Program-made: the position numbers and the translations under genes
Shown here: positions 1 to 44,576 of the stretch, in pieces
How positions within the stretch are numbered: position 1 is the stretch's first letter
Layout of the letters: every line of letters starts with the position of its first letter
From: Crocinitomicaceae bacterium
Lineage (GTDB): Bacteria > Bacteroidota > Bacteroidia > Flavobacteriales_D > Crocinitomicaceae
Reading direction: 5' to 3'
DNA: 44,576 nucleotides
Assembly: GCA_022447665.1 (NCBI GenBank)
Contig: JAKVAQ010000039.1
Span: forward strand, 1-44,576
The notes under the pieces: generated by a model
What the model was told of the DNA's origin: nothing
The model's input: only the letters and a program-made list of their open reading frames with translations
The model's database searches: none

Positions 1-6669: not shown

Positions 6670-7242
6670 TCATTTCCTATGATTTATCTGGTTTTCACAC
6701 TTGTTAAAGATCAATTCACTTTCCGGAAAAATGACAATGCACTTGTCTTCCATCTCATCCTTTCTTGCAGTTTCAATTTTCTTTATGAAAATGGGGATAG
6801 AACTATAAACACTGAGTTCATATTTCATTAAAGGACCTCCTGCAAACCCCTGATCCTTGATGTACTCTATTTTGTAATTATCGGTTTCCCATGTTTGTAA
6901 AACTTTTTGATTCCCTCCGAAACTATCCATAAATGAAAACCAACCAAGTAAAATCAAAAGAAACCCAGACAATAAGACGGAAGTAAGTATTTTATAGGTC
7001 ATTTCCTTCAGATTTTTAGAGAATAAGGAATAAAGTCCCCCAAGAAGTACCAGTCCAAATAATTGATATAACCATGTAATAATATACAAGTATCCGTTAA
7101 ATATTGGAGCAAAGAGAATTCCTGAAATTATTGTCAGGATCAATATTTTTTTCTTAGAAACTTTAAGGTCAAGAATTATCCCAATTACCGGGAAAAGAAA
7201 AAAAATGAATAATTCATTACCATGTTGCCAAAACCATCCCAT
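6670..7242 (-). CDS. membrane protein, hypothetical
   Basis: Four to five predicted transmembrane segments. Confidence 0.5.
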   Translation of the reverse strand: MGWFWQHGNELFIFFLFPVIGIILDLKVSKKKILILTIISGILFAPIFNGYLYIITWLYQLFGLVLLGGLYSLFSKNLKEMTYKILTSVLLSGFLLILLGWFSFMDSFGGNQKVLQTWETDNYKIEYIKDQGFAGGPLMKYELSVYSSIPIFIKKIETARKDEMEDKCIVIFPESELIFNKCENQINHRK

Positions 7243-7305
7243 AGTTCTTAAAAATATGATTGTAGACTTTTATTTTCAAGAGTCTTCATTAACCTTTTTT
7301 ATGTC

Positions 7306-7692
7306 TTATTCTTTTATATACTTGGTGCTTGTCAATGTGCATTCCCATTCTCCGCTTTGATTAATATGAGGCGGGTCATCAATTCTTAATACAACTTGTT
7401 TTTTCCATGGACCAACAAAAATTTTCTTTTCTGTTCGATTAATTTTTGCCTCTCCCTCAAAAACTTCTGAACAGTTACTAAAAGTTGGAGAAAGATCACA
7501 GTATTCGCCGAAAACTGCTTGACTGTCACTTATTACTAAAACCTTTTCGACAAAAACTCCCGGACTTATGTTAATGGGTTCAGATTGCCAAGTTCCCTGA
7601 TAATCCAAATTAACTTCAGAAACGCTTTTACGGCAACCTAAAGAGCATAATATTAATCCGGAGAATAAAGCGATATATATGTTCTTTAACAT
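7306..7692 (-). CDS. lipoprotein, hypothetical
   Basis: Signal peptide with LGC-RKS lipobox. Confidence 0.45.
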   Translation of the reverse strand: MLKNIYIALFSGLILCSLGCRKSVSEVNLDYQGTWQSEPINISPGVFVEKVLVISDSQAVFGEYCDLSPTFSNCSEVFEGEAKINRTEKKIFVGPWKKQVVLRIDDPPHINQSGEWECTLTSTKYIKE

Positions 7693-7722
7693 GAATTTAA
7701 AACCTAAGCATCGTTTTCTAAT

Positions 7723-8187
7723 TTACAAATAGTCAAAGAACCTAGTCCACCAAGTAAGCCCCTCCTCATAAGGTTCATTTACACCGTCATAGATTTCTTC
7801 TAGTTCGTCTTGATCTATATAGATGTAACCGTTTTCATCAAGAATTTGCCTACAAGCCATTATTTCTGAATAGTACTTCTCCTTTTCCTTTGGCATGTTC
7901 ATAACAGTAAATAGGTTTCCGAAATTGGAGAATCTAAAACAAAAAGTATAACTGAGAAAGACCGTTCGGGCACTATCTTTCCTTTCTTCTAATAGTCGTA
8001 AATCTGCGATAAAAGATCCGTCTTGTACTTGTTTGTCAAGATCAAGTTTAAAACCGAAGATTTTCTCAAAATCATTTTTAAAAGATACAACTTTCTTGAT
8101 TAGTTTGCGCCATCTAAAGCTCCTAGGCACTTCCCATTGACCTTTTTCATCAATCGATATGAGTAATTCGTATAAATCCTTTCTCAC
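7723..8187 (-). CDS. hypothetical cytoplasmic protein
   Basis: ORF track; no motif recognised. Confidence 0.4.
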   Translation of the reverse strand: MRKDLYELLISIDEKGQWEVPRSFRWRKLIKKVVSFKNDFEKIFGFKLDLDKQVQDGSFIADLRLLEERKDSARTVFLSYTFCFRFSNFGNLFTVMNMPKEKEKYYSEIMACRQILDENGYIYIDQDELEEIYDGVNEPYEEGLTWWTRFFDYL

Positions 8188-8261
8188 CTTTCAAAAGTAA
8201 GTTAGTTATCCGTTTTTTGCGACGTTCTTTAAAAGATAACCTTCCATTGAATCAAATTCTA

Positions 8262-8849
8262 TTAAAAGTCTGCTTTATTCTTGGATATGAATGTATAAAG
8301 CAATTCAATTAAATCGTCAGGGTATTCGTAAAACTTAGAATCACATTCTTCCCATTTGTCCCACAGTTGATCCTCATGTTCCTCAAGAATATTTATTCTT
8401 TCTGTCCGATTTGAAGGGATAGTTTTATTCGGCAATATTGAATTTGCATCATTCATGATTTTTGCCATACTATCTGCTCCAATTGTTAACAGCGCCTCGT
8501 AAGTTTCTAAAGAGTAATCACCACTTGAGTTAGAATAGAATTGATGAAAACCACCGTTATTAACTTCTATTTCCAAATTTTCAATAAACAATACTGTTTT
8601 TTCAGATTCAGTCAATTTTGACAGGTCTTCGCCGTAATTAGTTTTCTCGTTGAGTTGTTCATCCAATTCGATAACCGCTTCGGTATGATCCTCCATTGCT
8701 AGGATTAATTCAATGCTCATGTTTTCAGATGTTTCTACATGATGATTTTCATCAATTATTTCAATGTTTTCTTCAGTGTCTTCAGAACATGAGTAAAAAG
8801 TCAATAAAACAAAAACGAGTGTATTGAAATATTTGAAGATTGACATCAT
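8262..8849 (-). CDS. DUF4375/DMP19-like protein with lipoprotein signal
   Basis: Signal peptide (FYSC-SEDTEE) and the NNGGFHQF motif that I recall as characteristic of the DMP19/DUF4375 family. Confidence 0.4.
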   Translation of the reverse strand: MMSIFKYFNTLVFVLLTFYSCSEDTEENIEIIDENHHVETSENMSIELILAMEDHTEAVIELDEQLNEKTNYGEDLSKLTESEKTVLFIENLEIEVNNGGFHQFYSNSSGDYSLETYEALLTIGADSMAKIMNDANSILPNKTIPSNRTERINILEEHEDQLWDKWEECDSKFYEYPDDLIELLYTFISKNKADF

Positions 8850-9008
8850 TATTTTTGACTAAATATACTTAACTAGTTATTTGATATTAATACACTTTAA
8901 GATTTTAACCGTTTTTTCTTACATCTAATAGAAGTAATACCTTGAACTAATCTTATACCAATGAATCGTCCAATTTCTAATTTGAAGTATTAAGTTTATG
9001 CTCTAGAA

Positions 9009-9290
9009 ATGCCTTTTTCCCTTTTAATCATATTGTTTCTTGTTTTCTTTCTTTACTGCGCAGTAGTGGTATTGAGAGGAGAGAATTTGAAGGAAGAAAA
9101 CATAGATTATAGAAGAGTATTTATTGTCATGGCCTTTTTACCTTATTACGCCTTTGATAGATTAATAAGCGACTATAGAAATTCTAAAGGAATCAAAAGT
9201 TTATTCGCTCTAATATTTGGGTTTTTACTGGTGGTTTCGATTATAACCTTGATCATTCTGCTAAGAACTGGAAGACTAGATCTAACATAG
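9009..9290 (+). CDS. small membrane protein, hypothetical
   Basis: Two or three hydrophobic helices. Confidence 0.3.
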   Translation: MPFSLLIILFLVFFLYCAVVVLRGENLKEENIDYRRVFIVMAFLPYYAFDRLISDYRNSKGIKSLFALIFGFLLVVSIITLIILLRTGRLDLT

Positions 9291-9321
9291 CGTGGCGATA
9301 ACGCTATCTCTTTATTTCCAA

Positions 9322-10011
9322 CTAAATTTCGAAATGCATACCGTCTTTCAGTAGCCGCTTGTATGTCTTTTTATTGAATTGAAATAAGTTGCCTGGGCGA
9401 CCAGCACCACTTGATTTAGCCTTTTCATCTAACTCATCCAGTATTCCTAAATGCATAACTTTTTTCTTAAAATTCCTGCGATCAATCGGTCGATCTAACA
9501 AAGTAGCGTAAAGGATTTCTAGATCCGAAAAAGGAAATTTCTTATCTAGAAGTTCAAAACCAATGGGTTCATAACTAATCTTACCTCTAAGCCTTTCAAT
9601 TGCGAGTTTTATGATCTTTTTATGATCAAACGCTAATTTAGGTAATGACTTTATGTTGAACCATTTTGCCTCTTCGGCATCAGTAGATGCTTTTAACTTT
9701 TCGAACTGGCTAGATTTAACAAGACCAAAGTAAGCTACAGTAACCACTCTACGTCTTGGATCACGCTCCGGTGAACCGAATGTATATAATTGCTCGAGGT
9801 AATTAATTTTTATGCCTGTTTCTTCTTCTAGTTCTCGCTCAACAGCGTCTTCTAAAGGTTCGTTATCATGAACAAATCCACCAGGAATAGCCCATTCACC
9901 TTTAAAGGGTTCATACTTCCTTTTTATCAGCAGTAGTGAAACACCTGAGTCCCTATTGTAACCAAAAACTATGGCATCAACGGCGACATGAATATTTTGT
10001 GTCATTTTCAC
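9322..10011 (-). CDS. nrtR: NrtR-family transcriptional regulator (Nudix ADP-ribose-binding domain plus C-terminal winged helix)
   Basis: Nudix box GEWAIPGGFV..EDAVERELEEETG in the N-terminal half; C-terminal winged-helix-like domain; divergently arranged relative to the NAD/ADP-ribose operon. Confidence 0.75.
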   Translation of the reverse strand: MKMTQNIHVAVDAIVFGYNRDSGVSLLLIKRKYEPFKGEWAIPGGFVHDNEPLEDAVERELEEETGIKINYLEQLYTFGSPERDPRRRVVTVAYFGLVKSSQFEKLKASTDAEEAKWFNIKSLPKLAFDHKKIIKLAIERLRGKISYEPIGFELLDKKFPFSDLEILYATLLDRPIDRRNFKKKVMHLGILDELDEKAKSSGAGRPGNLFQFNKKTYKRLLKDGMHFEI

Positions 10012-10103
10012 ACAATAAAGATACTCTTTTGTATTACTAAAGCCGAATTTTTAAATAAAAAAGTAATTTATTGAATTTTATAACACTGAAAATCAGTCAA
10101 CAA

Positions 10104-10185
10104 AATTAATATGTGTTAATTTAACGCAAATATATTTGGAGGTTAATTCTTTTTGAACTTATATTTGCGTTATTAATACACAAAT
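10104..10185. promoter_or_regulatory. candidate operator palindromes in the nrtR / NADAR-operon divergent region
   Basis: AAATTAAtatgtgTTAATTT (10104-10123), CAAATATATTTG (10127-10138), ATTTGCGT-N7-ACACAAAT (10163-10185). Confidence 0.4.
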
Positions 10186-10192
10186 AAAAGTC

Positions 10193-10759
10193 ATGGAATC
10201 GAAATATTCAATTGAATTACTTGTAGCTAAAAAAGAGCCCCATAAGTTTTTATTCTTTTGGGGCCATCAGCCAAGTCCTAAAGGAACTATTGGGAAGAGC
10301 TGCTTTAGCCAATGGTGGACGACTCCATTTGAAATTAGTAGTATCAAGTATAAGACTGCTGAGCATTTCATGATGGCAGAAAAAGCAAGATTATTTAATA
10401 ATCTAGAAATCGCTGAACAAATAATTTCATGCTCTTCTCCGGCAGAGGCAAAAAAACTAGGAAGAGAGGTGAAGGGTTTTGAGCAGGAAGTTTGGGAAGC
10501 ACATCGCTTTAGTATAGTGAAAACTGGGAATTATCATAAGTTCAATCAAAATCAAAAACTAAAGGAGTTTTTACTAAATACTAAAACACGAGTATTAGTT
10601 GAAGCTAGTCCAGTTGACCCTATTTGGGGTATAGGCATGGCAGAAGACAACCCCAAGGTATTTAATCCTGAAAACTGGAGAGGACTCAATTTATTAGGAT
10701 TTGCGTTAATGGAAGTTCGGGACGAATTAACAAAAGAAAATGAAAGCAAAACTATTTAG
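10193..10759 (+). CDS. NADAR (YbiA-like) domain protein
   Basis: FFWGHQPS..SQWW..F..AEHFMMAEKARLF...WGIG signature of the NADAR/DUF1768 family. Confidence 0.75.
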   Translation: MESKYSIELLVAKKEPHKFLFFWGHQPSPKGTIGKSCFSQWWTTPFEISSIKYKTAEHFMMAEKARLFNNLEIAEQIISCSSPAEAKKLGREVKGFEQEVWEAHRFSIVKTGNYHKFNQNQKLKEFLLNTKTRVLVEASPVDPIWGIGMAEDNPKVFNPENWRGLNLLGFALMEVRDELTKENESKTI

Positions 10760-11147
10760 GCCAATTGGAATTGGTGAGTATAAGCTTATCCGTGAAAGTG
10801 ATTATAAAGCTTTTCCTCCTAGACTTGAATGGCAACCGATCTTTTACCCTGTTACAAATCAGGCTTATGCCGAGTAAATAGCGAATAATTGGAATACACA
10901 AGATGAATTTTCTGGGTATTGCGGTATCGTTACTGCTTTTGAAGTCAGGTCTGATTTTCTAAGTAAGTATCCCTTGAAAAATGTAGGTGATAAAATGCAT
11001 AATGAACTATGGATACCTGCAGAGGATCTTGAGGATTTTAACACAAATATTATAGGCAAGATTCAAGTAGTCAACGCCTTTTTTGGCGATAAATTCTCGG
11101 TTAAAGAAAATACAATTGTCGAATCATATTACAAGATATATACATGA
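10740..11147 (+). pseudogene. hypothetical ORF of about 135 codons interrupted by one in-frame TAA at 10875-10877
   Basis: Continuous coding frame 10740-11147 (..PVTNQAYAE * IANNWNTQDEF..KIYT) with ATGA-type overlaps to both neighbours; a single in-frame stop. Confidence 0.4.
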
Positions 11148-11653
11148 AACTAGAATTAATAAAAGGTGACATTACAACAATAAAAGTTGATGCCATTGTC
11201 AATGCAGCTAACTCATCACTTCTCGGGGGTGGCGGAGTAGACGGCGCCATTCACAGAAAAGGGGGGGAGCAAATTCTGGAAGATTGTCAAGCAATACGTC
11301 AAAAGCAGGGTAAATGTGATACTGGACAAGCTGTAATAACAAGAGCAGGAAATCTTCCGTCTAATTATGTAATTCATACTGTCGGTCCTGTCTACAATAA
11401 AGGTGGTGTTCTTAAAGAACAACAATTAGCAAACTGTTACAAGAACTCTATTAATCTGCTAATTAAGAACGGACTAAAAACGATAGCTTTTCCTAATATT
11501 AGTACTGGGATTTACGGGTTTCCTAAAAAAAGAGCTGCAGAAATAAGTGTGAAAACAATCCTCTGTTTGGCCCCGTCAGAACAACCTGAAAAAGTCATAT
11601 TCGTTTGTTTTGATGACCAAAACTACAGGATATATGAAGAATTATTGAAATGA
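11144..11653 (+). CDS. Macro domain protein (ADP-ribose / O-acetyl-ADP-ribose processing, YmdB-like)
   Basis: MKLELIKGDITTIKVDAIVNAANSSLLGGGGVDGAIHRKGG... classic Macro domain start and glycine-rich loop. Confidence 0.85.
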   Translation: MKLELIKGDITTIKVDAIVNAANSSLLGGGGVDGAIHRKGGEQILEDCQAIRQKQGKCDTGQAVITRAGNLPSNYVIHTVGPVYNKGGVLKEQQLANCYKNSINLLIKNGLKTIAFPNISTGIYGFPKKRAAEISVKTILCLAPSEQPEKVIFVCFDDQNYRIYEELLK

Positions 11654-12285
11654 AAGTACAGATAAAAAAATACAAAGAACAACTAAAAGAGTGGCCTAAC
11701 GAAGGGTACCATATAATGGCTCAATATGATGATGAAAAAATCATTGTTTATCAATCCTACAGACCAGAAATAGGAAATTTTGCGGTAGAAAATCAATTTT
11801 TCGGAGGAGCATTTAGTCTTGACCGAATGACATGGATTAAACCTAACTTTCTATGGATGATGTACCGAAATGGTTGGGGAACAAAGCAAGGACAAGAGGT
11901 TGTTCTTGCAATACACCTTAAACTAGATGCTTTTGAACGCTACTTGAAAGAAGCAATTCATTCCAGCTACAAAAGCGACTTATATGCGTCTCATGAAGAT
12001 TGGAAACAGAAGTTGACTACATCGTCTGTGCGGTTGCAATGGGATCCAGATCATGATCCATATGGTGCTAAACTTAAAAGAAGAGCTATACAAATTGGTA
12101 TAAGAAATGAAGAAGTTATTGGTTATTCAAAAAATGATATTCTAGCAATTGATGACATTTCTGCATTCGTAAAAGAACAACATGTTTATGTAAAAGAAAG
12201 AAATCTTGGTCAACTGTGGACTCCTGAGGAGAGACCTTTGGTTTTTAAAGATGAAAGACTCAATAAAAAGTTGAATTTACAATGA
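11650..12285 (+). CDS. DUF4291-like protein (NAD/ADP-ribose pathway-associated)
   Basis: Operon context and a conserved W/F-rich core; my recollection is that this family co-occurs with Macro and KptA. Confidence 0.4.
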   Translation: MKVQIKKYKEQLKEWPNEGYHIMAQYDDEKIIVYQSYRPEIGNFAVENQFFGGAFSLDRMTWIKPNFLWMMYRNGWGTKQGQEVVLAIHLKLDAFERYLKEAIHSSYKSDLYASHEDWKQKLTTSSVRLQWDPDHDPYGAKLKRRAIQIGIRNEEVIGYSKNDILAIDDISAFVKEQHVYVKERNLGQLWTPEERPLVFKDERLNKKLNLQ

Positions 12286-12818
12286 ACACAAAAAGAATAA
12301 GTAAACTAATGAGCCTTATACTCAGGCATAATCCTGGTGTTATCAATGCCTCACTAGACGAAAATGGCTGGCTTGATGTGGATGACTTGATTCTGGGGAT
12401 AAAATCAAAAGGATTAGAAATTACACGAGAAATTTTAGAGAAAGTCGTTGAAACAAATAATAAAAAGCGATTCTCATTCAGTTTGGACGGAACAAAAATA
12501 AGGGCGAATCAGGGACATTCAATAGATGTTGATATTGAATTGAAACCTACTTCTCCTCCTGAATTTTTATACCATGGTACTGTAGAAAAATATTTAGATG
12601 CTATTAAGTCTGAAGGTTTGAAAAAAATGAATAGACAACATGTGCATTTAAGTAAAGACATAGACACCGCTGAAAACGTAGGAGGTAGACGTGGAAAACC
12701 CGTAATATTGACTGTAAATACTGGCCAAATGGAAGATGCTGGTTACACATTCTATCTTTCAGAAAATAAGGTATGGCTTACAGATCATGTTCCTCTTGAA
12801 TTTATAAATTTTCAATAA
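12282..12818 (+). CDS. kptA: RNA 2'-phosphotransferase KptA/Tpt1
   Basis: LSKLMSLILRHNPG..GW..VDDL.., IRANQGHS, HGT, HVHLS, GRRG motifs of the Tpt1/KptA family. Confidence 0.85.
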   Translation: MNTKRISKLMSLILRHNPGVINASLDENGWLDVDDLILGIKSKGLEITREILEKVVETNNKKRFSFSLDGTKIRANQGHSIDVDIELKPTSPPEFLYHGTVEKYLDAIKSEGLKKMNRQHVHLSKDIDTAENVGGRRGKPVILTVNTGQMEDAGYTFYLSENKVWLTDHVPLEFINFQ

Positions 12819-13369
12819 TGAATAAAAAAGTAATAACCGAAGAAATATTTGAAATTGAGAACTTCCTTACTCCAATTGAGTGTGACGAATTTCTAGATCG
12901 CTTTGAAAATGAAACCTTTGAAGAAGCAAAGGTGAATATTGACGGTAACCAGATAATGCGAAAGAGTATAAGAAATAATGATAGAATTTTATTTTTTGAC
13001 AATAATCTTGCGGAGGAAATGTGGTCAAAAGTATCATCTTTTGTTCCCGAAGAGCTAGGCTTGTATAAATCTATTGGGCTTAACGAGATGTTTAGGGTAT
13101 ACAAATACTCTGCAGGGCAGCGCTTCAAAATGCACATGGATGGCAGCTATAAAAGGAATGAGCGCGAACAGAGTTTTTATTCCTTTTTGATATATCTTAA
13201 TGAGGATTTTAGCGGAGGAGAAACAGAGTTTAGAAAATTAGGTATCGTTGAACCTAAAAAAGGCAATGCTTTGGTTTTTAGACATCATAATCGACATGAA
13301 GGAAAGGAAGTAAAATCTGGTAAAAAGTATGTCTTGCGAACAGACATTATGTTCAAGATAAAAGAATGA
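12818..13369 (+). CDS. 2OG-Fe(II) oxygenase superfamily protein (prolyl-4-hydroxylase-like)
   Basis: H-x-D (KMHMDGS) and distal His (RHHNRHEG) with an R/K motif near the C-terminus. Confidence 0.6.
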   Translation: MNKKVITEEIFEIENFLTPIECDEFLDRFENETFEEAKVNIDGNQIMRKSIRNNDRILFFDNNLAEEMWSKVSSFVPEELGLYKSIGLNEMFRVYKYSAGQRFKMHMDGSYKRNEREQSFYSFLIYLNEDFSGGETEFRKLGIVEPKKGNALVFRHHNRHEGKEVKSGKKYVLRTDIMFKIKE

Positions 13370-14097
13370 AAAGAACTCTTGTATTTGGAGATATTCATGG
13401 CGGCCTAAAAGCATTGAATCAAGTTTTAAATCGCGCGAAAGTTTCAGAGAATGATACCCTAATATTTCTTGGAGATTATGTGGATGGGTGGAGTGAATCG
13501 AGCAGTGTTATTTCACGCCTTATCGAACTTGAAAAAAGCAATAATTGTGTCTTTATTAAAGGTAATCACGACCAATGGTGTGAAGACTGGCTGCGTTCAT
13601 CTAATGGGAACAGTACTTGGCTATTTCACGGAGGAGAATCAACCGTAAACAGTTATAAAGGCTACAATAACGAGGAGCTAAGAACACATTTGAACTTCTT
13701 TGAGTTAATGCGAAACTATTATGTGGATAATAAAAACCGACTTTTTATTCATGCAGGGTTTGCATCAATGCATGGAGTGGAAAAAGAACCTTATCCATCT
13801 AATTATTCTTGGGATAGAACATTATGGGAGATGGCATACAGCTTAAAAGATTTGGAACTTGACGAATCATCCCTCCACTACCCCAAGCGATTTAAACATT
13901 ACAGTGAAATCTATATTGGTCATACCCCCACAACTGACTATAACGTTGCCACCCCAATCATTGCTCAGAAATTAGTAAATGTTGATACGGGCGCTGCATT
14001 TAAAGGTAAACTCACTGCTTTAGACGTTGATTCAAAAGTGTTTTGGCAAAGTGATCCTCTCCCTGAACTGTATCCCAATGAAAAAGGAAGAAATTAA
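13366..14097 (+). CDS. calcineurin-like metallophosphoesterase (ApaH/Ser-Thr phosphatase-like)
   Basis: GDIHG...GDYVDGW...GNHD motifs. Confidence 0.7.
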   Translation: MKRTLVFGDIHGGLKALNQVLNRAKVSENDTLIFLGDYVDGWSESSSVISRLIELEKSNNCVFIKGNHDQWCEDWLRSSNGNSTWLFHGGESTVNSYKGYNNEELRTHLNFFELMRNYYVDNKNRLFIHAGFASMHGVEKEPYPSNYSWDRTLWEMAYSLKDLELDESSLHYPKRFKHYSEIYIGHTPTTDYNVATPIIAQKLVNVDTGAAFKGKLTALDVDSKVFWQSDPLPELYPNEKGRN

Positions 14098-14123
14098 TTC
14101 ATCAAGATTATTACTAACGCATC

Positions 14124-14573
14124 ATGATCTTCACATCTGAAATTCCCTTATCCGATATAGACACCAATAAAAAGCTTATTTTCCTTGCGGGAAGCATTGA
14201 TCTAGAATTACCAGGGAACTGGAGAAAACAAGTATCATCTCTTCTTGAAGATCAGTTTAATTATTTTGATCCTACTAGTCAGAATCATGGTGAAATGGAC
14301 CATGAAGCATGGAATACACATATTAATTGGGAACTTGAAGCTATGAAAATGGCAGATATAGTATTTATGAACCTACTCCCAAATGCAAAATCTCCAATCT
14401 CTTTAATTGAATTAGGCTTGAACTCATTGAACGGAAAGTTAGTCGTTGTTTGTCCTAAAGAATTCTATAAGAATCAATATATTCAAGCGTTATGCGCATA
14501 CCACTCCACCCCTATTTTTCAAACATTAAAAGAAGGTGTTCAACATGTTAAAAACGTAATTAGTGTAAAATAA
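14124..14573 (+). CDS. nucleoside 2-deoxyribosyltransferase-like (NDT/SLOG fold) protein
   Basis: LAGSI N-terminal motif and a distal acidic residue in a pattern typical of the NDT-like fold; operon context. Confidence 0.45.
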   Translation: MIFTSEIPLSDIDTNKKLIFLAGSIDLELPGNWRKQVSSLLEDQFNYFDPTSQNHGEMDHEAWNTHINWELEAMKMADIVFMNLLPNAKSPISLIELGLNSLNGKLVVVCPKEFYKNQYIQALCAYHSTPIFQTLKEGVQHVKNVISVK

Positions 14574-14634
14574 ACACAAATTATTTGTGTTATTCTAATA
14601 ACTTCTTTTATATTTGCGTATATATTACACAAAT
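14574..14634. promoter_or_regulatory. candidate operator palindromes upstream of nadV
   Basis: ACACAAAT-T-ATTTGTGT (14574-14590) and ATTTGCGT-N7-ACACAAAT (14612-14634), the same architecture as 10163-10185. Confidence 0.45.
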
Positions 14635-14646
14635 AAAATTTACAAT

Positions 14647-16101
14647 ATGAATGCTTTATTATTAACAGACGGTTATAAAACAGGACATCATCAGCAATAC
14701 CCTCAAGGAACGGAGGAAGTTTATTCGAACTGGACACCACGAAGTAATAAATATGCACCAAAGGGATGCGATAAAGTAGTTTCGTTTGGACAACAGTATG
14801 TAATGAAATGGTTGCACAATTATTTTCATCAAAACTTCTTCAGGAAGCCTAAAGCAGAAGTATGCAATGAAATAAGGGAAGAGCTTTCATTATACTTAAA
14901 TACAGACTATGATGTAAGTCATTTTGAAGAACTTCACGATTTGGGTTATCTGCCTATTAGAGTTAAATCTTTACCTGAAGGAACAGAAGTGAATATTCGT
15001 GTACCTATGCTGACAGTTGTAAATACTAGAAAGGAATTCTATTGGGTAACAAATTTTCTTGAAACTATTCTTTCAACAATGCTTTGGCAACCTATGACTT
15101 CGGCTACAATTGCACTAAATTACAAACGAATTTTCACTAAGTGGGCAAAGCAAACAGACGTTGAAAATATCGGATTTGTTGACTTTCAAGGACATGATTT
15201 TAGTATGCGAGGAATGGGTGGCCTGCAAAGTGCTCAAAGCTCAGGGATGGGTCATGGAGCCGTTTTTTTAGGTAGTGACACACTTCCTGCCATTGCTGGC
15301 TTGCGCAGGTATTATAACGCTCAAGATTTTGTATTAGGCTCTGTCAACGCTACAGAGCACAGTGTAATGTGTGCAGGCACTAAAAATGATGAAATAGGCA
15401 CATTTAAAGAACTAATGAAAACCTACCCTACTGGAATTCTTTCAGTTGTTAGTGACACATGGGACCTTTGGAAAGTAATTACTGAGTATTTACCTAAACT
15501 TAGGGAAGATGTTCTAGGGAGAGACGGAAAATTAGTGATACGTCCTGATAGCGGTGATCCTGTTGATATTATTTGCGGTGAAGATCGCAAACTCGGTGGA
15601 AACTCCCCTCAAGACAAAGGTGTGATTGAATTAATATGGGAGCTTTTTGGAGGAACTACTAATCCTCAGGGATACAAGGTACTCAACCAACATATTGGCG
15701 CAATTTACGGAGATAGCATAACTACAGAAAGAGCAGAGCAAATTTGTCAACGTTTACATGAAAAGGGATTCGCCTCAACAAATGTTGTGCTTGGTATTGG
15801 AAGCTTTACATATCAGTTTAATACAAGAGATACGTTTGGATTTGCTATGAAAGCAACTAGTGTTGTTGTGAATGGAGAACGTCGAGAGATATTTAAAGAT
15901 CCTATTACAGATGATGGTGTAAAGAAAAGTGCAAAAGGTTTGGTGCGAGTAGATGAATTAGATGGTGAATATATTCTTGTAGATCAAGTATCTGAAGAAG
16001 AAGAAAAAAAAGGTTCTTTAGAAATAATCTATGAAAACGGGGAATTCAAGAAAAATGTAGAAATGAATGAAATAAGAGCTCGTATCAATGCTAACGTATA
16101 A
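14647..16101 (+). CDS. nadV: nicotinamide phosphoribosyltransferase (NadV/NAMPT family)
   Basis: N-terminal LLLTDGYKTGHHQQYP and overall length; start moved to the internal ATG at 14647 so that the palindromic operator lies upstream of the start. Confidence 0.8.
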   Translation: MNALLLTDGYKTGHHQQYPQGTEEVYSNWTPRSNKYAPKGCDKVVSFGQQYVMKWLHNYFHQNFFRKPKAEVCNEIREELSLYLNTDYDVSHFEELHDLGYLPIRVKSLPEGTEVNIRVPMLTVVNTRKEFYWVTNFLETILSTMLWQPMTSATIALNYKRIFTKWAKQTDVENIGFVDFQGHDFSMRGMGGLQSAQSSGMGHGAVFLGSDTLPAIAGLRRYYNAQDFVLGSVNATEHSVMCAGTKNDEIGTFKELMKTYPTGILSVVSDTWDLWKVITEYLPKLREDVLGRDGKLVIRPDSGDPVDIICGEDRKLGGNSPQDKGVIELIWELFGGTTNPQGYKVLNQHIGAIYGDSITTERAEQICQRLHEKGFASTNVVLGIGSFTYQFNTRDTFGFAMKATSVVVNGERREIFKDPITDDGVKKSAKGLVRVDELDGEYILVDQVSEEEEKKGSLEIIYENGEFKKNVEMNEIRARINANV

Positions 16102-16111
16102 ACTTTGAAAA

Positions 16112-16873
16112 ATGGATTACAAACTGAAAAAATTCAACGACGGCCAGGTATCTGTCTCAGGGATAAAGGAAGGTGATCTTGAAATAAAAATAAGAGGCAA
16201 CTCTTACGAAGATCTGTTCACTATTGCATCAATAAAGGAGGCATGGGATGCAATGAATTCAATCAATAAGAAAGCTGTTTCTATTTTAACTATCTGCTGT
16301 TTAATTGGTCAACGTTCGGATAGAAGATTTAATAAAGGCGAATCTTTTGATTTAAAAGTCATTGCTGATTTTATAAATCGAATGAAATTCGATCGTGTCC
16401 GTATTCTGCATCCTCATAGCCCCATTACATTAGCACTGATTAACAATTCGGAAAAAATATCACATTCAGAGTATGTAAAAAAAGCTTACGAGGCCATTGG
16501 AGCTCCTGTTTTAGTGAGTCCCGATGCCGGTGCTTATAAAGTAACCCACGAGATTGCAGGACTTTTAGGGGCTGATTTAATCCCTTCGAATAAGGTACGA
16601 GTGAATGGTGTTCCTGAAATAAGTATTCAAGGTGATGTAAGCGGAGAGCAGTGTTTAATTGTAGATGATTTGGCAGATGGAGGGAGAACATTTAAAAATT
16701 TGGCAGTTGCTCTTAAAAAACAAGGAGCCACTGCGGTTTATTTATATGTTACACATGCACAATTCAACTACGGATTTGACGAGCTAAAGGAGTCAATTGA
16801 TCATATCTATTGCACTAACAGCTATAAGGAAATCGATAATGAATTGGTAACACAGTTTAAAGTTATAGATTAG
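16112..16873 (+). CDS. ribose-phosphate pyrophosphokinase (Prs)-like phosphoribosyltransferase
   Basis: GQRSDRR, VSPDAGA and PRPP-binding CLIVDDLADGGRTF motifs; shorter than canonical Prs; 10 nt downstream of nadV. Confidence 0.65.
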   Translation: MDYKLKKFNDGQVSVSGIKEGDLEIKIRGNSYEDLFTIASIKEAWDAMNSINKKAVSILTICCLIGQRSDRRFNKGESFDLKVIADFINRMKFDRVRILHPHSPITLALINNSEKISHSEYVKKAYEAIGAPVLVSPDAGAYKVTHEIAGLLGADLIPSNKVRVNGVPEISIQGDVSGEQCLIVDDLADGGRTFKNLAVALKKQGATAVYLYVTHAQFNYGFDELKESIDHIYCTNSYKEIDNELVTQFKVID

Positions 16874-17109
16874 TTCAAGATTTTCTTTCTTGAATTCTTG
16901 TGAATCCTTAAATCTAAAAGAGCAATAGTAAGTATTAAAGGAAAAAAGCATGCAACGATAAATGTCCCAAAATGAGGATGAAAGTCGATCGAACTAATTA
17001 TTAATTCTAAACCTGCAATGAAAGAAAGCAGGCCAACACAAATGCAGTAATTGAAAGGCCAAGAACTATTAGAACGATATTCCTTCTTTGATTTTTTGTC
17101 ACGGGTCAA
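16870..17109 (-). CDS. small membrane protein, hypothetical
   Basis: Two hydrophobic helices; convergent with prs-like gene. Confidence 0.3.
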   Translation of the reverse strand: MTRDKKSKKEYRSNSSWPFNYCICVGLLSFIAGLELIISSIDFHPHFGTFIVACFFPLILTIALLDLRIHKNSRKKILN

Positions 17110-17153
17110 ATGTAGGATAGTTATCCGTTATTTTCGAGAGGCTTCTAATTTCT

Positions 17154-18173
17154 TTAGAAATACTCTATTGTTCTTGTTTCTTGAGTTACTAGTGTGTTGG
17201 AAACGAATGTAAGTTTAGATGTCCAATTACCGTATTGGTCATAAACATAAGCATAAGTGTATTTTCTTTTGAATTTCTTTTCATTCAAGAAGTTGTTTTT
17301 GGGTGGTTTATACTTTACCAAACTGGTTAACTCATTGCCTTCATCATTATAAGTAGACTTAATTAAAGAGATAAACTTTCCTTCGGGAGAAGTTTTTAAA
17401 ACTTTAATGGGCTGATTCCAATCATTGTAAGTATAATATTTGACGTAACTTTCGTCTGTTCTTGGAGAGTCTGAATTACTCTCATGCTTAACTCTAATAA
17501 AGTTTCCATTATCGTCTTTATTGTAAAGAGATCTTCCACTCCAAGACGTATCTAAAAACTCTTCTTTAATCAATAATCCATTTTCATTGTATGTAAATAT
17601 TCTATGAGTTGATTTAGTAGGACTTATTTCAATATCTAATATGACTTCACCGTCTGAATTGAAACGGGTCGTATGATAATGTATGTTTGAATTACTTGAA
17701 ATTATAGTCGAATCTGAACGCTCTAGTCTATTGGGATCATAATAAAAGCTAGTTTCACTAATTAGACCTTTTGTACCATGTTCATAAAAATGAATTGATT
17801 GTTTGTCGACTTGATTTAACTGATTATACTCATACTTAAATTCTCGAGATGTATCAGATTCTCCTTGTATTGAAAACTTGGTAGCATACATTGTGCCTGT
17901 TGAATCAAAAACACGACAGTATTTATTTCTAACAACACCTAAAGTTTTAACGGTAAGACCAAACCAATAGCCTTGAGGATTATAATCGAATACATGTGTT
18001 AGCGAATAGGAAATATCACCTTCATGAAACATAACTTTCTTATATATCAATTTTGAAACATTCCCACCTAATTCGCAGGTATCAGATAAGCCATCTTGGG
18101 ATCTGCCTTTAGATGGGGCGAATGTCATGATCGCACAGAACAGATAAATGTAAAACTGAGTCTTTGGAGTCAT
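17154..18173 (-). CDS. secreted YD-repeat-like protein
   Basis: Signal peptide; repeated Y-x-Y-N/D-E-N/G-G-x-L units. Confidence 0.45.
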   Translation of the reverse strand: MTPKTQFYIYLFCAIMTFAPSKGRSQDGLSDTCELGGNVSKLIYKKVMFHEGDISYSLTHVFDYNPQGYWFGLTVKTLGVVRNKYCRVFDSTGTMYATKFSIQGESDTSREFKYEYNQLNQVDKQSIHFYEHGTKGLISETSFYYDPNRLERSDSTIISSNSNIHYHTTRFNSDGEVILDIEISPTKSTHRIFTYNENGLLIKEEFLDTSWSGRSLYNKDDNGNFIRVKHESNSDSPRTDESYVKYYTYNDWNQPIKVLKTSPEGKFISLIKSTYNDEGNELTSLVKYKPPKNNFLNEKKFKRKYTYAYVYDQYGNWTSKLTFVSNTLVTQETRTIEYF

Positions 18174-18354
18174 TTTAAAATGAACTTCTGGTTTAATGTA
18201 AAGATAAATCTAAATTTATAGTTCTTTGAATTGCTGACAATTATACTTGACGTTGAAACAGTAGAGATTTCATGCATCTACTATGTGTGGCTAATTTCTG
18301 GTCTTAAACCGTTATTTCTAAATTCCTTAACTTTAGTTTATTATAGCACTATTA

Positions 18355-18678
18355 ATGAAACCTATAATTCTCCTGGATGTTTTTCCACCTAACCCCATTG
18401 AAGAAGGTGATGGACTTACTAATATTGATGTAATTACCTTCTTGTTAATAGCAATATTTATTGTTGTAATCTATTTATTATTTAGAAGAAGAAAGATTGC
18501 TGGATCTGCACAGAATAGTTTAAACAATGATGTTCTAGGTCAAGAAAGATCTATGCCTTTATCAAATACTTCAAAGCCTCCGTTTACGAACTTTTCTAAT
18601 AAGGATGCTTATTTATGGATTGTTTTAGCTCTGTTCGTTTTAATTGCTCTTTTTACGATTAAGAAATGGATTCCATAA
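18355..18678 (+). CDS. membrane protein, hypothetical
   Basis: Two transmembrane helices. Confidence 0.35.
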   Translation: MKPIILLDVFPPNPIEEGDGLTNIDVITFLLIAIFIVVIYLLFRRRKIAGSAQNSLNNDVLGQERSMPLSNTSKPPFTNFSNKDAYLWIVLALFVLIALFTIKKWIP

Positions 18679-19112
18679 ATAGACTATTAATCCTTCTTTT
18701 CTTGGCTTCTATTTACTCTTGTAAATCTACTCCGGATCTAGAGGGGAAATGGACGTTAATTTCTGCCAACTTTGAACCCATTGGTTTGACTCCAGAAATA
18801 AATAATGTTTCGTTAGGGAGTATATTTGAATTTAAGGATGGTTTATTATCGGTTTCTGATAATGGAATGATTTCACAATCCGAGTACGATGACGGACAAT
18901 TTAACATTGATTCGATTTTAGTGTTTAATTCTAGTTCTCAGCTAGGCACATCATCTTCCTTTAAGATGGTTGAATATGAGAACGAAATTCTAACCTTTGA
19001 GTTAGTTTTGAGCAACGAATATTTGGCCTTGCCAGTACCAAACAGTGCAATTGAAGAGTGGAAAGATCGACTTAAAAACGGGTATCGATTTGGTTTAAAA
19101 AGAACTGAATAA
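18666..19112 (+). CDS. lipoprotein, hypothetical
   Basis: Signal peptide plus YSC-KSTPD lipobox. Confidence 0.45.
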   Translation: MDSINRLLILLFLASIYSCKSTPDLEGKWTLISANFEPIGLTPEINNVSLGSIFEFKDGLLSVSDNGMISQSEYDDGQFNIDSILVFNSSSQLGTSSSFKMVEYENEILTFELVLSNEYLALPVPNSAIEEWKDRLKNGYRFGLKRTE

Positions 19113-19113
19113 A

Positions 19114-19611
19114 ATGGGGTTCTATTTAAATTCTGAGCCAAATAAGACTGATAGTTATCTATACCTTGGATATCTTATCATTTCCTTAGTAGTATTTGGT
19201 ATATTATTCTTAGTGAACTCTGAAGAAATCTACAAGGTACTATTAGGTTATACTCTTCTAACTCAAATGACTATATACGGAGTGTTTTATAGATCATTAA
19301 GATATTTAAAATTTAACCTTTACTGGTTATTAATTGCCTTTCTTCACGCCGTCGCATATTATTTTTTAAAAGACGATCCCTATTTGCAATCAGACAAAAT
19401 AGACGTAACAATCGACCTCTTGTTCACAGGTGCATTTGTTCTTTTATTTAACCTATTGAGACTAGTCACTGTATTGATAATGAGATCTGAGTTTGAAACG
19501 AATTTCGCTTATGGTTCCTCCTTATTTGACGAGAGAAAATTAAATGTAGGAGAATGGATTGCATTTGTTGTATATTTTAGTTGCTTTTTAGTCTTCCAAA
19601 TCTTAACCTGA
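19114..19611 (+). CDS. membrane protein, hypothetical
   Basis: Four transmembrane helices. Confidence 0.45.
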   Translation: MGFYLNSEPNKTDSYLYLGYLIISLVVFGILFLVNSEEIYKVLLGYTLLTQMTIYGVFYRSLRYLKFNLYWLLIAFLHAVAYYFLKDDPYLQSDKIDVTIDLLFTGAFVLLFNLLRLVTVLIMRSEFETNFAYGSSLFDERKLNVGEWIAFVVYFSCFLVFQILT

Positions 19612-19704
19612 ATTCAGGAACGAAGTTATACTACATCCTCTAAACTCCACTATTTTAGTATCTTCATCTTGTAACTATTCTTTCGGATTTATTCATAAAG
19701 AGTC

Positions 19705-20202
19705 ATGAAAAAAACAGACCAAACGATTCATAAAATTTGTATTCGAGGTATAAAGCGCTCATTAGTAAAAGACGCTGTCTTTAAGACTTCCAGTATGTAT
19801 GAAGTTGAAGGTGAATATGACTCTGTTTTTCAAAAATTCGGAATAAAGAAATATGAAAATGAATTACCTGTTTGTTCTTGCTATTTACAATCAAACAGAT
19901 GGAGCTTATTGACTACCCAAAGATTAATTACTTGTAATAATGACAATCTTACTGAAGCCAACATGGATTTCGCAAAGGTTGAAAATTACGGTGATTTCAA
20001 GGGGTACGAAGAACGGGAATATACTTTGGGGCATGTGAATTTTGATAACGGAGATTCACATGAATATTTTATTGAAATCGGAAAGGCATCAATGGTTATG
20101 GTTCAAGGGGTTAAATTCAGGATATTGATTCAGCCGAATTCTGAAGAAGAGAATAATAGTTTGCTGAAAGCGTGGACAAGAAGAGATCTTCGTAACAAAT
20201 AG
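19705..20202 (+). CDS. hypothetical protein
   Basis: ORF track. Confidence 0.4.
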   Translation: MKKTDQTIHKICIRGIKRSLVKDAVFKTSSMYEVEGEYDSVFQKFGIKKYENELPVCSCYLQSNRWSLLTTQRLITCNNDNLTEANMDFAKVENYGDFKGYEEREYTLGHVNFDNGDSHEYFIEIGKASMVMVQGVKFRILIQPNSEEENNSLLKAWTRRDLRNK

Positions 20203-20207
20203 ATCAT

Positions 20208-21335
20208 ATGAATTTTGAATTAAGCGATAAACTAACGGGGTTAATTGAAAATAATCAATTAGATGAGGCCATAGAGATTGCAGAAACGGAACTTAAGAAT
20301 ATTCCTCAAACAAATTTTCATTCAATTTTAGGAAAAGACTTGCTTCACCTAGAGAATAATTTGGCAAAGTTTATTGATGATTTTTATGTTGACACTCTAG
20401 AAGTTTTAAACCAGCGTAAAGGATTCTTTCAAAGTTTATTTGGTTCGAAAGTTAAATCTAAACCCATGGCGTTTTATTGTGAGATGAATGGATTTACAAT
20501 TAATTATGATCGGTGGTTTATTGATTTATTTGCCTACAGGACTTATGAGGAAGGTAATAGCTGGGATTGGTTATCTGATTTTTATGATCATACCGCAACA
20601 GGACTTACAATCACCGGGTTTGAGGACATACAAAATGTTTTTAGGGATGTTCACGAAAACGAATTGTTCCAAGATTTAAACATGAAAGCCGCCTATGAAA
20701 TCACCGAGCTAATTGTTATTCTCCGTCTTCAAGAATTATTTCGTGAAACTTATAAGAATTTATCGCGCGGATGGGCGCTAATACCGATTTTTGTTACCGC
20801 TCATGATTATGAAATGATTTATCGTGTAACAAGTTCAAAAGAACAATCTGAAGATGAGTTTTGGACAGTTAAATATGGGGAATGTGCTCCATTAACCGAT
20901 GATATGGTTTTTCGCGCAGAGAGAATATTAGGAGTAAAGTTTCCCTCAAGACTTATTGAATTGTTAAAGATTCAAAATGGAGGATATATAAATAATTACG
21001 GTTACAAAATGAATGAACCTACCTCTTGGTCAGAAACACATGTTCCCTTCGATGAGTTATATGGGTTGGATCCAGACCTGAAAACGCCATCTGTTTTCAA
21101 TATTATGGACGTTACATATCTGACAAAAGAATGGGGATTTCCCGAAGGACTAATTCCTTTATCCGGAGATGGTCACTGGTTTATTGCTTTGGATTACAGG
21201 AAAAGTGAAATTCCCCAGGTGAGATGGATAGATACTGAATGCGACCAGGACATTCATGTTGCAGACTCTTTTGACGAATTCATAGATAATCTATTAACGC
21301 AAGAACAAATTGATGAACTTGAGAATTTTGAATAA
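20208..21335 (+). CDS. SMI1/KNR4 (SUKH superfamily) domain protein, immunity-protein-like
   Basis: C-terminal region ..ILGVKFPSRLIELLKIQNGGYI..FDELYGLD.. matches the SUKH/SMI1-KNR4 core. Confidence 0.55.
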   Translation: MNFELSDKLTGLIENNQLDEAIEIAETELKNIPQTNFHSILGKDLLHLENNLAKFIDDFYVDTLEVLNQRKGFFQSLFGSKVKSKPMAFYCEMNGFTINYDRWFIDLFAYRTYEEGNSWDWLSDFYDHTATGLTITGFEDIQNVFRDVHENELFQDLNMKAAYEITELIVILRLQELFRETYKNLSRGWALIPIFVTAHDYEMIYRVTSSKEQSEDEFWTVKYGECAPLTDDMVFRAERILGVKFPSRLIELLKIQNGGYINNYGYKMNEPTSWSETHVPFDELYGLDPDLKTPSVFNIMDVTYLTKEWGFPEGLIPLSGDGHWFIALDYRKSEIPQVRWIDTECDQDIHVADSFDEFIDNLLTQEQIDELENFE

Positions 21336-21378
21336 TCAACTTAAAATCCAAGTTGTATTTGACTTACAATTACGCGAC

Positions 21379-21858
21379 ATGAATAGATTTACGCCTTTTA
21401 TTTTAGTATTTATTTCTGTGAGTTGCATCAATTTAGTAAATGAGGAAACTTCACAGATAGGCAATCTAGATCCGATGTGCTTAGAGGATTCTGCATGGAC
21501 AAAGATTTGTCAAGAACATTCAATTGAGAAAATATCTGACCCAGATTATTTAATGGGTCTAGAATCAATTAATAACCACTGGTTAAGCCCGGATTACGTG
21601 CTTTATTTTGACGAAGAACCTAAGGAAATTATTGGTTGTGATTGGTACGGTGTGCGAATTGTATATAATAAGAATATTTCATCTAATACTCTAACCGGGT
21701 TATCTCCTCAATTAGGTAATGATGAGCAAAAGAGAATTCGTAATAGGGTTATGAGAGAGCTAATTAAATATCAATGCGCGGAAGGACAGTTACAGATGTT
21801 AAGCGATATGAGTAAAGAGGTGCCATTTGCAGATTCTCATATCGATTATCCAAAGTAA
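21379..21858 (+). CDS. lipoprotein, hypothetical
   Basis: Internal Met start gives a signal peptide ending VSC. Confidence 0.4.
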   Translation: MNRFTPFILVFISVSCINLVNEETSQIGNLDPMCLEDSAWTKICQEHSIEKISDPDYLMGLESINNHWLSPDYVLYFDEEPKEIIGCDWYGVRIVYNKNISSNTLTGLSPQLGNDEQKRIRNRVMRELIKYQCAEGQLQMLSDMSKEVPFADSHIDYPK

Positions 21859-21878
21859 AAATCTGAAAAGAAATAAGT

Positions 21879-22451
21879 TTAATCATCTAAAATTTCCTTT
21901 GATTTCCCCATTTGTTTTTTTCTATCATTCATAATGAAGTTAACCAAGAATAATACATTGAATGGTATTAACCAGACAAAGAATTCGGCAATTTCCATGT
22001 TTTGTATGAAGTTGCCAAACCATAATCCCGAATTGACTATTATCGTGAATGTAGCATAAAATAGTAGTGAAATAGATTTGTTAGAGGGTTTTGAATAAAA
22101 GGTAGAAGCATACATAACGGTAACCACATAGTCTATATGATTTAATAGCAATGGATCGAATAGGTATTCATATTCAGTTATTCGATAAAAGTATTGGTAG
22201 GATAGCAAGAAAGACATACCAAAATGGAATAGAACTATTATACTCGGTAGAATAAACTTTTTTCTGTAGAAATATATACAGAGCAATAATCCGGTTAAAA
22301 TCGTACTAGAAAATTCAATACTGTAAAATGTAAGGACGGGAAGATCATTTATATTTGATTGGATAAAACCGTAATTATGGCATAATAGAGTGTATCGCAA
22401 AACCATTATCGCGATTAATCCAATGATTATAACAAGTCTAATATTCCTCAT
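21879..22451 (-). CDS. membrane protein, hypothetical
   Basis: Five to six transmembrane helices. Confidence 0.45.
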   Translation of the reverse strand: MRNIRLVIIIGLIAIMVLRYTLLCHNYGFIQSNINDLPVLTFYSIEFSSTILTGLLLCIYFYRKKFILPSIIVLFHFGMSFLLSYQYFYRITEYEYLFDPLLLNHIDYVVTVMYASTFYSKPSNKSISLLFYATFTIIVNSGLWFGNFIQNMEIAEFFVWLIPFNVLFLVNFIMNDRKKQMGKSKEILDD

Positions 22452-22516
22452 TGAGAATCTTAAAAAGTAATTTGAGCATTGTTACTTAAAAATTTCAAAA
22501 GTGATGTTTTAATAAA

Positions 22517-22966
22517 TCATCTTTCATAATCTTTAAACTCGGGTCGTTTTCTTGACTGCCCATAATCAAGTCCCGAATCTATTAGTTCAAAATCAAAATC
22601 TCTCGTAAACTTAAATTTGTTTTCTGGTAAGATTGCGACGAAAATCATCATTGCAGCCAACATCGAAGCTAAAGTAATGAGAGAAATCGTTACCATATAG
22701 TGCAGCTTTATTCTAACAACGTACCTATGGAATAAATAAACGAGTACAAACCATACCCCGTAATAGAAAAGTAGATCAAAGATTAGTTCTAAAACAAATA
22801 TCTGTAGTGACATTGAAGTGTGAAACCCCGGACAATTGAAGGGCAAAGGAAATCCAGACATTTCAATATCCCAGCCATCAATGACCGTCACATACCACCA
22901 TTTTGTGATAAAAAAGAATGAAATCACGGTTAAGGGAAGAACTAACTGCCAAGAAAGCTTTTTCAT
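22517..22966 (-). CDS. membrane protein, hypothetical
   Basis: Transmembrane helices. Confidence 0.45.
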   Translation of the reverse strand: MKKLSWQLVLPLTVISFFFITKWWYVTVIDGWDIEMSGFPLPFNCPGFHTSMSLQIFVLELIFDLLFYYGVWFVLVYLFHRYVVRIKLHYMVTISLITLASMLAAMMIFVAILPENKFKFTRDFDFELIDSGLDYGQSRKRPEFKDYER

Positions 22967-23009
22967 GGGAACGCTTTTTAAACATGAAAGTGCAGCAAAA
23001 CAACCATAC

Positions 23010-23387
23010 CTAATTTAATGTCGAATTATTTCTGGAAATCCCTCTCAAAACCCAAACGAATATTGGGGCCAAAAAGATGAGCAAAATAGGTAGTGCAAAT
23101 CCAGCATAGTAATACCAAATTCCTGCAAAATAAATATCCCTGTGCGCTAAGATTAAGTAAATTACCAATATTCCCCAGATAGACTTTTTGGGCTCTTTCT
23201 TTATAAAGATGAGATATATCCGCCAGAGAAAAAGAAGAATAATAGCAGCATCTTGCAATGGTCTTAAATACTCGTAATCTGTATAAGGCCAGCGATAATG
23301 AGAATGCAAATCAGAGTAATTGGGAAACATTGCGTACACCACAACAACCAGGACTAAAATTTCAATCATGTTTAGAAGTTGTTTCAT
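23010..23387 (-). CDS. membrane protein, hypothetical
   Basis: Transmembrane helices. Confidence 0.45.
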   Translation of the reverse strand: MKQLLNMIEILVLVVVVYAMFPNYSDLHSHYRWPYTDYEYLRPLQDAAIILLFLWRIYLIFIKKEPKKSIWGILVIYLILAHRDIYFAGIWYYYAGFALPILLIFLAPIFVWVLRGISRNNSTLN

Positions 23388-23476
23388 ATTCCTTTTGAAT
23401 CTTTCAGACCTAATTTATCCTTGGTTATTTCTAATATAGTGGAATATTTTCAGCGTTTCTCTATATTTAGTTCGAA

Positions 23477-23692
23477 ATGAAATTTGATAAGTGGATAGAA
23501 TACCCGACCATGTCTATTGCAGTGCAGAAAATTGAAAATGGATTCCGGTGTTTTAAGTATGTAGATGGAAATATAGTTCGTGGTGCTTCTGCTGACTTTG
23601 AACACACGGAAAAGCTATCAGAATTTCTTTTATCATTGCCTAATGCGGATAAGGTGGATGTTCGATCAATTATTGCTCAATTGAAATTTTGA
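23477..23692 (+). CDS. small hypothetical protein
   Basis: ORF track. Confidence 0.3.
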   Translation: MKFDKWIEYPTMSIAVQKIENGFRCFKYVDGNIVRGASADFEHTEKLSEFLLSLPNADKVDVRSIIAQLKF

Positions 23693-23710
23693 ATTTGTGA
23701 AATTCTAAGC

Positions 23711-24406
23711 ATGTATAATAGATTAACCTTACTTCTCTTATTATTTATTTTAGTTTCAAATTCATTTGCTTTAGAAGCTCCAACAGACACCCTGTTATCA
23801 GTGGTAATTGACAAAAGTGATTCTCGTTTTCAATCTTCTCTTGAAGAATATCATAAGTCAGATGAATGGAAAATTTGGTCGGTACCAATCGGTACTCTTT
23901 CGACGAGAGTTACTTCTACTGGATCATTGAAAGATCAAGGAAAAATCACATTTATCGTTGATAATCTCGAAGATTTAAACTTGAAAACGGCCTGGATCGG
24001 AGAAAAAACCAGAAATCCTATAGGTCAGAAATTTTCATTTGAGTTTTTTATTCACCCTGAATCTTGTTTTGGCTGTCCAACAACGTTTTACGGTGTAATT
24101 AATCTATTTAATGGTTACTGCCAATCCAATAAAACCTGGAAAAACTATTCTAGAGTTAAATCGATGAAAGTTCTTTATAACGATAGTCTTCTATGCATGG
24201 TTGGACTAAAAGACACTTGGCAAATGCAGACTATTGATCTAAGTAGATATTTCGAAAATCAATACAGCAATAAGAAAAAGCTACAAAAACTAATTAACGT
24301 TAAAACTGGAGACGTTTTAAGATTTGAAATCACTGCTATATACCCTGGAGAGCAGTATAAGAATGTCGCAATCTCAGAATTTGTGGCCGAGGGAGCAAAG
24401 AATTAA
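23711..24406 (+). CDS. secreted hypothetical protein
   Basis: Signal peptide. Confidence 0.45.
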   Translation: MYNRLTLLLLLFILVSNSFALEAPTDTLLSVVIDKSDSRFQSSLEEYHKSDEWKIWSVPIGTLSTRVTSTGSLKDQGKITFIVDNLEDLNLKTAWIGEKTRNPIGQKFSFEFFIHPESCFGCPTTFYGVINLFNGYCQSNKTWKNYSRVKSMKVLYNDSLLCMVGLKDTWQMQTIDLSRYFENQYSNKKKLQKLINVKTGDVLRFEITAIYPGEQYKNVAISEFVAEGAKN

Positions 24407-24413
24407 ATAGCAG

Positions 24414-25049
24414 ATGAAGAATAATGTCCTTTTCGTGATATTCCTTATTGTCTGTTCATGCGATAATGACCAGGAGCGATTGCCGTTTAACGACGGGGAC
24501 CTATTTGAGCGTTTTAATAACAGACACGATAGTACTTTAACTGATGAAGAGCGTGAATTTCTAGGGCCATTAGCCCCGGGAGATAACTTTTCAAAAGTGG
24601 ATTTTGATAAGGATCAATCCCCTTTTATTCAAGTTGATTTAGACTCTACTCTTGAATATACAGTTCAACGTGAGATTGACTCAAGCGATAATCTATTTTT
24701 AGTTGAATTTGAAGGTGATGTGGATTGGTACGGTACAAAGCTGATCGCTCTAAGTATAACTATTGAAAATAAGGATAGCCTTATCAAAAGGAGCTTCAAC
24801 ATCGCTGACTTCCCCGATTATGACTATTATCGAAGCACACACCCTGACTACCAAAACTCTAAATACAAAGGTGTAGCGGGATGGTTTGATATCAGTCTTA
24901 ATGGACTATCCGAATTTCATTTCGAAATTTGTAAAAGTGAAGATATTATTAGAATTAATCATGGAAAAATAACCGTTACCAAACTTAATTCACTCATTAA
25001 AAATGAGTATCCAAGTGGGAATTACCCTTATGATTGGGAGTGTTTTTAG
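24414..25049 (+). CDS. lipoprotein, hypothetical
   Basis: Signal peptide plus CSC-DNDQE. Confidence 0.45.
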   Translation: MKNNVLFVIFLIVCSCDNDQERLPFNDGDLFERFNNRHDSTLTDEEREFLGPLAPGDNFSKVDFDKDQSPFIQVDLDSTLEYTVQREIDSSDNLFLVEFEGDVDWYGTKLIALSITIENKDSLIKRSFNIADFPDYDYYRSTHPDYQNSKYKGVAGWFDISLNGLSEFHFEICKSEDIIRINHGKITVTKLNSLIKNEYPSGNYPYDWECF

Positions 25050-25132
25050 CATTATAAGAATAACCTGGAGCTGCGAATGAAATACCCTAAACGGAATATC
25101 TAAAACAAATTCTGAGACCCGATCTTGGTTCT

Positions 25133-25594
25133 TTAAAGCTTACTATGGACCAACTCATCCGACCATTTTGGTTTAATAATGAGCAAAGAAGATAGAGCGG
25201 CTAGCCAAGGTAAAAACCAAAGCAAAGAAATCTCCAGTAATCTCTGCCATCCTTCTAAATCTTCTTCCCAAATGTCAACTAAATAGTAAAACAAATAGAT
25301 TGAAATAAGGCATAAAAGAAAAGACCAAATTGCAAATATCACAAGAAGTCCTTTCCCCGAATAGTAGGTGCTAATTAATACTACAGCTAAAAAAATCAGA
25401 AAAGGGGGCATAAAATAGCGCGTAAAAAAGATTAATAATCCTAACTCTAAATCTTCTCTCAATAAATGACCTCGACCTTTATAAAAAGCTTCACCTCCAT
25501 GGGAGATGAAATTTTCCAATATCCAATTGCTCAACATGTAAAAGCATATTGCGCAAAAAACGAAAAACAAAGAGTAGATTATTCTGGTTCTCAT
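25133..25594 (-). CDS. membrane protein, hypothetical
   Basis: Transmembrane helices. Confidence 0.45.
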   Translation of the reverse strand: MRTRIIYSLFFVFCAICFYMLSNWILENFISHGGEAFYKGRGHLLREDLELGLLIFFTRYFMPPFLIFLAVVLISTYYSGKGLLVIFAIWSFLLCLISIYLFYYLVDIWEEDLEGWQRLLEISLLWFLPWLAALSSLLIIKPKWSDELVHSKL

Positions 25595-25772
25595 TGAACC
25601 AAATCTAAATTGATTTCGACCTATGATATTATTGACATAGCCGTTTTTTACGATTCTTTTATTTTTTGTGCAAAGTCAGTTTTTATTTGATTAAACTATA
25701 CTAGGAAACCTGCTATTATGATGACTTCAAAGAGTTAGGTATGAATTCAATTAATTCTAATTCACCAATTTA

Positions 25773-26186
25773 TTACGATACAATCCAATAAATAATGTAT
25801 ATGAATATGCCTAGCATTAATGCTGTATTGATCATTAAGTCATATCTGCGTTTGGGTAAATCATGAGCTGGGTAATTTATATCCCAGATATTATTATCAG
25901 CAATTCTCAACAAATCATTAGGAGTAATCGGAATTCTTTTTACCCTAGCATATGGTGGTTTAAAGAACAATGCTCCTACACTAGAAAAACCTTCCTCTCC
26001 ACTGTGAAAATACCACAAATAGGTTGACATATCAACATTGAATTTCTTTTCAAATTTTGACATCATCTCATGCCAATCATCTCCGTAAACACCTAAATCC
26101 AATTCAATATCTACGTTAGGTTTAAAGCTATCTTTTCCAGAATGTTCAGCGACAAAGTCCAATATTTCTTCTAATTTGACACCCAC
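25773..26186 (-). CDS. hypothetical protein with C-terminal transmembrane helix
   Basis: ORF track. Confidence 0.4.
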   Translation of the reverse strand: MGVKLEEILDFVAEHSGKDSFKPNVDIELDLGVYGDDWHEMMSKFEKKFNVDMSTYLWYFHSGEEGFSSVGALFFKPPYARVKRIPITPNDLLRIADNNIWDINYPAHDLPKRRYDLMINTALMLGIFIYIIYWIVS

Positions 26187-26210
26187 TTAAGTCTCTTTTT
26201 TAATTCAATC

Positions 26211-26576
26211 TTAAAATGGTTCCAAACCATGTTTTTTATAATGAATATCATTCCATAATTTACTCATTCTTGGTAAGTCCTTTATTTTTTCTACTTCGTC
26301 ATAAATAAAAGACTTATCAGAATCTAGTAAGTATTGATTCCAAACAAGCTTTCTTCCATATTTATTGATTTGTTCAAGATCATAATTGTCAATCGCAATT
26401 TTAAATTTCTCAAGGTCTTTAGAATAATTTTTCCTATCTCTTTTACGCCAAGTCAGAATAATTATTCTAACTACAAAAATCATCATCAGCGAGATACCTA
26501 CCCAGATACTAATAAATAGAAAGTTCGAATTCATTTCGTTCGGAGTCAAATTTGAGTTTCTTTGAGAACTTTCCAA
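26211..26576 (-). CDS. small membrane protein, hypothetical
   Basis: One transmembrane helix. Confidence 0.35.
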   Translation of the reverse strand: MESSQRNSNLTPNEMNSNFLFISIWVGISLMMIFVVRIIILTWRKRDRKNYSKDLEKFKIAIDNYDLEQINKYGRKLVWNQYLLDSDKSFIYDEVEKIKDLPRMSKLWNDIHYKKHGLEPF

Positions 26577-26938
26577 TCAAGAACTGCAATAGTGAGTATT
26601 ATTGGAAAGAATGTCACTTGAATAAATGTTCCAAATAATGGAACAAAATCAACAATCCCTATCAAAAGACTCAAACTTGAAATCAAAGATATTACACATC
26701 CCAGTCCCACCAATATAACCATAACCGACATCCTTAGGTATTTATTGAGTACTATTCTGGATAATGGAAATAAAATGTAAAACGGTATTTCAAAATATAC
26801 CATAGCATCGTCACCAAAAACATATACCTTTTCCCAAACATCACCATAGCCCATTTCAGCAGAGTATTGCGGTACAAACACCAAACCGCCCATTAAGAAC
26901 ATTAGTATAATTACCAATAAGGATCGATATTTATTCAA
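26546..26938 (-). CDS. membrane protein, hypothetical
   Basis: Transmembrane helices. Confidence 0.4.
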   Translation of the reverse strand: MNKYRSLLVIILMFLMGGLVFVPQYSAEMGYGDVWEKVYVFGDDAMVYFEIPFYILFPLSRIVLNKYLRMSVMVILVGLGCVISLISSLSLLIGIVDFVPLFGTFIQVTFFPIILTIAVLDWKVLKETQI

Positions 26939-26971
26939 GCCTTTCAGATTTTTAATTTGTCCAATAAGTAT

Positions 26972-27820
26972 TTAGTCATCTGCATTGCCTAATCCTTCAA
27001 CCATCTTATAGAAAGCGGTTTTTTTTATCATACCGATTGTTTTGTCGTTGTCAAATCCATCCTGACCATAGAAGCGAAAAGGAATGCGTATTGGTATTCC
27101 CTGTAGATCAAAATAGTAAACCTTATAGTTCCTTTCATAATGTACTTCTTCCTTCATGTAAATGGATTGCAAAGATTGGTCAAGTTCGTTGATAAGTGTT
27201 TCACTTCCTTTTTCAAGTAAATAAAGTCGCTTAAGTGTTTCTAAGACTTTAGTATTGTCAGCAAGATCTTCAAAGACAGACTCTAATAAAGCTTCTTTTG
27301 CGCTTTTTAAGTCCCCAATCATTTCGTATAAATGAGCGTATCTTAACGAAAAATAGATGGCATTTGATGCATAGGCATTTCCACAGAAGTGCAAATATGG
27401 ATAAGCTGTATCTGAAAGTGAAAGATAGTATAACGAACTATCGTAATCACCCTGGTCATAGTATATTTGATGAAGGATATTTGAAGATCGATGCTTGAAG
27501 TTAGCATAGGGATCCAACATTATACTACCACCAACAGGTTCTTCTTCATTGAAGTTACTTGTCAAGATTCCGTTAAATATACTTTTCGCTTTTCCAAACT
27601 CTTCATTCTCATAATAAGCTAGCCCCAAATTGTAAAATGATTTAGGATAAAGCACGCTTTTAGGATGATTTTCTATAATGTAAAGAAATGATTCTATAGC
27701 CTTGTGATTTTCTCCATTTCTAGAATATTCTACACCTTCATTGAAATAGTCTGATGGCATTTTTTGGGCAATTACCATCAAGGAAAAGAAATGAAATGAT
27801 ATTAAAATTAGGTTCCTCAT
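26972..27820 (-). CDS. secreted TPR-repeat-like protein
   Basis: Signal peptide; TPR-like units (YNLGLAYYENEEFGKAKSIF). Confidence 0.45.
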   Translation of the reverse strand: MRNLILISFHFFSLMVIAQKMPSDYFNEGVEYSRNGENHKAIESFLYIIENHPKSVLYPKSFYNLGLAYYENEEFGKAKSIFNGILTSNFNEEEPVGGSIMLDPYANFKHRSSNILHQIYYDQGDYDSSLYYLSLSDTAYPYLHFCGNAYASNAIYFSLRYAHLYEMIGDLKSAKEALLESVFEDLADNTKVLETLKRLYLLEKGSETLINELDQSLQSIYMKEEVHYERNYKVYYFDLQGIPIRIPFRFYGQDGFDNDKTIGMIKKTAFYKMVEGLGNADD

Positions 27821-29454
27821 TACAGTTGAGCAGTAAATTGAAAGATCGATAAATCTTTAATACCATAAAATACCAATCCTGATTCATCGAAAAAGCAATT
27901 ATTTCTAAATATATAACTTGTTCCCGTTATCTCTTGATAAACTGTGTTATTAACATTAATAAGCCAGCTTTCATCCCCAGTCTTTTGAATAAAATAAAAG
28001 CCATTTTCATTTAACTCGCCAGCAATTATTTCACCTATTCCTGGCTTACCAAAAAAAGTTTCTTTTTTAGCAGAAATCATAGGTTCTGAAAACACCCCAT
28101 TGAAAACCATATAACCTACAGAATCAATTTCTAAATAGAATAGTTTATTCGCAAATTCTGACTCATCTTCTACATAATAAATAGGCAGAATATCCTTTGA
28201 CTTTTTACACCTAAATGGGGTCTCTTGAGAAAAAGCCGGAAACAGCTGTTCTTCGTCTTGATACACATAAGTTGAATCATCGGTTTGGAAAATATGAATT
28301 GAAGCACCAACAGGACTTATATAGAGAGGAATCGGACGCACTCCATATTTTGAGATTGGCTCTGCTAATTCTTCCCCATTCACATATTTGTATAGATAAT
28401 AATCCCTTAAACCGTAAACTGCAAAATTTCCCTCATTATCAAGTGTGGGATAATATATTTTCTCATAAGGCAATTCATACGAAACGCCATTTACATTTAT
28501 AAATTTCTTTTCATTTTGAGTAAAAGTGAAAAGCCCGTTGTTTTCATCTTTTAGGGTTATTTGTGAAAAATCATCTATATTATTAACAATGATACCATTC
28601 ATTAACATATAGGTTGGACCGCCTCTACTTTCATCTCCGTACCCGTAAAAAGCCCCGTTATTCGAAATATAAGACCTTCGAACATTACCAAAAGGACCGT
28701 AAATAGAATCTCTAGTAAGAATAAAAGCTTTGTAATTTTCACTATTTGTATCAGAAGCCTCGACCTTTCGAATATGTGTATACAAATATTCGTTCCGGTT
28801 ATTGATTCTTAATTTTGTAAAGTTCTTTTTTGAAGAATTAATGAGCGTATCGTTGAGGTATAACATGTATATTGAATCCTCCTCTACTGTATAAATGTAA
28901 TAGGCATTATTACTTATACTCATCCAGTCGTCTGAGTTAAATTGTCTTTTCTCTTTAGAGCCTAGCTGACTTAATTTCGTCCCTAAGTAATTCCAACCTT
29001 TATGCGTCAAAGTATCAATTTCACGTATGATCTCTCCGTCAAAATAAATACGAATTTTATCTCCTTCGAATACAGGAATGGCCATATGCATTGAATTATT
29101 GGATTCAGGATAACGATGATTTGCTATATCTCTGCCCAATATCGGTCCAGTTAACTTGTTCGAATAGCAAGTGAAATATGACTCCTTAGAATTGTTAGGG
29201 TTTGAATACAATGATATTGAATTTCCCATTCGGAATTTCAACGGTCCAATTGTGTCATTATCTTGTATAAAATAATACCGTTTACCGATTTTATATTTAA
29301 TCATATAATTCCCCTCTTTATCGAAGGTAACCGATTTAAACTTTTGAACTGTAGAATCGCCATTTGCATCCCAAATGAGGGTTTCTGAAAAAGACTGAGC
29401 TGAACCCTTCAAAGGGAGCAGAAATAAAATTAAGTATAGAACGAATTTCTTCAT
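27820..29454 (-). CDS. large secreted hypothetical protein (544 aa)
   Basis: Signal peptide; Y/N-rich repeats. Confidence 0.5.
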   Translation of the reverse strand: MKKFVLYLILFLLPLKGSAQSFSETLIWDANGDSTVQKFKSVTFDKEGNYMIKYKIGKRYYFIQDNDTIGPLKFRMGNSISLYSNPNNSKESYFTCYSNKLTGPILGRDIANHRYPESNNSMHMAIPVFEGDKIRIYFDGEIIREIDTLTHKGWNYLGTKLSQLGSKEKRQFNSDDWMSISNNAYYIYTVEEDSIYMLYLNDTLINSSKKNFTKLRINNRNEYLYTHIRKVEASDTNSENYKAFILTRDSIYGPFGNVRRSYISNNGAFYGYGDESRGGPTYMLMNGIIVNNIDDFSQITLKDENNGLFTFTQNEKKFINVNGVSYELPYEKIYYPTLDNEGNFAVYGLRDYYLYKYVNGEELAEPISKYGVRPIPLYISPVGASIHIFQTDDSTYVYQDEEQLFPAFSQETPFRCKKSKDILPIYYVEDESEFANKLFYLEIDSVGYMVFNGVFSEPMISAKKETFFGKPGIGEIIAGELNENGFYFIQKTGDESWLINVNNTVYQEITGTSYIFRNNCFFDESGLVFYGIKDLSIFQFTAQL

Positions 29455-29479
29455 TAAGAGAGCCTATTTAGTTGTTCTA

Positions 29480-30253
29480 TTAATACTCATATTCATAAAC
29501 TAAAGTAAATTCTGAATTCACTACTTTTTCAATGAGTCCGCTTTCAAAATTATAGGTGTAATAGTTATCTTTTTGAGACTCAACTCCATTATAATAAACG
29601 CGGTATACAATTTCGTTACCATTTTCGTCAAACTCATGTTTACCTATGAATGTCTGTTCCGCGCCAAGGTAATCGAATTCGAATTGAATTTCTTGGCCAT
29701 TATCATTAAACCAGTACTTTTCTATACGGATTAGCTGTCCCTTCCTATATACTGAATCTACTCGATGAGAATTGTCTGCTGAATAAGTATATATTGTTTT
29801 AAAATCGTACCAATCATTGTTCGGAGAAATAGAATAAGACTCTACGAGCAAGTCGTTTTTATAAAAATAATATGAGGAGTCTATTCTTGGAATTAGATCG
29901 GAGGTATCGAGTTTTGTCCGATAGATTTTATTGCCACTTGAATCATATGTGTAAGTAGTTTCAAATGCATATGCTCTATTTGAAAATGGTATAAAAACCA
30001 TTTTAACTAAACGGTTCATTTCATCATAGAAGTATTCTTGTTTATCGGTATCGTGTTGTATCTCATTAATTAAGCCCATTTCATTATAAAACTGGGTTAA
30101 ATAGAGTTCCTTTGTTCCACTCTTAAGTTTGTAAATCTTGCATGATTTTACTGCGTTATTTACAATGGCCTCTTGATTTTTATTTGGAGGCAAACTCTGA
30201 CTCAATGATATACAGGTTAACAACAGGAGTAATATGGTTAAAGGGAATTTCAA
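29480..30253 (-). CDS. YD-repeat-like lipoprotein
   Basis: Signal peptide; YTYDSSGNKI / FDENGNEIVY units. Confidence 0.45.
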   Translation of the reverse strand: MKFPLTILLLLLTCISLSQSLPPNKNQEAIVNNAVKSCKIYKLKSGTKELYLTQFYNEMGLINEIQHDTDKQEYFYDEMNRLVKMVFIPFSNRAYAFETTYTYDSSGNKIYRTKLDTSDLIPRIDSSYYFYKNDLLVESYSISPNNDWYDFKTIYTYSADNSHRVDSVYRKGQLIRIEKYWFNDNGQEIQFEFDYLGAEQTFIGKHEFDENGNEIVYRVYYNGVESQKDNYYTYNFESGLIEKVVNSEFTLVYEYEY

Positions 30254-30711
30254 TTTAAATAAGTAACAATATTGGCTGAATCGATTGAATACCTCAACCT
30301 ATCGTAATTATATATTCTCCCATCTCTTCTTGACAGAGAAAGTGTTGTGTCACCTACTGATATAATTCGATAGCTAAATGTATCTCTCCTGTTCGTTCTA
30401 ATAGTAATCTTAGTCAAAATAGAATCATCAACGAAGTAGACTCCATCATCACTATAGTCCCCATGATGATCGAAGAAAGTTGAATCTTCCCAATAACAGG
30501 AAACTGACCTATAATCTAGAAAAGAAGTTTCTTCACTAGGTCCTTCCTTATCAGCATCTATCCAACATCCATAAAGCGTTTCGTTAGACATACCCTTGTG
30601 CCCTGACTCCCGGGAGCAGGAGAATACGAGTAACAGCGTAATTCCAAGAATTAAGTTTCTGAGTGTCTTACGTAATAGAAAGAACATACCTAGTCTAATT
30701 CCATTTTTCAT
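30250..30711 (-). CDS. lipoprotein, hypothetical
   Basis: Signal peptide plus FSC-SRESG. Confidence 0.4.
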   Translation of the reverse strand: MKNGIRLGMFFLLRKTLRNLILGITLLLVFSCSRESGHKGMSNETLYGCWIDADKEGPSEETSFLDYRSVSCYWEDSTFFDHHGDYSDDGVYFVDDSILTKITIRTNRRDTFSYRIISVGDTTLSLSRRDGRIYNYDRLRYSIDSANIVTYLN

Positions 30712-30803
30712 TTCCTTTCACTTCCGGTTTGTAGCTGCCTTGCTCATCGAACATACTTTCAGTCTGTCTAGGATGTATGAATCCAACAAATTCATTTGAG
30801 TAA

Positions 30804-31478
30804 TTATCTCCAGCGAAGAAGCGTTTTTTGCGGACCAGTATAAACATAGGCAGAAGTAATAATAATCTCTCCAGGTGGTAGAATAATATTTCCAATACCG
30901 TTTCCACACATGTAAATCCATGGTTCCTCTATTAGTTTCCATTCTCCATCATAATTAGCTTCCATCAGTAAACCAACAAAGTCACCATAAGCGATTCCTG
31001 CATTAACGGTGTCAAGGTTCTTAATCATTACAGGGTAAGCTTCATATCGTTTGTTCAATAACCTTTGATTTGTATCAACTGTAATCTCTAGGTTGCAGTT
31101 TTCACCGTGAAGATACTCGGGTCTATCTTCTTGCATCCAACCAACAAAATATTTTTTAAAGGGTTTTCTGGCTTCAATAATATACGAACCCATATACGTT
31201 GTATCATTTAATCTAATACCAGGTTGCATAGCTGGCTTGATGTACCAGGACATATCATAATTAATTTCTATCGAGTCTTTCGGTTTACCTATATAGTATA
31301 TCTTGTAATTTGCGGTATTGAGCCAAGTAGTTTGATATTTAATATTGCTTATCGAGGCGGTATCGTGAAGAATAGGAAAGAGCCTATCAATGTCATTGCT
31401 TTCATCCTCTTTTGCTTTAGTGCTGCATGCTGCTAGAAGACAAATAGATATTATGAAAAACGGAATTCGATAGTACAT
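30804..31478 (-). CDS. lipoprotein, hypothetical
   Basis: LAAC-STKAKEDE lipobox with acidic export-like segment. Confidence 0.5.
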   Translation of the reverse strand: MYYRIPFFIISICLLAACSTKAKEDESNDIDRLFPILHDTASISNIKYQTTWLNTANYKIYYIGKPKDSIEINYDMSWYIKPAMQPGIRLNDTTYMGSYIIEARKPFKKYFVGWMQEDRPEYLHGENCNLEITVDTNQRLLNKRYEAYPVMIKNLDTVNAGIAYGDFVGLLMEANYDGEWKLIEEPWIYMCGNGIGNIILPPGEIIITSAYVYTGPQKTLLRWR

Positions 31479-31756
31479 AAAATAATCACGCGTGTTTTAC
31501 AAAAAGTTACGTTAATCGCATCAAATAATTGTTCGAATTTGTACCCAATTCTCATTCTTTTAAACAGGTCTAAAAAGTATCCTATAATCCTTGAATAAAC
31601 CAAAGCGCAAACTATATTCATTATTACATATCTTAAAATAGTTCATTCCGCCGTAAAACGCCGTTAATAATGGCAAAAACCGACGTAATTTGATGTTGAA
31701 CGCCGTAGAACGTGGTTTGAAGTGATTTAGACTCTGCTGAGGGATCTTTTATTATA

Positions 31757-32566
31757 CTATTTTTTCGCCTCAATCCACTTTCTTTCATCGTATGTATACT
31801 CTCGTTTCACTTTTTGAAGTAAACTATCAATCCATTCGTAATTCCATTCTGTTTTATACACCGGTTTCCCAGATTCATAATAAATGACCCAATCAAAATC
31901 GTTGTTATTTATTTCTCCCAGTGAGTCCGGAAAAACACTCCAAAAACCATAACCGAATGAATAATACTTTGCTTTAGTTTCTATCTTTCCTTGATCGTCA
32001 AAAGTTTTATGTTTATACCCATAAAACTTTTGCTCTTTGTTTATTATTCTATCAAGAATCAAAATCTCTCTTCTTCTAATTTTTGTTCTTAATTTTCCAT
32101 TTTGACTGTAAATCTTTTTCTTTCGCAGTGTCTCATTACATTTCAGCTTGCCATTTGGGTGATAAGTCTTTGATTTTTGATTTCGATATTTAAAGGCTAA
32201 TTCACCATCTTTAAAGTATTCACGTAATTCCCCCTTATTCTCACACCAATAAGAGGCAAGTTGACCATTTTCATAATACTCAAGTCTTTCTTGTCTGCCT
32301 GTGAATGGAACTTCAATTACCCTAATTAAACCAGTCTCATAATAGCGTATGACTGAATCGACCGGTTGGCCGTTGTCAAAAGTCCCTTTCATCTTGAGAC
32401 CTCCACTTGGATAATAGCTAACACATTCACCATCGCACAAAATAGTATCACAATAAAATTCCGAAAAGTCACCAACATAGATAGCATGAAACATGCTATC
32501 GTAGACTTGCTGCGAATATGATTCAAAAGCTGTTAGTAGGATTAAACTGGTAAATAGTCTCAACAT
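31757..32566 (-). CDS. MORN/YwqK-like repeat protein, secreted
   Basis: Repeated YYENGQL / YHPNGKL units. Confidence 0.45.
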   Translation of the reverse strand: MLRLFTSLILLTAFESYSQQVYDSMFHAIYVGDFSEFYCDTILCDGECVSYYPSGGLKMKGTFDNGQPVDSVIRYYETGLIRVIEVPFTGRQERLEYYENGQLASYWCENKGELREYFKDGELAFKYRNQKSKTYHPNGKLKCNETLRKKKIYSQNGKLRTKIRRREILILDRIINKEQKFYGYKHKTFDDQGKIETKAKYYSFGYGFWSVFPDSLGEINNNDFDWVIYYESGKPVYKTEWNYEWIDSLLQKVKREYTYDERKWIEAKK

Positions 32567-32635
32567 GACTTTTTTATTTACAGATTAAATCCTGTTGAGT
32601 TTTCCATAAATATGTTGGAGATATCGCTGAATAAA

Positions 32636-33625
32636 CTACTTATTATCGGTGCTTAAGAACATATCAAAAACTAGCTCAGGTTTTCCCGTTTCAGCGTTTA
32701 ATTTTGTCTCCCTTATTAGAAATCCGTTTTCATCGTATTCAAATTTCTTCCAATAAAAAAGCTTGTCTTCACTATACCTTTTTTCTTCGACAAGCTCTTT
32801 ATTTTGATTGTATGAGTACTCTATGAATGACTTTGTTTCTTTTCCTCGTTTTAACCCAGTTTTTTCTTGTTTAATGAGAAGATTGTTTTCGTCATAATAA
32901 TAGAAGGTAGTATCATTATTCGAGTAGACTGCTTCAATTTGTCCCAAAGTATTGTATACAAAATTGCTAAAAATTGTATCCTTTGATTCCTTAATGAGAG
33001 TAGGTCTTCCAGGAACAATGACTTTTGTCTTCTTTAATAAATACTTGGAGGTCAAATTATTCGTTTCGGACTCGTAAACAAAGATCTCTTTTTGATAATG
33101 CGTTTCTTTTAATGTACAGTTATTACTATTGTCGTATTCATAAAAAGTAGTATCAGAAGTTCTTGTTCCATAGGCAGAGGTACGATTACTTAGTACAAGT
33201 TCAAGATTATTGACTTCATTATAGACATACTTGAAAGTGTCAATATTTGGTGATGGAATCAGGTTTAAAAGATTTGGCCGTTCATCAATGTTACGGTCTA
33301 TATATCTAGTATACCTAATTTGAGAATTTAGTTTACCATTTTCATCATAATAATAGACTGAGGAATCTATACTTACGACCATATCAGGTGCGTATTGCCA
33401 ATTCAAAGTTATCATGCCTTCATTGTTGTATTCTTTCATATTCATAAGTCGAGAAGAGCGAACAGAATCATTAGGATAATAGGATGTCCATCTTTCTTCG
33501 TACTTGTTAATATGATATTTCTTAAAGCTCAACGCATTGTAATTTTTCTTGGGATCTGGTGCTTGTCCATAACTTGAAACGAATAATCCTATGTAGAATA
33601 AAAGAATGCTTAAATATTTCATTTT
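32636..33625 (-). CDS. YD-repeat-like secreted protein
   Basis: Internal Met start gives a signal peptide; YYYDENGKL repeats. Confidence 0.45.
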   Translation of the reverse strand, partial: KMKYLSILLFYIGLFVSSYGQAPDPKKNYNALSFKKYHINKYEERWTSYYPNDSVRSSRLMNMKEYNNEGMITLNWQYAPDMVVSIDSSVYYYDENGKLNSQIRYTRYIDRNIDERPNLLNLIPSPNIDTFKYVYNEVNNLELVLSNRTSAYGTRTSDTTFYEYDNSNNCTLKETHYQKEIFVYESETNNLTSKYLLKKTKVIVPGRPTLIKESKDTIFSNFVYNTLGQIEAVYSNNDTTFYYYDENNLLIKQEKTGLKRGKETKSFIEYSYNQNKELVEEKRYSEDKLFYWKKFEYDENGFLIRETKLNAETGKPELVFDMFLSTDNK

Positions 33626-33650
33626 GGACGATTTGATCTTGAAAGTGAAA

Positions 33651-34169
33651 TTACAAAAAGTAATTGTCCAATAATAAGAGTATAAATAATAAGAGAGACA
33701 CAACCCAGTGCCGGACTTGAATTTTGAATTCTCTTCTAACCAGTTTTAACATCAGAAATGAAAAGATGACTGTAAAAAGGAGTACGAAAAGCCATAGAAA
33801 AAAATTTATCCAAGGAAAGTCCGGTGCTTCAAGCGTTAAAACTTTGCCCCATCGATGTATTTCGATTAATGCTACTGCACAAGCCAATGACCAACCTGCT
33901 ATATTTTTTCTTGCTAATATTCCAATACCACTAAATAGAGCTAAAAAAGCTCTTAAAAAATTACTATGATGCCCCCAAATGATTTTTCCCCAACTAAAGT
34001 CTTCTTCTGATATTCCTGGTATATGGATTACGGTTCTTAAATACCAATTACGATAGAAGTAGACTGCCCATGCCGATAGAAGAAATTCTATAACGAACCA
34101 AATAATTAGGAATATACCTGTGGTATTGATTAGGGTGCGTGTGACGCCGGTATACTTAGAACCACTCAT
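33651..34169 (-). CDS. membrane protein, hypothetical
   Basis: Transmembrane helices. Confidence 0.45.
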   Translation of the reverse strand: MSGSKYTGVTRTLINTTGIFLIIWFVIEFLLSAWAVYFYRNWYLRTVIHIPGISEEDFSWGKIIWGHHSNFLRAFLALFSGIGILARKNIAGWSLACAVALIEIHRWGKVLTLEAPDFPWINFFLWLFVLLFTVIFSFLMLKLVRREFKIQVRHWVVSLLLFILLLLDNYFL

Positions 34170-34175
34170 ACTATA

Positions 34176-34547
34176 TTAATCTCTTACACCAATTTTCCAA
34201 TTCATAAATTGATTTATATCTTCAATAGCGTCTTCTATTCGCCAAAGATATTTTGTATGTCTTCTTTTGCTATTAATCATTGCGGCTTTCACAAGGTATT
34301 TTTCAAGTTTTCTATGATTTCTTGCCACATAGGCAAGTCCTAGCAAAGCATTTGAGCTTACACGATCATCTTGGTGGTCAACCAGTTTTAAACAGAGATC
34401 CTGAGCGACCTTCCAATTTGAACAATTAGCACCAATAGAAAGGGGCAGAATAATTAGTTCATCTATAGTTCCTGATTCGATAATTTTATTTGTTTCGTCA
34501 ATATCAAAACCAGGTAATGAGGAGTATTTCATAGAATGTTTATTCAT
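34176..34547 (-). CDS. hypothetical cytoplasmic protein
   Basis: ORF track. Confidence 0.4.
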   Translation of the reverse strand: MNKHSMKYSSLPGFDIDETNKIIESGTIDELIILPLSIGANCSNWKVAQDLCLKLVDHQDDRVSSNALLGLAYVARNHRKLEKYLVKAAMINSKRRHTKYLWRIEDAIEDINQFMNWKIGVRD

Positions 34548-34676
34548 TATTTGGCTCTCATTGAAGTCAAGTACCTCTTCTAGAATTTGATCTTAACATG
34601 AAAGGTTTTGGTTATTGTAACTGTAAAAATGTAAATCGGCGAGATTACAAAAAACAATTCAAGCAATACGGTAACA

Positions 34677-35693
34677 TCAGTCATCAACTTTTTTTAAAAG
34701 TTCATCATTTGCAATATAAACTCCAAAATAAGGGTAGTCAGCTTTTCGACGCTTAAGGAAAATAAAAAAGGGACGATTAAAAATCATGGCTTTGGGTTTC
34801 GGTTTTTCTCCTAGTTCTTCTACGACCTCTTCTATTTCAATTATAGCTTCACTTTCCACTTCTGCACCTTTCTCATTTAATAGAAATGCATTGCTTTGAT
34901 AAAACTCTGTAACATTATACATGGTATCTGTAGAAATAAAAGAAGTTCCAATAATGCGTTGAAAATTCTTTTCCAAATTAAACTCAACTATTGGAATATC
35001 TACTCGATCATCATCCTCAAACCCAATACCTCCAACTTTATTGTCAACGTAGTAATCAAATATTTCTTCAAATGTGTTTAGACTTGTAGTCATTTCTGAA
35101 TTCATAATAAGAATGATCTCATGTGCTTTATCCTTAGGGTCAAGAGAAATAGAAAAGTCATTTTCGTTATTGTAATAGTTAATACGGCAATAACGGTGAT
35201 AGCCTATACAGCCAAATGATTCTACTTGCGTTTCATTAAAGCTCATTCCATAATCTGACTTGGTAAAAGGATCTTTAAAAGGCAATGAAATTCTGAAAAA
35301 GGCCCTTGTTCTGATTTCTTTTTCACTAACTTCTGCATTAACGTCGTATTCTTCTGAATTAAGGACATCCACATAACTCTCTGTTTGATTTAGTATTTCT
35401 AGTTCACTATTTGTGAACTTTTCTAAGGGAGCATTGATAATGCTTTTGATTTCGTTCCAAGCAAAAGGCATGGTAGCTGAATAAATGGCATTATTCTCAA
35501 GATCAAAATCACTTTCTAAGGTCAATACAAAGTCAGTACGTTCAACGCTATCCACATCAACGGTTTCTGGGAAAATATCAAGTGAGATTTCTTCCTCAGA
35601 ATTATTAATATCTTCATTAACCTCATCTATTGTTGAAGATTTACAAGATTGAAAAGCAATGGGAATAAACAATAAGAAAAGTATCTGCTTCAT
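34677..35693 (-). CDS. serpin-like lipoprotein (serine protease inhibitor family, short form)
   Basis: Signal peptide plus FQSC-KSS; hinge-like EKGAEVESEAII and C-terminal serpin signature MIFNRPFFIFL...YFGVYIAN. Confidence 0.5.
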   Translation of the reverse strand: MKQILFLLFIPIAFQSCKSSTIDEVNEDINNSEEEISLDIFPETVDVDSVERTDFVLTLESDFDLENNAIYSATMPFAWNEIKSIINAPLEKFTNSELEILNQTESYVDVLNSEEYDVNAEVSEKEIRTRAFFRISLPFKDPFTKSDYGMSFNETQVESFGCIGYHRYCRINYYNNENDFSISLDPKDKAHEIILIMNSEMTTSLNTFEEIFDYYVDNKVGGIGFEDDDRVDIPIVEFNLEKNFQRIIGTSFISTDTMYNVTEFYQSNAFLLNEKGAEVESEAIIEIEEVVEELGEKPKPKAMIFNRPFFIFLKRRKADYPYFGVYIANDELLKKVDD

Positions 35694-35736
35694 AAGTTTT
35701 GGTTTTTGAGTTAATTTAATTCCCTTCTGAACATCT

Positions 35737-36132
35737 TTAGATTAAGGCTAAGAGATACTTTTTAGCCTCTTCTATTTCCTTTTTCTTAAATCCACCCATG
35801 TCCAACTTAACTTTAGACTTGTTTTCCATTATAATTACCAACTGGGCTTCAGAATTTGCCTTTATTTCTTTGATCTCCTCAATTAATAGACTTTTCTTTT
35901 CAAAAGGTATTTTTGGTTTAACTACAAGTGAGTCATTTTTATGAATAAGAAGAGGAGTTGTAAGTAAAAGAACATTGTGAATTACTCCCAATACACCAAC
36001 AACCCCAGCTATAATTGCCATAGGTAGACTGCCTTTGTCAAAATAACGGTAAGCATAGAAAAATAGAAATAGTCCGGTAGCAATCGAAAAGAAATTCGGT
36101 TTACTTTTTTTTATTATAATTTTTTCAGTCAT
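35737..36132 (-). CDS. membrane protein, hypothetical
   Basis: Two transmembrane helices. Confidence 0.4.
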   Translation of the reverse strand: MTEKIIIKKSKPNFFSIATGLFLFFYAYRYFDKGSLPMAIIAGVVGVLGVIHNVLLLTTPLLIHKNDSLVVKPKIPFEKKSLLIEEIKEIKANSEAQLVIIMENKSKVKLDMGGFKKKEIEEAKKYLLALI

Positions 36133-36226
36133 TGAAATGTAGGTTTTGGGTTATGACGAGTTATTCAATCATTATTTTCGGCTAAAGTTAAGAGAATTTG
36201 CAGTACATTTTAGACTAATAGTTACC

Positions 36227-36706
36227 TTAGAAAACTTCAAAATCATCAACTTCGTCTGGGTTATCTTCGGTTGGTTTTGATGAGGGTTTGGGTTTAGGTT
36301 TTCGAGGTTTTAGTATATACTGCGCCCAAAATTTCGTGGCGATTAAAAATCCGATGGCTGATAGCAGGAAAAACAAGGCGATTTTCCAATTTGAATGCTG
36401 TATAATTGATGCGTTGATGAAAAAAGAACAGGAAAGACATAAAAGCCAGATACCAAAAAAATATGTTTCACTTAGAGTGTAAGTTCTATTGGATCTGTTA
36501 AATAGCCTATCATTCCATGAAGGCTGCTTAATATTTACCCATTGACTTTTATTCATGATCATTAATCCACTTACTATTAAAATCGGAGCAATTAACCCGA
36601 AAAGATAAATCGCAATCGAAGAAGGAAACTTCATCTCGAACATAATAAAGATGTTCAGGACTGACGCTGAGACTATAACTGTTTTAATTTTTCCCCAAGG
36701 AGTCAT
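36227..36706 (-). CDS. membrane protein, hypothetical
   Basis: Transmembrane helices; preceded by the conserved 21-nt motif. Confidence 0.45.
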   Translation of the reverse strand: MTPWGKIKTVIVSASVLNIFIMFEMKFPSSIAIYLFGLIAPILIVSGLMIMNKSQWVNIKQPSWNDRLFNRSNRTYTLSETYFFGIWLLCLSCSFFINASIIQHSNWKIALFFLLSAIGFLIATKFWAQYILKPRKPKPKPSSKPTEDNPDEVDDFEVF

Positions 36707-36730
36707 TGAGTTGGTGCAGAGAATGTTTAC

Positions 36731-36751
36731 GTTCAGCTAAAAATAGCCAAT
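36731..36751 (-). promoter_or_regulatory. conserved 21-nt upstream motif (copy A)
   Basis: ATTGGCTATTTTTAGCTGAAC on the minus strand, about 25 nt upstream of the 36706 start. Confidence 0.4.
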
Positions 36752-37252
36752 TTTCTCCTCGTCGAATTGTTTTCTGAAAGATTCTACTATTGAAGAACGT
36801 ATTTTCATGCTTGAGCTTTTCCACATAAGAAACCAAGCTAGGACTACCAAACTTGTGAAAAATGTTGGGACTATTATTGAAGGTAAAAAACCGGAGGTTC
36901 CATAATTTGCGATACCAAAGGTGGTAATTGCATACACAAACAACACTGCCATTAGGCCAATGAAAAACAGAAAAAAATAAGGAGGTAGGATTATTATGGT
37001 CAACCTGGTTTTATTGTCTTTTTCAATGCTAGTCAAGGAGCACTTTCCCCACCATGGCTGAACTGGCCAATGGTCGAGAGTAAATTTGAAATTATCAGGA
37101 GTGTCTAATCCTTTCCAAGAGGCTTTTACGTTCAGTGAACCACCCAGCCTACCAGCATTTAGGGGTACTTTGTTAGAACTAAGGAACTTGATCGTTTCTT
37201 TCATCGATTTATTGAGTACGATTTCAATTTTTGCTCTCACTTTGCCTGCCAA
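36737..37252 (-). CDS. membrane protein, hypothetical
   Basis: Transmembrane helices. Confidence 0.45.
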   Translation of the reverse strand: MAGKVRAKIEIVLNKSMKETIKFLSSNKVPLNAGRLGGSLNVKASWKGLDTPDNFKFTLDHWPVQPWWGKCSLTSIEKDNKTRLTIIILPPYFFLFFIGLMAVLFVYAITTFGIANYGTSGFLPSIIVPTFFTSLVVLAWFLMWKSSSMKIRSSIVESFRKQFDEEKIGYF

Positions 37253-37340
37253 CGTTTGCCTAAAGTTAGGGAATATAGAAGAACACGGAACAAAGTACGC
37301 GTAAGATCAGGCTATTGTGTTAGGTGAAGTTTTAATGATT

Positions 37341-37829
37341 CTAGGTGAACCAGAAAGATGCGAACCACGCAAAGTTCACGAAGCAAATTGGAGTATATAT
37401 TATATATGGCGTCAGTGGTTCTGAAGATTTAATTCGTTTGGTCGCCAAGAGAAATACAGCTATGGTTGCAGGCACTATTCCTAACAACAAGCCGAAACCT
37501 GAATAAGGCCAATGTACAATTCTCCATATCATAGGGTAAAAGCTCAGGATTCCCAGTGCGAGGATTAATAACTTATGTAAAGTATCATAATCTTTTCTGA
37601 GAAGGAAATGCAGCAAAAGCATGATTAAACCGCCTACCCAAATTATGAATCCCAAACTAACTAGTGTCTTGCTAGCGAACAAATAACGGAATCCAAGCCA
37701 CATTATTAAATATCCAAAGAAGACAGCCCCTGTAAACAGTTTGGTGGAAAGTCTCTCCTTCTTAAGAGAATATATCCAACCAACTAATAAAGTTATAAGT
37801 GTGAAAATGGCTACGAACATAAAGCGCAA
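37341..37829 (-). CDS. membrane protein, hypothetical
   Basis: Transmembrane helices. Confidence 0.45.
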   Translation of the reverse strand: MRFMFVAIFTLITLLVGWIYSLKKERLSTKLFTGAVFFGYLIMWLGFRYLFASKTLVSLGFIIWVGGLIMLLLHFLLRKDYDTLHKLLILALGILSFYPMIWRIVHWPYSGFGLLLGIVPATIAVFLLATKRIKSSEPLTPYIIYTPICFVNFAWFASFWFT

Positions 37830-37889
37830 CTATTAATAATTACTTCGGCTAAAATATAAAAGTGGAATAGTTAGACAAGGTTCTTTAAT

Positions 37890-38420
37890 TCAGTCCTTGT
37901 TGGTCAGGGATTTTTTATCCTTCTTTGAAATTAGTTTGGATAAAAAACTAGGGAAAAATAATAATGAGAAACCAAGTGTAATCTTTAATAAAGGAGGAGT
38001 CAAGTAGAAAAAGTATAATTTATAGGCATGTGGTCCCATTCCATCAGGATCTGCAATACTAGTAAGGAATATGGCAGAGATAATATCGTTTATTGAAAAG
38101 AATAAAATGATAATACCAGCAGTTTGAAATAACATTTTTTGAAGTTGTGTGCTTTGGATATTTAAGTTTCCTGTTTTTTCTAAACCCTGAATATTCAGTT
38201 TATTAATAATTATATCAGGTTTTAAAATGAAGAACCTGCTACCGATTAAATAGACAACAACCCTTGTTAGTCTTCCTAAGAACAAGATTTTATTTTCACT
38301 TCTAGAGTCTGTTAACCAGGATAAAGAATCTATTAACCCTGTAAGGTTTTCAAAAGCTAGAAAAATTAGGTAAACTCCAAATAGCTTTAAAACTATTTCT
38401 ACTAATTGTTTATTATTCAT
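37890..38420 (-). CDS. membrane protein, hypothetical
   Basis: Start moved to the internal ATG (MNNKQ); the longer track ORF begins at a TTG that lies inside the conserved upstream motif. Confidence 0.45.
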   Translation of the reverse strand: MNNKQLVEIVLKLFGVYLIFLAFENLTGLIDSLSWLTDSRSENKILFLGRLTRVVVYLIGSRFFILKPDIIINKLNIQGLEKTGNLNIQSTQLQKMLFQTAGIIILFFSINDIISAIFLTSIADPDGMGPHAYKLYFFYLTPPLLKITLGFSLLFFPSFLSKLISKKDKKSLTNKD

Positions 38421-38437
38421 TTTTGTTGTCGACCTAA

Positions 38438-38458
38438 GTTTAGCTAAAAATAGCCAAT
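38438..38458 (-). promoter_or_regulatory. conserved 21-nt upstream motif (copy B)
   Basis: ATTGGCTATTTTTAGCTAAAC on the minus strand, 17 nt upstream of the 38420 start. Confidence 0.4.
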
Positions 38459-38460
38459 AA

Positions 38461-38946
38461 TTAATAGCCTTTGGCTTCAATGAGCTCTTTAAATTTTAAG
38501 TAATTATCATTTTTACCCGTATCCCGCCATAGCCATATCACTATGCTACCTGATAGCAAATAATCACTTTGCTCAATATTCACCCTATCATCTTGTAACT
38601 GGTTCCAAATTAATTTAGCTGAATTCTCAGATTCTGTTTCAAGTGCGAATACACCAATTTCTGCTCCATCTGTATAAACCGAAAACAGTCCAGCAACAAC
38701 TTTTTTTCTCAAGGAATCAACTGATACCAATGAACTCGTAAAACAATTTAAAAATTCCTCTTCAGAGGATATGTATGGGTTTGATTTTGCATTACAAGGT
38801 AAATCTTCATCAGCCTCGACATGAATTAATTCACAACTCTTTGGCAATTGGTCCGACTCTAAAATCAAATCCTCAAGTTTTAATTTTGATTCTACGCTAC
38901 CAGAAAATAGTCCTGCAAAAATTGATATTATTATCAGACTTCTCAT
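38461..38946 (-). CDS. secreted hypothetical protein
   Basis: Signal peptide. Confidence 0.45.
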   Translation of the reverse strand: MRSLIIISIFAGLFSGSVESKLKLEDLILESDQLPKSCELIHVEADEDLPCNAKSNPYISSEEEFLNCFTSSLVSVDSLRKKVVAGLFSVYTDGAEIGVFALETESENSAKLIWNQLQDDRVNIEQSDYLLSGSIVIWLWRDTGKNDNYLKFKELIEAKGY

Positions 38947-39010
38947 TACTCTATTTGTGATTCCTCATGACGTTTGACTAAAAGTAGATAATTTTTGAAA
39001 TTGGTAACAA

Positions 39011-39063
39011 GTGTGCTGGTAATTAAGTGTGGGCGTTAGCTTGAGATACTGTGTTAGGCACAG
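39011..39063. repeat. small GC-richer repeat family, copy 1
   Basis: gtgctggtaattaagtgtgggcgttagctt...tgtgttaggcacag; about 80 percent identical to 42105-42157. Confidence 0.45.
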
Positions 39064-39516
39064 TTATTCAAGAGACAACAGATAATTTTCAAAAATGACC
39101 GCCCATTTTACCCGATTGGCCACTATATCAAAGGTCATGTACCTGTATTGATTAGCTAATACAATTTTGCAGTAATCTTTTGTTTCTGGAAAAACGAGTG
39201 TCAAAATTAATTCCTCTTGAGTTTGAGGTAAATCAAGGATAATTGATCCTGCATTGCTAGTTGAAGGATTTGTCGCATAGTATTTGTTAGTTATAAGACT
39301 ATCATTTAAGTAAATGTGAATACTGTCCTGAAAGCAACAATTTAATCTTACACCTATTTTCTTTCCAATGTTTGCTGTGTCTCCTATATGTTTTCCTGAA
39401 TCATTATAATGGTAAATTACTTTATGCTCGGAAAAACCTGAAAGGTCAAGTTCTTGTCCAAAGGTACCAATTGTCAAAACCCAAGAAAGTAGAATTAATA
39501 ATAGTTTGCGAGTCAT
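39064..39516 (-). CDS. secreted hypothetical protein
   Basis: Signal peptide; flanked by short inverted repeats gtgttaggcac / gtgcctaac. Confidence 0.45.
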   Translation of the reverse strand: MTRKLLLILLSWVLTIGTFGQELDLSGFSEHKVIYHYNDSGKHIGDTANIGKKIGVRLNCCFQDSIHIYLNDSLITNKYYATNPSTSNAGSIILDLPQTQEELILTLVFPETKDYCKIVLANQYRYMTFDIVANRVKWAVIFENYLLSLE

Positions 39517-39615
39517 ACCGTGATTGTGCCTAACGTTTGAGTAAAGTTAGTGCTTGAGCACGAACCGCGCAAGCGGTGAACTTTACTTATTATGTTATGG
39601 TGTGTTTTTAAGGAA

Positions 39616-40368
39616 TTAAATTTTGATGTTAATGGGCATTTGGAAAGCTCTGGTATTATCCTTATTCACCCTATTCCATTCAGTAATTGAAGAGATTAAG
39701 TTCTTTTCATTGTCCAATGATAACCAAAGGGAGATAGCTTTTTTCTCTCTTTTGCTGAGTTTTTGTTTGGCATTCTTGATGCTTAGAAATTGTAATTTTT
39801 CTTTTTCTGTAAAGCCCCGCCAGCTTTCTAAAGTCGGAAGGAACAAATCACCAATTTTATTTCTAGAGCCTTTTTCTTTTACTTCAAAATGAGCTGCTCC
39901 ATGCTCACTCCTTCCTGTGCTCATTGTTCCACCGCCCTGAATATATAGGTCTACATTTAGTAGCTCTGAAAGTTGATTCATCCTCCTAAAGCCTTCATTA
40001 ATGGTATATTCTCTACCATTTTCTGCCTTGATCTTAAATTGAACTTGAAAGCTAAATCCAGTCGAGTTTCGAATTGCGTATTCATATTCTTCTTGATCAG
40101 AATATGCTACAATTACCATCCAAGTACCATCAGGCAATTCTTTATCAATCTCGAGACGATTAGATTCATCCAATATAAATGAATCAATGACCTTAGCACT
40201 GTGATAGATATCTTCCGTATGGTTCTTGTTGATTTTAATTGTAGTTCCGACCCTATTTTTAATTTTTAGGATGGTATTTATCTCAAAAACGGCTTCATAA
40301 AAGCCAATTTCTTCATGATATCGAAGCATTCGTATTCCAGGAATCAAGACGGGGCCTCTAAATTGCAT
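39616..40368 (-). CDS. hypothetical protein; C-terminal half DUF4160-like (HFHV-type motif)
   Basis: ..SEHGAAHFEVKEKG.. motif, which resembles (from memory) the small DUF4160 family; last gene of a 3-gene operon. Confidence 0.4.
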   Translation of the reverse strand: MQFRGPVLIPGIRMLRYHEEIGFYEAVFEINTILKIKNRVGTTIKINKNHTEDIYHSAKVIDSFILDESNRLEIDKELPDGTWMVIVAYSDQEEYEYAIRNSTGFSFQVQFKIKAENGREYTINEGFRRMNQLSELLNVDLYIQGGGTMSTGRSEHGAAHFEVKEKGSRNKIGDLFLPTLESWRGFTEKEKLQFLSIKNAKQKLSKREKKAISLWLSLDNEKNLISSITEWNRVNKDNTRAFQMPINIKI

Positions 40369-40373
40369 TCGTG

Positions 40374-41156
40374 TTAATTTGGAATTCTAGACTCTACAGT
40401 ACTTAAGAAAGATTTCAAAAAATCATCAGGATTGATGCACAATGTACAAGGAGGGATTACATTCTGTGAGGCCAAATCTATGCTTCGTATAGCATTCAGA
40501 ACATTATGAATCAATTCATCATCAAACCATAAAACTGGGAGAATGTATTTTCCATTGGAAGGAACATTAGCATACTTCGATTTAACTTTTTTCAGAATTT
40601 TGGTTTCCAATTGCTTGTTGATCAATTCTGGTGTGTCTGGTTTGATGTGAATATTAACGACATCTATGTGAAGTTTGGAGCCATTCTTGTCGACAAGGAG
40701 AAAATCAGCACTTTTCCCATTTTCCATAGGACTCTCAAAATCTTCAATTTCATAGTTTTCATCTGAAATTAATTTCTGGATTGCCAGCATTTCAGCAAAC
40801 CAATTGAGGTAACAAGGATTAGGGTTTTCCGGTGTGACAGGATCAAACTCTGAAACCATAGTTCTCAGACTTGAAACGTATTTATTGTTGAGGTTCTGAG
40901 GGATTTTGGTGCTAATGTCGGCACATGTTTCATCAATGAATGATAAAAAGGATAATGCAATTTGGTTTTGTAATTCAGCCTGACCTAATAGAATTGGAAT
41001 AGACACTTCGGTTACATCATCAACCTTGGCAAGGTCAATTTTCTTTTCGAACTTGGACTGCAATTTCTTCCAGAAAGATTCATTCTCTCCGATTAAGTTA
41101 TAAATCTTTGGAATATGCTTCTTCGCAAATTCTGAAATCAGTTTAATCTCGGACAT
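40374..41156 (-). CDS. hypothetical protein
   Basis: ORF track; 5-nt gap to the downstream gene. Confidence 0.45.
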   Translation of the reverse strand: MSEIKLISEFAKKHIPKIYNLIGENESFWKKLQSKFEKKIDLAKVDDVTEVSIPILLGQAELQNQIALSFLSFIDETCADISTKIPQNLNNKYVSSLRTMVSEFDPVTPENPNPCYLNWFAEMLAIQKLISDENYEIEDFESPMENGKSADFLLVDKNGSKLHIDVVNIHIKPDTPELINKQLETKILKKVKSKYANVPSNGKYILPVLWFDDELIHNVLNAIRSIDLASQNVIPPCTLCINPDDFLKSFLSTVESRIPN

Positions 41157-41158
41157 AT

Positions 41159-41968
41159 TTAATCTAATCTCGTTAAAACGTCTTCCATGGTATAATGGAC
41201 AAATTGTTTACCTAATTCAGTCAGTTCGTATCCATCATTATCGTCAAAGGCTGATTTTAGAGTAGAACTTTTAGGTTTTCTCGAAGTCTTCGTCACAAAA
41301 TTGCCATAGTAATCTCTTTCCCTGAATTGACGGATAATGCCGCCAGTGCTTAGATCACGAATTAGCAGTTTGAAAAGATCTGCCTCTAAAGAATCCTCAC
41401 GTGGTCTTTGGTCGCTAATGTTGTCCCAAATACCGCCTCTGGTTATTCCTTCGTTTTGATAAATTTCTTTTATAACAGCAAAATGAGATTCATGATAATC
41501 ACGAATCCAATCAATGTATAGTCGAATCAAGGCGTCAGCAGAAATAATAGATGATCCTGCATTAGAAAGCAATTTTTTAATGTAGATTCTTTTTTCCTCG
41601 GTCTCAGCATTATCCCATTCCTTGAATCCCTTTTTTACTAATATTAGATACTCTTCAGACTCCAGTCTTTGTTGAGAATCATGACCAAAGGACTCCATTT
41701 TTTCTAAGATTTCGAATAGAGTTGGAATCAGTTCCTCAATCTTCTTTTCATGTTGTTCTAACCACAACTCATGAAATTCATTGATCTTTCCTTGTTCACG
41801 TTCGCTTTTAATTGATGCATATCCGCTGAGCAGTCCACCTACCCAAGGAATACTGCTCATGGCTGAAAGAATAAACCTTTGAGCCCGTTTTTTTTTGCTG
41901 ACATCATCAATTTTTGATAATCCCGCTTTGACTTGCTCCATTGTTTCTATTTCCTTCTTGGTTGCCAC
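41159..41968 (-). CDS. hypothetical protein (GTG start)
   Basis: ORF track; 2-nt gap to the next gene; preceded by the conserved 21-nt motif and a GC-rich element. Confidence 0.45.
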   Translation of the reverse strand: MATKKEIETMEQVKAGLSKIDDVSKKKRAQRFILSAMSSIPWVGGLLSGYASIKSEREQGKINEFHELWLEQHEKKIEELIPTLFEILEKMESFGHDSQQRLESEEYLILVKKGFKEWDNAETEEKRIYIKKLLSNAGSSIISADALIRLYIDWIRDYHESHFAVIKEIYQNEGITRGGIWDNISDQRPREDSLEADLFKLLIRDLSTGGIIRQFRERDYYGNFVTKTSRKPKSSTLKSAFDDNDGYELTELGKQFVHYTMEDVLTRLD

Positions 41969-41986
41969 TTTTTAATACACCATAAC

Positions 41987-42007
41987 GTTTAGCTAAAAAT
42001 AGCCAAT
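41987..42007 (-). promoter_or_regulatory. conserved 21-nt upstream motif (copy C)
   Basis: ATTGGCTATTTTTAGCTAAAC on the minus strand, 18 nt upstream of the GTG at 41968. Confidence 0.4.
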
Positions 42008-42104
42008 TTTTCAATTTGACGCGCGAAGAGGGCTGGTCAACCCGGACACTGGACGTGCCCGCCCGTGAGTGGGCTACCCCGTCATAAGTGCGCAAACAGA
42101 AGAG

Positions 42105-42157
42105 CGTGCTGGCTAAAAAGTGTGGGTGTTGGCTTTGTCTAGTGTGTTAGGTTTAGT
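42105..42157. repeat. small GC-richer repeat family, copy 2
   Basis: gtgctggctaaaaagtgtgggtgttggcttt...tgtgttaggtttag. Confidence 0.45.
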
Positions 42158-43178
42158 TTTACTTGTTCTCAACAGAGAAATCATATACGTCAATAGATGT
42201 CAATGAGGAAGTGAAAATTCTAATGTCTTTAATAAATTTTGACTTTAAATCAAAGTCGCCAAACCCTTTCCCATTTATAGAAATAGAACCGCTGTAACCG
42301 TTTACTAGGATATTAAACTTATTTTTTTTCTCATAAAGTTCATCACTGATGATTTCGTGCTCTTGAAGTTGATTTGAGCAATGAAAAGAAAGGGATTTAC
42401 TTTGTGAAAGTCATATTTCCAGTTGAAACAGTTACACGAATTATTTCAATAAACTAAGTTCTAAGAAAAGTCAATACTTAATCTCTACCGGGCTTATTTA
42501 AGTAAGATTGTTATAAGTCCGGTTTAACAATTTTGAGCTCAGTATTGATTCGAGTAATCGCAAGAGTTCGTATTCAACCAACAATTTAATTAGAAACAAT
42601 CATCAATTCCTGGTAGTATTCAATAAGCAAGTGAGGTGTATCCTGAGACTGGGAATAATCTAATTCTTCATCATAAAGTAACCAAACACTACTCTTTAGT
42701 TTAACCCTTTCAAAAATCCAGTAACCTCCTTCTGGAGCAGCATCATCCAAATGCCATGAACAACATAAGTCATTTTCGCAAATGTTTTGACCAGCTATGT
42801 CCAAAAAAGGACTTACACGATTATGACTATTCGATTTTCTAATGGATAGTAATTTGATACTAATTTAATTTATTGACTCCCTTCGACAAGATTGGTTTTA
42901 AGAGAAATAACCAAATTTTTCAACTCGTTTTTAACAATCTAGAAAATATGCTTTTTAATTTTTTATTTGCGGACTTAATAATAATCTCTGGTAGAAATCG
43001 CAAACAAATATGATTCCATGCTTTTTAAAAAATTGTGCCCTTAATTTGACAATAATAATTCCTAGCGTTAAAAGCAAATTAAAATCTTAACCTGATATAT
43101 GATATATACCAGATAATCTAGACCCTATGCTCTGTTAGGAACATTAAGTATTGATATAACTAATCTTAATTATAAAAC

Positions 43179-44135
43179 TTAGAACCTGAAACCTATCTGA
43201 ACATTAGCTCTTAAAGTATGGTCGCTTAAAATAATATCGTTTGACCAGGTATCTACTTTAAAAGGATAAATAAGGCGGTACGAAAGAACTATATTTTTAA
43301 AAATACTATGTTGTACGCCAATAGTTGGGGTAATTCCAATACTGGTATTAAAATATTCGTCGCCGGATGTAACATAACTGCGTTTGTCAAAATAAATAGC
43401 AGGCGACAAACCTACAAACCAACCATAGCCTACTAATGTTGAAAAAGACAAATAATATTTTACACCAAAATCTTGGTAATACATTGTGTGCTCTCTATCA
43501 TATAGAGAACTATAACCTTGGTAGTACGTTATTTCTGAAATTCCTGATAGTTTTCTATTAAAACCATATTCATAAGATAAATTGTAAAGATTTCCTTCAA
43601 TGGCCGAAGCTGACAAAGCATACATTATAGGATCAATTTTTATAATATGTGGATCTTTTTTTCCTGCAATCTCTACCCGAATTCCACGCAAAGTCATCCT
43701 AAGAGATTTGAATTTAAATTGAGAATATATGGGAACTTGAGGATAATATGCCTCAGGATTCTGTCTATAAAAGTTATACTTAAGAGTATTGTACCTGTTG
43801 GTATAGCTACCATACTGATCATTTGAAGTATAACTTCTTAGATATTCTGAATTTTCAAAAACGAAATTTGTTTGGGTACCATTTAATTCAGAACCATCAA
43901 TGAGTTTATATTCATAAGGGTACCATATTTTAAATGTTCTATTTAATCTTCTATTCGCTCTTTTTACACCCCATTCTGAGCGGTAAACTTTTCCTTCTTC
44001 AAATTTTACTACTAATAATGTATCATTTTCTAGACTATCTGGAAAGCAGCCTTTTTCTGCCGCAGCATCCCATAACTCTTGTGAATAAACAAAGGTAGAC
44101 ACCAGAACAAATAAGGATGCAATTAAACTTTTCAT
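43179..44135 (-). CDS. outer-membrane beta-barrel protein, hypothetical
   Basis: Signal peptide, alternating amphipathic pattern, C-terminal ..IGFRF ending in an aromatic residue. Confidence 0.5.
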   Translation of the reverse strand: MKSLIASLFVLVSTFVYSQELWDAAAEKGCFPDSLENDTLLVVKFEEGKVYRSEWGVKRANRRLNRTFKIWYPYEYKLIDGSELNGTQTNFVFENSEYLRSYTSNDQYGSYTNRYNTLKYNFYRQNPEAYYPQVPIYSQFKFKSLRMTLRGIRVEIAGKKDPHIIKIDPIMYALSASAIEGNLYNLSYEYGFNRKLSGISEITYYQGYSSLYDREHTMYYQDFGVKYYLSFSTLVGYGWFVGLSPAIYFDKRSYVTSGDEYFNTSIGITPTIGVQHSIFKNIVLSYRLIYPFKVDTWSNDIILSDHTLRANVQIGFRF

Positions 44136-44156
44136 TTTTTTGGGTTAATAAAGTTC

Positions 44157-44576
44157 GGTGCAAATGTAATTAACTAATCAGTTAAAAAAAGTATGATATC
44201 ATTAAGTTATTATCAATATTAGTTTTTAGCTGGATTAGCTTAGCTCCAAAAATAAATTTTCAAAGATGCTTCTAACATAGAACTTGTTTTTGAATAACAA
44301 ATCGTTTTTCGGTTTAGTCTTTTAAGATGAGTTCTTAGAGTTAAATTCTTTCTCTCGATATAATTAGTGCCACGCTTCTTGATACTATGAAGTTCAAACG
44401 GAATAAGTGAGCGATAATTTGGAAAGCGATCTGTATAAACTTTCTTTGGATTTAACAATAAAACAGAAGTAATTACAGGACGCATCGTCTTTTTGCTTCT
44501 ATTACCAATTCTAAAATCAATTACTTCACGCGTGTCTTTTCTAATGGCATAGGTAATCCAAACTCTTTTGTTTTTA
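44157..44576 (-). mobile_element. partial IS1-family insertion sequence (one end plus 3' part of the transposase gene)
   Basis: Candidate terminal inverted repeat GGTGCAAATGTAATTAACTAATCAG at 44157 (IS1-like GGTG...TTACTGAT) followed by the transposase C-terminus. Confidence 0.4.
44240..44576 (-). CDS. IS1-family transposase, C-terminal part (gene continues beyond the window edge)
   Basis: ..VWITYAIRKDTREVIDFRIG...TNYIERKNLTLRTHLKRLNRKTICYSK.. is collinear with the IS1 InsB C-terminal region ([24 protein letters not shown]). Confidence 0.6.
   Translation of the reverse strand, partial: KNKRVWITYAIRKDTREVIDFRIGNRSKKTMRPVITSVLLLNPKKVYTDRFPNYRSLIPFELHSIKKRGTNYIERKNLTLRTHLKRLNRKTICYSKTSSMLEASLKIYFWS

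Follow-up and report, generated by a model that had tools for sequence, protein, structure and literature searches.

A putative NrtR-repressed, ADP-ribose-inducible gene island with a probable bacterial NARP1 core in a marine Crocinitomicaceae bacterium

The window analysed (the whole stretch of 44,576 nucleotides, contig JAKVAQ010000039.1) comes from a marine Flavobacteriales bacterium of the Crocinitomicaceae and contains a chromosomal gene island that is probably repressed by NrtR and inducible by ADP-ribose. In the explanation that we favour, a NARP1 core that rebuilds NAD+ is probably combined with a cassette of genes that consume NAD and free ADP-ribose. The building blocks have all been published already; the island lets the purpose of bacterial NARP1 be tested directly.

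Gene content and modularity of the island

The family labels of the island genes were tested with Pfam HMMs, and NCBIfam equivalog cut-offs were used as a second profile test (Table 1). All ten families named in a preliminary description of this DNA scored above the Pfam gathering score, with open reading frames where it had placed them, and its DUF4291-like protein turned out to be a full member of that family. The count of ten genes had to be raised to eleven, the supposed gap of 385 bp between NADAR and Macro containing a full-length gene X with an ADP-ribosyltransferase (ART) fold. In other genomes translation of gene X is coupled to that of the Macro gene behind it, and homologues carry Gln or Lys at codon 46, where the window copy has an in-frame TAA. 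With X reduced to a pseudogene, one part of the cassette is in decay, which we count against our explanation. ATGA overlaps, previously described at most junctions, were found at four of them (X/Macro, Macro/DUF4291, DUF4291/KptA and 2OG/phosphoesterase), each of 4 nt; KptA/2OG and NADAR/X overlap by 1 and 20 nt, respectively, and the final three junctions are short gaps.

Table 1. Genes and predicted NrtR operators of the island (window positions; NCBIfam scores vs equivalog cut-offs)
Feature	Position	Strand	Basis or remark
nrtR, Nudix + winged-helix ADP-ribose-responsive repressor (predicted)	9322..10005	-	227 aa, ATG 10005
NrtR operator 1 (predicted), TTGTGTCATTTTCACACAA	9997..10015	.	exact TTGYGT-N7-ACRCAA match
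NrtR operator 2 (predicted), ATGTGTTAATTTAACGCAA	10111..10129	.	one mismatch; upstream member of tandem pair, NADAR promoter
NrtR operator 3 (predicted), TTGCGTTATTAATACACAA	10165..10183	.	overlaps presumed -7 box TATATTTG, 10160-10167
NADAR, YbiA-like ADP-ribosyl N-glycohydrolase (predicted)	10193..10759	+	Pfam NADAR 190 bits; TIGR02464 170 vs 73.7
Gene X, ADP-ribosyltransferase-fold pseudogene	10740..11147	+	135 codons; TAA 10875-10877
Macro, MacroD/YmdB-type O-acetyl-ADPR deacetylase or ADP-ribosyl hydrolase (predicted)	11144..11653	+	Pfam Macro 164 bits; NF001664 217.8 vs 200
DUF4291, predicted atypical ADP-ribosyltransferase-like protein	11650..12285	+	Pfam DUF4291 217 bits
KptA/Tpt1 RNA 2'-phosphotransferase (predicted)	12282..12818	+	PTS_2-RNA 172 bits; NF002014 256.6 vs 239
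2OG-Fe(II) oxygenase, prolyl-4-hydroxylase-like	12818..13369	+	2OG-FeII_Oxy_3 52 bits; Pox_C4_C10 37 bits
Calcineurin-like metallophosphoesterase, Pnkp / lambda-phosphatase type	13366..14097	+	Metallophos 63 bits
NDT-like (nucleoside 2-deoxyribosyltransferase-like, PF15891)	14124..14573	+	Nuc_deoxyri_tr2 77 bits
NrtR operator 4 (predicted), TAGTGTAAAATAAACACAA	14561..14579	.	one mismatch; overlaps NDT-like stop codon
NrtR operator 5 (predicted), TTGCGTATATATTACACAA	14614..14632	.	exact match; overlaps presumed -7 box TATATTTG, 14609-14616
Namat, predicted nicotinamide ADP-ribose transferase (annotated NadV / nicotinate phosphoribosyltransferase)	14647..16101	+	484 aa
Adps, predicted ADP-ribose pyrophosphokinase (annotated ribose-phosphate pyrophosphokinase)	16112..16873	+	253 aa

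DUF4291 proteins have been reported to have an ART-like fold and to occur in NUDIX/Macro/KptA neighbourhoods (PMC12522546). The closest solved relatives of the 2OG oxygenase were the bacterial P4H entries 3itq and 5hv0, that of the NDT-like protein was an uncharacterised protein (4mcj), and the phosphoesterase, whose top PDB relative was 4j6o followed by lambda phosphatase, aligned with the phosphatase region of TIGR04075 (bacter_Pnkp). KptA enzymes consume NAD+ and yield nicotinamide and ADP-ribose 1'',2''-cyclic phosphate. By family membership, KptA, DUF4291 and X are predicted NAD consumers or 'writers', rather than salvage enzymes.

The same genes cluster behind an NrtR gene repeatedly in unrelated Bacteroidota genomes, and their association is therefore not due to chance. 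We found the NrtR-Namat-Adps core in about 40 Flavobacteriales genomes; among 41 well-flanked loci, NrtR was present in 39 and Namat in 39, and the core stood alone in 20. The island is thus modular, with a fixed core and a variable cassette comprising NADAR, ART(X)-Macro, DUF4291, KptA, 2OG, the Pnkp-like phosphoesterase and the NDT-like gene, the last being the commonest accessory of the core operon (15/41 loci). The block X-Macro-DUF4291-(PARG)-KptA-2OG-phosphoesterase was also present at loci L008 and L080. As to whether the cluster is universal core metabolism, a possibility raised in the preliminary description, the three core genes are widely conserved, whereas the eight accessory genes vary and do not belong to the core. 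Within our explanation, the nrtR and Namat-Adps core is probably ancient. The window island is surrounded by ORFans, including immunity-type SUKH/SMI1, DMP19 and DUF1493 proteins, and the contig carries a ten-tRNA array and many further ORFans.

Identity of the Namat-Adps pair

The operon had been described as ending with NadV and a short Prs-like protein. Both family labels passed the profile searches ("NadV" with NAPRTase, 139 bits, and NAMPT_N, 38 bits; the Prs-like protein with Pribosyl_synth, 38 bits, and Pribosyltran, 35 bits), but motif, scores and tree pointed to Namat and Adps instead. The first protein, which starts at ATG 14647 (a TTG at 14614 falls within an operator), scored 551.6 with NF006629, the Nampt/Namat family (cut-off 405), and 546 bits against the SPbetaL1 Namat (PDB 9W5X/9W5W) versus 206-219 against human and Xanthomonas Nampt. 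The Namat signature GSFTYQFNTRD (SCH motif) was present exactly as published and was kept in 39 of the 39 Namat homologues at the surveyed loci. The stand-alone NadV of H. ducreyi is 47% identical to the island protein but has GAQTYQRNTRD, and Xanthomonas Nampt has GGALLQKVDRD at this position. The island "NadV" is thus a predicted Namat.

With the Prs profile TIGR01251 the second protein obtained 95.6 bits, below the family cut-off of 113; phage Adps scored 96-123 and true Prs 356-423. A neighbour-joining tree was built from the window protein, four phage Adps, more than 60 representatives and five canonical Prs from five phyla. It separated canonical Prs from the island Adps, phage Adps and representatives in 200/200 bootstraps, although the large clade on the Adps side may combine proteins of different function, because the tree covers only relatives of the query and five Prs. 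The placement check against phage Adps suggested in the preliminary description thus came out on the Adps side, the profile searches agreed with its family assignments, and the protein was not a housekeeping Prs. It resembles Adps in being truncated at both ends and in carrying the derived motifs PHSxxxxALIN, KxR and DDxxDGGRTF, and all ADPR and ATP contacts of the solved Adps are conserved (F18, R87, F92, H121, D161, K185, D212, D213, D216 and F221), whereas the Prs-specific residues T217 and L/I221 and both Prs termini are missing. These features indicate that the short "Prs" is a predicted Adps, not a PRPP synthetase. From these two identities, the pair is very probably a bacterial NARP1, which would rebuild NAD+ from ADP-ribose and nicotinamide.

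NrtR operators and promoters

The predicted repressor matched NUDIX (81 bits) and NrtR_WHD (70 bits), and direct reading of its translation showed an intact Nudix box (GX5EX7REUXEEXGU); its start was set at ATG 10005, where the L001 gene call begins. It missed the NCBIfam NrtR equivalog cut-off (135.6 vs 400), which counts against our explanation. The published NrtR site is a 21-bp palindrome with a GT-N7-AC core and the published effector is ADPR; the five operators of the island fit this core. Five TTGYGT-N7-ACRCAA sites were observed against 0.38 expected, and none of 100 shuffles reached five. The motif was found at 54 of 66 loci, typically paired 53-54 bp apart directly upstream of Namat, and also at a Cytophagales nrtR-Adps-Namat locus. 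Operators 2 and 3 show the 54 bp spacing seen at other loci, and operators 4 and 5 are 53 bp apart.

Since operator 1 covers the nrtR start codon, autoregulation of nrtR is implied. The -7 boxes overlapped by operators 3 and 5 are presumably of the Bacteroidetes type (TAnnTTTG), and operator 5 with its box is a predicted internal promoter for Namat-Adps. Because the five operators define two promoters, Namat-Adps would keep its own tandem operator. The operators with the internal promoter, the ART-fold pseudogene, the modular make-up of the island and the role of KptA, DUF4291 and X as predicted NAD consumers were absent from the preliminary description. Its proposal of an ADP-ribose-sensing NrtR circuit with NARP-like rebuilding of NAD+ is supported by the Namat motif, the Adps tree and contacts and the five operators; these sites and the conservation of their motif at other loci also support the predicted control of the island by NrtR.

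Proposed cycle and alternative explanations

In the cycle that we propose, NrtR would sit on five 19-bp palindromes in three positions: its own start codon, a tandem pair at the promoter of the eight-gene cassette and a tandem pair at the internal Namat-Adps promoter. Cleavage of NAD would yield ADP-ribose and release NrtR, so that inducer and substrate would be the same molecule. Nicotinamide would be released by the NAD consumers of the cassette (KptA, DUF4291 and the now-dead X), and ADP-ribose adducts and phosphates would be converted to free ADP-ribose by Macro, NADAR and the Pnkp-like phosphoesterase. Adps would then pyrophosphorylate ADP-ribose with ATP to ADPR-PP, which Namat would join to nicotinamide to give NAD+. 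Cassette and NARP1 together would thus allow ADP-ribosylation, or the removal of RNA 2'-phosphates, to run in a cycle that costs no NAD on balance. Counting against our explanation, pure salvage logic leaves the presence of the 'writers' KptA, DUF4291 and X in the operon unexplained, and likewise what the 2OG oxygenase and the NDT-like protein do.

An overlapping explanation is that the island provides inducible immunity to NADases or foreign ADP-ribosylation, its trigger being external conflict and not the cell's own NAD turnover. Free ADP-ribose would report that a phage or competitor toxin is cleaving NAD or modifying host molecules with ADP-ribose, and NrtR would turn on erasers (NADAR and Macro; PARG and ARH in relatives) that remove these modifications, while NARP1 refills NAD. 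Accessory genes do differ among close relatives around the fixed core, as is characteristic of conflict systems and has been described for NrtR/WYL-regulated ARG-centred systems, and bacterial NARP1 expressed in E. coli has been published to neutralise an NADase system. NADAR matches the PADLOC candidate-defence model PDC-M42C, the window island has immunity-type ORFans as neighbours, and the L008 island also has SIR2 and an Apyc1-like hydrolase and adjoins Vsr, Dcm and a GHKL ATPase. However, core proteins are 65-85% identical between families, suggesting purifying selection and not an arms race, the cassette holds both writers and erasers, which misfits the published 'eraser without a coupled writer' template, and the island as a whole matched no known defence system; we hold this explanation to be possible but unlikely. 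RNA repair seems decidedly less probable. Here the Pnkp-like phosphoesterase would open RNA 2',3'-cyclic phosphate ends and KptA would remove the resulting 2'-phosphate, spending one NAD, with NADAR and Macro clearing the ADP-ribose cyclic-phosphate by-product and NARP1 merely repaying NAD. De Souza and Aravind reportedly proposed such a reading for YbiA-KptA neighbourhoods in 2012. KptA and the phosphoesterase are near-constant partners (at most 1.3 kb apart in 7/9 loci), the latter has the bacterial Pnkp phosphatase module as both closest solved relative and NCBIfam match, the L007 island adjoins an RtcB-PrfH-RNA ligase-kinase cluster, and clearance of 2'-phosphates by KptA in RNA repair is a published route. 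The window island nevertheless lacks an RNA ligase, kinase and nuclease, X, DUF4291 and the 2OG oxygenase would be unaccounted for, and NARP1 occurs without KptA in half of the loci, which excludes RNA repair as the core function.

The classical annotation takes the pair to be a dedicated PRPP synthetase paralogue and a NadV nicotinamide phosphoribosyltransferase, which would make NMN with the PRPP supplied. Rodionov interpreted nrtR-prs-nadV operons in this way in 2008 ('salvage II plus PRPP synthesis'). The pair does match Prs and NAPRTase/NAMPT profiles, and Namat reportedly retains some activity with nicotinamide and PRPP in vitro, which we count against our explanation. We consider this annotation very improbable: the island "NadV" has the Namat-specific adenine clamp, which the H. 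ducreyi protein, a true NadV and a close relative, lacks, the Prs-like protein departs from Prs in score, residues, termini and tree position, and a Pfam scan found no NMN adenylyltransferase within the island. An origin from a phage or a recently acquired prophage, with a counter-defence NARP1 operon ending up in a bacterial bin, is extremely improbable. NARP1 was first found in phages and is mainly a phage pathway, and the tRNA array and ORFans of the contig would suit such an origin. Yet none of 20 large flanking ORFs matched phage structural or replication proteins, and a search of 2.9 million viral contigs found no close relatives. Isolates of many genera carry the nrtR-Namat-Adps unit on chromosomal contigs of megabase size, in two other families the island is bordered by an SPFH gene and tRNA sequence, and in the tree the island Adps branches separately from the phage Adps.

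Our explanation of an ADP-ribose-inducible cycle has a chemical link to phage NARP1-AP, in which a Macro phosphatase added to NARP1 supplies ADPR. The phage enzyme, Adpp, is Poa1p-like, whereas the island Macro is of the MacroD/YmdB type, a difference counted against our explanation. ADPR-PP is known to break down to ADPR-cyclic-phosphate; if this is, by analogy with PRcP, the 1'',2''-cyclic phosphate, it would be the same compound as the KptA product.

Gene set of the island and identity of its last two genes

The ORFs of the island were found at the positions reported in the preliminary description when the coordinates were compared, and its family labels were confirmed by an HMM search, in which each one of the labelled ORFs exceeded the Pfam gathering score. 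The families matched were NUDIX and NrtR_WHD, NADAR, Macro, DUF4291, PTS_2-RNA, 2OG-FeII_Oxy_3, Metallophos and Nuc_deoxyri_tr2, together with NAPRTase and NAMPT_N for the gene here called Namat and Pribosyl_synth / Pribosyltran for the one called Adps; KptA, Macro and the Nampt/Namat family also passed the NCBIfam equivalog cut-offs. The ten genes labelled earlier were all present, but the total of ten had to be changed, because an eleventh gene (X) lies in the 385-bp gap between NADAR and Macro. The closest solved structure to the phosphoesterase was 4j6o, followed by lambda phosphatase, and the 2OG oxygenase was P4H-like according to its structural relatives. In a PADLOC scan of the island proteins, NADAR matched the candidate PDC-M42C and a Cas-associated model was matched by the 2OG domain; these were single-domain matches only, with no match at the system level.

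NARP1, in which Adps converts ADPR and ATP to ADPR-PP and Namat joins this product to nicotinamide to give NAD+, is known from the phages Bas63, SPbetaL1 and FADO and from the bacterium Paenibacillus foliorum (Osterman et al. 2024 preprint; Lan et al. 2026, PMC12774641; Liu et al. 2026, PMC13586617). The motif of the "NadV" protein of the window (GSFTYQFNTRD, beginning at G383) agreed with the published Namat signature; the corresponding sequences were GSFTYQYNTRD in the Namats of SPbetaL1 and FADO, GSYTYQYMTRD in that of Felixounavirus (Bas63-like), GAQTYQRNTRD in the stand-alone NadV of H. ducreyi pNAD1, a true Nampt, and GGALLQKVDRD in the Xanthomonas Nampt. All of the 39 Namat homologues of the surveyed loci kept the motif. 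The window protein scored 546 bits against PDB 9W5X/9W5W, identified as SPbetaL1 Namat in the structure paper, versus 219 bits against the Xanthomonas and about 210 bits against the human Nampt, and it was 53% identical to the Namat of SPbetaL1, compared with 47% for the NadV of H. ducreyi. According to the published rule, the third residue of the clamp loop (β1-β2) of Namat is Arg, Lys or Tyr, or else its fourth residue is a stacking one. When the window loop (...PRSNKYAPKG...) was aligned with that of SPbetaL1 (...PRTSRV--ED...), using loop boundaries of our own reading, a Lys fell at the position of the stacking Arg with a Tyr next to it, an arrangement that would agree with the rule. The ATG chosen as start codon gave a protein of 484 aa, the length of its relatives, and the TTG "start" of the gene caller fell within operator 5, the last of the five predicted operators. 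Judged by its sequence, the "NadV" of the island is a Namat.

The short Prs-like protein was compared with canonical Prs using the TIGR01251/PRK01259 cut-offs, the full length and the motifs HxxQIQGFFD, KRR and DTGGT. With the Prs profile TIGR01251 (cut-off 113), the window protein scored 95.6 bits, the Adps of SPbetaL1, FADO, ICP1 and Felixounavirus 106, 96.5, 98 and 122.6 bits, and the Prs of E. coli and Bacteroides 422.7 and 356.4 bits. Canonical Prs was rejected on this score, on the length (253 aa versus about 315 aa), on the absence of ~30 N-terminal and 15-20 C-terminal residues, and on the motifs PHSPITLALIN, KVR and DGGRT found instead of those of Prs. The loss of both termini was shared with phage Adps, as were PHSxxxxALIN and KxR, where Prs has LHAxQIQGFFD and KRR; the window protein also has DDLADGGRTF where Prs has DDxxDTGGT. 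In the Adps described in PMC13586617, Lys185 is catalytic, F18, R87, F92, H121, D161, D212 and D213 contact ADPR, and a remodelled PP loop carries D216 and F221. The catalytic and ADPR-/ATP-contact residues named in that paper were all conserved in the window protein (F8, R68, F73, H102, D138, K161, D185, D186, D189 and F194), whose PP loop reads ADGGRTF versus CDGGRTF in Felixounavirus Adps; at these loop positions Prs has Thr (217) and Leu/Ile (221).

A HMMER search of the whole sequence library gave 7769 relatives of the window Adps, and the best 150 were almost all of 240-300 aa, the size of Adps. No relatives were found in the viral contigs scanned. A neighbour-joining tree (numpy, Kimura-corrected distances, 200 bootstraps, sampling centred on the query) was built from 79 sequences: the window protein, two relatives, four phage Adps, 66 representatives, five canonical Prs from five phyla and one PRK07199-type Prs. 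The latter, from a Sphingobium plasmid, belongs to another Prs subfamily, lies beside a thymidine phosphorylase gene and served only as an extra outgroup. Canonical Prs were split from all the other members in 200/200 bootstraps, so that the phylogenetic placement proposed in the preliminary description puts the protein outside canonical Prs and with phage Adps. Osterman et al. recognise Adps by a clade apart from canonical Prs and a Namat gene within ten genes; here, the Namat gene ends 10 bp upstream. The short "Prs" is, by these features, an Adps, supporting the prediction that the pair is NARP1. In Flavobacteriales, the pair is thus probably mislabelled where it is annotated as "ribose-phosphate pyrophosphokinase" and "nicotinate phosphoribosyltransferase".

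NrtR, its predicted operators and the interrupted gene X

The regulator contained an N-terminal NUDIX domain (81 bits) and a C-terminal winged helix (NrtR_WHD, 70 bits). Its score with the NCBIfam equivalog NF050029 was 135.6 against a cut-off of 400, and the window NrtR therefore lies outside that specific orthologue group. The Nudix box at residues 44-66 (GFVHDNEPLEDAVERELEEETGI) fits the full catalytic signature GX5EX7REUXEEXGU; as the box is intact, NrtR may still hydrolyse ADP-ribose and thereby curb its own induction.

Three copies of a 19-bp palindrome were present in the nrtR-NADAR intergenic region. The pattern TTGYGT-N7-ACRCAA, with one mismatch allowed, had five sites in the 44.6-kb window versus 0.38 expected, and none of 100 shuffled sequences reached five. 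The motif was found in 54 of 66 loci, typically as a pair 53-54 bp apart directly 5' of Namat, and also in the nrtR-Adps-Namat locus of Persicobacter (Cytophagales). In both window promoters a TATATTTG box, which matches the Bacteroidetes -7 consensus, begins 5 nt before the proximal operator. By eye, the two proximal promoter-operator regions were nearly identical, which suggests that this unit was duplicated when the cassette, the eight genes from NADAR to NDT-like, entered between nrtR and Namat. The operator pattern fits the published NrtR operator, a 21-bp palindrome with a GT-N7-AC core that is often tandem; Shewanella NrtR was shown to bind tandem sites, and relief of DNA binding by ADP-ribose was shown only for the NrtR of Shewanella and Synechocystis (Rodionov et al. 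2008, PMC2330246). The five sites support a predicted repression by NrtR of two units and of itself. Between 9000 and 17400, a σ70-type promoter scan, a model inapplicable to Bacteroidota, gave 26 matches versus 30.4 in shuffled sequence, and the terminator scan (6 versus 4.0) gave no more than shuffled sequence.

The frame of gene X overlaps the NADAR stop by 20 nt with its start and the Macro ATG with its TGA. End-to-end alignments across the internal stop were obtained with 1291 database proteins of ~135 aa, and the residue at this position was Gln in 11 of the 12 homologues sampled and Lys in the other one; the stop therefore probably arose by mutation of CAA to TAA. The TAA was also seen in an independently assembled sample, and the putative writer X is dead in the window organism. 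Since the Pfam search of X gave no match even at E≤1, its fold was assigned as ART-like from the AlphaFold model of a 68%-identical homologue (pLDDT 95). The name of its family at NCBI, "ADP-ribosylation/crystallin J1", is that of an unrelated ARH glycohydrolase family, and this label on the 135-aa family is probably wrong.

Macro came directly after X in the window, as it did in four further genomes, with an overlap of 4-10 nt or a start 2 nt past the X stop. Because of this coupling, X and Macro seem to form a writer-eraser pair comparable to DarT-DarG: as in DarT-DarG and in the ART-eraser pair YbiA-YarT (Cihlova et al. 2024, PMC11125620), a small protein of predicted ART fold, similar to Rhs-toxin domains, is encoded beside a candidate ADP-ribosyl hydrolase and is translationally coupled to it. 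NADAR was rejected as the fixed partner of X; a YbiA-like NADAR lies immediately 5' of X in the window, as in YbiA-YarT, but the constant partner of X is the downstream Macro. Unlike in both of those pairs, the X of the window is inactivated by a stop codon.

Core and cassette in related loci

With one genome taken for each GTDB species, the scan identified 58 loci, nearly all in genera of Flavobacteriales, including Maribacter, Aquimarina, Tenacibaculum, Polaribacter, Cellulophaga, Olleya, Dokdonia, Fluviicola and Crocinitomix, in addition to one Saprospiraceae bin and one Ekhidna bin. Gene content was counted in the 41 loci that had flanks of 6 kb or more on each side. NrtR and Namat were each present in 39 of them and the core genes (nrtR, Namat and Adps) stood alone in 20. 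The other genes were NDT-like (15 loci), NADAR (11), KptA (9), phosphoesterase (9, seven of these beside KptA), a 330-aa protein without Pfam match (8), Macro (5), PARG and DUF4291 (3 each), 2OG oxygenase (2) and X (1). Identity of the core proteins across families was 65-85%. The block X-Macro-DUF4291-(PARG)-KptA-2OG-phosphoesterase was common to the window and two comparison loci, L008, which also had SIR2, an Apyc1-like hydrolase, PARG and an NDT-LOG fusion, and L080 (Flavobacterium artemisiae), with three additional ARH genes and PARG. The survey therefore shows that the island is made up of a conserved three-gene core and a mobile pool of ADP-ribose enzymes.

Positions of the features in the window and in the comparison loci
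Sequence	Position	Feature	Remarks
Window	2167-3464 (+)	Tight array of ten tRNA genes	
Window	4403-5503	SPFH/Band-7 protein	
Window	8262-8849	DMP19	Upstream of the island
Window	9322-10005	nrtR	
Window	9997	Predicted operator	Over the nrtR start codon
Window	10111 and 10165	Predicted operators	Tandem, 54 bp apart, just 5' of NADAR
Window	10740-11147	X, ATG to TGA	135-codon frame, sole interruption TAA at 10875-10877
Window	14561 and 14614	Predicted operators	Tandem, 53 bp apart, just 5' of Namat
Window	14647	Namat start (ATG)	
Window	17154-44135	Downstream ORFans	~27 kb
Window	20208-21335	SMI1/SUKH protein	
Window	23711-24406	PF25302 match	
Window	25773-26186	DUF1493	
L007	10426-11415	~330-aa protein	
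L007	15576-20405	RNA-repair set	2.27-Mb contig; directly after the island, opposite strand
L008	158-5375 and 7957-10004	Apyc1-like metallo-β-lactamase, second weak Macro, SIR2 protein, bacterial PARG	
L008	6952-7944	~330-aa protein	
L011	8908-9990	~330-aa protein	
L079	7408-10443	nrtR - tandem operators - Adps - Namat	Persicobacter plasmid-like replicon, 632 kb
L080	6375-7457	Adenylosuccinate synthetase-like gene	Inside the island, between uncharacterised genes and X
L082	8-8935	NrtR-headed operon	Prevotella metagenome contig

The Pfam-negative ~330-aa protein, absent from the window, was repeatedly located between Namat and Adps (Maribacter, Polaribacter) or beside NADAR, and occurred also in L013, L019, L021, L024 and L029. 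The RNA-repair set of L007 consists of a P-loop kinase (AAA_33/KTI12), an RNA ligase, a TPR protein, a PrfH-like release factor and RtcB. The island of L008 adjoins Vsr, a cytosine methylase and a GHKL ATPase, a setting like that of a defence island. In L080, a 275-aa Prs-like gene comes directly after nrtR, far from Namat. The order of the genes in L079 was phage-like; its identity to the window was 58% for Namat and only 38% for Adps, and therefore the two genes of the pair seem to differ in their history between Cytophagales and Flavobacteriales. The operon of L082 includes a radical-SAM enzyme, two NADAR, a GNAT acetyltransferase, ARH, DUF4291, two Macro genes, KptA and X, with no Namat or Adps within the 12 kb examined, and thus the ADP-ribose cassette may occur without NARP1 in Bacteroidales.

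Comparison of the island flanks with those in other genomes revealed nothing in common except an SPFH gene and tRNA sequence. SPFH homologues of 43-44% identity adjoin the island in Maribacter algarum and in the Saprospiraceae bin. In the window, the SPFH gene is parted from nrtR by ~3.8 kb of ORFans and the DMP19 gene, suggesting an insertion. The tRNA array (Ser-TGA, Ser-GCT, Cys, Tyr, Pro, Glu, Gln, Leu-TAG, Leu-TAA and His), part of which was matched beside the Saprospiraceae island, contains two "Leu" tRNAs of 75 and 70 nt, too short for the tRNA-Leu with a long variable arm that is normal in bacteria; Rfam scored only 8 of the 10 and called the first one tRNA-Sec-like. Downstream of the island, some 37 ORFs of at least 100 aa were almost all without Pfam or PHROG match, except SMI1/SUKH, DUF1493 and the protein with the PF25302 match; about a quarter had lipoprotein-like N-termini and no paralogues were found among them. 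This stretch has the appearance of a variable region occupied by orphan genes of the immunity type. The PF25302 match ("NADase_transloc") within it was set aside as a link to NAD, as it is a discoidin-type domain.

Proposed role and relation to known systems

From what is published for relatives of these proteins, ADPR would release NrtR, Adps would make ADPR-PP from ADPR and ATP, and Namat would add nicotinamide to give NAD+. KptA would spend NAD+ and yield nicotinamide and ADP-ribose 1'',2''-cyclic phosphate, while ADPR-PP would decay to an ADPR-cyclic-phosphate; by analogy with yeast Cpd1 and Poa1, the Pnkp-like phosphoesterase and Macro could turn such a compound stepwise into ADPR, and NADAR and Macro could free ADPR from nucleic-acid or protein adducts. 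Phage NARP1 is fed by a Macro phosphatase (NARP1-AP, 10.64898/2026.01.28.702374) and by RyDEP, and the island may be a bacterial, transcriptionally gated and much broader form of this feeder-enzyme idea.

We tentatively propose, as a possible reading, that NARP1 was not born in phages and is an old NrtR-governed bacterial pathway that closes the NAD cycle without net loss. Endogenous nucleic-acid enzymes (KptA and the two ART-fold proteins) would spend NAD, and the phosphoesterase, Macro and NADAR would return every ADP-ribose adduct, including the 1'',2''-cyclic phosphate that would also arise from ADPR-PP decay, to free ADP-ribose, which would be both the inducer and the feedstock of NAD+ resynthesis. 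Immunity against foreign NADases or ARTs could account for the variable cassette, the genes that adjoin the island in L008 and the SUKH/DMP19 genes near that of the window, but we consider it unlikely because the core is strongly conserved and the cassette itself carries writers. The pairing of KptA with the phosphoesterase and the RtcB-PrfH-ligase neighbours of L007 speak for RNA repair; half of the loci lack KptA, however, so that RNA repair cannot be the core function, and this explanation seems quite improbable. A classical Prs with a Nampt fails the motif, profile and tree tests and has very little to recommend it, and a phage origin is hardly credible given the chromosomal conservation, the flanking ORFs examined, in which no phage genes were found, and the viral contigs, in which no relatives were found.

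What bacterial NARP1 does for the cell is, according to two recent papers, not known. A simple answer, open to bench tests, is offered by the window locus and its about 40 relatives, and the main use of the finding is that this openly posed question becomes testable. Cultivable carriers exist (Maribacter, Flavobacterium and Fluviicola). To our knowledge, bacterial KptA has no established substrate; the variable cassette sets it in a defined metabolic frame, joined by two predicted ART-fold families, DUF4291 and the unnamed 135-aa one. If the old bacterial pathway is real, it would provide the long-sought physiological context for both bacterial KptA and bacterial NARP1, and the classical proteobacterial nrtR-prs-nadV operons would also be NARP1.

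The nrtR-prs-nadV operons (2008), NARP1 (2024), bacterial NARP1 (2026), NARP1 with Macro in phages (2026) and the ART-like nature of DUF4291 (2025) were already known, and neighbourhoods of YbiA/KptA/NAMPT (NADAR/KptA/NAMPT) were reportedly described by de Souza and Aravind in 2012. In the literature searched we did not find stated the explicit link between NrtR and NARP1, the Bacteroidota operator with its duplicated promoter, the survey of core versus cassette, or the modelled ART fold of the 135-aa family and its Macro pairing.

As in NARP1, two adjacent genes annotated as Prs and Nampt are present, Namat has the selectivity-clamp motif, Adps keeps the catalytic and contact residues and the PP loop, and the predicted chemistry leads from ADPR, ATP and nicotinamide to NAD+. 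Unlike phage NARP1, the pair is chromosomal, conserved at 65-83% across Flavobacteriales and placed under a dedicated, predicted ADPR-sensing repressor with tandem operators; the order is Namat then Adps, the reverse of that in phages and Persicobacter, and the Adps forms its own branch, only 34-42% identical to phage Adps. In contrast to the NARP1 of phages and Paenibacillus, it is embedded in an island of eleven genes. The nrtR-prs-nadV regulon of Shewanella, Acinetobacter, Chromobacterium and Cytophaga hutchinsonii shares the Nudix-wHTH regulator, the tandem GT-N7-AC palindromes 5' of the prs/nadV pair and a second, non-housekeeping prs paralogue; the pair was read there as PRPP synthetase and Nampt, which left the dedicated Prs without a reason (Rodionov et al. 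2008, PMC2330246). The window pair, which adds the eight-gene cassette and a duplicated promoter-operator unit, tests instead as Adps and Namat, and this would explain ADPR as the effector of NrtR, because a "Prs" acting on ADP-ribose itself makes the repressor effector the substrate of the pathway.

The phage operon NARP1-AP (Adps-Adpp(Macro)-Namat; Osterman et al. 2026 preprint, 10.64898/2026.01.28.702374) likewise adds to NARP1 a Macro-domain enzyme able to turn an ADP-ribose derivative into free ADPR, but the window Macro is paired with an ART-fold gene and not located between Adps and Namat, and the window has many more feeder candidates. Identity of this Macro with phage Adpp (a Poa1p-like ADPR-1''-phosphate phosphatase) was rejected, as it is of the MacroD/YmdB type by NCBIfam; a tblastn search of 50,697 phage records (E<1e-5) gave 12 matches, none in a phage named with NARP1-AP. 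An overlap of the two in function is possible.

The ARG-centred systems under NrtR/WYL control, for which a role against viral ADP-ribosylation is predicted (Iyer, Burroughs and Aravind 2022, PMC9503650), resemble the island in their Nudix-HTH sensor-repressor, their core with accreted genes, and their variable sets of phosphatases, some of them calcineurin-like, and of ADPr erasers (Macro, NADAR). The island differs in having no ARG/ARH, chaperone or REase effector, in its predicted ART-fold writers, and in a conserved core that is an NAD-rebuilding pair and not an eraser. In yeast, the by-product of tRNA splicing is processed by the route Tpt1-Cpd1-Poa1. The island likewise joins a KptA/Tpt1 enzyme, which makes ADP-ribose 1'',2''-cyclic phosphate, to a phosphoesterase and Macro, but its phosphoesterase is a metallophosphoesterase instead of a 2H enzyme, its Macro is not Poa1p-like and, unlike in yeast, which has no NARP1, the end product would return to NAD+.

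What the first reader, a model, noticed from the sequence alone, without database searches (positions are those of the whole stretch)
10104..14634. Repeated ACRCAAAT palindromic operator candidates upstream of the NADAR operon and of nadV
Two sites share the exact architecture ATTTGCGT-N7-ACACAAAT (10163-10185 and 14612-14634). Each is accompanied by a second palindrome using the same half-site: CAAATATATTTG at 10127-10138, and ACACAAAT-T-ATTTGTGT at 14574-14590. Position (promoter-proximal, in the divergent nrtR region and directly before nadV) fits NrtR operators. The dual-site layout suggests cooperative binding. I do not recall the NrtR motif for this lineage, so the assignment to NrtR is inference.
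Basis: seen in the sequence. Interest (0 to 1): 0.55.

Follow-up and report, generated by a model that had tools for sequence, protein, structure and literature searches.

The report
NrtR repressor sites at NAD-gene promoters
The repeated palindromes are almost certainly binding sites for the neighbouring NAD-sensing repressor NrtR, placed over the promoters of an ADP-ribose-processing operon, the NAD-salvage genes nadV-prs and nrtR itself: a well-supported but ordinary example of a known regulatory system in a lineage where its motif had not been spelled out.

Summary
The two ATTTGCGT-N7-ACACAAAT sites are real. With at most 1 mismatch the window holds 4 matches, against 0.00 expected.

The window holds five sites of this 23-bp type, not two:
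- a proximal and distal pair before NADAR (10163-10185, 10109-10131);
- a pair before nadV (14612-14634, 14559-14581);
- a weaker site over the nrtR start codon (9995-10017).

Each is the right half of a distal site joined to a Bacteroidetes -33 TTTG promoter element.

The layout is conserved next to nrtR in 18 of 21 Bacteroidota loci: distal site, TTG, about 21 nt, then TAT plus the proximal site, with the pair 52-54 bp apart. The proximal left half doubles as the -7 box TAnnTTTG.

The regulator has Nudix and NrtR_WHD domains. It keeps most of the residues that read GTGT in the BtAraR-DNA crystal structure. It also has an intact Nudix box and the arginine that contacts ADP-ribose in SoNrtR.

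Best explanation: NrtR represses these promoters by occlusion and ADP-ribose relieves it. Binding, effector and cooperativity are inferred, not tested. Tandem NrtR sites are already known, so this is a new member of a known kind.

The parts
9322..10011 (-). nrtR, the regulator gene. It is 229 aa from the conserved GTG start; an ATG at 10005 would give 227 aa.
   Evidence: Pfam finds NUDIX (8.5e-23) plus NrtR_WHD (1.8e-19). PDB hits are BtAraR 5BS6 (2e-51) and SoNrtR 3GZ5 (4e-30). A 100% identical protein is named as from a Crocinitomicaceae MAG. GTG is the only start codon conserved in relatives.
9995..10017 (.). Candidate autoregulatory operator O3. On the nrtR strand it reads TATTGTGT-GAAAATG-ACACAAAA and overlaps the nrtR GTG start.
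   Evidence: The core TTGYGT-N7-ACRCAA is exact. It sits at the same position in 8 related loci (7988-8006 or equivalent). Flavobacteriaceae carry an equivalent site just upstream of the ATG. The matrix score of 16.8 bits is borderline against the null maximum of 16.1, and part of the site is coding sequence.
10016..10023 (-). -7-like box TATCTTTA for nrtR. The predicted transcription start is at or next to the GTG start codon.
   Evidence: TAnnTTTA directly before TTGYGTG is present in 9 of 9 loci of this group. The role is inferred from the consensus TAnnTTTG at -12 to -5 (PMC9723704, PMC6847099). No transcription start data exist.
10109..10131 (.). Distal NrtR operator of the NADAR promoter, ATATGTGT-TAATTTA-ACGCAAAT, at about -63 to -41.
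   Evidence: It has 1 mismatch and scores 25.9 bits. A distal site 52-54 bp upstream of the proximal one is present at 19 of 21 related promoters.
10135..10138 (+). -33-type TTTG of the NADAR promoter.
   Evidence: A TTG lies 3-5 nt after the distal site in 15 of 18 aligned promoters. A 21-nt spacer separates it from the -7 box. The consensus TTTG/TAnnTTTG is from PMC6847099 and PMC2483708.
10160..10167 (+). -7 box TATATTTG of the NADAR promoter. The predicted transcription start is near 10172.
   Evidence: It matches TAnnTTTG exactly. The ATTTG inside it is invariant in 21 of 21 proximal sites, and the TA(T) just before it is also conserved.
10163..10185 (.). Proximal NrtR operator of the NADAR promoter, ATTTGCGT-TATTAAT-ACACAAAT, at about -9 to +14.
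   Evidence: It is an exact match and scores 30.2 bits. It ends 7 nt before the NADAR ATG.
10193..14573 (+). Target operon: NADAR, a disrupted unknown ORF, Macro, DUF4291, KptA/Tpt1, 2OG-Fe(II) oxygenase, calcineurin-like phosphoesterase and a nucleoside 2-deoxyribosyltransferase-like gene.
   Evidence: Domains come from Pfam and NCBIfam. The same NADAR-led operon follows the tandem sites in L001 and L002.
14559..14581 (.). Distal NrtR operator of the nadV promoter, ATTAGTGT-AAAATAA-ACACAAAT. It overlaps the stop codon of the upstream gene.
   Evidence: It has 1 mismatch and scores 24.7 bits. It lies 53 bp upstream of the proximal site.
14584..14587 (+). -33-type TTTG of the nadV promoter.
   Evidence: The spacer to the -7 box is again 21 nt. 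In relatives only the TTG is conserved, not the full right arm.
14609..14616 (+). -7 box TATATTTG of the nadV promoter. The predicted transcription start is near 14621.
   Evidence: It matches TAnnTTTG exactly. The position is conserved in relatives.
14612..14634 (.). Proximal NrtR operator of the nadV promoter, ATTTGCGT-ATATATT-ACACAAAT.
   Evidence: It is an exact match and scores 30.7 bits. It ends 12 nt before the nadV ATG at 14647.
14647..16873 (+). Target operon nadV (nicotinamide phosphoribosyltransferase) and prs (ribose-phosphate diphosphokinase-like).
   Evidence: nadV hits NAPRTase/NAMPT_N and PRK09198 at 550 bits. prs hits the Pribosyltran and ribP_PPkin families. nadV-prs follows tandem sites in 12 related loci.

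Best explanation
The 23-bp palindromes (consensus ATTTGYGT-N7-ACRCAAAT) are operators of the adjacent Nudix-related repressor NrtR.

Shown from sequence and comparison:
- Five such sites sit at three promoters.
- At the NADAR operon and at nadV-prs, a proximal site covers the Bacteroidetes -7 box (TAT|ATTTG) and the predicted transcription start.
- At both promoters a distal site lies 53-54 bp upstream and ends just before the -33 TTG.
- A third site overlaps the start of nrtR.

Inferred:
- One NrtR dimer binds each site through its winged-helix domains, reading GYGT in each half.
- Occupied sites keep RNA polymerase off the promoter.
- When NAD is consumed and ADP-ribose (or a close derivative) accumulates, it binds the Nudix domain and releases NrtR. 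NAD salvage (nadV, prs), ADP-ribose and ADP-ribosylation processing enzymes, and nrtR itself are then induced.
For: 1. Specificity. There are 4 matches at up to 1 mismatch against 0.00 expected. A matrix trained only on other genomes finds just these five sites in the window.
2. Conservation. The exact core TTGYGT-N7-ACRCAA gives 31 matches in about 327 kb of 21 related loci, all in regulatory regions next to nrtR. The sites follow nrtR whether the target is nadV-prs, prs-nadV, the NADAR operon, an SPFH/NAD-kinase-like operon or a pair of Zn-ADH genes.
3. Footprint. Conservation peaks at the distal site, the TTG, and TAT plus the proximal site. The roughly 21-nt spacer and the leader are not conserved. 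Pair offsets are 52 bp (2 promoters), 53 bp (10) and 54 bp (7).
4. Family match. The regulator has NUDIX plus NrtR_WHD domains. NrtR motifs are 21-bp palindromes with a GT-N7-AC core (PMC2330246). The MsNrtR site has the same 8-N7-8 geometry (PMC6800001).
5. Structural rationale. The BtAraR crystal operator is AAAAGTGT-N7-ACACCCAT, with GTGT read by K179, R180, N181, K184 and R205 (PMC4666351). The window protein has R, R, N, K and R at those positions. The helix IDRRNF(K/R)KK is invariant in all 18 loci that carry the motif. A 43%-identical paralog with a different helix has no such site.
6. Effector. The Nudix box is intact. Arg86 aligns with SoNrtR Arg98, an ADP-ribose contact that is Gly in arabinose-binding AraR.
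7. Precedent. Tandem NrtR sites at S. oneidensis prs-nadV both bind protein, and ADP-ribose releases it.
Against: - There is no binding, footprinting, expression or transcription start data for this organism or any close relative. The promoter elements and start sites are consensus predictions.
- Genome-wide frequency could be tested only on 44.6 kb of this genome plus about 327 kb of related loci.
- The closest solved homolog is the arabinose-responsive AraR, not an ADP-ribose-responsive NrtR. SoNrtR Asn43 and Lys76 are not conserved, so the effector is inferred.
- The GTGT-N7-ACAC core is shared with AraR, so a paralogous regulator could recognise the same sites.
- The third site is borderline by score, and part of it is constrained by coding sequence.
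Confidence: 0.85

Rival explanations
1. The repeats are only generic Bacteroidetes promoter elements (-33 TTTG and -7 TAnnTTTG) in AT-rich intergenic DNA, with no dedicated regulator.
For: The left half of every proximal site contains the -7 box TAnnTTTG.
Against: A promoter does not need the right half ACRCAAAT, the GYGT/ACRC core or the whole distal palindrome, yet these are as conserved as the -7 box. No other promoter in the 44.6-kb window or in about 327 kb of related loci carries the dyad. The dyad co-occurs only with nrtR.
Confidence: 0.04
2. The sites are operators, but for another transcription factor. Candidates are an AraR/XylR-type NrtR paralog, or a GntR-type regulator that also reads GT-N-AC dyads. 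The adjacent nrtR gene would be coincidental or only one of several binders.
For: The GTGT-N7-ACAC core is identical to the BtAraR operator core. Bacteroidota genomes often hold several NrtR-family paralogs (PMC2330246 Table 1; L019). GntR/FadR operators have GT-Nx-AC cores and can overlap the -7 box (PMC7641319).
Against: The only gene constantly linked to the sites across 18 loci from several families is this nrtR ortholog, while the targets vary. A site at the regulator's own start indicates autoregulation. The targets are NAD and ADP-ribose genes, not sugar genes. The N7 spacer matches NrtR geometry rather than the 2-3 nt spacer of the FadR subfamily.
Confidence: 0.08
3. The palindromes act as nucleic-acid hairpins, either as a terminator after the upstream operon or as a structure in the mRNA leader, rather than as protein-binding sites.
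For: ACACAAAT-T-ATTTGTGT lies right after a stop codon. Each palindrome can fold at -4.8 to -7.3 kcal/mol, with z-scores of -1.7 to -4.0.
Against: - The stems are AT-rich and weak. The scan finds no terminator-like site there, and none has the required G+C-rich stem.
- The variable Y/R pair (positions 6 and 18) is complementary in only 20 of 40 sites, so nothing selects for pairing.
- The right arm of 14574-14590 is not conserved in relatives.
- With the predicted transcription start inside the spacer, only half of each proximal palindrome would be transcribed.
Confidence: 0.02

Closest known systems
Shewanella oneidensis NrtR and its tandem operators upstream of prs-nadV (Rodionov et al. 2008, PMC2330246; structures 3GZ5/3GZ6/3GZ8)
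   Same: It is a Nudix plus winged-helix repressor encoded next to its targets. The targets are also nadV and prs. Two operators precede the operon and both bind protein in EMSA. ADP-ribose releases the repressor. The palindrome has a GT-N7-AC core. The window protein keeps the equivalents of So Arg41 and Arg98.
   Different: The So protein matches the window protein far less well than BtAraR does (phmmer E 4e-30 against 2e-51). The recognition helix differs (IQGKSFRRR against IDRRNFKKK), and so does the outer motif sequence. The SoNrtR Nudix box is degenerate, whereas here it is intact. Here the regulon also includes an ADP-ribose-processing operon and nrtR itself.
Bacteroides thetaiotaomicron AraR and its operators (Chang et al. 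2015, PMC4666351; 5BS6, 5DD4)
   Same: It is the closest solved homolog (E 2e-51). The operator core GTGT-N7-ACAC is identical. The DNA-contacting residues R180, N181, K184 and R205 are conserved, and K179 is replaced by Arg. Tandem sites are common, lying 3 bp or 42 nt apart.
   Different: AraR senses L-arabinose and has a broken Nudix box with Gly89 where this protein has Arg86. Its targets are arabinose genes. The outer half-site bases differ (AAAAGTGT against ATTTGYGT). Wing residue K204 is Gly here.
Mycobacterium smegmatis NrtR (Gao et al. 2019, PMC6800001)
   Same: The palindrome is 23 bp with the same 8-N7-8 geometry (GTTTTCGA-N7-TCGAAAAC). The regulator sits in a divergent nrtR/target arrangement. 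It is a proven auto-repressor and ADP-ribose antagonises binding.
   Different: It has a single site with a different sequence. It controls de novo synthesis (nadABC) rather than salvage, and it is regulated by acetylation.
[quoted passage not shown]
   Same: It is from the same phylum and has the same core targets. It was probably predicted from the same ortholog group.
   Different: It was derived from one genome. Its site sequences could not be read here because the logo and supplement are not held. No NADAR/Macro operon or autoregulatory site is listed.
AusR (GntR/FadR family) operators in Zobellia galactanivorans (PMC7641319)
   Same: It is a flavobacterial repressor whose paired GT...AC operators are fused to the -7 box TAnnTTTG. 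This is the same promoter-occlusion design.
   Different: The protein family is unrelated. The dyad is short (TKGT-N2-3-ACMA) and the pairs are 3 bp apart. It controls alginate catabolism.

Membership tests
NrtR family regulator (the protein) | N-terminal Nudix-fold effector domain fused to a C-terminal winged-helix DNA-binding domain | tested here: met
   Pfam finds NUDIX at residues 8-135 (8.5e-23) and NrtR_WHD at 151-212 (1.8e-19).
NrtR family regulator (the protein) | ADP-ribose (or a related NAD metabolite) as the effector that lowers DNA affinity | not testable with these tools
   Only indirect evidence exists. The Nudix box is intact. Arg31 and Arg86 align with the SoNrtR ADP-ribose contacts Arg41 and Arg98, and AraR has Gly at the latter position. 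So Asn43 and Lys76 are not conserved. The NCBIfam NtrR equivalog scores 135.6 bits against a cut-off of 400, so the protein is not that exact equivalog.
NrtR operator (the DNA sites) | A palindrome of 21-23 bp with a conserved GT-N7-AC core | tested here: met
   All five window sites have GT-N7-AC. Across 40 sites from 19 genomes the symmetric positions are complementary in 31-39 of 40 sites, except the Y/R position. The family definition is from PMC2330246.
NrtR operator (the DNA sites) | Location in promoter regions of NAD-metabolism genes and/or next to nrtR, conserved across related genomes | tested here: met
   The sites lie before nadV-prs, before the NADAR operon and at nrtR in the window. 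The same holds in 18 of 21 Bacteroidota loci. No core match occurs elsewhere in about 327 kb.
NrtR operator (the DNA sites) | Specific binding by the cognate NrtR protein (EMSA or footprint) | not testable with these tools
   There is only a structural argument. The residues that read GTGT in the BtAraR-DNA crystal are conserved or conservatively replaced.
NrtR operator (the DNA sites) | Repressor geometry, meaning overlap with the core promoter or transcription start | tested here: inconclusive
   The proximal sites overlap exact TAnnTTTG boxes, with a TTTG 21 nt upstream. The predicted leaders of 21 and 26 nt are close to the 24-nt median reported for F. psychrophilum. No experimental transcription start is available.
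   The spacing is fixed at 52-54 bp, about five helical turns and so the same face of the DNA. Promoter geometry also dictates this spacing. SoNrtR and BtAraR tandem sites give two stepwise shifted bands in EMSA.

The most novel reading that the evidence does not exclude
This Bacteroidota NrtR clade keeps a fully intact Nudix catalytic signature in all 18 orthologs examined. It may therefore be both a repressor and an active ADP-ribose pyrophosphatase that destroys its own inducer, which would give a self-resetting pulse response.

Its regulon would then be more than NAD homeostasis. It would be an ADP-ribosylation and NAD-depletion stress response. That response would couple NAD resynthesis (nadV-prs) to removal of ADP-ribose adducts from nucleic acids and proteins (NADAR, Macro, KptA, phosphoesterase). 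In other Bacteroidota it would also include an SPFH/NAD-kinase-like/TCAD9-phosphatase conflict system. The likely triggers are NAD-targeting toxins or phage attack.
Probability: 0.2. Interest if true: 0.55.

Novelty: new member of a known kind. Interest (0 to 1): 0.3.

Why it matters
- It gives a precise, phylum-wide operator model (ATTTGYGT-N7-ACRCAAAT, in pairs 52-54 bp apart and fused to the -33/-7 promoter) for the NAD-type NrtR of Bacteroidota. The held literature lists only a one-genome prediction for this group.
- The model allows regulon prediction in flavobacterial and cytophagal genomes.
- It places a poorly understood ADP-ribose-processing operon (NADAR, Macro, DUF4291, KptA, 2OG oxygenase, phosphoesterase) under the same switch as NAD salvage. 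That is a testable clue to the operon's function.
- It does not reveal a new mechanism.

Tried and rejected
- Hairpin or terminator reading: the folds are weak (-4.8 to -7.3 kcal/mol). The scan found no terminator-like site at the palindromes. There is no covariation at the variable pair. Rejected.
- The sigma-70 promoter scan found fewer hits than shuffles (15 against 19.1). It does not apply to Bacteroidetes promoters, so I used the TTTG/TAnnTTTG consensus from the literature instead.
Rejected in favour of distal site plus -33 element.
- A nrtR promoter using TATATTTG on the minus strand of the distal NADAR site (10131-10138): not conserved in L001 or L004. Dropped in favour of the conserved TAnnTTTA next to the GTG start.
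- Site sequences for C. hutchinsonii and S. oneidensis: the supplement of PMC2330246 is not held and Huang et al. 2009 (PMC2896262) is not held. I could not compare directly with the published 'Cytophaga' motif or the Shewanella site spacing.
- Other regulon members in the window: none. No further matrix hit reaches 8 bits. The flanking genes are mostly uncharacterised.
- The single genome-contig scan went on nrtR relatives, so no whole-genome frequency test was possible.

Full report
**Observation.** ATTTGCGT-N7-ACACAAAT lies at 10163-10185 and 14612-14634. CAAATATATTTG lies at 10127-10138, and ACACAAAT-T-ATTTGTGT at 14574-14590.

The pattern is far from chance.
- ATTTGYGT-N7-ACRCAAAT with at most one mismatch gives 4 matches in the 44,576-bp window, against 0.00 expected from shuffles.
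- With at most three mismatches it gives 5 matches against 1.23 expected, and all five lie in the two regulatory regions.
- The three additional sites are 10109-10131 (1 mismatch), 14559-14581 (1 mismatch) and 9995-10017 (3 mismatches in the outer bases, but an exact TTGYGT-N7-ACRCAA core).

**Genes.**
- The minus-strand gene at 9322-10011 has NUDIX and NrtR_WHD domains.
- Divergent from it lies NADAR (10193-10759). After NADAR comes an ORF interrupted by a stop codon, followed by Macro, DUF4291, KptA/Tpt1, a 2OG-Fe(II) oxygenase, a calcineurin-like phosphoesterase and a nucleoside deoxyribosyltransferase-like gene, ending at 14573.
- nadV (14647-16101) and a prs-like gene (16112-16873) come next.
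- An identical NrtR protein is recorded from a Crocinitomicaceae MAG in Flavobacteriales. Orthologs at 80% identity or more fill the top of the hit list, and those that carry a source name are from Bacteroidota.

**Comparative test.** I fetched 21 genomic loci encoding relatives of this NrtR. They come from Fluviicola, Brumimicrobium, Crocinitomicaceae, Roseivirga, Ekhidna, Saprospiraceae, Tenacibaculum, Polaribacter, Winogradskyella and others.
- The 23-bp dyad is present next to nrtR in 18 of them.
- The exact core occurs 31 times in about 327 kb, and every occurrence is in a regulatory region next to nrtR.
- The target operon changes between loci: nadV-prs, prs-nadV, the NADAR operon, an SPFH/NAD-kinase-like/TCAD9-phosphatase operon, or two Zn-dependent dehydrogenases. 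nrtR is the only constant neighbour.
- A weight matrix trained only on the 36 sites from other genomes finds just the five window sites, at 30.7, 30.2, 25.9, 24.7 and 16.8 bits. Nothing else in the window reaches 8 bits. The null maximum is 16.1 bits, so the fifth site is borderline on score alone.

**Anatomy.** Anchoring 18-21 promoters on the proximal site shows a fixed layout. In order:
1. the distal site nTTTGYGT-N7-ACRCAAAT;
2. 3-5 nt;
3. TTG;
4. about 21 non-conserved nt;
5. TAT followed by the proximal site ATTTGYGT-N7-ACRCAAAT;
6. 7-25 non-conserved nt;
7. the ATG.

Start-to-start offsets of the pair are 52 bp (2 cases), 53 bp (10 cases) and 54 bp (7 cases). Two promoters have no distal site.

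The elements between the sites match the Bacteroidetes sigma-A promoter. That consensus is -33 TTTG and -7 TAnnTTTG at -12 to -5, with 4-5 nt to the transcription start (PMC6847099, PMC9723704, PMC2483708). In the window:
- **NADAR promoter:** TTTG at 10135-10138, TATATTTG at 10160-10167, predicted start near 10172, leader 21 nt.
- **nadV promoter:** TTTG at 14584-14587, TATATTTG at 14609-14616, predicted start near 14621, leader 26 nt.

The proximal operators therefore span about -9 to +14, and the distal ones about -63 to -41.

The ATTTG of the proximal left half is invariant in 21 of 21 sites, while the same bases in distal sites vary. This fits a double constraint from the -7 box and the half-site.

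Each is the right half of a distal site (ACRCAAAT) joined to the -33 TTTG. Only the TTG is conserved in relatives.

**Third site.** On the nrtR strand 9995-10017 reads TATTGTGT-GAAAATG-ACACAAAA. The conserved GTG start lies in its left half, and a conserved TAnnTTTA box sits immediately upstream (9 of 9 loci of this group). In Flavobacteriaceae an equivalent palindrome lies just upstream of the ATG. Both arrangements point to autoregulation, as shown experimentally for M. smegmatis NrtR (PMC6800001). Part of the window site is coding sequence, so its conservation is confounded by that constraint. I rate it a candidate.

**Link between motif and protein.**
- NrtR motifs are 21-bp palindromes with a GT-N7-AC core (PMC2330246). 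The M. smegmatis site is a 23-bp 8-N7-8 dyad.
- The closest solved structure is B. thetaiotaomicron AraR (E 2e-51).
- AraR's crystal operator is AAAAGTGT-TACTTTT-ACACCCAT. GTGT is read there by Lys179, Arg180, Asn181, Lys184 and Arg205 (PMC4666351).
- The window protein has Arg, Arg, Asn, Lys and Arg at those positions. Wing residue Lys204 is Gly here.
- The helix IDRRNF(K/R)KK and the wing G(A/S)GRP are invariant in all 18 loci that carry the motif.
- A 43%-identical paralog (L019) has an AraR-like helix and a broken Nudix box, and no such site was found next to it.

**Effector.** Unlike AraR, this clade keeps an intact Nudix signature (G-x5-E-x7-RELxEExG[IV]). It also has Arg at the position of SoNrtR Arg98, which contacts ADP-ribose and is Gly89 in AraR. 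Together with the NAD and ADP-ribose nature of the targets, this favours ADP-ribose or a close derivative as the inducer. Two other SoNrtR contacts (Asn43, Lys76) are not conserved, and nothing was measured.

**Rivals.**
- Generic promoter elements alone cannot explain the conserved right halves, the distal dyads or the exclusive association with nrtR.
- A different regulator cannot be excluded, because AraR-type paralogs read the same GTGT core. The constant linkage to this nrtR ortholog and the autoregulatory site argue against it.
- Hairpin function is unlikely. The folds are weak and no terminator-like site was found. The variable Y/R positions are complementary in only 20 of 40 sites.

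**Comparison and novelty.**
- Tandem NrtR-family operators are already known and validated. S. oneidensis prs-nadV gives two shifted complexes that ADP-ribose releases. BtAraR sites lie 3 bp or 42 nt apart.
- A Bacteroidetes NrtR-nadV regulon was predicted for Cytophaga hutchinsonii in 2008.
- Nudix-HTH repressors of ADP-ribose-processing operons have been proposed on genomic grounds (PMC9503650).
- A flavobacterial operator fused to the -7 box has been described for AusR.
- New here are the explicit phylum-wide motif, the conserved two-site and promoter geometry, the autoregulatory site, and the placing of the NADAR-Macro-KptA operon in the regulon.

This is a new member of a known kind. It is solidly supported by comparison but not by experiment.

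Noticed in passing
window 10740-11147 (+): The apparent 385-bp gap between NADAR and Macro is a single 135-codon reading frame broken by an in-frame TAA at 10875-10877. The intact homolog in L002 (6852-7247, 61% identity) has Gln at that codon. This points to a CAA-to-TAA nonsense change, which could be a pseudogene, an assembly error or readthrough. The family has no Pfam match.
   Followed up: partly
L005 ~3400-4523; L012 and L014 8699-~11000; L016 8710-~11000: In other Bacteroidota the same tandem NrtR-type sites precede a different operon. It encodes an SPFH/Band-7 protein, a weak NAD-kinase-like protein and, in L005, a 765-aa isochorismatase/TCAD9/dual-specificity-phosphatase protein. These are components of predicted nucleotide-dependent conflict systems, so NrtR control may reach beyond NAD homeostasis.
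   Followed up: partly
window 9322-10011 (-), residues 45-67 of the 229-aa protein: The NrtR Nudix signature is fully intact (GFVHDNEPLEDAVERELEEETGI), and it is intact in all 18 motif-bearing orthologs. Characterised NrtR and AraR proteins usually have a degenerate box. The regulator may therefore also hydrolyse its effector.
   Followed up: partly
window 10009-10023 (-): The only start codon conserved among close orthologs is a GTG embedded in the operator half-site. A conserved TAnnTTTA box lies 4 nt upstream of it. This predicts a leaderless or nearly leaderless nrtR mRNA with a GTG start, which would be unusual. No transcript data are available.
   Followed up: no
L003 7822-7897 and downstream (minus strand): In an uncultured Roseivirga the tandem sites divergent from nrtR precede two paralogous Zn-dependent dehydrogenase/quinone-oxidoreductase genes rather than NAD-salvage genes. 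The first of the two was confirmed by Pfam.
   Followed up: no
L005 6925-6947; L008 7874-7896: These two promoters carry only a single proximal site with no recognisable distal partner. The distal site is therefore dispensable in some lineages.
   Followed up: no
window 10185-10189 and 14634-14638: The right end of each proximal operator runs into TAAAA, 3 and 8 nt before the ATG. This matches the A-rich TAAAA element reported 2-12 nt upstream of flavobacterial start codons (PMC2483708). The operator, promoter and translation signal are therefore tightly packed.
   Followed up: no
window 8262-8849 (-): A DMP19-like protein gene (PF14300, 2e-26) lies about 470 bp beyond the 3' end of nrtR, among several ORFs with no Pfam match. 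None has an NrtR-type site.
   Followed up: no
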